Shown piece by piece: positions 1 through 43,854 of a stretch of DNA of 43,854 nucleotides. Source of the stretch: Candidatus Nanohalobium sp. (GTDB lineage Archaea; Nanohalarchaeota; Nanosalinia; Nanosalinales; Nanosalinaceae); NCBI GenBank assembly GCA_042216335.1, contig JBDGTY010000056.1:1-43854 (forward strand). The letters run 5' to 3'. Below the pieces are notes generated by a model that made no database searches, was not told the origin of the DNA, and worked only from the letters and a program-made list of their open reading frames with translations. Numbering within the stretch: position 1 is the stretch's first letter; the number at the start of each line of letters is the position of its first letter. Made by a program: the position numbers and the translations under genes.

Positions 1-1
1 C

Positions 2-418
2 CAGCCTCGAGTCTTCTTTTCTGCCTTCTTCCGGCTCCCAGCTCCTTACTTCGGGATTGTCTTCTTCTCCCTCTCCTTCTGGCACGGATTCATGCAGGAG
101 GTTTCCTATCTGGTATCTTGCCTCGTCTCTCTCATCCTTTACTTCGTCCACTTCGTCTTCCAGTCGGCTGATTTTCTCCTTTACTTCCTGCATCCTCTCT
201 ATCTTTTCTTCCGCGTCTTCTCCCGCTTGTTTGGCCTCTGCAATCTCGTCGCCTACAGTATTCCTTTCCTCCTGCAGAGACTGGAGCTCCTGGAGTTTTT
301 CACGCCACTCCTTATCGAGTTCAACTACTTCTTCGACCTTCTCCGGGTTTCCATCCCTGCGTTTCTCCGACTCCTTTACTTTCTCAGGCTCCTCGCGGAA
401 GACTTCGATGTCAAGCAT
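2..418 (-). CDS. serS: Seryl-tRNA synthetase, N-terminal part (runs off window start)
   Basis: Not in ORF track. Manual translation from ATG at 418: MLDIEVFREEPEKVKESEKRR...VVELDKEWREKLQELQSLQEERN...GNLLHESVPEGEGEEDNPEVRSW, the SerRS coiled-coil arm followed by the NxxHxSVPxGxxExDN motif. Confidence 0.93.
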   Translation of the reverse strand, partial: MLDIEVFREEPEKVKESEKRRDGNPEKVEEVVELDKEWREKLQELQSLQEERNTVGDEIAEAKQAGEDAEEKIERMQEVKEKISRLEDEVDEVKDERDEARYQIGNLLHESVPEGEGEEDNPEVRSWEPEEGRKEDSRL

Positions 419-510
419 AGTTACTAGATGGGTGGAAAGACTTTTCTTTTTAGGCAAAAAAGCTGCCGGTTTGCATGAAGTCATAAAGACGCATCCCAAA
501 TAACCATTAC

Positions 511-717
511 ATGAAGGAAGTAGCTGGCTACAAGTTCGACGAAACACACCCTACAGAACTCAAGGAAGAAGTAGTAACTGAAAAAGAATTCGACAAGATC
601 AAAGAAGCCATGGACCTCGACGACCTGATCAGATTCGGAAAAAGGCCGTTTGACGCACCACCAGGAAAAGTAAGGATCTGGGTGGAAGAAGACGAACCGG
701 AAGAAGAAACAGAATAG
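511..717 (+). CDS. Small acidic hypothetical protein (68 aa)
   Basis: ATG with a TATA-like element ~28 nt upstream; acidic composition typical of this genome. Confidence 0.7.
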   Translation: MKEVAGYKFDETHPTELKEEVVTEKEFDKIKEAMDLDDLIRFGKRPFDAPPGKVRIWVEEDEPEEETE

Positions 718-1647
718 TTATGCGTAAGCTCTCAAGTCTTTGTTTTTATTCGATTTGAGCTCTTGCAGTCGTAGTTCGAGCTCTCTTAAGGACCTGAATG
801 GTTTAGCATCCATTGTTCTGATTAATTTCTCTGGAGACTGTTTATCCTCTTCTCTATAGTACAACATTATATTTCTGTCTTGCTGTTTTGCATATCTCGC
901 CTGATGTATTGTTCCACCACTTTCTCCTGAGGCACCAATTACTATTGCCTCTGAGATGCCTGAAATCACTCTGTTTCTCTTTACAAATCTTCTTCTATTG
1001 ATATCAATTTTCCCACTTACTTCGCTGACGAGTGCGCCATGCCGCTCTATTCTTTTAGCGAGTTGAGAATTACTCTTAGGATGGATTTCATCTAGTGAGC
1101 CTGGCAGAATGGCCGCGGTTTTCCCTTTCTTTAATGCGCCCTCATGTCCGGCTGTATCTATCCCTCTTGCGAGGCCACTTGTTACTGTGTATCCCTTCTC
1201 AGCAATTTTTTCTGCAATTTTTTCAGCAAACTGGACTCTATGATCGTTAGGTTCTCTAGTTCCGACGAGAGCTATAGAATTGGCTAGTATCTTCGGCTGG
1301 CCGGATACGAATAGCATTAACGGAGGTTTTTCTATTTTCTTGAGTCTTTGAGGATATCTTTCATCCATAAAGCTTATGGCGTGCTTTCCGTTATTTTCTA
1401 GCTCACTGATATAGTCTTCATAATAGTTTATCTCTTTCTTGTCCATTGTCGCCATTAACTCTTTTGCTTTCTTGGAAAAATGGCTGCTGTTCTCAGTTAT
1501 AGCCTGAAGATAGCCTTCAATTTCCTCTACTGAAGCTTCTTCAATATTTTTTACGCTGGTAAGAAGCTCAAGAAGATGTAGAGTATCTCTGCTCTTCAAA
1601 CTCATTTCATCATTCCATAGCGCCAGTAGAGATTTGAACTTCTTCAT
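718..1647 (-). CDS. dprA: DprA/Smf DNA-processing protein A family
   Basis: Motifs YPQRLKKIEKPPLMLFVSG, IALVGTR, SGLARGIDTAGHEGAL, RNRVISGIS, SGGT; no obvious C-terminal winged helix. Confidence 0.93.
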   Translation of the reverse strand: MKKFKSLLALWNDEMSLKSRDTLHLLELLTSVKNIEEASVEEIEGYLQAITENSSHFSKKAKELMATMDKKEINYYEDYISELENNGKHAISFMDERYPQRLKKIEKPPLMLFVSGQPKILANSIALVGTREPNDHRVQFAEKIAEKIAEKGYTVTSGLARGIDTAGHEGALKKGKTAAILPGSLDEIHPKSNSQLAKRIERHGALVSEVSGKIDINRRRFVKRNRVISGISEAIVIGASGESGGTIHQARYAKQQDRNIMLYYREEDKQSPEKLIRTMDAKPFRSLRELELRLQELKSNKNKDLRAYA

Positions 1648-2360
1648 TCTGTTTCCTCAATTATGTTTGCGTCTTTCAGGCTTTTCAGTTTAGTGTCTCT
1701 ACCCAATACAAGTCCTCTTACCAGTGCCGCGTTTTGGTCTCTTAGGGCCCTAGCAGACTCTGATAGTGTTGAGCATGTTGTAGCTACATCATCTAAAAGA
1801 AGAATTCGATCTGCTTCTAGTTCTGTGTTGCACTTCATTTTTTCTCTTACATTTTCCTTTCTGTCTTCGGGATTCTCAATTTTCTTTTGGGAGGTGTATT
1901 CTTCCTTTTTCTCTAATACATCTTTGACGGGGATGCCAGTCTCGTTTGAGACTAGCTCTGCTGCCCTTTTAATGTGGTTTGGCTTGCTTTTCTCTCCTCT
2001 TGGAGGAGGAACAATTATATCATAATTTTTGAGGTTGTTGAATCTATTGATGCCATACTTAAACAGTTTTGCCATCTTTTCTAGGTTTTCTAAGTCTTTA
2101 AATTCTCTAATCTCGTTAGAAAACGGATAAGATAGTCTGGATTCCTTGGGAACGTAAAACGAGATTGAATAGATTCTATCTATGTTCTTTCCTATATCGT
2201 TGAAACCGTCGTGGCAATATCCACACTTTTCTGTGGTTCTAGTAAAACTTCTATCTATTGGTAAGTCACATTTCTTACACTTAAACTTTGGAATGACTAT
2301 ATCTGCTCCTTCGAACTTTGTTAAAACTCGTGTGCTACTGTTTATTCTTTGGAATCCCAA
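1644..2360 (-). CDS. ComF-like phosphoribosyltransferase with N-terminal zinc finger
   Basis: CKKC...CGYC Zn ligands; SQKK...RKENV; PRPP loop ILLLDDVATTCST; ATGA overlap with dprA; TTG start in the track. Confidence 0.85.
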   Translation of the reverse strand: MGFQRINSSTRVLTKFEGADIVIPKFKCKKCDLPIDRSFTRTTEKCGYCHDGFNDIGKNIDRIYSISFYVPKESRLSYPFSNEIREFKDLENLEKMAKLFKYGINRFNNLKNYDIIVPPPRGEKSKPNHIKRAAELVSNETGIPVKDVLEKKEEYTSQKKIENPEDRKENVREKMKCNTELEADRILLLDDVATTCSTLSESARALRDQNAALVRGLVLGRDTKLKSLKDANIIEETE

Positions 2361-2536
2361 CTCTACCCCTCGTGTTTATTATCGAATTTTAAGACTTTTT
2401 ATTCTATTAGAGGTAGTCGCTTTCTTGTAGTATACTTCAGCTAGTGGAAGAAAGACAATTCAGAACCTTCAATGATTTGGAAGAGGGCGATGAAATAAAA
2501 GGTGAAAAATAGTAGAGAAACTTCTCCTCTGTTCTT

Positions 2537-3568
2537 TTATCCCAGATAATCCGGCTTCTCGTGGCCGATCTCTTCTAGAGGATCAAGCAGTTCCGGGTTT
2601 TCCTTGAAGTGTTCTCTTACAGGTTCGAACCTGCCGATTACTTCGTCTGCGACTGCTTCTTTCAGGTCTAGAGGATGTAGTTCTCCTGATTTGAAGTCTT
2701 CTGCCATCTCGTCGAACTCGGTGTAGTGGAGGTCTCCGCCGTACTCATCTTTCCTTTCGACGTGGAGTTCTTTGTCGGCGCCGAAGATGAAGACTTCCGC
2801 TATCTCGATTACCGGGTTGTCTTCTACCTCGCCCTGTGGGCAGTAGGCGTCTTCCAGTGTCTCTCTGATTCTCTCCGGGTCGGCGTGGAGTGGGAACATC
2901 GTGTTCTTCTTCGATGAACTCATCTTGTCGCCTTCTCCGGAAAGTGATGAGAGCAGAGGCCAGTGGAGGCACGTCGGTTTGTCGTATCCGAGCTTCGGCA
3001 GTTTTTCTCTGGCGAGCATGTGGATCTTTCTCTGGTCGATGCCCGCTACTGCGAGATCCAGGTCGAGGTGGACTATGTCAAGTGCCTGCATCAAGGGGTA
3101 GACTACCTGTGAGGTGTAGATGTTTTCCTGTTCTGATGCGACTTCTCCCATGGCTCTTTCTCCACGTGTCACGGTGGTGTTCTGGGTCATCCGGAGGACG
3201 TCGTGGAAGTACTCGGTCTCTTCCTGGAAGTCACGCCCCTTGACGTACTCTGCGTCTAGACCACAGGCCTGGAAGGTTGCTTTCCAGTATTCGACCATGT
3301 CCTGTATCCATTCCTCGCTTCCTTTCTTGTTGAGGTAGGTGTGGAGGTCGGCGAAAAGGACTACCGGCTGAAAACCCGCCTTCTCCAGGTCCTTCATCTT
3401 CCTGATCTGGATCCAGTGCCCGAGATGCACGGGCCCGGAGGTCTCGTTCCCGATATAAGCCCGGGGCTCATCCTTCTCCTCAAGGATCTCCTCAAGCTCC
3501 TCTTCCTGTATGATTTCCTCGGTATTACGCAGAACCAGTTCCTTACGCTCTTCATTATCCATTTTCAA
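2537..3568 (-). CDS. tyrS: Tyrosyl-tRNA synthetase (archaeal type)
   Basis: AYIGNETSGPVHLGH (HIGH), YPLMQALD, GIDQRKIH, KMSSS, LHPLDLK. Confidence 0.96.
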   Translation of the reverse strand: MKMDNEERKELVLRNTEEIIQEEELEEILEEKDEPRAYIGNETSGPVHLGHWIQIRKMKDLEKAGFQPVVLFADLHTYLNKKGSEEWIQDMVEYWKATFQACGLDAEYVKGRDFQEETEYFHDVLRMTQNTTVTRGERAMGEVASEQENIYTSQVVYPLMQALDIVHLDLDLAVAGIDQRKIHMLAREKLPKLGYDKPTCLHWPLLSSLSGEGDKMSSSKKNTMFPLHADPERIRETLEDAYCPQGEVEDNPVIEIAEVFIFGADKELHVERKDEYGGDLHYTEFDEMAEDFKSGELHPLDLKEAVADEVIGRFEPVREHFKENPELLDPLEEIGHEKPDYLG

Positions 3569-3710
3569 TTCACCTGAGAAAACTTTGGGAAAGAAGCCTT
3601 AAAGAACCTAGAGCCGGCGCTGGAAGGGTTTTGAACTGAAGTTTCAAACTTGCCGCAGATAAACGCGTCCACCTTTCATTAGTGCTCAAATTTTTCTGAG
3701 GCAGTCATAG

Positions 3711-4352
3711 TTAAATTTCTGTTTCATCAGAGTTGATGAATCCGAAGTGTGCGTGGATAGCTGTTGTGAAGTCATCGCTGTCCTCTGCAAACTGGTTTTC
3801 TTCATGTAGGTGTGAGGAGACTGCGGCAGGTCGAACCTCATTATCTTGGATCTTTTCTGTATGCTCTATTATTTCGGCGTCGTCTCCATCTGTCTCGGGA
3901 ACGAGTCTTTCTATCTCCTCATCGTATTCGGATGCTGCCATCGCGAAAGTTCTGACATCTATAACGCTTCTGATTAGGGGTCTGTAATCTACAGCCTCTC
4001 TGTCTTCTCTTTCATTTTCTATCACTTCTGCCTCCGAGTGAAGATCTCGCCAGGTGCCTTCTCCCATCTCGGGAACTTCCCCCTTCCTTCTAAAGAATCT
4101 GTATAGCTGTTCATCCCTGTTTGAGCGGTAATTCAATGATTCTGGCAGCTTTTCCTCTGCCCTTTCGAGCAAATCCTCTAGCATAGGCTCCAGATCTTTG
4201 TAGTTCAGGTTACTGTCCACATAAGCCTCTATCCTTTCCGGATCTTGGTCTAGACCATGAGCTACTTTGAACCAGTCACAGTAAAGCCCTGCATGATTTC
4301 TCAACTGTTTCGCCAGTTCATCTACATGCCTCTGTTTATAATCTTCAGCCAT
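3711..4352 (-). CDS. Hypothetical acidic protein (213 aa)
   Basis: Long ORF with acidic composition; no recognisable motif. Confidence 0.7.
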   Translation of the reverse strand: MAEDYKQRHVDELAKQLRNHAGLYCDWFKVAHGLDQDPERIEAYVDSNLNYKDLEPMLEDLLERAEEKLPESLNYRSNRDEQLYRFFRRKGEVPEMGEGTWRDLHSEAEVIENEREDREAVDYRPLIRSVIDVRTFAMAASEYDEEIERLVPETDGDDAEIIEHTEKIQDNEVRPAAVSSHLHEENQFAEDSDDFTTAIHAHFGFINSDETEI

Positions 4353-4389
4353 GTAAACCTACAGGCCGAAATATTCAAAAACCAAACTT

Positions 4390-4908
4390 CTATTCAATCA
4401 GGTCCAGAGCTTCAGCACTGTTACACTCCTTCAACTCTTCTGGACTTACTTCTGCTCCGACGACCCTTGAACCTGCGGCTGCGTCTACTATCTCGTGCTC
4501 CAGGATCGATTCCTCCATGTAGACGGGTATTTCCAGGTCGAAGGGGGATACTCCTCCGATGATGTATCCTGTCGCTTTTTCTACTTCTTCTGGATCTGCC
4601 ATCCTGACTTCTTCTCCTGTCTCTTCTTCCAGTTTTTCCTCCGACACTCTGCTGTCGGCCGGGCAGAGCACAGAGATCGGTTTGCCGCCTGCGATGAATA
4701 CGAGTGTTTTGACGATCTTTTCCGCCTCTATGCCTTTCTTCTCGACTGATTCTCCTACTGTCTCGGACTTTCCGTGGACGATGAACTCGACATCCATATC
4801 GTTCTCTTCGACAAAGTCTACGACTCTGCGGATGTTTTCGATGTCTTCCTCCATGAAGTCCAGGAATTCGGTTAGTTCGGAAGGTTTCTGGTTGAAGAAT
4901 TCTGTCAT
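4390..4908 (-). CDS. YbaK/ProX aminoacyl-tRNA deacylase family
   Basis: IVKTLVF, EEVEKATGYIIGGVSPF, AAAGS motifs. Confidence 0.92.
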   Translation of the reverse strand: MTEFFNQKPSELTEFLDFMEEDIENIRRVVDFVEENDMDVEFIVHGKSETVGESVEKKGIEAEKIVKTLVFIAGGKPISVLCPADSRVSEEKLEEETGEEVRMADPEEVEKATGYIIGGVSPFDLEIPVYMEESILEHEIVDAAAGSRVVGAEVSPEELKECNSAEALDLIE

Positions 4909-4953
4909 GGAGAACCGTTCGACTTGAAAGCTTTTAGATTCCAGTCAGTTAAC

Positions 4954-5964
4954 ATGATCAAGATAAACGGGGAGAAAGGCGGAGGCCAGATGCTGAGAAC
5001 CGCACTCAGCCTCTCAGCAGTAACAGGAGAAAGCTTTACGATGGAGAACATCCGCGGTAACCGCTCTAACCCGGGTCTGAAAAGACAGCACCTGGAATGC
5101 GTGAAGGCGGCAAAGAGGCTCTGCAACGCCGAAACAGAGGGCGGCGAGCTCGGTTCGGAGAGTCTGGTGTTCAGGCCGGGAGAAATCAGGAACGAATCGT
5201 TCACATCGAATATCGGGACGGCTGGAAGCATAACGCTGCTGTTCGACACCGTTCTGCCGATAACCACTGAGTTCTCAGATTCTTTCAGGTTCGCGGCGAA
5301 GGGGGGTACTGACGTGAAGTGGTCGCCTACATTTAACTACTTCAAGCACGTCAAGCTGCCGCTACTGCGAAAATATGGTCTGGATGCTGGAGTAGAACTG
5401 GAAGAGACCGGATACTATCCGAAGGGCGATGGGGAAGCGACTCTGGAAACGGAGGATTATTCTCTGGAACCTATCGAACTTGTGGAAAGAGGAGAGCTTC
5501 AGAAGTTCGAGATCTATTCCAAAGCTTCTAGGAGTCTGGAGAGTCAGCAGGTGGCGGATAGGCAGGCGGACGAGGCCGCAAGGATGCTGAAGGACGACCA
5601 TGCCTCAACTCCAGTAGAGAAGAACGTTGAATACGAGAAAACCGCCTCGACCGGCTCCTCGCTCCTCGTCAAGGCAGTCTACGGGGATTCTGTCGCTGGT
5701 TTTGATGCTCTGGGTGAGCAGGGCAAGCGCTCCGAGGATGTTGCGTTAGAGGTTGTGGAAGATTTCCGAAGTTTTCGTTCTTCTGGTGCGGTGGTTGACG
5801 AGTATATGGCGGATCAGCTGCTGGTTTTCCTGGCTTTGGCTGGTGGAGAGGTTTCGATACCTGAAGTTACTGATCATGTGAAGACAAACATGGAGGTTAT
5901 CAGAGAGTTCGGCTTTGATCTGGAGGTCGTGGAGAAAGAGGATGTGAAGATAGTAAGGAGTTAG
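4954..5964 (+). CDS. rtcA: RNA 3'-terminal phosphate cyclase
   Basis: GGGQMLRTALSLS, RSNPGLKRQH, GGTDVKWSP, GYYPKGDG, ADQL, catalytic His in TDHVKTN; ATG at 4954 preferred over the track TTG start. Confidence 0.95.
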   Translation: MIKINGEKGGGQMLRTALSLSAVTGESFTMENIRGNRSNPGLKRQHLECVKAAKRLCNAETEGGELGSESLVFRPGEIRNESFTSNIGTAGSITLLFDTVLPITTEFSDSFRFAAKGGTDVKWSPTFNYFKHVKLPLLRKYGLDAGVELEETGYYPKGDGEATLETEDYSLEPIELVERGELQKFEIYSKASRSLESQQVADRQADEAARMLKDDHASTPVEKNVEYEKTASTGSSLLVKAVYGDSVAGFDALGEQGKRSEDVALEVVEDFRSFRSSGAVVDEYMADQLLVFLALAGGEVSIPEVTDHVKTNMEVIREFGFDLEVVEKEDVKIVRS

Positions 5965-6390
5965 TTACTCGACTTCGACTTCTTTGCCTCCTTCTTCGTC
6001 GACTTCGGCTGATACTTCGAGTACTCCGTCCTCGTACTCGGCGGTCACTGTGTCCGGGTCGATGTTCTTGGGCCATGGTACTGTTCTCCTGAACTTTCTG
6101 CTTCTTCTCTCCTTTCTCAGGTATTTCTCGTTCTCCTCCTTGACTTCGGCCGAGGACTCTGCCGATATCTCTACCGAGTCTTCGTCGGCCTTAACGTTGA
6201 TCTCCTCCTTCTCCACGCCGGGCATGTCGGCCGAGACTATCAGCTGGCCGTCCTCCTCTCTTATGTCGATGGGTGTGCTCTGTGTCAGGTCGCTGGCGAA
6301 TCCCATGCCCTTGTTCTGAAGTTCTTCCATCATCTTCTGCATCTGTTCGAACATGTCGCCGCTGCCGTCGTTTCGGTCAAGTCGTCTCAT
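5965..6390 (-). CDS. Small heat-shock protein (Hsp20/alpha-crystallin)
   Basis: ADMPGVEKEEINV, AEYEDGVLEV. Confidence 0.94.
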   Translation of the reverse strand: MRRLDRNDGSGDMFEQMQKMMEELQNKGMGFASDLTQSTPIDIREEDGQLIVSADMPGVEKEEINVKADEDSVEISAESSAEVKEENEKYLRKERRSRKFRRTVPWPKNIDPDTVTAEYEDGVLEVSAEVDEEGGKEVEVE

Positions 6391-6425
6391 AACAGTACAG
6401 TTTTTTGTTCACGTCAATAAAAACT

Positions 6426-6605
6426 TTACTGTTGTTCATCCATCTGTTCCTCGAGAAACTCAATCTGGCCCTTGATCTCCTGAATCAACTCCTCGGCCTT
6501 CTGCTGCTTCTCACGGGAAGTCTCATCCTTCACCTGCTCGAACTCCTGCTGCGTCTTCTCAACCTGATCCTCAAGATCGTTCAGTATCTCCTCGTAGTTG
6601 TTCAT
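6426..6605 (-). CDS. Small coiled-coil protein (59 aa), absent from ORF track
   Basis: Manual translation MNNYEEILNDLEDQVEKTQQEFEQVKDETSREKQQKAEELIQEIKGQIEFLEEQMDEQQ*; heptad pattern, typical codon usage, TTTTTTAC box ~24-30 nt upstream. Confidence 0.75.
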   Translation of the reverse strand: MNNYEEILNDLEDQVEKTQQEFEQVKDETSREKQQKAEELIQEIKGQIEFLEEQMDEQQ

Positions 6606-6650
6606 AATGCTGTTTTAGGAACGATTGTGTAAAAAACTGTCTGGAAAATT

Positions 6651-6667
6651 AAAGGAAGGATAGAAAA
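6651..6667 (-). terminator. Pyrimidine-rich putative terminator TTTTCTATCCTTCCTTT (copy 1)
   Basis: 11 nt after the stop at 6679; identical 17-mer at 11052-11068. Confidence 0.5.
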
Positions 6668-6678
6668 ATTGCCGGAGT

Positions 6679-7077
6679 TTACTCCTTCTGGACTTTCGGT
6701 GTCGGGATGGGTGGGAGGAGGTTGAGTGTGTTGGCTACTCCGACGGCTTCTGATAGGAGTTTGCGGTACATCTCGTTCATGAGTGGGATGTTGACTTCTT
6801 CCGGTATCTGTCCGTTTTCCTCCCAGCTTTCGATTATCTGGTCGACGTTGCCTCTCCAGAGTACGTGGCCGTCCATTGTGATGTGTGCGGCTTTTTCTCC
6901 GCCTGCCATGTAGTTCACTGCGAAGCTGAAGTCGATGCGTGCTACTTTGTCGTCTATAGCGTCTACGCTGGCCTCGCTGACCTCTTTTATCTTGGGTTCG
7001 TAGTTTACCTGGATGTTGTTTCCTGCGCCTGCTCCTTTCTCTGCATCGATCGCCTCGATGTTCAGTCCTACAATCAT
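6679..7077 (-). CDS. Conserved archaeal hypothetical protein, possibly SecB-like fold (132 aa)
   Basis: Start at MIVGLNIEAI; beta-strand-rich N-terminus, C-terminal helices and LNLLPPIP motif resembling SecB-like proteins (fold is a guess). Confidence 0.6.
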   Translation of the reverse strand: MIVGLNIEAIDAEKGAGAGNNIQVNYEPKIKEVSEASVDAIDDKVARIDFSFAVNYMAGGEKAAHITMDGHVLWRGNVDQIIESWEENGQIPEEVNIPLMNEMYRKLLSEAVGVANTLNLLPPIPTPKVQKE

Positions 7078-7138
7078 AACAAGGGTAGAAAGTCCAACAT
7101 TCTTTAACTTTCCCACACAAAAACGTCTTAGAGAGAAG

Positions 7139-7672
7139 ATGGCGAAAAGCAAACTTGAACAGTACGGACTGGTAGCGATCGGATTGATGGTGGCGGTAGG
7201 TTTCGGAGCGCCGGCCCTATCCATAGTAGTTACGAACTCACAGATAGGAGGTGGAGCCAGTAACCAGGACCAGCAGAGGATTAACGCCACGCTGCCATCC
7301 CAGACGTACAGCCAGGACAGTTTCGGCCTCTCAATAAGAGAACAGGCCTACCTCGCGGTCAACAAAAAGAAGGTATTCGTCAACGCCATCTACAGAGACA
7401 ACGCATCCGAATTTCAGAACCTTGAATCTTTGACGGCTGAGTTCAACGACAGGGTCTACATCAATTTCATAGACAGGACGGAATCAGCCTTTGCAGCCAG
7501 CTACAATCTTTCGCTTCCGGCAGCGCTTGTGGTCGGCGATCAGCCAGGAGTTATGAGAGGTAGAAGGGTGCCTTACTCACTGAGAACAGCTGAAGCAGAC
7601 AGGCAATCAATAAAGAACGCGGTGTGCTCCGCCATGAGGAATCCGGGCGATCTCGCAGCAAAATGCTTCTAG
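7139..7672 (+). CDS. Membrane-anchored/exported hypothetical protein
   Basis: MAKSKLEQYGLVAIGLMVAVGFGAPAL N-terminal hydrophobic helix; C-terminal Cys pair. Confidence 0.75.
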   Translation: MAKSKLEQYGLVAIGLMVAVGFGAPALSIVVTNSQIGGGASNQDQQRINATLPSQTYSQDSFGLSIREQAYLAVNKKKVFVNAIYRDNASEFQNLESLTAEFNDRVYINFIDRTESAFAASYNLSLPAALVVGDQPGVMRGRRVPYSLRTAEADRQSIKNAVCSAMRNPGDLAAKCF

Positions 7673-7714
7673 AACAACTTTTTAATTCTAATCTGCGATC
7701 TATTTATTCCCGGC

Positions 7715-8203
7715 ATGTCAGGTCAGGAACATCCTCGCGGAGAAAGGGAACATGACGGCTACAGCCAGGAGCTTCTCGGGCAGCTCAGAGACTCAGAGCT
7801 GGTGTACAGAGGAAGCGAAGACGGAAAATTCGCCAGGTACCACAGTTTCCGGTACAGAAGGCCGGTGGATGTCGTAGTTCCTTACAGCTTCGGAAACTCC
7901 CGTATCATCCTCTCGAACAACGTTGAAGGTGCAGCAGCCCGGAAACTATCTGACTACACCGATTACTTCGAGAAAGGGTCCGGGAACAACGTCTACGCCG
8001 ACGTAAACCCTATCATATCGCGGGACGAAGAACGGGTCGAGAACCTATCTGAAGAGATAAAGGCTCTCGACACTGCCTTCACGATGCTCGAAGATGGAGA
8101 GAGGTACTTCAGGGTGGAAAACAGCCTCAGATGGCAACTGAGGGAAGAAACTTTTGGGGAAAGGTTCTGGAAGGCTGTCAGGAAGCTTCTCGGTGCAGAT
8201 TAG
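7715..8203 (+). CDS. Hypothetical protein (162 aa)
   Basis: ORF with TTTTAA box upstream; 4-bp convergent overlap with alaS. Confidence 0.65.
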   Translation: MSGQEHPRGEREHDGYSQELLGQLRDSELVYRGSEDGKFARYHSFRYRRPVDVVVPYSFGNSRIILSNNVEGAAARKLSDYTDYFEKGSGNNVYADVNPIISRDEERVENLSEEIKALDTAFTMLEDGERYFRVENSLRWQLREETFGERFWKAVRKLLGAD

Positions 8204-10998
8204 ATATCGAAAGCTTTCGCAAACTCCTTATCGCCTTGTACATTGTCAGAGTACTTTTCCAGTTTTCTTCGAGCGCTTTCATCATTTTGTGAAGCAGAGA
8301 CTGCTCCTTTTTCACCGATCAATGTAATGCAGTTGTCATGTTTCCTGGAAAGTTTCTGGGCGACCTGGATCAGCATGCCGACGTTCTCCGTCGGAACTTC
8401 TGCCTCTATCTCCTCTAGATCGTTCTTCTCGATCTCTTCTTCGAGGAAGTCCTCGATTCTTGACTCAAGCTCCTCGACCTTTTTCTCACCTTCCTTCCTC
8501 TTCTCGAACAGTTTCCAGGATTTCTCCACTACTTTCTGGCCTTCTGTTTCCTCAAACTGCATATCATCTCCTAGGAAGTCAGAAAGTTTTCCGATCTTTT
8601 CTCTGTATTCCTCTATCTCTTCCTGGAACCTTTCCACGGTGTCGACAAGCTGTTCTGGCTCGACCGAGAAAGTGTCGCATAGCTCTCTTTGGGCGAGCCG
8701 TGGACGGGTCTCGAGCGGTACTCCCAGGATATCGGAGATCTCCGCCATCCTTTCCTCGAGGCTTTCTTGGAATTCTCTGGCGGCTTCTCCTGCCTTGTAC
8801 TCCAGTCGGATGACTCCGTCCTGAATCCTTTTGCAGCCTGTCAGTACGAACTCTTCTGCATGGGAGGTCTGAGTTAAGTGTGTTCCTCCGCAGGCCTCGA
8901 TGTCGACATCTTCTATGTCAATCAATCTGATATTGTTGCCGGGTGGTGCGCCTCCCTGGTAGATTCTGAAGCTGTACTTCTGCTCGGCCTCGGACTTCGG
9001 TAGTTCAAGTACGTTTATCGTATGGTTTTCTTCAATTATCTTTCTGACATGGGCCTCTATCTCGTCGAGTGTTTCTCTCGACGGCTTCTCGTAGTGTGTT
9101 ACGTCCAGCCTGGCTTTTTCCAGTGTCTTGTTGGCGCCGGCCTGGTAGATATGTTCGCCGAGTTCTTCCCGTGCTGCAGCGTTGACCATGTGGGTTGTGG
9201 AGTGGTGCTGGGTCAACTGCTTCCTTTTCTCACCGTTGACGACACCTTTCACACTCTGCCCTTCAGTTAATTCGTGCTCCGGTGCCTGATGGAGTACCAC
9301 TCCCGACTGCTTCTGCACATCCTCCACCTGGAACCCGTTTATCTTTCCGACGTCGTGCATCTGGCCGCCGCCCTGAGGATAGAACATCGTCCTGTCCAGG
9401 ACTATCCATTCATCGTTTACTATCTTCACGACCTCGGCCTTGAAGTCGAAATGCTCAACTTCTCCGTCCTTTCTGTACGGTTCGCGCCTCTCATAGTAAA
9501 GTTTCTCCGTCTCAGGAACTCCTTCAAGGTCGAAGTCTTCCTCGACCTGTTTAACTGCCTCGTCTTCCTCCCCGATCTTCATGTAGAAGTCTTCCGGTAC
9601 CTCGAAACCTGCCTCTTCCATCATCTCGGGGGAGACGCCGTGTGACTCGTACAGCTCTATCATTTTATCGAGTGAGGGTTGCTCTGAGAGTTCGGAAAGT
9701 TTCATCTCCGCCTTTTCTCGTGCGGCGTAGTACTTCTCCTTCTCCACTTCGAGGATCTCCTCTATCTCGTCCATGGATCCAAGCAGTTCAGGGAACATCG
9801 GCTCAAGTTCTTCAGCGTTCCATCGAGCAACTTCAGCTAGTTCCAGGTCCCAGCCGTATTTTTCGATGAAGTCCTGTGCTCGCCTGTAGATCATCCGGAG
9901 GTTGTGGCCTCCTCCGGTGTTTGAAGGTATCTTGCCGTCGGCCAGGGCGAAGATGAGTGAGCGGGTGTGTTCTGCGATGCTGTAGAGTGCAGCGGCCGGT
10001 TTTATCTCTTCTTTAAGCTCGTCGACGTCCTCTCCGATCTCTTCGGCGATCTCCTTCCATTTTGCGTCTATGTCGTCTACTTCGTCGACGTTGAGTTCTG
10101 AGCTGTGTGGCAGGAATTTTTCCCATATTTCCTGGTCGGTTTCGAGGCCTGTCCTCTGCTTCATCTTCTCGATGGTTTCCGGCATGACGGATTCGTAGCT
10201 GGTCTCTGTGCCGTTACTGAGCCATGTGATTCGTTCGTGTCCCATCCCCATGTCGAGGACCTGGAGATCTAGTTCCTCGTATCCGTCCGGTGTCCGCTTG
10301 TAGAGCATGTAGACCTGGTTCCATAGTTCCAGGCCGTCGATGAAGCACTCCATGCATGGCCCGAGGTTTCCGCCTCCGCCCCAGGCCTCTTCGTGGAATA
10401 TCATCTTTTCCTCCGGCACTCCGAGCGACTCACTGGTGTACTCGAACATGTCCTGGAAGTAACGATCCCTGTCGTACTTTTCAGGCGGCTGGAAGCATGT
10501 CTGCCCGATCATCGTGAAGTTGGTGTAATGTCTCCCGGTTATCCCGACGTTGTCGACGTCGTTGAAACGCAGGGAGGGTTGAGGTATGATCAGTTCGTCT
10601 GCCGGCGGCTTTGCCTCGCCTGAAACGACGTAGGGCTGGAAGCAGTAGATCGATGCCCCCGTGAACTCCACATCGTCTCTCCATCGAGCCACGACGGGGT
10701 ATCTGTCGATTGATGCATAGTTTCTTTCCTGCATGAATTCGTTGAATTGCTTCCAGGATTCGGTGTGTGTCAGTGTCTCGCTGGTGGGAGAGTCGTTGAT
10801 GAATGTGTATCCGTCGCCGCACTCTGGTTCTCCGCAGATCTCTCTGTCTTCGTTTTTTGCCCAGAAATGCATCCCGCATTCCGAGCACTGGCCTCGACTG
10901 AATCCTTTTTCTCTTAGTACTTCTGTGGCGAAGAACCTGTCCGGGTCCTGACTTGCTTCCTGTTTTATCTCTTCCTTGAGTTCGTCGAGGCTTTTCAT
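8200..10998 (-). CDS. alaS: Alanyl-tRNA synthetase (archaeal type, with editing domain)
   Basis: N-terminal Zn knuckle, RYPVVARWRDD, QPSLRFNDVDNVGITGRH, DMGMGHER, FYPQGGGQ, HHSTTH...CGGTH editing motifs. Confidence 0.97.
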   Translation of the reverse strand: MKSLDELKEEIKQEASQDPDRFFATEVLREKGFSRGQCSECGMHFWAKNEDREICGEPECGDGYTFINDSPTSETLTHTESWKQFNEFMQERNYASIDRYPVVARWRDDVEFTGASIYCFQPYVVSGEAKPPADELIIPQPSLRFNDVDNVGITGRHYTNFTMIGQTCFQPPEKYDRDRYFQDMFEYTSESLGVPEEKMIFHEEAWGGGGNLGPCMECFIDGLELWNQVYMLYKRTPDGYEELDLQVLDMGMGHERITWLSNGTETSYESVMPETIEKMKQRTGLETDQEIWEKFLPHSSELNVDEVDDIDAKWKEIAEEIGEDVDELKEEIKPAAALYSIAEHTRSLIFALADGKIPSNTGGGHNLRMIYRRAQDFIEKYGWDLELAEVARWNAEELEPMFPELLGSMDEIEEILEVEKEKYYAAREKAEMKLSELSEQPSLDKMIELYESHGVSPEMMEEAGFEVPEDFYMKIGEEDEAVKQVEEDFDLEGVPETEKLYYERREPYRKDGEVEHFDFKAEVVKIVNDEWIVLDRTMFYPQGGGQMHDVGKINGFQVEDVQKQSGVVLHQAPEHELTEGQSVKGVVNGEKRKQLTQHHSTTHMVNAAAREELGEHIYQAGANKTLEKARLDVTHYEKPSRETLDEIEAHVRKIIEENHTINVLELPKSEAEQKYSFRIYQGGAPPGNNIRLIDIEDVDIEACGGTHLTQTSHAEEFVLTGCKRIQDGVIRLEYKAGEAAREFQESLEERMAEISDILGVPLETRPRLAQRELCDTFSVEPEQLVDTVERFQEEIEEYREKIGKLSDFLGDDMQFEETEGQKVVEKSWKLFEKRKEGEKKVEELESRIEDFLEEEIEKNDLEEIEAEVPTENVGMLIQVAQKLSRKHDNCITLIGEKGAVSASQNDESARRKLEKYSDNVQGDKEFAKAFDI

Positions 10999-11051
10999 AC
11001 AGAGAGTTGCTTCCGCCAGATTTTTTTATCTGAGTCCTCTTGGAGAAAAAG

Positions 11052-11068
11052 AAAGGAAGGATAGAAAA
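11052..11068 (-). terminator. Pyrimidine-rich putative terminator TTTTCTATCCTTCCTTT (copy 2)
   Basis: 12 nt after the stop at 11081; identical to 6651-6667. Confidence 0.5.
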
Positions 11069-11080
11069 GTGATTGAAGAG

Positions 11081-11890
11081 TTATTCCGTGATCTGTCTGT
11101 AGGCTTCTGAGGCTGCTGCGACCGTGAAGATTCCTGTGAATGCTGATGGGGTCATGTTGATTACTGTTCCTAGTGCGGTTGATCCGGTTACTAAGCTGAT
11201 GATGCTCGCAGGTATGCCGAATGCCAGTCCCACGATCAATGAGATCAGGACTACAAGGAATCCAGCGACGAAGAGCTTGATTCTCCTGTCTTCGGTTGCT
11301 TCCCAGCTTGACTGGAGTGCGTTCACGAAGTTCTGATCCTCTACGATGACGAAGAAGTTCCAGTAGAACAGGGCTGTCATCAGGAAGAGCATCAGTCCGA
11401 TACCGACTACGCCTCCGAGTACTGCAAGGATTATGCCTATGGTATTGACTCCTGCAAGAGCCAGGATGTATCCTGGTGCTGCTGGAATTGTCAGTGCAGC
11501 GAATACGAGGATCGCGTACACTATGCCTCCGACAAGGAGGTGGAGGAACGGCATCAGGATGTTCTCTGTGAAGTTGGACTTCGGAAGATTACTGGTCTCC
11601 GAGGAAACCAGCGTCCTGACTGCTCCTATACCGATGACAGTCGATGCGATCACTCCGGCAAGCTGCAGAACCAGTGCCAGAGGAACCGGCATGCCTACTG
11701 CCAGTGGGTAAGCCTGCGCCATCTGCGTGCCAGTACTTGTCATAAGTGATGGTATCTGGCTGAAAAGAGACTGACTTGCTACCGTATTGAATAGGCTCAC
11801 GGCTAGCATCAGTCCTACAAGAATCAATCCGTTGCGCTTGAAGGTGCGCTTGAAGCCCGTAGACACGATCTCTCCGATATCTACGCTCAT
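11081..11890 (-). CDS. Polytopic membrane protein (about 5-6 TM helices)
   Basis: Multiple hydrophobic segments; NFVNALQSSWEAT motif of a widespread uncharacterised membrane family. Confidence 0.8.
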   Translation of the reverse strand: MSVDIGEIVSTGFKRTFKRNGLILVGLMLAVSLFNTVASQSLFSQIPSLMTSTGTQMAQAYPLAVGMPVPLALVLQLAGVIASTVIGIGAVRTLVSSETSNLPKSNFTENILMPFLHLLVGGIVYAILVFAALTIPAAPGYILALAGVNTIGIILAVLGGVVGIGLMLFLMTALFYWNFFVIVEDQNFVNALQSSWEATEDRRIKLFVAGFLVVLISLIVGLAFGIPASIISLVTGSTALGTVINMTPSAFTGIFTVAAASEAYRQITE

Positions 11891-11961
11891 ATTCCAGTTT
11901 GGAAGAACAGGTATAAAAAGAAAACTGTAGGGAGAAGAGGGAATTAAGGAGAGGAACTGCC

Positions 11962-12273
11962 TTAGAACATGTTTCCGAGTCCTTCGGCAGCTTCGTCTTC
12001 GTCTCCTTCGTCCTCGTCTTCTTCCTCTTCCTCAGCTTCGTCTTCTGCTTCTTCTCCGCCTTCGTCTGCGGATCCGCCGGAAGGTGCTGCGCCTGTTGCG
12101 ACAGCTGTCTCCATCGCGTCCTCGATGTCTACGTCTTCGAGTGCTGCGACCAGTGCTGCGACTTCGCTGTCATCTACGTCCAGGTCTGCTGCGTCGACGA
12201 TTTCCTGAAGGTTGTCTTCGTTAACTTCCTTTCCTGCCTCGTGCAGGGTAAGTGCTGCGTATACAAGTTCCAT
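11962..12273 (-). CDS. rpl12: 50S ribosomal stalk protein P1/L12
   Basis: MELVYAALTLHEAGKEVNE... acidic hinge ...AAEGLGNMF; true start at 12273. Confidence 0.96.
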   Translation of the reverse strand: MELVYAALTLHEAGKEVNEDNLQEIVDAADLDVDDSEVAALVAALEDVDIEDAMETAVATGAAPSGGSADEGGEEAEDEAEEEEEDEDEGDEDEAAEGLGNMF

Positions 12274-12342
12274 GATTAATTCACCAATACTGCTACTTTC
12301 CGAACCCACTCTTAAAAAGACGAGCTGCATAGATCATTACAA

Positions 12343-13041
12343 ATGAAGAAGAACGAGTTGCCGGACTGGGCAAGGGTGAAACTACCTGAAGAACAGACTG
12401 AAGAGTTCTGGGAAGAAGTAGGGAGTATCAAGGACTTCGCCGAAGACTCGGATTACTCGGCCCAGCAGCTCTACAACTCGAAGAACAAGGACCTGTTTCT
12501 GCCTATCTATCTTGTCCGGAAAGTTCTGGAAAGCTTTGAAGTCAAAGCGATGAAGGGAAGAAACAACTCAAAGCCTGTGGAGGGTCCAGGTTTTCCACTC
12601 AATTTCTCAGACGAGTTATTGACGCGTATAGAAGCCTCCGTCTCAGTCAACAGAGATGGAACACCGGTCTACAGCACACAAGAGGCCTCACTGCTTGAAA
12701 GATTCAGAGAACTGCTTGACGAAGTTGGTGAAGTGCCCTACTCAGTTTACAGGCGTTCAGGCTACGAGCTCAGGTATCCGAAGTTCCTACACGACCTGAT
12801 AAAACTCGAAGGCTATGAGGAGGACTTCGCGGCTCTTTTCGACGAGATAGGCCATTTTGAGGGCGATGAGATGGTTGCTGGGGGAAGACGACAGTCTATC
12901 GAAGGGTTCGAAGGGAGGATCTTCTCGAAAGAAAAACGGTATAAATTCGCGGTATGGAGAGGTGATTCTGATGAGCTTGAGGATCTGGTCGCTCAACAGA
13001 TTGATACTGCCAGAAAAGCAGAAAGCCAGATAACAGATTAG
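12343..13041 (+). CDS. Hypothetical protein, possible HTH plus degenerate LAGLIDADG-like domain
   Basis: HTH-like segment (SIKDFAEDSDYSAQQLYNSKN); FPLNFSDELLTRI...YSTQEASLLERFRELL...FAALFDEIG pattern echoes archaeal LAGLIDADG proteins. Confidence 0.5.
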   Translation: MKKNELPDWARVKLPEEQTEEFWEEVGSIKDFAEDSDYSAQQLYNSKNKDLFLPIYLVRKVLESFEVKAMKGRNNSKPVEGPGFPLNFSDELLTRIEASVSVNRDGTPVYSTQEASLLERFRELLDEVGEVPYSVYRRSGYELRYPKFLHDLIKLEGYEEDFAALFDEIGHFEGDEMVAGGRRQSIEGFEGRIFSKEKRYKFAVWRGDSDELEDLVAQQIDTARKAESQITD

Positions 13042-13052
13042 ATCTGCCGGAT

Positions 13053-13625
13053 CTATTTTTGCTGCCAGTAGTAGATTATATTTCCTTTTGTGCCTTCGCA
13101 GCTTACTCCGGGAGAGCAGTTAGGTCCGGCGCTGACGCATCTGTAGCTGCCTACGGTTTGTCCTGGTTCCTTGATTCTACTTCCTGAGGCGGAACTAGCG
13201 CACCTGTACCGGACCAATTGTCCTTCTCCGTTATCTGCGCACAGATACGGTGAGTTGCCGCTTCCCTGTATGCCTTTCTCTGTGCACGAGTTCGGATTCC
13301 CAACAACTTCATCAACCTTCTGTTTATTCTCATTTATCTGGTTCAACCTCCTTATCGCCTTGATCCTTTCCGAAAGCCTTGTTTTCTGTGCTGAGAGGGC
13401 TCCCTGGAATGATTCGCATCTGTCGGAGATCTCTACGCTGGAGGGTGTGCTGGGTTTGAGGTACTGTTTTCTCTGGTAATCGCATCCGGACTGTTTGACA
13501 TCGTCGGTATTTCCTCTTAGCGCGTCTACGCTTCCTATGAACCGGCTGCCTACTACTACGGCTGCTACCATTATTACTGCCATCCCTACTACCAGTGTCA
13601 GGGTTTTTCCCATCCCTTTTTTCAT
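13053..13625 (-). CDS. Cys-rich protein with class III (type IV pilin-like) signal peptide
   Basis: MKKG|MGKTLTLVVGMAVIMVAAVVVG: KG cleavage site followed by a hydrophobic helix; 8 Cys. Confidence 0.7.
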   Translation of the reverse strand: MKKGMGKTLTLVVGMAVIMVAAVVVGSRFIGSVDALRGNTDDVKQSGCDYQRKQYLKPSTPSSVEISDRCESFQGALSAQKTRLSERIKAIRRLNQINENKQKVDEVVGNPNSCTEKGIQGSGNSPYLCADNGEGQLVRYRCASSASGSRIKEPGQTVGSYRCVSAGPNCSPGVSCEGTKGNIIYYWQQK

Positions 13626-14959
13626 CCTACGCTGACCTCGCAGGTGTTAGGTGAGTCGCTGGCGGTTTTGGGGACGTATGTGGCGTATTTGGTGTTGGAG
13701 CAGAAGTTCTGGACTAGCTGGCCGCAGTTCATGCCGCCTGCTGCGTTCTGGGGTTCGGGTTGACGGAAGTTGCCGTTCTGGCCTATGCCTGCGGTTCCGT
13801 AGCAGCCCTTCATGCAGCTGACTATCTCGGTGGCGTTAAGCTTCACTTTTCCCTTGTTGAAGTTGGTGTTGCAGTAGGTCCTCCATTTTCCGAAGTCCTG
13901 TTTTCCTGCCACGGAGTTGCCGAGCATGGCCTGGCAGGCTGCTCCGGGCCCGGCACCGTTCTGACATGTGGGTTTGATGACGTAGTCTATGCATTCCTGT
14001 CTGGAGAGCGAGTTACGGCAGTAGGTCTTGGGGTTTGCTGCTTCCTTCTGTGATGGCAGTATCTTCGATATACTTGAAATGTATCCCGGGCATTTGTATG
14101 GTTCTGCGTTCGCTGCCTTGATCGAATCGTAATCTGCCAGTCCTCTGTAGGGGGGTGGACGGTAGGCGTAGTCTGCGTAGCAGTCGTCTCCCTCGTCTAT
14201 GTTCCTGTGATTTGAGGCGACCTTGTTACTGACAGGGTCCCGGTTAGGCGTTCCCGAAGTCAGGAAGGTTCCCTTCGTCGTCACGAAGAATCCGCCGCCC
14301 TCCATCTCACTTGCCTCGATGCCGTCACTGGTCCTGAGCCTGAATTCTTCTCGGATAAATTCCGCCCATCCGTTCTGTTGCTTGGCGTGCTGGCGGGTTT
14401 TCCTCACGATCTCACTTATGGTCATCTTCTGGCCCTGCGGGATCGGGTTGAAGTCGGAGCTGATATAGTTCCTGTCGACGGCTGAAAGCGCCGCGGCCTG
14501 ACTTCTTGTAATGCTGTCCAGTTCCATCGTACCGATCCACTCCTCGAATCCGCGGGGGTGCCTCCCGGCTATCTCGATGGGATCAGTGATATTAACGGTG
14601 GGAGGGTTTTCAGCGCTGATTCCGGATACCTTTACACGGTATTTTCCTATTAAACTGTGCTCGTGGTTGTTAAGGAATATCTGTGCCCAGTTATCCTCCG
14701 GGTCGAACTCTTTGGAAACGGAGAAAGCAGCCTGGCCGCTATCAGGATCGACGAGTTTTACAGTATGGGTCTTCTCCTTCATTCCGTTTATTTTGACCCA
14801 GAAACTGCCATCCTGGGTTACACTGACGCTGTTCTTTAGTTCTCCATTAGGCAACGCCACCTCCAGCTTAGGATTTGAAGAACCGCTGCCCTCCTGTGCC
14901 AGGGCCAGAGGAGCAACCATGGCGACGACAAGAACGGCCGCGGCCGCAAATATCTTCAT
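13622..14959 (-). CDS. Secreted Cys-rich protein (445 aa)
   Basis: Sec signal MKIFAAAAVLVVAMVAPLALA; beta-rich N-terminal domain; 12 Cys in the C-terminal half; ATGA overlap with the downstream gene. Confidence 0.8.
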   Translation of the reverse strand: MKIFAAAAVLVVAMVAPLALAQEGSGSSNPKLEVALPNGELKNSVSVTQDGSFWVKINGMKEKTHTVKLVDPDSGQAAFSVSKEFDPEDNWAQIFLNNHEHSLIGKYRVKVSGISAENPPTVNITDPIEIAGRHPRGFEEWIGTMELDSITRSQAAALSAVDRNYISSDFNPIPQGQKMTISEIVRKTRQHAKQQNGWAEFIREEFRLRTSDGIEASEMEGGGFFVTTKGTFLTSGTPNRDPVSNKVASNHRNIDEGDDCYADYAYRPPPYRGLADYDSIKAANAEPYKCPGYISSISKILPSQKEAANPKTYCRNSLSRQECIDYVIKPTCQNGAGPGAACQAMLGNSVAGKQDFGKWRTYCNTNFNKGKVKLNATEIVSCMKGCYGTAGIGQNGNFRQPEPQNAAGGMNCGQLVQNFCSNTKYATYVPKTASDSPNTCEVSVG

Positions 14960-15036
14960 GCTTACAGGTTAGAAGCCGCTGACTTATAATTTCTCTGTAA
15001 GAAAAAATATATCTGGGAAAAAGGGGAGTAGAGGAA

Positions 15037-16014
15037 TTACTCCTCTTCCTCTTCAGACTCCTCGCCTGAATCTTCCGATTCTTCACTCTCTGCTTCTTCG
15101 TCCGATTCCTCTTCTTCGGATTCGTCCTCTTCTGAATCTTCGAGGTCAACCGAGTCAAGGTCGATCTGGCTGTCCAGTCCGTCTGCGTTGGATTTGGCTT
15201 GGGCCAGTGCTTCCTCGATTGTCTCTTCGACCGGCAGGCCTTCGCTGATCGCCAGGTTCCTGGCCTTCTGGACTGCCTCGCTGATAATCGCTTCTGCTGT
15301 TGTTTCGTTGATGATTCCTGCGTTGACTGCGAGGTTGAATGCTGCTCCTGCTGCGGATTCAACGTCACTTCTGTACTGTTCTGTGTCGATGTCGAGTTCT
15401 TCGGCACTGAACAGTTCACCTTCGCTGTAAGCTACGTCGAGAGTTAATCCGATTTCCAGTGGTTCGATTCCCATCTGGTTGAGGATTTCCGCGTCGTCCT
15501 CTGTGATTACTTCTCCTTTCTCGACGATTACTCCTGCTGACTGGACGTGGATTGATCCTTCTTCTACCTGGACGTTCAGTCCTGCCTGCTGGAGCTTTCC
15601 AAGCATCGGTCCTGGGCCGATTCCCGTATCTCCCTCAGGGATTTCGATGTCGTTCGGAGCTGTTTCTCCTCCTTCAGCTGCCGCAGAGGTCTTGTTCTCC
15701 TGGATCAGCTGGTAGAGCTGGAAGGGATCCTTTTCCGAGAACATGAAAGCTGGCTGTACAGCGTCGTTCTCTTTGAGCTGTTCGATGTCTTCTTTGTCTG
15801 CCTGATCGATTGCGATCTGCATCAGAGTCTTCCTGCTCATCTTGATATCGGCGAACTCCTTCATCTCCTTCTTCATCTGCTGGAGCTGTCGGGAGGGAAG
15901 GTTGTGCATGTCAAGCATGCCGATGACGGGATAGTCCTCGATCTTCTCTTTGAATTCCTCGACTTTCTCTTCCTTCTCTTCTCGAGTCATCTGCTTCGGT
16001 ACTGGCTGGACCAT
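15037..16014 (-). CDS. rpl10: 50S ribosomal protein L10/P0
   Basis: LPSRQLQQM, APNDIEIPEGDTGIGPGP, GIEPLEIGL; acidic tail. Confidence 0.96.
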   Translation of the reverse strand: MVQPVPKQMTREEKEEKVEEFKEKIEDYPVIGMLDMHNLPSRQLQQMKKEMKEFADIKMSRKTLMQIAIDQADKEDIEQLKENDAVQPAFMFSEKDPFQLYQLIQENKTSAAAEGGETAPNDIEIPEGDTGIGPGPMLGKLQQAGLNVQVEEGSIHVQSAGVIVEKGEVITEDDAEILNQMGIEPLEIGLTLDVAYSEGELFSAEELDIDTEQYRSDVESAAGAAFNLAVNAGIINETTAEAIISEAVQKARNLAISEGLPVEETIEEALAQAKSNADGLDSQIDLDSVDLEDSEEDESEEEESDEEAESEESEDSGEESEEEEE

Positions 16015-16067
16015 TTAGGCTTCACCTCCGGTGAAGGCTGAACTTAGAAGATCTTGGATCTTCGTCA

Positions 16068-16697
16068 TCAGTTTTCCACCTCCACTGTTGGACCCATTGT
16101 AGTCTTGACTAAGACAGATTTCAGGTTGTTGTCGCCCTTCGGCATCTCGCCTGTGACGAACTCGTAGATCGTGTCTGCGTTCATCGCAACGTTTCCTAGG
16201 TCCTGTTCTTCATTTCCGATTTTGATCTGCATAAGTGGATCCTGCTTCAGTCTCAGAGTGACTGTGTTCCTCAGGTCTTCGATGTCGTCTGAAGGATCTT
16301 CTCCTGGCTGTACAGGGTCTGGCATCATGTTCCGTGGGCCGAAGACCTGTCCGAGCTGTGAACCGATCTTAGGCATCAGTGGTGCCTCAGCAAGGAGGAA
16401 AGTGTATTCCTCTGCGAGATCCTTTGCATTGTCAGGGTTATCGAAGTACTCGTCTTCGAGCTCCTGCTCGCTGATCTTCTTGTCTGCGTTGTCTGCCTCG
16501 TTTGTTATTGAGTCTCCGATTACTGCGACCTTGATCTCTTCGTCTGCCTGGTAAGGCAGCTTGATGTCTTCGTTGAAGCGGTTGTTAGGATCGGATAGAT
16601 CTACGTCTCTGAAGTTGAAGATCAGGTCTACTGATTCCGTGAATCCTCTTTCCTCCGATTCTTCAACTGCTTCTTCGATTGCGTCTTGGAATTCCAT
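16068..16697 (-). CDS. rpl1: 50S ribosomal protein L1
   Basis: FTESVDL, LGQVFGPRNMMP, KTTMGP. Confidence 0.96.
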   Translation of the reverse strand: MEFQDAIEEAVEESEERGFTESVDLIFNFRDVDLSDPNNRFNEDIKLPYQADEEIKVAVIGDSITNEADNADKKISEQELEDEYFDNPDNAKDLAEEYTFLLAEAPLMPKIGSQLGQVFGPRNMMPDPVQPGEDPSDDIEDLRNTVTLRLKQDPLMQIKIGNEEQDLGNVAMNADTIYEFVTGEMPKGDNNLKSVLVKTTMGPTVEVEN

Positions 16698-17195
16698 TTA
16701 GATCCCCTCCTCGTTTTCTAGCTGGTCGTCGTATTTTCCTTCATCGATTTCCTGTCCGACCTGGTAGGCATCTTTGCCGTCGACCGTGATTCCGGCCGAG
16801 TTCGCGGAACCGATGACTTCTTTGACTGCGCCTCTTAGGTCCATGGCAAGCAGGTCCGTTGACTTCATCCTTGCGATTTTACATGCGGTGGAGAAGTCCA
16901 TGTCTGCTACCTTTTCCCTGTTTGGCTCTCCGGATCCTCCGTCGATCCCCAGTTCGTCGAAGATTAGCTGGGCGACTGGAGGTGTTCCGATTTCTATCTC
17001 GAAGTCTCCGGTTTCCTCATCGACTTCTACGTCGACAGGTACTTCCATGCCTTCAAAGTCCTTGGTTTTGTCGTTGATTGCTGATACAACCTCTCCTACG
17101 TCTGCAGGTAGAGGTCCTAGCTCTGGGCCTAGCGGCGGCCCAGCGGAGGCTTCGCCTCCTTCCACAAGTGTTGATATAGTGGTCTTATCTCCCAT
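16698..17195 (-). CDS. rpl11: 50S ribosomal protein L11
   Basis: LVEGGEASAGPPLGPELGP, INDKTKDFEGMEVPV. Confidence 0.97.
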   Translation of the reverse strand: MGDKTTISTLVEGGEASAGPPLGPELGPLPADVGEVVSAINDKTKDFEGMEVPVDVEVDEETGDFEIEIGTPPVAQLIFDELGIDGGSGEPNREKVADMDFSTACKIARMKSTDLLAMDLRGAVKEVIGSANSAGITVDGKDAYQVGQEIDEGKYDDQLENEEGI

Positions 17196-17236
17196 AATTG
17201 ATCATCTCGTGTTTTGAAATATTGTTTTTCTGTGTT

Positions 17237-17674
17237 TTATCCCTGGTTTGCTTTTCTCCTCACTGTGTCGATGTCGACCGTTGTCGGGATAGGTACGGCT
17301 GCGTCGATCAGTTCGATGGTTACTTCGCGGTTGGTGTCGTCTACTCTCTCGATCTTGGCTTCCTCTCCCTTGAAAGGCCCTGAGATTACTTCGACGATGT
17401 CTCCTTCTTCGATCTTGATTTCTTCCTGTTCCTCACTGAGGTATTTCTCGATTTCGTCGACAGGTACTTCTTCATCTAATACTCCCCGGGCGTTTCTGGA
17501 GTCGTTGACCAGGTCCCTGATGTCTTGTTCCTTTCCTTCGATGAAGATGTATCCTTTCAGGTCGTCCGGGTGGAAAACCGCTTTAATGTCGAGGTTCTGG
17601 CTTTTGATCTGACTTCTCATCGCATTGATAGCGGTCTTTTCTCTTCCACGCGTCGTCCTTGCAGTAAGTATCAT
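17237..17674 (-). CDS. spt5: Transcription elongation factor Spt5/NusG
   Basis: NGN domain (LKGYIFIE) and KOW motif (GDIVEVISGPFKGE). Confidence 0.96.
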   Translation of the reverse strand: MILTARTTRGREKTAINAMRSQIKSQNLDIKAVFHPDDLKGYIFIEGKEQDIRDLVNDSRNARGVLDEEVPVDEIEKYLSEEQEEIKIEEGDIVEVISGPFKGEEAKIERVDDTNREVTIELIDAAVPIPTTVDIDTVRRKANQG

Positions 17675-17683
17675 TCTTTATTT

Positions 17684-17887
17684 TCACCCGATCACGTTAG
17701 GCAGCAGATTCGAAGCCATGTAGAAGATGAAGCCTATCAAACCGACTATCACGATGCCTGCGCCGGTAACCTTGGCACTCATCTCGAACTCCTCTCTATC
17801 CGGTTTCTCGGAGATTTTAAGGACTCTCCTGTACTCCCTCAGCTTTTCCAGTGCTTCATTCTTCCACTTACGCGGCTCGAAATCCAT
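17684..17887 (-). CDS. secE: Protein translocase subunit SecE/Sec61-gamma
   Basis: EYRRVLKISEKPDREEF...GLIGFIFY; canonical position between ftsZ and spt5. Confidence 0.95.
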   Translation of the reverse strand: MDFEPRKWKNEALEKLREYRRVLKISEKPDREEFEMSAKVTGAGIVIVGLIGFIFYMASNLLPNVIG

Positions 17888-18064
17888 CCCGATGTTTCAC
17901 CTAATAAACCCGTAAAGAGAACTAGACCATTCTAAAACTTGTGCTAGTTCCCTCCCACCAAAAAGTGGTTCAAACGGGTTATATAGAAAGAAGTAGAGAG
18001 AAATTTTATAAATCCGTTTTACATGGATGAAAGAGAAAAACTGAAAATATGGTGTGGAGAGACT

Positions 18065-19177
18065 CTAGATAAACTCTACTCCAAGCTCCTGCTCAATCTC
18101 TTCCTCGTACTCGTCGCTGTGAGTTTTTTCAGGGCCGTAGATCTGAGGGCTGTCTACTCCTGTGACGATGATCATCGACTGGAGGCTGTTCTCCATGTCT
18201 TCTCTGACCTGTGCTCCCCAGATGATCTTGGCGGAGTCGTCCAGTTTGCCGGATACCGTGTTTACAACTTCCTGTGCCTCGTTCAAACTTAGCGAGGTTC
18301 CTCCTGTTACGTTGACGAGTGCGCCTTTACCGCCCTCGATATCAACATCGAGCAATGGGTTGCTGAGCGCTTTCTGCACTGCTTCCGTTGCTCTGGAGTC
18401 TGTGTCGCTCTGTCCCATTCCTATCATGGCGATTCCTCCTTCTCCCATGACTGCTCGGATGTCTGCGAAGTCGAGGTTGACCAGTCCCGGCTTTGTAACA
18501 AGCTCTGTTACTCCTTTGACTGCGTTTACAAGTATCTCGTCCGCGATCTTGAAAGCGGTGTTGAGTGATACGTCTGGGACGATTTCGAGAAGCTTGTCGT
18601 TTGGTATTACGATGAGTGTGTCGACTGTTGCTTCCATTCTTTCCAGTCCGTATTCTGCGTTTTCCTGTCGTGCCTGGCCCTCCATCTCGAATGGGAGTGT
18701 GACGATTCCTACTGTGAGTGCTCCTTCTTTCTTGGCCTGTTCAGCGATGACGGGTGCGGAGCCGGTTCCTGTTCCTCCTCCGAGACCGCAGGTGATGAAG
18801 ACCATGTCGCTGCCTTCGACCTGCTGCTTTATCTTCTGCTGGGATTCTTTTGCCGATTCCTCTCCGACCTTTGGATCCGCTCCGGCGCCGAGTCCTCCGG
18901 TCAGTTCTTTTCCTATCAGTACTTTTTCGTCGGCGTTTGCGTACAGAAGGTCCTGGGCATCGGTGTTCATGGCGATGGTCTCACATCCCTCGATGCCGAC
19001 CTCGACAAGCCTGGAGATAGTATTGTTCCCGGCTCCACCGGTCCCGATAACCTTGATATCAGCCTTTCTTTGCTCTATCAAGTCCTCAAGCTCATCGTCA
19101 ATATCATGGTTTTTCTGCTTTGACTGAGGTACCGAATCAGAACCTTCCCGCCTTGCTTCATTTATAGAATCTTCCAT
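18065..19177 (-). CDS. ftsZ: Cell division protein FtsZ (FtsZ1-type synteny)
   Basis: GGAGNN, NTDAQDL, GGGTGTG, NLDFAD; start at MEDSINEAR with TATAAA box upstream. Confidence 0.97.
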   Translation of the reverse strand: MEDSINEARREGSDSVPQSKQKNHDIDDELEDLIEQRKADIKVIGTGGAGNNTISRLVEVGIEGCETIAMNTDAQDLLYANADEKVLIGKELTGGLGAGADPKVGEESAKESQQKIKQQVEGSDMVFITCGLGGGTGTGSAPVIAEQAKKEGALTVGIVTLPFEMEGQARQENAEYGLERMEATVDTLIVIPNDKLLEIVPDVSLNTAFKIADEILVNAVKGVTELVTKPGLVNLDFADIRAVMGEGGIAMIGMGQSDTDSRATEAVQKALSNPLLDVDIEGGKGALVNVTGGTSLSLNEAQEVVNTVSGKLDDSAKIIWGAQVREDMENSLQSMIIVTGVDSPQIYGPEKTHSDEYEEEIEQELGVEFI

Positions 19178-19591
19178 CAGAGGACCACTCTTTTCTGTAA
19201 ATACAGTACTCACTAAACTATATAAAAATGCTTCAGGGCCTCGACCCGTCAATTTTATGTCCAAGAGCTACAACAGCTAATCATGAAACAAAAAACACTG
19301 GATAGGATCAACAAGTTCTACGCCAAGAGCCTCGGCTGCACACCAGAGCTGATGGAGAACCCGAGATCGGAAATCTTCATCCGCAGAGAAACAACTAGCT
19401 ACAGCGAAGATCAGGAGGAAACAGATGTTGACATCTTCGTCAGGAGCGGTGGAAAGATAATATCCTGTAGTTCCAAAGTTCTTCCGAGAGTCCAGGAACT
19501 TGAAAAATATCTGCCTCGGCTGGAGGTATCCAAAAGATCTCTCGAAGACAAAGGGCTGGATGTTGACGAGGTTCTAGGCCCGGCTTTCCTC

Positions 19592-20025
19592 CTGAAACCT
19601 CGTGGAGACTCCGTGCTTTAGCTCGGAGGGGAAACGAGCTAAGATTTTTAAATTCTGCGGAGTATTTGTTCTTAGTCAATAGGTTTTTGAGCGGATAGCT
19701 TCCGAACAAAGGCACATCTGCGGAAGCAGATGAAAACAGCTTTTCGGAGATACGCTTCCGTATCTGAAAACCTGAAATTCTGCGTTGAAGGCAAAAGCAT
19801 ACTCGTGAGGGTTGACAGAACGATTGAAACCTTGTTCTGTTCTTTCAACGCAAAGGTCACGGTCAACTGGCCTTTGAATCAGCGATGGATGAGTAAGAAC
19901 CTCTGGAAAGAAGTTCTGTTTCCAAGTTCTTCGAATCGACTGGTAATTAAATTGTGTCTGTATTTGCATAGGATTTGGTTTCCACCTCAATCACAAGCTC
20001 CGTCCTTCAGGTCGGAGTAGTTGAC
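19592..20025 (+). mobile_element. Non-autonomous IS200/IS605-family element (PATE-like; no tnpA/tnpB)
   Basis: Left subterminal hairpin ctccgtgc-ttta-gctcggag (19609-19628). Right hairpin ctccgtcc-ttca-ggtcggag (19998-20017) followed by tagttgac, typical of IS605/IS1341 ends. No terminal inverted repeats or target duplication. Left boundary uncertain by a few nt. Confidence 0.8.
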
Positions 20026-20045
20026 AGGAGTCTTTGTATCGGAAG
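19675..20045 (+). ncRNA. Putative structured RNA, TnpB omega-RNA-like scaffold plus flanking guide
   Basis: At least six hairpins, GNRA loops (GGAA 19722-19725, GUGA 19805-19808) and G-U pairs favouring the + strand; loop gtcaact (19862-19868) complementary to terminal agttgac (20019-20025); TTTTTAAA box at ~19645-19652. Confidence 0.6.
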
Positions 20046-20221
20046 AGTATCGCGGTGAGGGATTTGGAAAAGAAGTGGTATCGAAAGCAGCTGGAGACGC
20101 ACTTGAGAAAGATCTGATTCCCTGCTACAGGACTCTGGAGAAATGGCGAAATTCAGTTAACCTGGCGAAGAGTCTTGGTTTCGAGAAGTATGCGACTACT
20201 TATCTGCTGAAGTTGGCAGAG

Positions 20222-20464
20222 TTATAGCAGTAATGAGGTCATCAGGATCTGTGTCGCAGTAAAGGCCAGAACAAGGCCTAATGCCGTAGAAATTCCTATT
20301 CTGACTATCTTGCTGTTTTCTCTCTGCTCTATCATTTCTGATCTGCCCAGCAGTAGATAGGAAGTTCCCGAGATTACTCCGAGAGAGATGATGAAAGGCA
20401 GAAACATTGTCAAAGTATCAATAAGAGCCATCTGCTGCATCGTGCCTTCAAAGCCAGAAACCAT
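20222..20464 (-). CDS. Small membrane protein (2 TM)
   Basis: Two hydrophobic helices; TTTAAA box upstream. Confidence 0.65.
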   Translation of the reverse strand: MVSGFEGTMQQMALIDTLTMFLPFIISLGVISGTSYLLLGRSEMIEQRENSKIVRIGISTALGLVLAFTATQILMTSLLL

Positions 20465-20559
20465 GTGACAAATTTGGTATCTCTGAAATTTAAATCCATT
20501 TTGATGTGCATAAAGGTATTAAGTCTGGACGTTTCTGTCTTTCATGTGGTGTGAACTTG

Positions 20560-20781
20560 GTGGCTGAGATTGTTTCGACTTCGGATACTTTGGGTGGTAA
20601 GCCTAGGATTGAAGGCACGAGAGTTTCTGCTGAGCAGGTCTACGAGATGTATACTGTAAGAGATATGAGTGCCGAGGAGATAGCCGAAGAACTTCCGACT
20701 GTTGACGTTGAAGATGTTGCAGCTGCTGTAGAGTTCATGGAAAAATACAGGGAGAACAGCGAAGAAGCGGCCACTGCTTAA
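20560..20781 (+). CDS. DUF433 family putative antitoxin
   Basis: TLGGKPRIEGTRVSAEQV...AEEIAEELPTVDVEDVAAAVEF; GTG start at 20560 after GGTGTGA. Confidence 0.9.
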   Translation: MAEIVSTSDTLGGKPRIEGTRVSAEQVYEMYTVRDMSAEEIAEELPTVDVEDVAAAVEFMEKYRENSEEAATA

Positions 20782-21113
20782 CGACCATAGAAATTGGATA
20801 AATACCACACACTGTTTGACAGGTCTTCTTCAGGGATCTCTTCAATCATGTATTTCACTGTTTTTGCCACTAAGTCGGTATCTTTTCTCAAGTGCATCTG
20901 TTTGTCCAGTAGAACTCCGAGGTGATCCAGTTCGTGGCCCAGTCTGACGAAGTCGCCCTGATCCCTTGTGATAACCGGCGCCTTGTTCTCGATGGCATAG
21001 CTCATTACCTCGCTATCTTCCGCGCCGATTTCGAACCTGCCGGTCTCTATCCCTTTATCTTCCAGCGCTTCTTCGACCGATTTTGGAATACTCTCGTCCA
21101 GCAGCAGATCCAT
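20778..21113 (-). CDS. DUF5615 PIN-like putative toxin (VapC45-like)
   Basis: MDLLLDESIP, GAEDSEV, VITRDQGDF, HLGVLL. Confidence 0.88.
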   Translation of the reverse strand: MDLLLDESIPKSVEEALEDKGIETGRFEIGAEDSEVMSYAIENKAPVITRDQGDFVRLGHELDHLGVLLDKQMHLRKDTDLVAKTVKYMIEEIPEEDLSNSVWYLSNFYGR

Positions 21114-21161
21114 GAATGAAGAAAGTCAGGACCTGCTTAAAAAGACCGGCCAAAATATGGT

Positions 21162-21815
21162 CTACTCCTCGAATTCGACTTCCTCTATGCCTGTGTACTC
21201 CGTGATCTCGTTTCTGATTCCTTCCTTGGCTTCTTCAGGGAGTTCGTGGCTGTGGTCATCGTCTTCGTGGGTGTGGATGATCGTTGCTTTGTTTCCGTCG
21301 AATTTGATGTCTCCGTGGCCGAGACGGTAGTTGAAGATGTACTCTGCCTTTTCCTCGTCGTCTTCGATCTTTTCCTGTACTTTTACCCAGTATTCTAGCT
21401 CTTTTCCTGCGAGTGGGTGGTTGAAGTCGATTCTGACTCTTCCTGATCCTTTTGAGATGACGCGTCCCTGTTTTCTTCCGACCATGATTCTTTCGCCTAC
21501 GTTCACGTTGACGTCCTGTTTCTTGAACTCTTTTTCTGGGAAGGTTTCCATGTTTTCTGCTTCCCTTTCGCCGTAAGCTTTCTCCGCAGGAACTTCAACT
21601 TCTGCTTCCTCTCCTACGTCCATCTCCTTGACTTTTTCCTCGAGGCCTTCCACGATGTAGTCTTCTCCGACCAGTACCGGGATGGGTTTGTACTCTCTTT
21701 CTTCCTGGTATACGTCGTTTTCACGTGCTTTTTCCTCGCTGCTGAGGTCGAATATTTCGCCGTCCGCCCTGCCCACGTAGTCGATGAGGACAAGGTCTCC
21801 TTTTTCCAGTGCCAT
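21162..21815 (-). CDS. slyD: FKBP-type peptidyl-prolyl isomerase (SlyD-like, archaeal long type)
   Basis: GDLVLIDYVGR, VPAEKAYGER, IDFNHPLAGKEL; start MALEKGD. Confidence 0.92.
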   Translation of the reverse strand: MALEKGDLVLIDYVGRADGEIFDLSSEEKARENDVYQEEREYKPIPVLVGEDYIVEGLEEKVKEMDVGEEAEVEVPAEKAYGEREAENMETFPEKEFKKQDVNVNVGERIMVGRKQGRVISKGSGRVRIDFNHPLAGKELEYWVKVQEKIEDDEEKAEYIFNYRLGHGDIKFDGNKATIIHTHEDDDHSHELPEEAKEGIRNEITEYTGIEEVEFEE

Positions 21816-21837
21816 GTCAAAGGTTACTCTGGAAAAG

Positions 21838-22230
21838 TTATAAACCGGTTTTCTCTGCCGCCGTATCGACCACAAAGTCCTGGAAAGAGACCACATGGTC
21901 GATCAGGTTGACAGGCCTGTCAAGGAGAACTACTGAAGCGCCCAGAAAGTTCATCAGGACGTCGTTCCAGCCGAAGAACCTGTAGGAAAGTGTTCCCTGT
22001 ATCAGTTCGATGCCGAAGCCGAAGAAGAAGGCCGCGGCGAATGCCTCGAGGTACATCCGGTCTCTGTCGTGCAAGTTGATGAGGAATGCGCCGCCGAGGA
22101 CTGCGTAGGCCAGGAAGTGCAGAGGCACGAATCCGGTCGCTGGTTTTCCAGCCGGAACCGGTGCCAGGCTCTTGTACGCTATGAATGCCGAGACTGCGAT
22201 GAGGCCGAGAAGGTTGAGCTTCTTTCTCAC
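21838..22230 (-). CDS. VanZ-like membrane protein
   Basis: HFLAYAVLG, GIELIQGTLSYR, DVLMNFLG. Confidence 0.85.
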   Translation of the reverse strand: MRKKLNLLGLIAVSAFIAYKSLAPVPAGKPATGFVPLHFLAYAVLGGAFLINLHDRDRMYLEAFAAAFFFGFGIELIQGTLSYRFFGWNDVLMNFLGASVVLLDRPVNLIDHVVSFQDFVVDTAAEKTGL

Positions 22231-22289
22231 AGTTATCGAATTTTCAGTTGCTGGTAAAATTTTAAGCTTTCAGGCGAAAAACTGTGTAT

Positions 22290-22559
22290 ATGAGCTGGAT
22301 GGAGAGCCTGCCGAAAAAAGTACAGGAATCACTTGACTCACTTCTACTCGAAACCGAACAACACGAAGAAGTCTACATGGAGGCCGAGAATGCACCCATA
22401 GGCCAGATCTGGGTCGCAATGGCACAGATGAACAAGAGGATAGAAAAACTGGAGGAACTGGCCCACGCACAGCGAAGAGCCTTGAAGGAAATGGATGTAG
22501 AAGTAGAGGTCGACAAACACCTGGATCAGGACCTTAAGGAGAGTTTGAAGAGGTACTAG
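22290..22559 (+). CDS. Hypothetical coiled-coil protein
   Basis: Typical acidic ORF (MSWMESLP...); exact start uncertain. Confidence 0.7.
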   Translation: MSWMESLPKKVQESLDSLLLETEQHEEVYMEAENAPIGQIWVAMAQMNKRIEKLEELAHAQRRALKEMDVEVEVDKHLDQDLKESLKRY

Positions 22560-22560
22560 T

Positions 22561-23277
22561 ATGTCGCTTGGTGAACATATAGAGAACTTAGGCATGGTTC
22601 TGAACTCTGCAGTTTCTTATCTTAGAGGGGAAGCTAAGTATGAGATCAATGGGGAGACCTACAAGTATCGATCTTCTTTTCTTAGAGGCTATTGGGAGGC
22701 AGAATACTTTTTCCAAACAGAATCAGCCATCTACGAAGATGCCATCTCTGAGCTTGAAGATGGTGATGTATTTTACGATGTGGGAGCAAACCTGGGGTTT
22801 TTTACCTGCATAATGGCTCGTGAAGGTGCAGAGGCATTTTCGTTTGAGCCTGATCCTTTAACTGCTGATGAATTGCGGAAAAATCTAGATAGGAATAGTA
22901 TTGAGGCATCAGTTTTCGAGTACGCAATATCAAATAGGGATGCAGAAGGAGAACTAGAGTTGAAGAGAGGGCCGAATGGCACTGAAAGTTTAACTCAGAA
23001 CGGCAAAAACACAGTATCAGTGGATACAAGGAAATTAGATAGTCTGGATATTCCGCCGCCGGACATAGTGAAAATAGATACAGAAGGTCATGAAACACAG
23101 GTATTAGAGGGAATGGAGGAAACTTTAGCAGAGAAAGCTCTACTATATGTCGAGGCTCACGGAGATCAACAACTCTCTTCTATAGAAGATATACTGAGCG
23201 AAGAAGGCTATCGGACAGAGATAATGTTCGCTAGAGAGGATGGCAATTACTTTTTGAAAGCAGCATCCAGTAACTAG
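22561..23277 (+). CDS. FkbM family SAM-dependent methyltransferase
   Basis: FYDVGANLG, FSFEP, IVKIDTEGHETQVLEG. Confidence 0.92.
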   Translation: MSLGEHIENLGMVLNSAVSYLRGEAKYEINGETYKYRSSFLRGYWEAEYFFQTESAIYEDAISELEDGDVFYDVGANLGFFTCIMAREGAEAFSFEPDPLTADELRKNLDRNSIEASVFEYAISNRDAEGELELKRGPNGTESLTQNGKNTVSVDTRKLDSLDIPPPDIVKIDTEGHETQVLEGMEETLAEKALLYVEAHGDQQLSSIEDILSEEGYRTEIMFAREDGNYFLKAASSN

Positions 23278-23352
23278 AGTTTAGGGAAATTATGCTTTGC
23301 CGTGAAGAGTTTGTGATGCTAGGTTATCCATCCAATACTATCTGCTCTTTCT

Positions 23353-23654
23353 TCATCTAGATCTGAGATTTCCACTTTTCCCATTTCTCGTTGTTTTCAA
23401 TTGAACTATTTCTCCTATCTCAGTAAAATCCTCTTCATATTTGTCTGAGGGTCTATACTTGATTTCTTTTCCATTTCAAACTATTCCACTATACCAAGTT
23501 CGTGAAGCCCTTCAACTTCGGGTTCAAGAGATGGGTGAGCGTGGCTAAAATAATCAATATCGTCCGCTGTGGCTGCGTCCCGATAATTCAGTACACTGAT
23601 TACGGCCATATACCTGCGAGGATCGTACACTTCCAATTCATCCGCTAAATTCAT
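23353..23654 (-). pseudogene. Degraded winged-helix protein remnant
   Basis: ATGA-coupled to the leuS stop; MNLADELEVY...AATADDIDY...VEGLHELGIVE* then, in a shifted frame, NGKEIKYRPSDKYEEDF. Confidence 0.45.
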
Positions 23655-26425
23655 TCCATCACAATCGCAGGTTTCCCGGGCTCTGCCCTGTCAGCTTTGT
23701 CCTCGGATGAATCTTCCTCGGGCTCTATCTCTACTTCCAGGTTGAACTCTTCTTTCCATCTCTCTCTGTTTGCTTTCAGTGCTTCCTTCTCGATTTTCCG
23801 CTCCATCAGCTGGTTCCTGAACTTTCCAGGATTCTGGTACGCGTCCTGAACCTTCTGATTGACTGTATCTGCGTGATCCTTGAATCCTGCGCCGATTACT
23901 TTGCCTGTGATGGCTCCGATGTCGTCGAGCTCCAGGTTTTCCTCTATCTCTTGGAATGCGTCATACTTCCAGTCTGCTGCGCTGATGACTTTGACTTTCT
24001 CTGGCTTGGAGTCGAGCATGTCCTGGATTTCTCTGATATCGCCCGCGACCCTGCTGAAGTATTCATCGATTTTCTCTGCCTCTTCATCTAGGAGTTCTTC
24101 GTCTACTTCAGGCCATTCTGATTCGTAGAGGAAGCCTTCCTCTAATTCATTCCATAGTTCGTCTGCAAGATGTGGTGCGAACGGTGCTATCAACTTGACA
24201 AGAGTCTTGACGCCGTGAGTAAATATCTCTGGTTCTGGATTTCTCTGTCTGTACCAGTAAAGCTTTGTCAACAGTTTATCGATTTCGCTTACTGCGAGAT
24301 TGAACTCGTAATTCTCTATCTTCTCTGTTGTGTTCTCGACTGCTCTCTGGATTCTGCTTGAAACTATCCTGTCCTGGAGAGTTGCATCCTCAAGAGTTGG
24401 TTTCTCACTTGTCAGTAGTTCGTCGTTTTCAGTTACCAATCTTTCTACCCTCTCAAGCATCTCATATGACGCCTGGACGCCATCCTTTGACCAGTCAAGT
24501 TCCTTGGAGGGATGCGAGGCACTCAGGATAAATAGTCTTGCCGTATCAGCTCCATATTCTTCTACAAGCTCTGATGGCCGGACGACATTGTTCTTGGACT
24601 TTGACATCTTAATTGTCTCTACTTCGACTTCTTTTCCGCATTTACTGCAGATATTTTCGTCTTCAACCTCCTCCGGGTATATCCATCCGTGATCCGGACA
24701 CTTGTAAGCCGGATGGTTGACCATTCCTTGTGTGAGGAGCTTCTCGAACGGTTCATCGTCTTCCACCATTCCCTGATCTCGCAAGAACTTCTGGAAGAAT
24801 CTAGCATAGATAAGGTGCATCGTGGCATGCTCTATCCCGCCTACATACTGGTCAACGTTCATCCAGTAATCTGTTCTTTCTTCGTCAAATGGAGCTTCCT
24901 TGAAGTCTGGTGAGCAGTAACGGAGAAAGTACCATGAGGAGTTGATGAATGTGTCCATCGTGTCTGTCTCCCTTTCTGCTGGTCCGCCACATTCTGGACA
25001 TTCAGTCTCTATAAATGAGTCTGAAGTTTCTACAGGATTTCCTCTGCCCGTGAACTCAACATCGTCCGGCAGTTCGACAGGCAGGTCTTCTTCTGGAACA
25101 GGTACTGCGCCACAGTCATCACAGTAGACTATCGGGATGGGTGTTCCCCAGTAGCGCTGCCGGGAGATCAGCCAGTCACGCAGCTTGTAGGTGGTGTCCT
25201 CCTCGCCGATTCCCTTTTCTTCGATCTTCTCTACTATCTTTTCAATCGCCTCTTCCTTATCAAGGCCGTTCAGGAACTTCGAGTTGATATGCTCTCCGTC
25301 TCCTTCCCATGCACCGTCTTCCTCGAAGCTGTGTTTTTCTTCTGGTTGGACTACTGTCTGAACATCTATATCGTGTTCCTGGGCGAACTCGAAGTCTCTC
25401 TGATCGTGGGCTGGAACGGCCATGATCGCACCGGTGCCTGCATCCTCTAAAACGAACTCGGCCACATAGATTGGGATTTCATCGCCTGTGAATGGGTTTT
25501 CGGCGTGCTTTCCGGTGAATACTCCTTCCTTGGATTTTTCCTTTCTTTCTTCCTCGCTCTTCTGCTTCGCTTCTTCTATATAAGTTGCAACTTCTTCGTT
25601 TTCCTCTGCTATCTCTTCCGCCATCTCGTGCTCTGGAGCTAGAGCCATGTATGTCGCTCCGAAGATTGTGTCGGGCCGTGTCGTGAAGACCTCAAGTTCT
25701 CCAAGTTCTGTGGAAAAGTTTATCCTTGCTCCGGTGCTTCTGTCTATCCAGTTCTCCTGCATCTCCCTAACTTTGTCCGGCCAGCCGTCCAGTTTCTCAA
25801 GATCGTCAACAAGCTCGTCAGCGTAGTCTGTGATAGCGAGCTTCCACTGCTCCATCTTCTTGTTCTGATCGACTACTGAGTCACATCTCCAGCAGAGGCC
25901 GTCCTCAACCTGCTCGTCCGCTAGTACCGTTTCACAGCTTGGACACCAGTTAACTTCTGCCTCGTCTCTATATGCGATATCTTCTTCTAGCATCTTTAGG
26001 AAGATCCACTGATCCCATCTGTAGTATTCTGGCTCGCAAGTTGTAATCTCTCTATCCCAGTCAAGTGAGAATCCAAGTCGCTTGAACTCATCCCGCATAT
26101 CGTCTATACAGTCAAACGTCCACTTGCCAGGATCAATGTCTCGGTCGATCGCTGCGTTTTCCGCTGGCATTCCGAAGGCGTCCCAGCCCATAGGATGCAT
26201 CACGTTGTAGCCCTGCATTGACTTGAATCTGGCGTAAACGTCGGAAAGTGAGAATGCTCTTCCGTGGCCCATGTGCATCCGTCCGGAAGGATACGGGAAC
26301 ATGTCCAGGATGTATTTTTTCTCTTTGTCTTCGTTCTTCTCTGCTTTGTGAAGACTGGCTTCTTCCCATTTTTTCTGCCATTTTTGTTCTATCTGTTTGA
26401 GTCTTTCCGCGAATTCTTGGGCCAT
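23651..26425 (-). CDS. leuS: Leucyl-tRNA synthetase (bacterial-type core, archaeal-type C-terminus)
   Basis: MFPYPSGRMHMGH, GWDAFGMPAENAA, FTTRPDT, GTGAIMAVPAHDQRD, DWLISRQRYWGTPIP, KMSKS; C-terminus AEPGKPAIVME. Confidence 0.97.
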   Translation of the reverse strand: MAQEFAERLKQIEQKWQKKWEEASLHKAEKNEDKEKKYILDMFPYPSGRMHMGHGRAFSLSDVYARFKSMQGYNVMHPMGWDAFGMPAENAAIDRDIDPGKWTFDCIDDMRDEFKRLGFSLDWDREITTCEPEYYRWDQWIFLKMLEEDIAYRDEAEVNWCPSCETVLADEQVEDGLCWRCDSVVDQNKKMEQWKLAITDYADELVDDLEKLDGWPDKVREMQENWIDRSTGARINFSTELGELEVFTTRPDTIFGATYMALAPEHEMAEEIAEENEEVATYIEEAKQKSEEERKEKSKEGVFTGKHAENPFTGDEIPIYVAEFVLEDAGTGAIMAVPAHDQRDFEFAQEHDIDVQTVVQPEEKHSFEEDGAWEGDGEHINSKFLNGLDKEEAIEKIVEKIEEKGIGEEDTTYKLRDWLISRQRYWGTPIPIVYCDDCGAVPVPEEDLPVELPDDVEFTGRGNPVETSDSFIETECPECGGPAERETDTMDTFINSSWYFLRYCSPDFKEAPFDEERTDYWMNVDQYVGGIEHATMHLIYARFFQKFLRDQGMVEDDEPFEKLLTQGMVNHPAYKCPDHGWIYPEEVEDENICSKCGKEVEVETIKMSKSKNNVVRPSELVEEYGADTARLFILSASHPSKELDWSKDGVQASYEMLERVERLVTENDELLTSEKPTLEDATLQDRIVSSRIQRAVENTTEKIENYEFNLAVSEIDKLLTKLYWYRQRNPEPEIFTHGVKTLVKLIAPFAPHLADELWNELEEGFLYESEWPEVDEELLDEEAEKIDEYFSRVAGDIREIQDMLDSKPEKVKVISAADWKYDAFQEIEENLELDDIGAITGKVIGAGFKDHADTVNQKVQDAYQNPGKFRNQLMERKIEKEALKANRERWKEEFNLEVEIEPEEDSSEDKADRAEPGKPAIVME

Positions 26426-26520
26426 GTAGGGGTTTATTCCGGCAACTTATTTCAATTTGTGACCTTCTTCTTGCATCCTCACTAGTATTTTAAATGCTGG
26501 ATTGTAACCATTCACATACA

Positions 26521-27288
26521 ATGACCCGGTTAGTATGCGTTAGTAGTGGAAAGGGAGGGGTCGGCAAAACCACGACCACAGCGAATATAGGAGCGGCTTT
26601 AAGCGAGTTCGGCGCTGACACTGTTGTTCTCGACGCCAACCTGACGAACCCGAACCTGGGTTTCCATATAGGCATACCGCTCTACCCCAAGACACTGCAC
26701 GACGTATTGAAGGGCGACGCGCATATAACCGAGGCTATGTACATCCATGACTCCGGTCTCAGGGTTGTACCTGCCGGGCTTTCTGTTGAAGATCTCAGGG
26801 ACACCTCTCCAGAAAATCTGAGTGATGTACTTCTCGATACTGTCGGCGAGCCGGACTTCGTACTTGTTGACTCGGCCGCAGGACTCGGAAATGAATCAAT
26901 CAATGCTATTGAGGCTTCGGACGAAGTTCTTGTCGTGACGAATCCCAACCTTCCCGCAGTGACTGACGCACTGAAAACGGTGAATGTTGCGGAGGAGGCA
27001 GGTACTGATATCACTGGAGTGGTTCTGAACATGGTTAAGGGCCATGATTCGGAGCTGGATAAGGAAGAGGTCGAGTCCATGATCGGCTACGAGGTATTGA
27101 TGGAGGTTCCTCACCATGAGAAGGTTGAGGAGGCTTTGTCGGCCAAGAAGCCTGTTGTGCATCATGCACCGGACCACCATGTTTCTGAGCGGTTCAAGAA
27201 GGTGGCTGCTGACCTTGCGGAGCTTGATTACGAGCCTGATCTTGAGCAGAACGGCTTCCTCCAGAACATCCTGAACAGGTTCCGGTGA
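26521..27288 (+). CDS. minD: MinD/ParA family ATPase (archaeal MinD)
   Basis: Deviant Walker A SGKGGVGKTT, DSAAGLG, C-terminal amphipathic helix FLQNILNRFR. Confidence 0.92.
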   Translation: MTRLVCVSSGKGGVGKTTTTANIGAALSEFGADTVVLDANLTNPNLGFHIGIPLYPKTLHDVLKGDAHITEAMYIHDSGLRVVPAGLSVEDLRDTSPENLSDVLLDTVGEPDFVLVDSAAGLGNESINAIEASDEVLVVTNPNLPAVTDALKTVNVAEEAGTDITGVVLNMVKGHDSELDKEEVESMIGYEVLMEVPHHEKVEEALSAKKPVVHHAPDHHVSERFKKVAADLAELDYEPDLEQNGFLQNILNRFR

Positions 27289-27332
27289 ATTTTTCAAAGG
27301 GTTTTTATTGAAAGCCTGAGAAACTTAGCTTG

Positions 27333-28094
27333 ATGACTCGCATAATCTCTGTAGTATCTGGAAAGGGAGGGGTCGGTAAAACAACTGTAACAGCGAATCT
27401 CGGCACCTCTCTGGCCCAGCAGGGCGAGGATGTCCTCATCATCGACGGGAACTTCTCCGGAGCCAACATCTCACAGCACTTCGGCCTCGGATTCCAGGAC
27501 GTATCGCTCAACGACGTACTGCAGGGAGACGCATACATAACACAGGCAGTCACAAAACACAGTGAAGGTGTCTCAGTATTGCCAGCAAGCATACTGGACT
27601 TCAACGCTGACGCAGAAAAGCTGAGGCATGCGATCGTCGACTTCCTCGGCGACAAGGACTATGTACTGATCGATACCGCAGCGGGGATCGGAGAAGAAGT
27701 AGAAGCCGGTATAGAGGCCTCGGATGAAGTACTACTGGTCGCAGAGCCGGAACTCCCAGCATTGACCAACTGTCTAGGAGCCAAGAAACTGGCCGAACAG
27801 ATGGACAGAGACATCCTTGGACTAGTTCTAAATAGTGTCAGAGGAGAGCAGGCAGAGGTTTCCCGTGAAGATGTCAAGGAGGTCATCGACACCGAGATAA
27901 TCGGCGAGATACCCGACCACAAGCACGTCAGGGAAGGTATAGCACTCAGGGAGCCAGTTGTTTCCTACAAGCCGAACTCCAGTGCATCGAACAGGATTGA
28001 AGACGTGGCCTACAGGATCAAAGGTGAGGAACCGCCGCAGAGAGGCTTCCAGGAGAAACTGGCAGAGAAAGTCAACGATTTAGGCCTTTTCTAG
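27333..28094 (+). CDS. minD: Second MinD/ParA family ATPase
   Basis: SGKGGVGKTT, DTAAGIG; tandem paralog. Confidence 0.9.
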   Translation: MTRIISVVSGKGGVGKTTVTANLGTSLAQQGEDVLIIDGNFSGANISQHFGLGFQDVSLNDVLQGDAYITQAVTKHSEGVSVLPASILDFNADAEKLRHAIVDFLGDKDYVLIDTAAGIGEEVEAGIEASDEVLLVAEPELPALTNCLGAKKLAEQMDRDILGLVLNSVRGEQAEVSREDVKEVIDTEIIGEIPDHKHVREGIALREPVVSYKPNSSASNRIEDVAYRIKGEEPPQRGFQEKLAEKVNDLGLF

Positions 28095-28098
28095 ATAG

Positions 28099-28701
28099 CT
28101 AAACTATTTTCTTTATCTCTGAGTTGATGTTTTCTGAGTTTTCTGTATCTGTATTCTCGCCGAAGTAGATGTCTAGGTCTCTTTCGAATTCATCATCGAA
28201 CCTTGGTTCATCTACGTCTTCACCTCTCTCCGGAAAGTGGACAAGATTTCTGACTCCTTCTCCACCTGTTCTATCTGCTGATCTGGAGTCATAGAGCCGA
28301 ATCCAATCCTTATCGTAGAAAGGACTTTCAGGATTATTTACTGCTGCTCCTCTGATGCTGTCAGGATCTTCCTTCTCTGGATATGGAGAACTTCCTACAG
28401 CTGTTTCCAAGACTTCCGTTGGGTTGTCTTCTAGGTTTTCACAGTTCAGTACTGCTGCTTCAACTTCTCTGCCATCTAAATACTCGTGGATTCCCCAAAC
28501 CACGTTGTTGTCCAGATCATCTTTTTGGGCTACGTGAGCGTACTGACGGCCGACATCCTCTCTACTCAACTCCTTCTGGCTTGTGTGTTCAACGGAAAAA
28601 CCCGCGCTCTCTAACTTGTCATAAACTTCGTCCTCAAGCCCTCTCTCGATAGCATCCGGTTTCAAAACAACCATTGCGTACTCCGGGCTTTCTGAGTTCA
28701 T
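28099..28701 (-). CDS. Divergent nucleoside-diphosphate kinase-like protein
   Basis: AMVVLKPDAIERGL, PDSIRG, RNLVH; insertion before the His motif. Confidence 0.75.
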   Translation of the reverse strand: MNSESPEYAMVVLKPDAIERGLEDEVYDKLESAGFSVEHTSQKELSREDVGRQYAHVAQKDDLDNNVVWGIHEYLDGREVEAAVLNCENLEDNPTEVLETAVGSSPYPEKEDPDSIRGAAVNNPESPFYDKDWIRLYDSRSADRTGGEGVRNLVHFPERGEDVDEPRFDDEFERDLDIYFGENTDTENSENINSEIKKIV

Positions 28702-28907
28702 ACACTAAATTAAATCTCCACATGTAAAAAGTTTGTCATTTATTGGTGGCAAACTCTCGCTTAAAGTCGAGTTTCAGGTCTTTTGGAACAGTGGAGTCTT
28801 CTCTTTGATCTTTGGGTTCGTCTTGGAGAATAGTCGAGAAAATTAACTTGGTGGCTCTTTAGCAGCTGTAACCTAACTTGTTAAATGCTTGATAAGTAAA
28901 TCCGGTT

Positions 28908-29642
28908 ATGGCAGAGTATGACAGTATAGCTGAAGATTATAGTGAAAGATACGATCCTCTGAAAGAGTTTTCAACCAAGCCTTCTCTACTTAAGGCAGTT
29001 GGAAATGTGGAGGATCAAAAAGTTCTCGATCTAGCATGTGGAAGCGGTTACTTCACGAGAGAACTGGCTAAAATGAATCCAGAGAAAATCATAGGTGTCG
29101 ACAAATCTAATGAAATGATTGAGATAGCGAAGGAAAAAGAAGATCAAGACTAATTAGGGGCAGAATACTTACAAAGTGATATATCGGAGCTTTCGTTGAG
29201 TGAGAAATTTGACAAAGTTGTTGCAGCTTATCTTCTGAACTATGCTGAAACAAGAAATCAGCTCGATGAAATGGCTGAAAAGATAAAGAATCATCTGCGC
29301 GAGGACGGGGAATTCTGTGCTCTGGTTCCAACCGGAGGAATAAGGCCTGTAGATGAATTCAGATATGGCAGAAAAATTGAGCACTCAGATGAAAAGAAGG
29401 AGTTCAAAGATGGTGATAAGATCATCCTGGTCGCTCAGAGAGAAGAAAGAGAACCGATTAGGATTGAAAACTACTTCTGGTCGAAAGAAACTTATAAAGA
29501 AGTCTTCGAGAATAAAGGTTTCGAAGTGGACTGGATCAAACCACATGTCACAGAAGAGGGAATCGAGAAGTACGGCGAGGAAGAATGGGAAATCTGGAGG
29601 GAAAGACCGACATCATGGGTGCTAAAAGCCTCTATTATCTAG
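28908..29642 (+). pseudogene. Class I SAM-dependent methyltransferase with one in-frame TAA
   Basis: VLDLACGSG motif; TAA at 29151-29153; the frame continues LGAEYLQSDISELSLSEKFDKVVAAYLLNYA to 29642. Confidence 0.85.
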
Positions 29643-29747
29643 GACTAGATACTTAGGTTCAAGTCCTTCTCTGAAGCCTTGAAGTTCTCTCTTCCATCAA
29701 TTTTTTAACCTTTGGCGTTTAATGCCAAAGTACTGGGTTAGTGGTCT

Positions 29748-30074
29748 GTGGTTGAGATACTGGTCGATGAGCGCGACGAGATAGAAATTGGGAACGATGT
29801 GGTTTTACTTGAGCGGATGGCTGCGGTAGTGCCTGAGTCGGAAAAGTTTCCGAGCGGTGTCAAATACCGTTTCCATGCCTGCCAGGCTAACGGCGATTTG
29901 ATTGTCCGGTACGACAACGCCAACGACGCTCATGTTGCCAAGCACCACAAGCATGTAGTAGAAGACGGCGAAGAAGTAACGAAACCGATTTCAAATAACC
30001 CAGAAACAGAGGAAGGATTGCTTGAACTGCTTAAGCAGTGGAGACGAGAGGTGATGGAAAATGTCGAAGAATGA
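29748..30074 (+). CDS. DUF6516 (TumE-like) putative toxin
   Basis: VPESEKFPSGVKYRF, IVRYDNAND...HHKH. Confidence 0.8.
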   Translation: MVEILVDERDEIEIGNDVVLLERMAAVVPESEKFPSGVKYRFHACQANGDLIVRYDNANDAHVAKHHKHVVEDGEEVTKPISNNPETEEGLLELLKQWRREVMENVEE

Positions 30075-30498
30075 AATCGAAAGCATACCTTACGGCAAAG
30101 ACCTTTTGATAAAGGAGTCGCAGGGCCTGGAAGAAGCTTTGGAGAGAACTGAGGAAAATCTTGAAGATGCGATAGACGGAGAGAAGAATCCTGTGGTTGT
30201 CGGGTTCAGCGACCCGGAGAGGATCAGAGAACTTCTGACGCCGAAGAGAAGAGAGCTTATGCAGGCAGTGATACAGAGCGAGCCCGAGAGCATCTCCGAA
30301 CTTTCCGAAACTCTAGGCAGAGATCTCAAGAGCGTCCACAGAGACCTTGAAACACTCGGTGAAAACAAGATAATCTACTTCGAGAAAGAGAACGGTAGAA
30401 AAAGACCTGTGATTCCTTTCGACAGCATCAAAGTCGAGTACGACCTGAAGTCCTCGCTCATGGATCAGAAAACCGGGATCTATCCAGAGAAGGCTTAG
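30061..30498 (+). CDS. Winged-HTH putative antitoxin (HVO_A0114-like)
   Basis: LLTPKRRELMQAV..EPESISELSETLGRDLKSVHRDLETL...KRPVIPFD; overlaps the upstream gene. Confidence 0.85.
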   Translation: MSKNEIESIPYGKDLLIKESQGLEEALERTEENLEDAIDGEKNPVVVGFSDPERIRELLTPKRRELMQAVIQSEPESISELSETLGRDLKSVHRDLETLGENKIIYFEKENGRKRPVIPFDSIKVEYDLKSSLMDQKTGIYPEKA

Positions 30499-30540
30499 AC
30501 TTCCGTCAGTATTAAATCCTGAACTTCCGCATTCTTCGGT

Positions 30541-31059
30541 ATGACAGACCTGAAGCCGTACGAGCAGTATCTGTGGAGTCCCAAAAGATCGGAGTATGAT
30601 GCGAAGGAGATACCGGAGGATATCGACTGTATTTTCTGCGCCCAGAAAGAAGGCGACGATAGGGTTTCGTTCCTGCCGGTGTATGAGGACGACTTTCTGA
30701 TGGTGGAGTTGAATATCTTCCCGTACAACACCGGTCATCTTATGGTGGTGCCGAAGCGTCACGTCAACTCGATGACAGACCTGAGCGACGAGGAGAGAAA
30801 CCGATTGTTCTCGATGGTGCAGAGGGTCGAGAGACTCCAGAGAGAAGTAGTCGACCCGGCCGGTATCGACGTCGGAATGAACATTGGAAAAGCCGCGGGC
30901 GAATCCATCCCACATCTCCACGTCCAGTTAGTCCCGATTTACGAGAAGGATAGGGGGTTCATGGAGACGAGTCTGGACACCAAGGTCATGAAGAAGTCCC
31001 TTCCAGACACGCAGGAAGAGTACCAGGAGAGAACGGATATTCTTGAAGATTACTGGTGA
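30541..31059 (+). CDS. HIT-family nucleotidyl transferase/phosphorylase (HxHxQ variant)
   Basis: CIFC, LNIFPYNTGHLMVVPKRH, GMNIGKAAGESIPHLHVQLVP. Confidence 0.88.
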   Translation: MTDLKPYEQYLWSPKRSEYDAKEIPEDIDCIFCAQKEGDDRVSFLPVYEDDFLMVELNIFPYNTGHLMVVPKRHVNSMTDLSDEERNRLFSMVQRVERLQREVVDPAGIDVGMNIGKAAGESIPHLHVQLVPIYEKDRGFMETSLDTKVMKKSLPDTQEEYQERTDILEDYW

Positions 31060-31065
31060 TGAAGA

Positions 31066-32397
31066 ATGGCGAATTTCTTCCACGCATACGACCTGAGAGG
31101 GACTTATCCGGATGATATCGACGAGGAAACAGCTGAGAGAATTGGTAAGGCCTACGGCACCTTTATAGATGCTGACAGCGTACTGGTGGGCAGAGATGGC
31201 CGGAAGCACGGTCCTCGGATCGCTGAGGCGTTTATCGATGGTGTAAATTCTACGGGTACTGATGCGGTCTTTGCTGGCATGGTCCCAAGCCCTGTGGTCT
31301 ACTTCGGCCAGGTCGACAATGGTTTTGAGTCGGCTGCTGTCGTTACAGCTTCCCATAACCCGCCGGAATACACAGGATTCAAGTTCAATCTTGAAGATGC
31401 TCTTGCGATGTCCAGGGACGGTGGAATGAGAAGAATCGAGGAGATCTACGAATCGAAGGACTTTGATACCGGTGTCGGGATGGAGGATGACATCGATCTG
31501 ATCGAGGATTACATTTCCACGGTGAAGGATGAGATCGGTGAAGTTGATCTAGAGGTCGTCATCAACTGCGGGAACGGTGTTACAGGTGTCCTGGCCCGTG
31601 AACTTTTCGAGGAGCTGGGCTGTAGTGTCAAGATGATAAATGAGGAAGTTGACGGCGACTTCCCGAACCACCTGGCCGACCCCGGAAGCGAGGAGGCAAG
31701 GAGAGTTACTGAGGATGTCATGGCGGATGAAGACCTCGGCATAATATTTGACGGCGATGGAGACCGCGCAGGATTCATCCTGCCGGGTTATGGTTATGTT
31801 GATGAGGATGAGATCATCGCTCTGCTGGCGGAGGAGTCGCTCAAGGAGGAGAAAGGCAAGGTTGTCCATGATCTCCGTGTCTCCAAGCTGGTTCCGGAAA
31901 AGATTGAGGAGCATGGCGGCGAGGCTGAGGAGTCGCGTGTCGGCCACACGTTCATCTCGGAGAGGGTGCATGAGGATGATGATATCGTCTTCGCGGGCGA
32001 GGTTTCCGGCCACTTCTACTTCCCGGCCTTCGACTTTCCGTGGGACGATGGATTGTTTGCGGGGGCTTTGATGGCGAGGATGGCTTCGGAGCAGGACCTT
32101 GTGGAGAAGCTGGAAGGTTTCCCGGACTATCCTGTTTCGCCCGAGGTCAACCTTGACTGTCCCAACGAGGCCAAGGAGGAGGTCATGGAGAGGGTCGCAG
32201 AGGAGTACTCTGGCCACGAGACCTCGACCCTGGACGGAGTGAAGATCCAGTTCGACTCCGGATGGGCTCTGGTCAGGCCTTCAAGCACCGAGCCTAAGGT
32301 AAGGCTGAGGTGTGAGGCAGATACAGAGGAAGATATGGAACGGATCCTGGGTGAGGTTGAGGAGAAAGTCCGGAGCATCATTCGGGAGTGTGTGTAG
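31066..32397 (+). CDS. Phosphoglucomutase/phosphomannomutase
   Basis: TASHNP, FDGDGDR, GEVSGH, RPSSTEP. Confidence 0.95.
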   Translation: MANFFHAYDLRGTYPDDIDEETAERIGKAYGTFIDADSVLVGRDGRKHGPRIAEAFIDGVNSTGTDAVFAGMVPSPVVYFGQVDNGFESAAVVTASHNPPEYTGFKFNLEDALAMSRDGGMRRIEEIYESKDFDTGVGMEDDIDLIEDYISTVKDEIGEVDLEVVINCGNGVTGVLARELFEELGCSVKMINEEVDGDFPNHLADPGSEEARRVTEDVMADEDLGIIFDGDGDRAGFILPGYGYVDEDEIIALLAEESLKEEKGKVVHDLRVSKLVPEKIEEHGGEAEESRVGHTFISERVHEDDDIVFAGEVSGHFYFPAFDFPWDDGLFAGALMARMASEQDLVEKLEGFPDYPVSPEVNLDCPNEAKEEVMERVAEEYSGHETSTLDGVKIQFDSGWALVRPSSTEPKVRLRCEADTEEDMERILGEVEEKVRSIIRECV

Positions 32398-33646
32398 GAT
32401 GTACTTCGGCTGTGAAGGCGCCTGATGAGATGATGTCGCCCATACCCACTAATCTTTTCGGTTCTTCGTGGATGATGGTGGGTGCGGCGACTACCTTGTA
32501 GCCTTCCAGCCTGGCGATTCCTGTCTCCGCGAAGTCGTCGAGGTCGAAGAAGTCCTCGAAGTGTTCCAGGTCGTCCAGCTTGGTGATGTGCATCCTATCC
32601 GTCTCCAGTTCTATTTCTGATGGTTCGGGTATCTCTCCGGTCTCGGCCATGGAGACGGCTGAAAGCCCTGAGAAAAGTATGCTTTTCCTGATCCTTTCGT
32701 CTCTTACCGGGTAGCTGCTTTCTGCCACGACTGACTGGAAGTTTTTGGTGTGTACGTGGACGCGCTCGACATCATACTTCTGTATCATCTTCTTCGAGAT
32801 TGTGTAAACGTCGCCAAGGCTTGGCTCCTCATCGATTTCGTATCCCATGATGTCGCTGATCTTGTGGAGCTCTGACTCATCCATTCCAACGCTGGTGAAG
32901 TACGGCAGTATCTTTTCCAGTATCATCTCGTCTTTTTGGGGTGTGGTTGAGACGAACTCCAGGTGCTTCGGCACGTGAAGCTTCCTGAGCTGTTTCTCCG
33001 ACTTCCTGAGCTTGGATTCGAAGTTGCCTCTGATGTCGTGGAAACCTGAGAAGATCGCTCTGTCGATCTCGTCCTGAAGCACCGGGAACTTCTCCTCCAT
33101 CCCCTTCCGGAAGTAGGGCCCGAAACCCCTGAGATGGTCGGAGAGGATCAAACGGCAGGACTCCTCCTCGAACTCGACTATGTAGTTCTTCTTCGTTCTG
33201 TCGGAGTTCACAGCATCCGACACGGACTTCAGCACCATGCCGTCCTCGACCGTCGGATAGAGGACCTCGCTGTGGATCTTCTCCGCCAGTTCCTGGGAGA
33301 GGAAAGGCGTGTAGATCACGGCGCGGTGGCCGACACCGGAGAGGAAGTTCGACATTATGCCGGCCTGGCCGCCGATCTGCTCATCTCCGTCGACCTCGGC
33401 GTCGAACTCTGTGGAATCGACCTCGAGATTGGTCTCGTTCTCCCTGCAGTGCTTCAGAACTTTCAGGAAATCTTCCTCCGACTTGACCTTCCTCAACTCC
33501 TCTTCCTCGACTTCTTCAAGATCTGCTTCAATTTTACTGAAGTTCGTGGTCACGTCTATGTTGGCGTTGAAGCCCAGCAGCACGTTTGAGTCGAAGTCGG
33601 CTTTGTGCGCCGCTTTCTGGTATTTTTTCAGCCACTTGTTTTTCAT
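32378..33646 (-). CDS. ADP-dependent glucokinase/phosphofructokinase
   Basis: LGFNANID, GGQAGIMSN, SVGMDESEL, VHVHT, VGMGDIISSGAF. Confidence 0.92.
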   Translation of the reverse strand: MKNKWLKKYQKAAHKADFDSNVLLGFNANIDVTTNFSKIEADLEEVEEEELRKVKSEEDFLKVLKHCRENETNLEVDSTEFDAEVDGDEQIGGQAGIMSNFLSGVGHRAVIYTPFLSQELAEKIHSEVLYPTVEDGMVLKSVSDAVNSDRTKKNYIVEFEEESCRLILSDHLRGFGPYFRKGMEEKFPVLQDEIDRAIFSGFHDIRGNFESKLRKSEKQLRKLHVPKHLEFVSTTPQKDEMILEKILPYFTSVGMDESELHKISDIMGYEIDEEPSLGDVYTISKKMIQKYDVERVHVHTKNFQSVVAESSYPVRDERIRKSILFSGLSAVSMAETGEIPEPSEIELETDRMHITKLDDLEHFEDFFDLDDFAETGIARLEGYKVVAAPTIIHEEPKRLVGMGDIISSGAFTAEVHPTHTPE

Positions 33647-34275
33647 AGTCCTCTACACAGCTCCTCAACTTTGCTTTTTGTATCTTCCGATTTTATAACT
33701 CCGGATGCGATCAGCACGCCCTCACATCCCAGTTCGATGCTCTTCTCCACGTCCTCGCGCGACTTTATGCCTGCGCCGGTGAGCGTGTCTATTTTTCCGG
33801 ATTTCTTCACTGCCTCTTCGACTATTTCGGGCTCTGCAGTTGAGACGGAAGTGTCTCCGCCGATAAGCTCCGGTGGCTCGAAAGCTATATAGTCTGGTTC
33901 GAACTCAGCGTATCTTTCACATTCTTCAGGTGACTGTGCGCATACAACTGTCGTCAGGTCTTCTTCACGGCACTTTTCGACCGATTCCCTTATTTCTCCC
34001 TCTTCCAGTCTTCTCTCGGAGTGGTTGATCAGTGTTCCTGTGGCTCCGACTTCTTTGACTGCTTTTGCCTGGTTCGATCCGGTGTGGCTGCCTGTGTCGA
34101 CTCCGTCGACGTGCTGGGCGAAGATCTTGAGTTCGGTGTCTATCCTGTTGAGGTCTGCTGTCTGTGGGCAGATAACTACTTCTGCGTCCTCTGCCCCTTC
34201 CTCTATTTTCCGAGTTAATTCTTCGGATTTTTCTCCTATCGCTTTGCTGTAGGCTTTGTAGTTGACTATCAGCAT
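33643..34275 (-). CDS. tpiA: Triosephosphate isomerase (archaeal type)
   Basis: IVNYKAY, LINHSERR, AFEPPELIGG, GAGI, GVLIASG. Confidence 0.96.
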   Translation of the reverse strand: MLIVNYKAYSKAIGEKSEELTRKIEEGAEDAEVVICPQTADLNRIDTELKIFAQHVDGVDTGSHTGSNQAKAVKEVGATGTLINHSERRLEEGEIRESVEKCREEDLTTVVCAQSPEECERYAEFEPDYIAFEPPELIGGDTSVSTAEPEIVEEAVKKSGKIDTLTGAGIKSREDVEKSIELGCEGVLIASGVIKSEDTKSKVEELCRGL

Positions 34276-36051
34276 CTATCTCACCTCTATTTCCAGGTCA
34301 GGGTCGTTTATGATTTCGGCTTCCCCATCTTCGACTTTGATGTCCAGTTCCTCTCCCCTGATCCTCTTGTTCTTTCTCTCGGCGTTTACTCCTTCCACCG
34401 GGTCGATGATGACTCTGTCTTCTCTGACGTCTATACCGAGGAGGTAGGTGTCGATCACGAATACGTAGAGTCCTGCGCTCCAGGCCTGCTCGTCGCATCC
34501 GATGGATTCTCCTGATTCGGCGTTGACCACTTCTGGAAGTGCCCCGAGCTGGTTGCGGTCGATGAACTGTGTCATCTTCTTCAGGAAGTTCTTTCCGTGG
34601 CTGACGTTGCCGTACTCCAGGTTTGCGGCGGCTGCCCAGGTCGTCGTCAATCCCCAGACGCTTCCTGTGTGGTAGCCATCGGATTCGTACCCTGGATCGG
34701 TCACGGAACGCGTTCGGGCGCCGTATCGGGATGAAAACTCTCCATTAATTTTTTCCAGGTATTTCTCGGCTTTTTCATCTTCTATCTGTCCGAGCATCAG
34801 TGGTATAGCAGGGTTGATTGATTCGAAGTCGTTTCCAAGGTTGTCTTTCAGGTAGTCGCCGTCTTCGAATCGTTTTAAACCTTTCATCAGTTTTTCGTTG
34901 TCTTTTCCGAATGCCTCCAGCGCAGCGATCCACTCTGACTGGAGCTCTACGGCGTTTTCTCTTTCGAGCGTGTCCATCCAGGTCCCGGAGGGGTCGTGTT
35001 CCACTATCTCGCCTTCTGGCCGGTTCTCCTCCAGGAGTTCTTCTGCTCTCTCCAGTAGTTCGTCGTCTGCCTCCGCGTATCGTTCCAGCTTCTCAACGGC
35101 TAATGCAAATAGAGGGATCGAATCGCATCGTGGATATTCTGTCTCCGTTCCTCCGTTCGTGTTGATCTTGGAGGGGAAGGGTTCTCTTTCCGCGAAGTTC
35201 GCCAGTATCTCCCGTGATTCCCTGAAGAGACCTGCATCTATCATCCCGTAGATGGTTCCGAAGGTGTCTCTGCTCCAGTAGTTCTGGAACCATGGATGCC
35301 CTGCGATGACGCCGAGCCCGTTCCTGTCGTAGATCAGGTTTTCCATGCTGTCTATGCAGTAGTTGAACGTTCTGCCAAGCTCTTCGTGGCGCAGAGAACT
35401 TTCCGAGCCCTTGATCTCTCGGCCAGGTTCTCCGTCCGTCATGAACACCAGTTCAGCAGTCTTCGTTTTCCCGGGCTCGAGTTCACAGCGGCAGGAGATA
35501 TCGCCAGGCACGATGCATATCTGCTGTTCTCCTGGGTAGTGCTCTTTGATGTAGCTGTCCTCGTCGAACTCGAACTTTTCCCCCGTTATCGTCAGGTACC
35601 GATCCCTGTCATCCTTTATTATCTTCATGCCAGCGTTGCTTGTCTCCACGGTATAGTTTTTACCTCCCAGGTCTTCCGTCCTGGGTCTGATGTCTACTCC
35701 TGCCTCGATTGAGGCCTTGACAGCCTTCTGGCTGTCCGACTGGTTCTTCACCTTCCAGCTCACCTTGAATCCTGGTATCTCTTCGGGGCAGCTTATCTCC
35801 TGTCTTATCTCCAGGCTTGAGGCTTTATGGTGGTACACTACCTTTTCCCCATAATGTGTTTCCTGTAGTGTTTCGTCGTCCAGCCAGATGCCGTTTACTT
35901 TGACGGCGAAGTAGTCCAGGTACTTGTATGATGGGCTCCAGTAGCCGTTCCACTTCTCCCTGAAGCTGCCGTCGAGATAAGTCGAGAAGAATCCGTGTGT
36001 GTTGGAGACTACTCCCTTTTTGCCTTCCGCATCTCTGATCCTGTACTCCAT
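34276..36051 (-). CDS. Amylo-alpha-1,6-glucosidase (glycogen debranching enzyme, GH133-like)
   Basis: AGHPWFQNYWSRD, TWMD, YHTGSVW, LPEV, QAWS. Confidence 0.9.
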   Translation of the reverse strand: MEYRIRDAEGKKGVVSNTHGFFSTYLDGSFREKWNGYWSPSYKYLDYFAVKVNGIWLDDETLQETHYGEKVVYHHKASSLEIRQEISCPEEIPGFKVSWKVKNQSDSQKAVKASIEAGVDIRPRTEDLGGKNYTVETSNAGMKIIKDDRDRYLTITGEKFEFDEDSYIKEHYPGEQQICIVPGDISCRCELEPGKTKTAELVFMTDGEPGREIKGSESSLRHEELGRTFNYCIDSMENLIYDRNGLGVIAGHPWFQNYWSRDTFGTIYGMIDAGLFRESREILANFAEREPFPSKINTNGGTETEYPRCDSIPLFALAVEKLERYAEADDELLERAEELLEENRPEGEIVEHDPSGTWMDTLERENAVELQSEWIAALEAFGKDNEKLMKGLKRFEDGDYLKDNLGNDFESINPAIPLMLGQIEDEKAEKYLEKINGEFSSRYGARTRSVTDPGYESDGYHTGSVWGLTTTWAAAANLEYGNVSHGKNFLKKMTQFIDRNQLGALPEVVNAESGESIGCDEQAWSAGLYVFVIDTYLLGIDVREDRVIIDPVEGVNAERKNKRIRGEELDIKVEDGEAEIINDPDLEIEVR

Positions 36052-36157
36052 AACTTATTGATGCCTGATTCAGGGTATAAAACCTGTTCTTTCAACTCCG
36101 TGGTGGTAACGGGTTTGGCGTGAGGTTTTATACCCGGGCTCCGAAAATACTTCAAAT

Positions 36158-37909
36158 ATGACAGACCAGTTGCCGGAAAACTTTATCGAAGTCTCGTTCG
36201 AGGTCGCAAACAAGGTCGGGGGAATTCACCAGGTACTCAAATCCAAGGCCTCGACCATGACGGAGTACTACGGCGACGACTACCTGACCATCGGCTTCTA
36301 CGACGAGGAATCAGCCAGGGAAGAGTTCTCTGAGCGCGAATGTCCGTGTCCCACGATCTTCAGCAGCCTGGAGGATGAAGGCATCGAATGCCACTACGGA
36401 GTCTGGAACATAAACTCGAAGCCACGCTGCATACTGGTCGACATCTCCGACATGGAGAAGCCCGTCGATGACATCAAGGAGGAGATGTGGGAGAAGGAGA
36501 ACATAGACTCTATGGGTGCAGGAAACGACTTCGACGAACCGGTGAAGTGGAGCTACGCGGTCGGAAAACTTATAGACAGAATACTTGATCAGAGGAACGG
36601 TGACTCCGTTGTCCAGTTACATGAGTGGATGTCCTCCGCGGCGATGTTCAACTTTGATGCGCCGACAGTATTCACTACTCACGCCACGTTCCTGGGAAGG
36701 ACATTGTCTAACTCGGACTTTGACCTGCTTGAAGCAGTGCAGAACGGGGAAGTTGATGATTCTCTTGCCGAGGAGCACGGTGTGAAGGCGAAGCACCAGA
36801 TGGAGAAGACGGTGGCACATAACGCTGATGCCTTCACCACTGTCAGCAAGACCACGGGCAAGGAGGCGGAGGCAGTACTTGACAGGAAGCCAGATCAGAT
36901 ACTTCCGAACGGGTTCAACGTTGAAGAGTACCCGAGTCTGGAGGAGCTTTCATATAACCACAAGGAAAAGAAGCAGGAGATGAAGGAGTTCCTCAGAGCC
37001 TACTTCGAACCATACTACGATGTAGATCTTGAAAACGATCCACGGATACTATTCATCTCAGGCCGTTACGAGTTCCACAACAAGGGCGTGGATGTACTGA
37101 TCGATGCGCTAGGCGAGGTTAACAAGAGGAAGGGCGACGAGTTCTTCGTGTTCTTCTTCGTGCCCAGCGACGTCAAAGGCCCTAAGTCCGAGGTATTGGA
37201 CAACATGTCGCTCTACGAGGAGCTTGAGGACTACGTTGAGGGCACGCTCTCCGATTACAGGAGCACAGTGACCTCATCCATAGCCGGTGACGAGGATCCG
37301 GTGGAGAACATTCGCCCGCTCCTCGAATCAACTACGCTGGAAACACTGAGGAGGAACTTCCACGAGAAAAACGGCAACCCGCCGCTCTGCGCCTTCGACC
37401 TCAACTACGAACACGACGAGATAATCGAAAGACTCCAGGAACAGGGCATAACAAACAGCGAGGACGACAGGGTGAAGGTCGTCTTCTACCCCACATACCT
37501 CTCGGTTGGCGACAAACTTCTCTCCATGAGCTACAACGACGCAATAGTCGCATCCTCCGCAGGAATATTCCCGAGCTACTACGAGCCATGGGGATACACG
37601 CCGGTGGAGACAGCCGCCAACGGAGCGCTCTCAGTAACTACCGATCTGGCAGGGTTCGGCCGGTTCCTGGACGAAAACACTGAGGAATCGGAGAGAAAAG
37701 GCATACAGGTACTGAGAAGAGAGAACAGGTCTGATGAGGAGGCATCCTACGAACTCGCGGATATGATTGACGATATAATCGGATACAGCAGGACAGAGAT
37801 AACAGAGAGGAAGCATAATGCCAGGAAGCTGGCACAGAAGACTTCCTGGTCCAAACTGGGAGAGAACTACAGGAAAGCACACAGGAAGGCAGTAGAAAAC
37901 TACAGCTAA
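36158..37909 (+). CDS. Glycogen synthase, GT3 family
   Basis: EVSFEVANKVGGIHQV, HEWM, FTTHATFLGR, GRYEFHNKG, FPSYYEPWGYTPVE. Confidence 0.93.
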   Translation: MTDQLPENFIEVSFEVANKVGGIHQVLKSKASTMTEYYGDDYLTIGFYDEESAREEFSERECPCPTIFSSLEDEGIECHYGVWNINSKPRCILVDISDMEKPVDDIKEEMWEKENIDSMGAGNDFDEPVKWSYAVGKLIDRILDQRNGDSVVQLHEWMSSAAMFNFDAPTVFTTHATFLGRTLSNSDFDLLEAVQNGEVDDSLAEEHGVKAKHQMEKTVAHNADAFTTVSKTTGKEAEAVLDRKPDQILPNGFNVEEYPSLEELSYNHKEKKQEMKEFLRAYFEPYYDVDLENDPRILFISGRYEFHNKGVDVLIDALGEVNKRKGDEFFVFFFVPSDVKGPKSEVLDNMSLYEELEDYVEGTLSDYRSTVTSSIAGDEDPVENIRPLLESTTLETLRRNFHEKNGNPPLCAFDLNYEHDEIIERLQEQGITNSEDDRVKVVFYPTYLSVGDKLLSMSYNDAIVASSAGIFPSYYEPWGYTPVETAANGALSVTTDLAGFGRFLDENTEESERKGIQVLRRENRSDEEASYELADMIDDIIGYSRTEITERKHNARKLAQKTSWSKLGENYRKAHRKAVENYS

Positions 37910-37923
37910 AGTGAACAGCATAC

Positions 37924-39051
37924 ATGACTCTAGATATCAACTATCACGGCGTCAAGCCAGAGGAAGAAATCGAAGAAGAACTGCCTGATTTCACAGAGGT
38001 AGATCCAGATTTTTCTCTAGAGGAGATCGATGAAGATTTCGAGAACCTGGTCGTCATCGGCAACGGAGGATCAATCACCAGCCTCAGGGCACTTTACTAC
38101 ACTTTCATGGAGGAGGCCGAAAAGCACCTTGACATCGTCTCGACCATGGACCCTGACAGGCTGGAACAGGTGCTATCCCACACGGATACGGAAGATACTC
38201 TTGTGATGCCTATCAGCAAGTCCGGCAGCACGATCGGAGTGCTGGAGGTCCTTATGTTCTTCGTCAACAGAGGCTACGACTTCACACCCCTGACGACACC
38301 GGGCTCGCCGCTCCACGAAATCGCGAAAAGATACGACAGAAAAATAATCGAACACCAGGAAGTCGGAGGAAGGTTCTCCGGGTTGACGAATACTGCGCTG
38401 GCTCCGGCAGAACTCATCGGCCTCGACACCGGCGAGATCAGGAAAGGTGGAGAAGAAGGCTATCAGGAGCTAAGGGAAGATGCTGTCGAGACTGCATCAG
38501 TCCTCTATCAGGCCGAAAAAGACGGTTATCAGGAAGTGCTGACTCCTTTCTACTCCTCACGGATGTTCGGATACTATCCGCTTCTCGTCCAATTGATGCA
38601 TGAGACAGTATGCAAGGAGGGAGAGGGTCAGACGTTCTACGGCGACCACGCACCCGAGTACCAGCACCACACCAACCAGAGGCTATTCGGCGGAAGGAAA
38701 GATCTCATACCGTTCTTCTTCAGGACCGAGCATAGAGAAACAAGCATCGAAGTCCCGGATGAGATATCGGAAATCGAGGTCAAGGGGAGGAACTTCGGCG
38801 AACTTGACGGAGAAAGCCTGGTGGACGCACTTAACGCAGAGTTCTCAGGTGTCAGGGAGGCACTGAGGGATGAAGACATGCCTTACATCGACCTGAAGCT
38901 GGAGGATTCCGGCTATCGAGGCTTCGGAAAATTGATGGCCTTCATGCAGCTACTTGCGTACTACTCGGCAGAGATCCGCGGTGTCGATCCGCTGACGCAG
39001 CCTGACGTGGAGAAAAGCAAGAAGATGGGTCTGGAGGCAAGATTCAGATGA
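37924..39051 (+). CDS. pgi: Glucose-6-phosphate isomerase (short SIS-fold type)
   Basis: VIGNGGS, ISKSGST, VGGRFSGL, QLMHE..K, QH, DPLTQPDVEKSK. Confidence 0.85.
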   Translation: MTLDINYHGVKPEEEIEEELPDFTEVDPDFSLEEIDEDFENLVVIGNGGSITSLRALYYTFMEEAEKHLDIVSTMDPDRLEQVLSHTDTEDTLVMPISKSGSTIGVLEVLMFFVNRGYDFTPLTTPGSPLHEIAKRYDRKIIEHQEVGGRFSGLTNTALAPAELIGLDTGEIRKGGEEGYQELREDAVETASVLYQAEKDGYQEVLTPFYSSRMFGYYPLLVQLMHETVCKEGEGQTFYGDHAPEYQHHTNQRLFGGRKDLIPFFFRTEHRETSIEVPDEISEIEVKGRNFGELDGESLVDALNAEFSGVREALRDEDMPYIDLKLEDSGYRGFGKLMAFMQLLAYYSAEIRGVDPLTQPDVEKSKKMGLEARFR

Positions 39052-39653
39052 GGATAGCATATCTCGTCAAGAACTTCGCGGATGGAGACGACCTCTCCGA
39101 GTACGTGAAGTCTCTTGCGGAGTATGCAGCGGATCAGGGACACGATCCGTTTGTCGTTTCGTTTGATGATGGTTCTCATTACACTGTTTCGGATGATGTT
39201 GAGGTTCACAGGTTTCAGCTTCATTTCGACGGCGATTCGCTGTACACCTGGGCCATGATTATGAACAACGAGATGAAGGGGCAGGTTATGAAGCAGCTGG
39301 AGAGCGAGGAGATAGATGTTATACACGCAAATGACTGGACGACTGCTCCTGGCGGAGTAACTCTCTCCAAGCACCTTGAGAAGCCGCTCTTCATGACATT
39401 TCACTCCACGGAAAATATGAGAGGCTTCCAGGGAGAGCATTCAGGCCTTATCTCGGAAATGGAGTGGCAGGGAAGCTTCGAGGCGGACATGGTGTTCGCC
39501 AACAATGATGATGTAAAGAATTCGCTGATATTCGACCTTGATATGCCTGATGAGAAGATCTGTGTGGCTGATCCTCTCCACACCGGATGGCAGGAAAAAG
39601 TTTTAAACTGTTATCGTGAAATCACCGATAAAGAGATAGAGGTGGAAGTTTGA
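39048..39653 (+). CDS. Stand-alone GT4 N-terminal domain protein
   Basis: DVIHANDW, FMTFHSTE, ISEMEW; ends after 201 aa without the C-terminal nucleotide-sugar domain. Confidence 0.8.
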   Translation: MRIAYLVKNFADGDDLSEYVKSLAEYAADQGHDPFVVSFDDGSHYTVSDDVEVHRFQLHFDGDSLYTWAMIMNNEMKGQVMKQLESEEIDVIHANDWTTAPGGVTLSKHLEKPLFMTFHSTENMRGFQGEHSGLISEMEWQGSFEADMVFANNDDVKNSLIFDLDMPDEKICVADPLHTGWQEKVLNCYREITDKEIEVEV

Positions 39654-40792
39654 ATCCGTTGTTCTTCACATGGGAGTACCCGCCCTACAAAGCAGGAGGA
39701 ATCGCCGCACACTGCGAAGACCTCGCCACGACGCTCGCGGACCAGGGCCATGAGCCTGTCGTCATAACGTATGGTGAGGAGGAAGAGGTTGAGTACCGTG
39801 ACGGAGTGGAAATCCACAGGGTGCCTTCCACGGACTCAGCAAACAATACTCTTTCCTGGGCGATGCACCTCGGCCACCAGATGGAGAAGAAGGCGATCGA
39901 ACTCAGCAAGACGCATGAATTCGACCTGGTGCATGCCCACGACTGGATGGCCGTCCCCGGAGCCACTGGAGTAAAGAAGACGCTCGGGCTCCCGATGGTC
40001 TTCACCGTCCACAGCACACAGAAAGGCCGGGATGGCATCGACTCCGAGTACCAGGAAACGATCCACAACCTGGAGTGGTACGGAACCTACGAGGCAGAGG
40101 AAGTCATCACGGTCGGCAGAGAGTTCTCGGAAGAGGTAAAACATAACTACAACGTGCCGGAGGATAAAGTGAACTACATCCCGAACGGTGTCGACCTGGA
40201 AAAATTCGACAACCATACGAACCAGCTGAACTACAACGATTACGCACTGGACTGGGAACAAATCGTACTGTTTGTCGGCAGGATGTACCCGCAGAAAGGC
40301 CCAGGCCATTTGATCGAAGCGATGCCTGAGATAATCGAGGAAAAACCTGAGGCCAAGTTCGTGATGTGCGGCTCGGGAGCGACTGAACACTACAAAGGCA
40401 TCGCGAAGGAAGTCGCCGGCGACAAAGTACACTTCCCCGGATATGTATCCGACCAGGAACTCCTCTCACTCATGAAATCGGCGGAGATGACCGTCGCACC
40501 TTCTGTCTACGAACCGTTCGGCATCGTCCCGCTGGAAGCCGCAGCGTGCCAGACAGCGACCGTCGGCAGCTACACAGGAGGGATGAAGGATACCATCGTC
40601 CACGAATACACAGGCCTCCATACCTATCCGGGCGACCATAACAGCATCAAGAACCAGGTGACAAGAGCGCTGGAAGATCCAGGATGGACAGACTGGATGG
40701 GGGACAAGGCACGGGAAAGAGTGGAGGACAACTTCCGCTGGGAACAGATCACAGCCTGGACAACAGGAATATACCAGAACGCTTTAGAGTGA
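39650..40792 (+). CDS. Glycosyltransferase family 4
   Basis: WEYPPYKAGG, HAHDW, FVGRMYPQKG, PSVYEPFGIVPLEA; TTG start overlapping the upstream stop. Confidence 0.93.
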   Translation: MNPLFFTWEYPPYKAGGIAAHCEDLATTLADQGHEPVVITYGEEEEVEYRDGVEIHRVPSTDSANNTLSWAMHLGHQMEKKAIELSKTHEFDLVHAHDWMAVPGATGVKKTLGLPMVFTVHSTQKGRDGIDSEYQETIHNLEWYGTYEAEEVITVGREFSEEVKHNYNVPEDKVNYIPNGVDLEKFDNHTNQLNYNDYALDWEQIVLFVGRMYPQKGPGHLIEAMPEIIEEKPEAKFVMCGSGATEHYKGIAKEVAGDKVHFPGYVSDQELLSLMKSAEMTVAPSVYEPFGIVPLEAAACQTATVGSYTGGMKDTIVHEYTGLHTYPGDHNSIKNQVTRALEDPGWTDWMGDKARERVEDNFRWEQITAWTTGIYQNALE

Positions 40793-41482
40793 ATTCAGCC
40801 AGTTAAACATGCCTTCGAGCAGTTTTTTCTTCCCTTCCTCGGAGAAAGAATGTTTCTCTCCTTCAAATTTCTGCACCATGACATCTGTGTCGATCTCCTG
40901 CGCGGCCTCAAAACTGTTTTCCGGGTGTACTGTGGTGTCTGCGGCGCCGTGGAAGATGGCAACCGGACATTTGATCTTACTGGCTGTCTCCGGGAAGTCG
41001 TATTTTTCCATGTCCTGGTAGAACCTCTCGTCAATCGGCTTTCCCGGGATGTACTCGAACTCGCCCTTTTCCTCGATAACCTCCCTGAACTTGCTCATTA
41101 TATCGTTGTACGTGACAGGAGCCTTTCCGACGACTGCCTCAGGTTTTAACTCAGGTGCGGCGTGGAAAACGACCTTGCCTCCAAAACTTGTGCCAAAAAG
41201 ATAGACCTCCTCCGGATCAAAGTACTTGACCGCGGCCTTCAGATCCTCGATCCTGGAACTCAGGTCCTGTTCGATGAAGTCGCCGTCCGACTCACCGTTA
41301 CCCCTGAAGTCCAGAGTCACAGCGTTGAAACCGTTCCTTACAGCAGGTTCGATGTAATCCTGCTGCCGTTCTTTGTTTCCGCCGAATCCGTGGCAGATGA
41401 ACAGACACTTTTCTGAGTCAGCCTCTTCATAGGTTGCTGCTACTTTCTCTCCGTCCTCAACTTCGATAAAGTGGTCGGTCAT
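40784..41482 (-). CDS. Alpha/beta hydrolase
   Basis: HGFGG, DFRGNGESDG, GTSFGG nucleophile, HGAAD, EKHSF; ATG at 41482 coupled to the upstream stop. Confidence 0.92.
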   Translation of the reverse strand: MTDHFIEVEDGEKVAATYEEADSEKCLFICHGFGGNKERQQDYIEPAVRNGFNAVTLDFRGNGESDGDFIEQDLSSRIEDLKAAVKYFDPEEVYLFGTSFGGKVVFHAAPELKPEAVVGKAPVTYNDIMSKFREVIEEKGEFEYIPGKPIDERFYQDMEKYDFPETASKIKCPVAIFHGAADTTVHPENSFEAAQEIDTDVMVQKFEGEKHSFSEEGKKKLLEGMFNWLNSL

Positions 41483-42414
41483 TCTCGCCACATCTGTTCA
41501 AGTTGTGCCATTCTTTGTTCAAACATCTTGTTATACTTTGGCTCTTCTCTCTGTTCTTTCTTCTTCGCGGCCCATATCATTGAGTTGAATCCGTGGAACT
41601 TCTCTATTAGTTCGGCGCTTTCCCTCCAGTCCTCCGGTAGTTCGTATCTTTTCTCGTATTCCTCCAGAAGTGCATCCTGTTTTTCTTCTGAAATCTTACC
41701 TGAAGTAAAGAACTCTATAAGTTCTATGTATGGAACTCCTACGCCGGCAAGCTCCCAATCTACTATATAGACCTCATCCTTTTCCTGGCGTACATTATTC
41801 ATTATGTCGCCGTTCACGAATGTCCAAGTAACTTCTACATCTATCTCGGCAGCTTCTTTGATCAGTTCTTTTTGTTTCTCGTAAAACTCTTCAACTCTCT
41901 GATCGACGTCTTCTGCCATTTTTCGGTAGTCTTCGTACGGCTTCTTGGAGTATTTCTCAAAATCAAGTTCTAGCTCTTTCTCCAGAGTTACTGAGGAAGG
42001 ATGTTCCGTCCCGAAAAACTGATTGTACTCCTCTACTGAGATAGAGTGAAACTGGGCGATCATTTCTGCCAGATTCTCCACCTGCTCCGGCGTCGCCTCC
42101 TCTATATCTAGATCCTCTTTTCCTACACTGCTCTCTACTATGACGGCCTGACCAAGTGAAGTGTCTTCCTCATAATGGACTAACCGAGGCACATTATCTA
42201 TGTTCTGCTGTTCAAGAAACCTCAGAACATCTCTTTCATGAGCTATCCTGTCCTCCGAATCCTCCTTAGAAGTTCTAACAATAAGTTCCCTATCTCCATC
42301 ATATGCTCGAAATGTCTCATTGGATTCTCCAGGGGCCAGTCTATCCAGAGAAAAATTAGATAGACTTAGTTCATCCTGATTCTCTTCCAGCCATCTTCTA
42401 ATTTCCTTCTTCAT
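41479..42414 (-). CDS. Aminoglycoside phosphotransferase/choline kinase-like protein
   Basis: GESNETF, HERDVL, NGDIMNNV, IVDWELAGVG. Confidence 0.85.
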   Translation of the reverse strand: MKKEIRRWLEENQDELSLSNFSLDRLAPGESNETFRAYDGDRELIVRTSKEDSEDRIAHERDVLRFLEQQNIDNVPRLVHYEEDTSLGQAVIVESSVGKEDLDIEEATPEQVENLAEMIAQFHSISVEEYNQFFGTEHPSSVTLEKELELDFEKYSKKPYEDYRKMAEDVDQRVEEFYEKQKELIKEAAEIDVEVTWTFVNGDIMNNVRQEKDEVYIVDWELAGVGVPYIELIEFFTSGKISEEKQDALLEEYEKRYELPEDWRESAELIEKFHGFNSMIWAAKKKEQREEPKYNKMFEQRMAQLEQMWRE

Positions 42415-42441
42415 TTTTCCTGGCTTAACTCGGTATAAAGT

Positions 42442-43320
42442 TCAGGGGTTGTAGTTGTAGAGATGTTTTTCATAGTGGTCTTTGGTTCTGATTGTCTCTC
42501 CGTCAAGTTCTGCTATTGTGCTTTTCCAGTTACCTTCTCGGATTTCTAGATGGTCGTAGTCGAAGTTGTCAAAGCTAAATAGCTTGTACCATCGACCATG
42601 GAGCTTGTCTACATCGGTTTCGTTATCTCCGTAGTCCATGTAACCGATTTCTAGGGCGCGAATCCCTGAGTTCTCGAAGTTTGTAGTATTCCAGAAAGGG
42701 AACATCTTCTGGTAGACTGGTGGAGTTGAGCCGTCAACTTCAGCTTCTTTCAAAACTATGATACTGGGCTCCCCTTCTTCATCGATAACATCGTCTAAAT
42801 ACTCTAGTTCTTCATCTGTTAAATCTTCCCTTAGGTCCTCTATTTCTCCCTTTTCTTGCGCTAACTGGCGTGTGAGCCGAGCATTGTACTCTCCTTCTGA
42901 GTGGTCAACCTCGAATAGGGCCATCGAATCGTTGGTTTTCATAGGGCTAAAGTCTAGTTCTACCACCCTATACTCCTCTTGGAGATCACTCATTTCTCTC
43001 TGTAGGTTTAACTGGATGCCAGCAGGTCCTCTGTCCTGTATACTTAGTGATTCAGAGTACTTTTCTCCATTTATGTCGCCGGAAAAGTTTTTCTCAACTC
43101 CATCAAATTCGTCTAGTAACACCCATTCGTTGTATGGAGGAATTCCGAAAACTTCTATCCATCCGAGAAACGCGTCGTATCTAGGTAAGTCGAACTTGGT
43201 CTCTTTTTCACCGGTACTGTTCACGCTATACTGCAAGACTTTTACTCGAGGCTGTGAATCTGCTAGATCGAGCGTCAATTTTCCCAGCTTATTCCCGTCT
43301 GCTTCAGGTATCTCCGGCAT
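42442..43320 (-). CDS. Hypothetical acidic protein (292 aa)
   Basis: Long ORF; no recognisable motif. Confidence 0.7.
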   Translation of the reverse strand: MPEIPEADGNKLGKLTLDLADSQPRVKVLQYSVNSTGEKETKFDLPRYDAFLGWIEVFGIPPYNEWVLLDEFDGVEKNFSGDINGEKYSESLSIQDRGPAGIQLNLQREMSDLQEEYRVVELDFSPMKTNDSMALFEVDHSEGEYNARLTRQLAQEKGEIEDLREDLTDEELEYLDDVIDEEGEPSIIVLKEAEVDGSTPPVYQKMFPFWNTTNFENSGIRALEIGYMDYGDNETDVDKLHGRWYKLFSFDNFDYDHLEIREGNWKSTIAELDGETIRTKDHYEKHLYNYNP

Positions 43321-43391
43321 AATACTGTTCTTGAATTCCTATTTTCTTAATATCTTCTCTATTTTTCATTCTTGCCGAACAACTATGTAAC

Positions 43392-43780
43392 ATGATAGCT
43401 GCAGAAAGTGACGATTTCGGCTATGATGATTGGCATTTTGGGCTGAAGAAAGACCGAGCTACATAGAGTTCTTTGACCGGAAACTGCCCCAGATGAAGTT
43501 CCTGGAGCGTGAAGGCTATCTAGACTTCCCAGGAAACTTGGATATAAACTCTTCGGCAGATATTGAAGCCATCCTTGATGGAGAATACCGTTGGGAGGAT
43601 AAGCAAGAGAATAAAGACGAAGCAATTTTCGTGGTCTACGATTTAGGAATAGAGCTGAACTATGCTGAAGAGGAATTTTTGGAAGATGCTCCTACATATG
43701 GAGAGCTAAGGCTCTATGACAATATCAGGAGAATGAATGCTGGAAAAGTTGATGATAGTATAGTCGGCAAATTCCGATAG
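43392..43780 (+). CDS. Hypothetical protein, possibly frameshifted near its 5' end
   Basis: Acidic ORF from TTG 43430; the upstream ATG 43392 frame (MIAAESDDFGYDD) would join it with one extra T. Confidence 0.5.
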
Positions 43781-43783
43781 AAT

Positions 43784-43852
43784 CTACGTCCTCATCCTCT
43801 TCTCCACCTGTTTCTGGAAGTCCATCAAGTGTTCCGTGATGACTGCGAACCC
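43784..43852 (-). CDS. C-terminal end of a gene entering from beyond the window
   Basis: Frame GFAVITEHLMDFQKQVEKRMRT* ending convergently near 43780. Confidence 0.4.
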   Translation of the reverse strand, partial: GFAVITEHLMDFQKQVEKRMRT

Positions 43853-43854
43853 GT

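Follow-up and report, generated by a model that had tools for sequence, protein, structure and literature searches.

IS200/IS605 elements transpose as top-strand single-stranded DNA, and their transposase TnpA is known to require only subterminal hairpins and short guide motifs. The omega-RNAs of the TnpB proteins found in this family are said, in the ISDra2 cryo-EM papers, to have a pseudoknot as their defining feature. IStrons, in which group I introns are joined to IS605 ends, likewise place a structured RNA between IS200/IS605 ends and may sit in genes, and a protein-less PATE form with IStron ends has been reported. Standalone omega-RNAs act in trans according to one report (PMC10691335), and PATEs "often encode omega-RNAs" in the wording of another (bioRxiv 10.1101/2023.03.14.532601). 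For the Nanohaloarchaeota, the accessible literature on TnpB yielded only a CRISPR classification.

The element described here, from a genome of Candidatus Nanohalobium, resembles standalone omega-RNA loci and PATEs in the absence of a protein gene, the IS200/IS605-type ends, the scaffold abutting the right end and the presence of related effector-bearing elements in the same genome. It differs from them in its host, a DPANN archaeon, in the predicted size and composition of its RNA (about 350 nt, with a 180-nt 5' domain of apparent tnpB ORF origin under base-pair selection) and in that two of its copies combine end hairpins of the resident IS605 type with a scaffold of another TnpB lineage. 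A preliminary description of the locus had suggested an undescribed RNA class; standalone omega-RNAs and omega-RNA-bearing PATEs are already published, such elements are known from bacteria, and the class is not new. The element is probably a protein-less derivative of a TnpB-only (IS1341-like) IS200/IS605 element which has retained a trans-acting guide RNA gene.

The window, that is, the whole stretch of DNA analysed (43,854 nt of contig JBDGTY010000056.1, assembly GCA_042216335.1), contains an IS200/IS605-family non-autonomous element of 429 nt (19599-20027, + strand) inserted in a GNAT acetyltransferase gene. As first described it was a protein-free mini-element of this family, an assignment borne out by ends that match those of tnpA+tnpB IS605 elements of the same genus. 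In what follows G000 denotes the genome of the window, other G numbers further genomes of the phylum and C numbers their contigs. The features of the locus are as follows.

19283..19598, + strand: GNAT acetyltransferase gene, 5' part, in the same frame as the 3' part; the frame reaches a TAG (19619-19621) within the element.
19591..19598, + strand: 8 nt of uncertain origin, either gene flank (non-canonical TAM, GAAAC) or additional left-end bases.
19599..19643, + strand: left end with the conserved GTGGAGACTCC and a subterminal hairpin (19609-19628); 22 of 23 nt equal the left end of the G001 tnpA+tnpB IS605.
19644..19651, + strand: TATA-like box TTTTTAAA, located by eye; it predicts a transcription start at about 19672-19677.
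19672..19780, + strand: 5' domain, part A, an irregular long hairpin that contains the stem-loop 19715-19732; matched by covariance model R2 in a tnpB element.
19781..19852, + strand: 5' domain, part B, a three-way junction (stem 19781-19791/19842-19852 and two inner hairpins) with the conserved GGCAAAAGCA; helices 10-12, 9 compensatory pairs.
19853..19874, + strand: hairpin (helix 13); its loop, GTCAAC at 19862-19867, supplies the 5' strand of the pseudoknot.
19878..19977, + strand: omega-RNA scaffold stems (composite stem 19878-19944; stem 19948-19977), helices 15-18, part of covariance model R1.
19995..20018, + strand: right-end subterminal hairpin; 21 of 21 nt identical to G000:C31:504-524, downstream of an IS605 tnpB.
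20020..20025, + strand: right-end tip GTTGAC, 3' strand of the pseudoknot and likely TnpA cleavage motif; invariant in three copies and covarying with the loop across families.
20028..20043, + strand: predicted 16-nt guide in flanking GNAT sequence, placed by analogy with the known build of TnpB omega-RNAs.
20028..20227, + strand: GNAT gene, 3' part (Pfam FR47 3e-05, GNAT_acetyltran 3.5e-05, Acetyltransf_7 6.8e-05, Acetyltransf_1 7.6e-05).

The boundaries follow from comparison of copies, which replaces the span first proposed (19592-20045) and, since the element so defined ends at 20027, shifts the guide start by 2 nt, from 20026 to 20028. On a contig with a related GNAT gene (run X3) position 19590 is joined to 20027; the copy comparison instead starts the element at 19599. 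GNAT relatives without the interruption occur on contigs of another study's run. The N-terminal part of the GNAT protein had no homologue in 60 relatives and none among longer proteins, and an isogenic empty site was not found. Insertion of the element accounts for the annotation of the GNAT gene in two pieces. An alternative genetic code for the in-frame stops is ruled out because the stretch 19619-19700 contains all three stop codons, TAG, TAA and TGA. Two internal ORFs of the element matched no Pfam family, no open frame is common to all three copies, every reading frame being decayed, and a tRNA/tmRNA scan of the window found none.

The two related subterminal hairpins of the preliminary description (19609-19628 and 19998-20017) are present as direct rather than inverted repeats, 85% alike, and are kept in the other copies. 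The end hairpins of the window copy and of one further copy (G002:C29) are near-identical to those of the tnpA+tnpB IS605 elements of the genus (G001:C2, G002:C11, G000:C31); the right-end hairpin matches the G001 IS605 element, which carries tnpA and tnpB remnants, at 20 of 21 nt, and shows compensatory changes relative to G002:C29. On a B. breve megaplasmid a TnpB gene is preceded, at a distance of 42 nt, by a sequence with 88.9% identity to the left end over 36 nt; BLAST of the element against plasmids gave short end matches only. A box had been noted near 19645, and one equivalent to it (TTTTTTAAATT / CTTTTAAAATT) lies directly 5' of the tnpB start codon in G000:C40 and G045:C18. As judged by eye, TTTATC directly precedes 6 of the 8 left ends compared (five IS605/TnpB elements and one mini-element copy) and is the flank motif of the tnpA+tnpB IS605 of Ca. 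Nanohalobium; the exceptions, also read by eye, are the window copy, with TGAAAC(C), and the G002:C3 copy, with TTTCAC(C). If the nuclease requires a TTTAT(C) motif, the emptied window site, flanked by GAAAC, would escape cutting.

A search for further copies gave a total of three, at three unrelated loci, in 2 of the 70 genomes of the phylum, both of them Ca. Nanohalobium. The copy at G002:C29:39470-39895 is 95% identical to the window element over positions 1-429, at another locus, and that on G002:C3 is 73% identical. The flanks of the three copies are mutually unrelated and no flanking repeat is visible by eye, that is, there is no target-site duplication. A further contig, from run X4, has the same right end ...GTTGACAG as the window and G002:C29 (35 nt identical), and the segment 19854-19960 is present at high depth in other contexts on contigs of runs X1 and X2. 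Among the sequencing runs listed as carrying the stretch there was no RNA run. Scans with 19-mers returned two metagenome stretches, three genome stretches (two of them the known G002 copies) and no viral stretch; those beyond the G002 copies have just 19-30 nt in common, which is chance level. When the G002:C29 site was compared with G000, G001 and G003 the intergenic regions were too divergent for an exact empty site, and likewise for the G002:C3 site. The element has moved between loci.

The interior is a + strand structured RNA under selection at the RNA level. A consensus structure was computed with RNAalifold on the three copies, and in it 27 of 136 pairs are changed on both sides yet still pair (9.1 +/- 2.4 in shuffles), a covariation that comes from three sequences, two of them near-identical, with the structure predicted from the same sequences. 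Pairing is kept in 94.1% of cells (87.7 +/- 0.9 in shuffles), none of 500 shuffles reached the observed value on four of five measures (17 of 500 did so on the count of further pair types), and controls in which the structure was slid along the alignment had 0-5 pairs changed on both sides. Helices 10, 11, 12 and 13 contain three such pairs each. Folded as a single sequence, 19672-20027 gives z = -4.95, with none of 100 shuffles equally stable, and the + strand is more stable than the - strand in all three copies, by 17-28 kcal/mol (-140.8 versus -112.7 kcal/mol for the window copy). The helices listed beforehand at 19715-19732, 19741-19770, 19781/19852, 19851-19876 and 19895-19931 are all found in this consensus, most with compensatory changes, as are the inner helices actc-GTGA-gggt and acagaac/gttctgt within 19781/19852. 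No Rfam family matched anywhere in the window at gathering score; at E values up to 10, the region 19300-20300 gave seven sub-threshold, chance-level matches on the two strands (the best, HgcC, reached 16.8 bits where the gathering score is 50).

The 3' half of this RNA is homologous to the scaffolds of TnpB omega-RNAs, as the omega-RNA-like reading of the interior had anticipated, and the following matches support it. A covariance model of the 3' half (R1, 19851-20027) matches tnpB 3' ends within the phylum at 12.6-35 bits (e.g., 35.0 for the G001 IS605, 22.9 for G045:C18, 21.7 for G000:C31 and 19.0 for G023:C11), modest scores to which the right-end hairpin contributes much. Of 19 tnpB loci from other archaea, 9 give a match with E < 0.01 that lies on the same strand as tnpB and at its 3' end. 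Homologues of the loop hairpin sit at the tnpB stop codon, and their loops are complementary to the right-end tips of their own elements.

The pseudoknot postulated between the loop and the terminus is supported by covariation across TnpB families. The loop GTCAAC and the tip GTTGAC are invariant in the three copies, and four different complementary loop/tip pairs occur across the families: GTCAAC/GTTGAC in the three mini-elements and G045:C18 (where the tip was read by eye because R1 misplaced the right end), GTGACAT/ATGTCAC in the IS605 type, GTCACC/GGTGAC in G056:C32 and GTGAAC/GTTCAC in G002:C1. The rule is broken in two decayed relatives, G001 (GTCACAT versus ATGTCAC) and G002:C27 (GTCAAC versus GTTCAC). 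The IS605 elements of the genus share with the mini-element the omega-RNA architecture (hairpin at the tnpB stop, long stem, right-end hairpin and tip); they differ in their pseudoknot pair, in the tip GGATGTCAC and in having no match to its 5' domain, and their TnpB has only about 34% identity with that of the G045:C18 type. With 0-2 mismatches allowed, the predicted guide 16-mer has no second occurrence in the genome.

Upstream of the scaffold and behind the TATA-like box lies the additional 5' structured domain of the preliminary description, which matches, and probably derives from, tnpB ORF sequence of the G045:C18 type. A covariance model of the 5' half (R2, 19672-19852) finds part A at positions 1270-1395 of the TnpB-only element G045:C18 (L033), within the tnpB ORF (aa 218-259), with 30.6 bits and E 1.3e-6 (E 9.5e-6 per genome in the search of the phylum), about 490-615 nt upstream of the right end of this protein-coding parent. 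In the model-fitted alignment 17 of 30 pairs of part A are changed on both sides, with z = -4.59. The stem H_c gives a weak match at L033:1670-1741, at the tnpB 3' end (13.7 bits, E 0.048), and a motif GAGCGGAT...AAAGGCAC is common to the window element and the partial element G000:C40. Homology to L033 rests on the covariance models; BLASTN of the mini-elements against it returned weak collinear blocks only. The earlier statement that tnpB motifs are absent holds for protein motifs and fails for the 5' domain, with its two matching stretches within the tnpB ORF. Among 19 tnpB loci of other archaea R2 had no match within tnpB (best 14.3 bits, elsewhere in the locus), which gives no sign of a general 5' domain.

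Taken as a whole, the mini-element shares with G045:C18 and the partial copy G000:C40 the left-end framework (69.7% over 66 nt to the G002:C3 copy, E 0.002), the promoter box, part A, the H_c stem, the scaffold hairpin loop C(A/G)GTCAAC and the tip G(G/A)TTGAC. In contrast to G045:C18, which encodes a TnpB of 400 aa, it lacks two stretches of the parent, one of about 650 nt between the start codon and 1270 and one of about 300 nt from 1396 to about 1690, carries two added hairpins on the H_c stem and is too low in identity for BLAST outside short blocks. Since both halves match tnpB elements, the mini-element would be an internal-deletion derivative, the deletions having removed nearly all of tnpB and left in place the left end, the old tnpB promoter box, two RNA modules from the tnpB ORF, the omega-RNA scaffold with its pseudoknot and the right end. 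Transcription of the + strand would start at about 19675 and continue past the right end into adjacent GNAT sequence, yielding an RNA of about 350 nt followed by a guide of about 16 nt that begins at 20028. A G045:C18-type TnpB from another locus of the genome may load this RNA in trans, and the Y1 transposase (TnpA) of the IS605 of the genus could mobilise the element through the end hairpins.

Candidates for these partners occur in the genomes concerned. The expectation of a cognate TnpB in the same genome is correct as to type, but only the N-terminal part has been assembled: residues 1-242 of a G045:C18-type TnpB are encoded at G000:C40:7039-7761 (88% aa identity, no stops), where the contig end cuts the gene, and the 3' half of a tnpB of this type is absent from the G000 assembly. 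In G002, which has two copies, the closest assembled TnpB is just 37% identical to the G045:C18 type and otherwise only a right-end remnant is present. TnpA (PF01797) was not found in G000 (96% complete, its IS605 cut by a contig edge); tnpA is intact in G002 (137-aa open frame, 132.5 bits) and broken in G001.

The matches to the tnpB ORF also come close to the refuting case named in the preliminary description, an interior that aligns simply to a decayed tnpB, and it may be asked whether the element is a dead deletion remnant, a plain PATE moved through its ends or passively carried, in which the interior has no RNA function and its structure is inherited and not yet decayed. The tnpB origin of the interior, the non-canonical flank of the window copy and the small number of copies known would agree with such a remnant. 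Covariation, however, shows that this is not simple decay: the 73%-identical copy retains 94% of the pair cells, 27 pairs have both partners replaced, a count that none of the 500 shuffles reaches and that compares with 0-5 in the slid controls, and the reading frames are all decayed while the deletions stop at the feet of helices and the promoter box is retained. A dead remnant is therefore unlikely.

The same conserved structure could serve the single-stranded DNA intermediate of transposition, or TnpA itself, rather than an RNA. The strand that folds is indeed the top strand and the end hairpins are certainly DNA signals; on the other hand, TnpA is known to need nothing beyond the subterminal hairpins and short guide motifs, the interior shares homology with the omega-RNA scaffolds found at tnpB 3' ends, many pairs are G-U (56 of 402 cells) and a promoter box stands 5' of the structure, which makes a role in DNA very unlikely.

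Position within a gene raises the case of a self-splicing intron (a mini-IStron) or other ribozyme excised from the GNAT mRNA, with the host gene staying functional. The element lies in sense orientation in the GNAT ORF, its length of 429 nt is a multiple of three, its 3' end is a G in the three aligned copies and a protein-less PATE with IStron ends has been reported. A group I intron signature is what sets IStrons apart from this element: group I and group II intron families were unmatched in Rfam at E up to 10 on both strands of 19300-20300, the terminal base of the 5' flank is C rather than U in two of the three copies, both G002 copies are intergenic, one of them outside any sense transcript, and the tnpB/omega-RNA homology accounts for both halves and explains the structure. 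Splicing is thus highly improbable. An IscB-type omega-RNA on the - strand, read inward from the right-end flank, is suggested by the right end, which over 35 nt has 91.4% identity with the end of an IscB element of Pseudomonas plasmids whose iscB points inward from that end. Against it, the - strand folds less stably in every copy, Rfam HEARO gave no match, the RRXRR domain was found in 0 of the 70 phylum genomes (weak, as the control was also silent in 14 control genomes) and the regions of homology are on the sense strand of tnpB, downstream of the gene; this reading is hardly credible.

Read as a derivative that keeps a guide RNA gene, the locus offers a clean natural example, in a DPANN archaeon, of such a gene outliving the loss of its nuclease gene, with covariation recording selection on the RNA after the loss of coding. 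It also provides a matched set for experiments, namely the full TnpB gene of G045:C18, the partial one that shares a genome with the element and a compact, self-promoted RNA gene, and the omega-RNA pseudoknot gains natural covariation across four TnpB lineages. Beyond this, it is a tentative and rather doubtful possibility that this TnpB lineage uses an unusually large two-part guide RNA that includes the 5' domain of about 180 nt, which deletion has placed beside the scaffold in the protein-less derivatives and which base-pair selection retains there. If so, some tnpB coding sequence would double as a functional RNA module (e.g., for RNA stability, processing or the control of TnpB), and the mini-element would be a naturally "minimised" version of the two-part RNA, with its end hairpins swapped to suit the resident transposase.

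The stretch 19592–20045, given as the element in the preliminary description, falls within a split gene whose open reading frames (ORFs), 19283–19621 and 20021–20227, lie in one common frame; the second carries the C-terminal half of an acetyltransferase of the GNAT type (Pfam matches FR47, 3e-05; GNAT_acetyltran, 3.5e-05; Acetyltransf_7, 6.8e-05; Acetyltransf_1, 7.6e-05). The location stood and the features listed in that description were all found at their coordinates, while the limits are now placed at 19599–20027 (429 nt) by alignment of three copies with their flanks. TAG, TAA and TGA stops all occur in the GNAT frame between 19619 and 19700, therefore recoding is ruled out as the cause of the break. 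Two contigs of related GNAT genes in a public run from another study (X3) pass through the insertion site, one (record 21) joining 19590 to 20027 and the other (record 22) matching 20026–20205 with 6 differences and having unlike letters upstream; in the GNAT frame they read ...AFI/GVFVSEEY (by eye). Contigs that run through the site in this way show that the element is an insertion in the GNAT ORF. Because they come from relatives and not from an isogenic empty site, the origin of the 8 nt at 19591–19598 (gene flank or element) is uncertain. A contig of public run X4 carries a right end of 35 nt that is identical up to ...GTTGACAG and unlike beyond, which supports 20027 as the last element base.

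The element occurs in 2 of 70 genomes of the phylum, with one copy in the source genome (G000; 1.02 Mb, 74 contigs, 96% complete) and two in G002, of the same genus, Candidatus Nanohalobium; G049 shares just a 21-nt left-end match. The first G002 copy (G002:C29) is 95% identical across the entire 19599–20027, its locus being unrelated and flanked by genes for a tRNA and an arginase-like protein, and the second (G002:C3) is 73% identical across 19674–19963 at a third locus. Exact 19-mer scans of metagenome, genome and viral collections revealed no additional true copy, three extra stretches sharing 19–30 nt only. In public runs X1 and X2 the scaffold core (19854–19960) is found at summed depths of 200–1000 vs. 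40–72 for the flanks (contig depth not being a copy number), on contigs that continue with different sequence on both sides, which makes further family members, perhaps protein-coding parents, likely in that salt-lake community. In the tRNA gene next to G002:C29 (L018 1960–2175 and counterparts), the intervening sequence varies in length among the four Nanohalobium genomes, being ~55 nt longer in G001; around this copy of the element, G002 also has ~160 nt of intergenic DNA that is absent from the other Nanohalobium genomes.

The interior of the element is, on the folding models, a structured RNA of the + strand; on neither strand is a reading frame open in all three copies. RNAalifold predicted 134 pairs for the three copies, 27 of which stay paired despite changes on both sides. 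With the pseudoknot (136 pairs), paired cells amount to 94.1% (87.7 ± 0.9 in shuffles) and pairs changed on both sides to 27/136 (9.1 ± 2.4 in shuffles), the observed value being reached by 0/500 shuffles on four of five measures and by 17/500 when further pair types are counted, figures that are inflated by a structure taken from the same sequences and by related rows and that, two of the three rows being near-identical, represent in effect one comparison. Slid controls gave 0–5 both-side-changed pairs. The + strand folds 17–28 kcal/mol better than the − strand in every copy, G-U cells account for 56/402, and the fold of 19672–20027 has z = −4.95.

A covariance model of the 3′ half (R1; 19851–20027) was run unfiltered over 25 loci.

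R1 matches, each full-model, on the tnpB strand and at the end of the gene
G002:C27, right-end remnant: 37.7 bits
G001, IS605 tnpB 3′ end: 35.0 bits
G045:C18 (L033), TnpB-only element: 22.9 bits
G000:C31: 21.7 bits
G023:C11: 19.0 bits
G056:C32: 18.3 bits
G025:C21: 14.9 bits
G002:C1: 12.6 bits

In other archaea, 9 of 19 loci with TnpB 33–40% identical to the G045:C18 protein also gave full-model matches (E < 0.01) at the tnpB 3′ end on the tnpB strand. These matches identify the 3′ half as the scaffold of a TnpB omega-RNA (guide RNA). A hairpin lies at the tnpB stop codon in the model-fitted alignment, and its loop is complementary to the final bases of the same element's right end, with letters that vary by lineage; the loop-to-tip pseudoknot proposed earlier is upheld in this form.

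Loop/tip pairings
GTCAAC/GTTGAC: three mini copies and G045:C18 (tip GGTTGAC read by eye, R1 having misplaced that right end)
GTGACAT/ATGTCAC: G000:C31 and G002:C11
GTGACA/TGTCAC (shorter): G023:C11
GTGACAT/ATGTCAC group, with one G-U: G025:C21
GTCACC/GGTGAC: G056:C32
GTGAAC/GTTCAC: G002:C1

The complementarity is broken in two decayed copies (G001 and the G002:C27 remnant). Structures of ISDra2 TnpB reportedly contain a pseudoknot of the same kind. The G002:C27 remnant, of G045:C18 type (L072 1501–2500, minus strand), adjoins a broken integrase-like frame and two copies of a tRNA-3′-end-like motif, and the region resembles the margin of an integrated element.

The + strand structure might instead serve the single-stranded DNA intermediate of transposition, a reading less economical than omega-RNA homology. 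Covariation speaks against an inert remnant, and an Rfam search without signal and the intergenic position of two copies against an intron or ribozyme. An IscB-type RNA on the − strand is disfavored by the worse fold of that strand in 3/3 copies.

The model of the 5′ half (R2; 19672–19852), run over the same 25 loci, matched a sole tnpB locus, L033, at two collinear places: L033:1270–1395 (30.6 bits, E 1.3e-6; a phylum-wide search gave E 9.5e-6 per genome), coding for TnpB residues 218–259, and L033:1670–1741 (13.7 bits, E 0.048), the final coding stretch ahead of the scaffold hairpin. The words AAAGGCAC, GAAAAC.GCT, ACGCT.CC and GGCAAAAG are common to the mini-element and L033 in the same order. 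L033:1262–1400 alone folds as a long hairpin (z = −3.38; window counterpart, z = −4.59), and 17/30 pairs of this counterpart change on both sides in a model-fitted alignment of the three copies and L033 that leans to the structure. As R2 found nothing inside 19 tnpB genes of other archaea, the 5′ domain would be either lineage-specific or too diverged for detection. The left ends of G002:C3 and L033 are 69.7% identical over 66 nt, and a TATA-like box, TTTTTAAATT, lies just upstream of the tnpB start in L033 and in its partial copy G000:C40 (by eye). The 5′ half, left end and TATA-like box common to the G045:C18 type indicate that the mini-element is a deletion derivative of a TnpB element, in the order left end and promoter, ORF segment (L033 1270–1395), and tnpB 3′ end with scaffold and right end; ~650 and ~300 nt of coding sequence would have been lost, with breaks at the feet of helices.

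By its ends the mini-element is of the IS200/IS605 type. Its right-end hairpin shares 21 identical nt with G000:C31:504–524, ~100 nt past the stop codon of a tnpB (PF07282, 80.9 bits) truncated where its contig begins. G001 has this IS605 with all its parts in outline (left end, tnpA with 2 stops, broken tnpB, right end), and the element agrees with it in 22/23 nt of the left-end and 20/21 nt of the right-end hairpin. G000:C31:1–536 (L002) comprises an IS605-type tnpB 3′ end, omega-RNA region and right end, 92% identical to the G001 and G025 copies. TTTATC precedes 6/8 left ends compared by eye (IS605 of G001, G002:C11 and G049; TnpB-only G045:C18 and G000:C40; the mini copy G002:C29); TGAAAC(C) stands before the window copy and TTTCAC(C) before G002:C3. 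Outside archaea, the left end of the element is 88.9% identical over 36 nt to a stretch that a Bifidobacterium breve megaplasmid carries 42 nt upstream of a TnpB gene, and the right end is 91.4% identical over 35 nt to an IscB element end on Pseudomonas plasmids, with iscB directed inward from that end. Such identity (~90% over ~35 nt) points to one family of transposase-recognition ends common to both domains and to different nuclease cargoes. These relatives lie at L065 2984–3034 (Pseudomonas plasmid NZ_CP027167.1) and L066 3001–3036 and 4330–4365 (B. breve pMP7017). End hairpins in the window and G002:C29 copies are of the type seen in the tnpA-bearing IS605, and those of G002:C3 are longer and of G045:C18 type; it looks as though transposase-recognition modules were swapped on an otherwise conserved RNA gene. 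The G002:C11 IS605 (L042 296–352, 1860–1915; intact tnpA, a run of N inside tnpB) carries ~55-nt hairpin-forming insertions in the loops of both end hairpins. A weak Rfam match to HgcC over the left end (19568–19649; 16.8 bits vs. a gathering score of 50, E 0.3) is probably due to chance.

As to partners, G000:C40:7039–7761 encodes residues 1–242 of a G045:C18-type TnpB (88% identity, no stops), with its own left end upstream and truncated by the contig end; its 3′ half was not found in the G000 assembly. The stretch G000:C40:6914–7762 (L081 1376–2224; left end, promoter and these residues) is 87% nt/88% aa identical to the element of G045, a genome from a different family of the same order, which suggests recent transfer of the TnpB-only element between families. 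TnpA was not found in G000 (96% complete), nor tnpA in G003 or G045; the gene is intact in G002 (137-aa open frame, 132.5 bits) and broken in G001. The predicted 16-nt guide (20028–20043) has no other place in the genome at 0–2 mismatches, and 12 at 3 mismatches (9 for a control pattern). Most likely, transcription from the old tnpB promoter would yield a + strand RNA of ~350 nt that continues past the right end into the GNAT gene; this RNA would be loaded in trans by a TnpB of matching lineage, and an IS605 TnpA would move the mini-element. The sequence was found in no public RNA run. A published model holds that the guide directs the nuclease to the emptied donor site, which is cut before the element is restored by recombination; this homing step may fail for the window copy because it is preceded by GAAAC, not TTTAT(C).

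The preliminary description had raised an undescribed RNA class. Standalone omega-RNAs are already in print, lacking effector and transposase in genomes that also carry effector-bearing loci and acting in trans (PMC10691335), as are protein-less IS200/IS605 mini-elements (PATEs) of Geobacillus that "often encode omega-RNAs" (bioRxiv 10.1101/2023.03.14.532601), and a figure legend mentions a PATE with IStron ends. A literature search for Nanohaloarchaeota and TnpB returned just a CRISPR classification paper. The element thus belongs to an already described kind, of which it is a new example, and differs from the standalone omega-RNAs and PATEs in a 5′ domain that appears ORF-derived and under RNA-level selection, in ends and scaffold of apparently mixed ancestry, and in its DPANN host.
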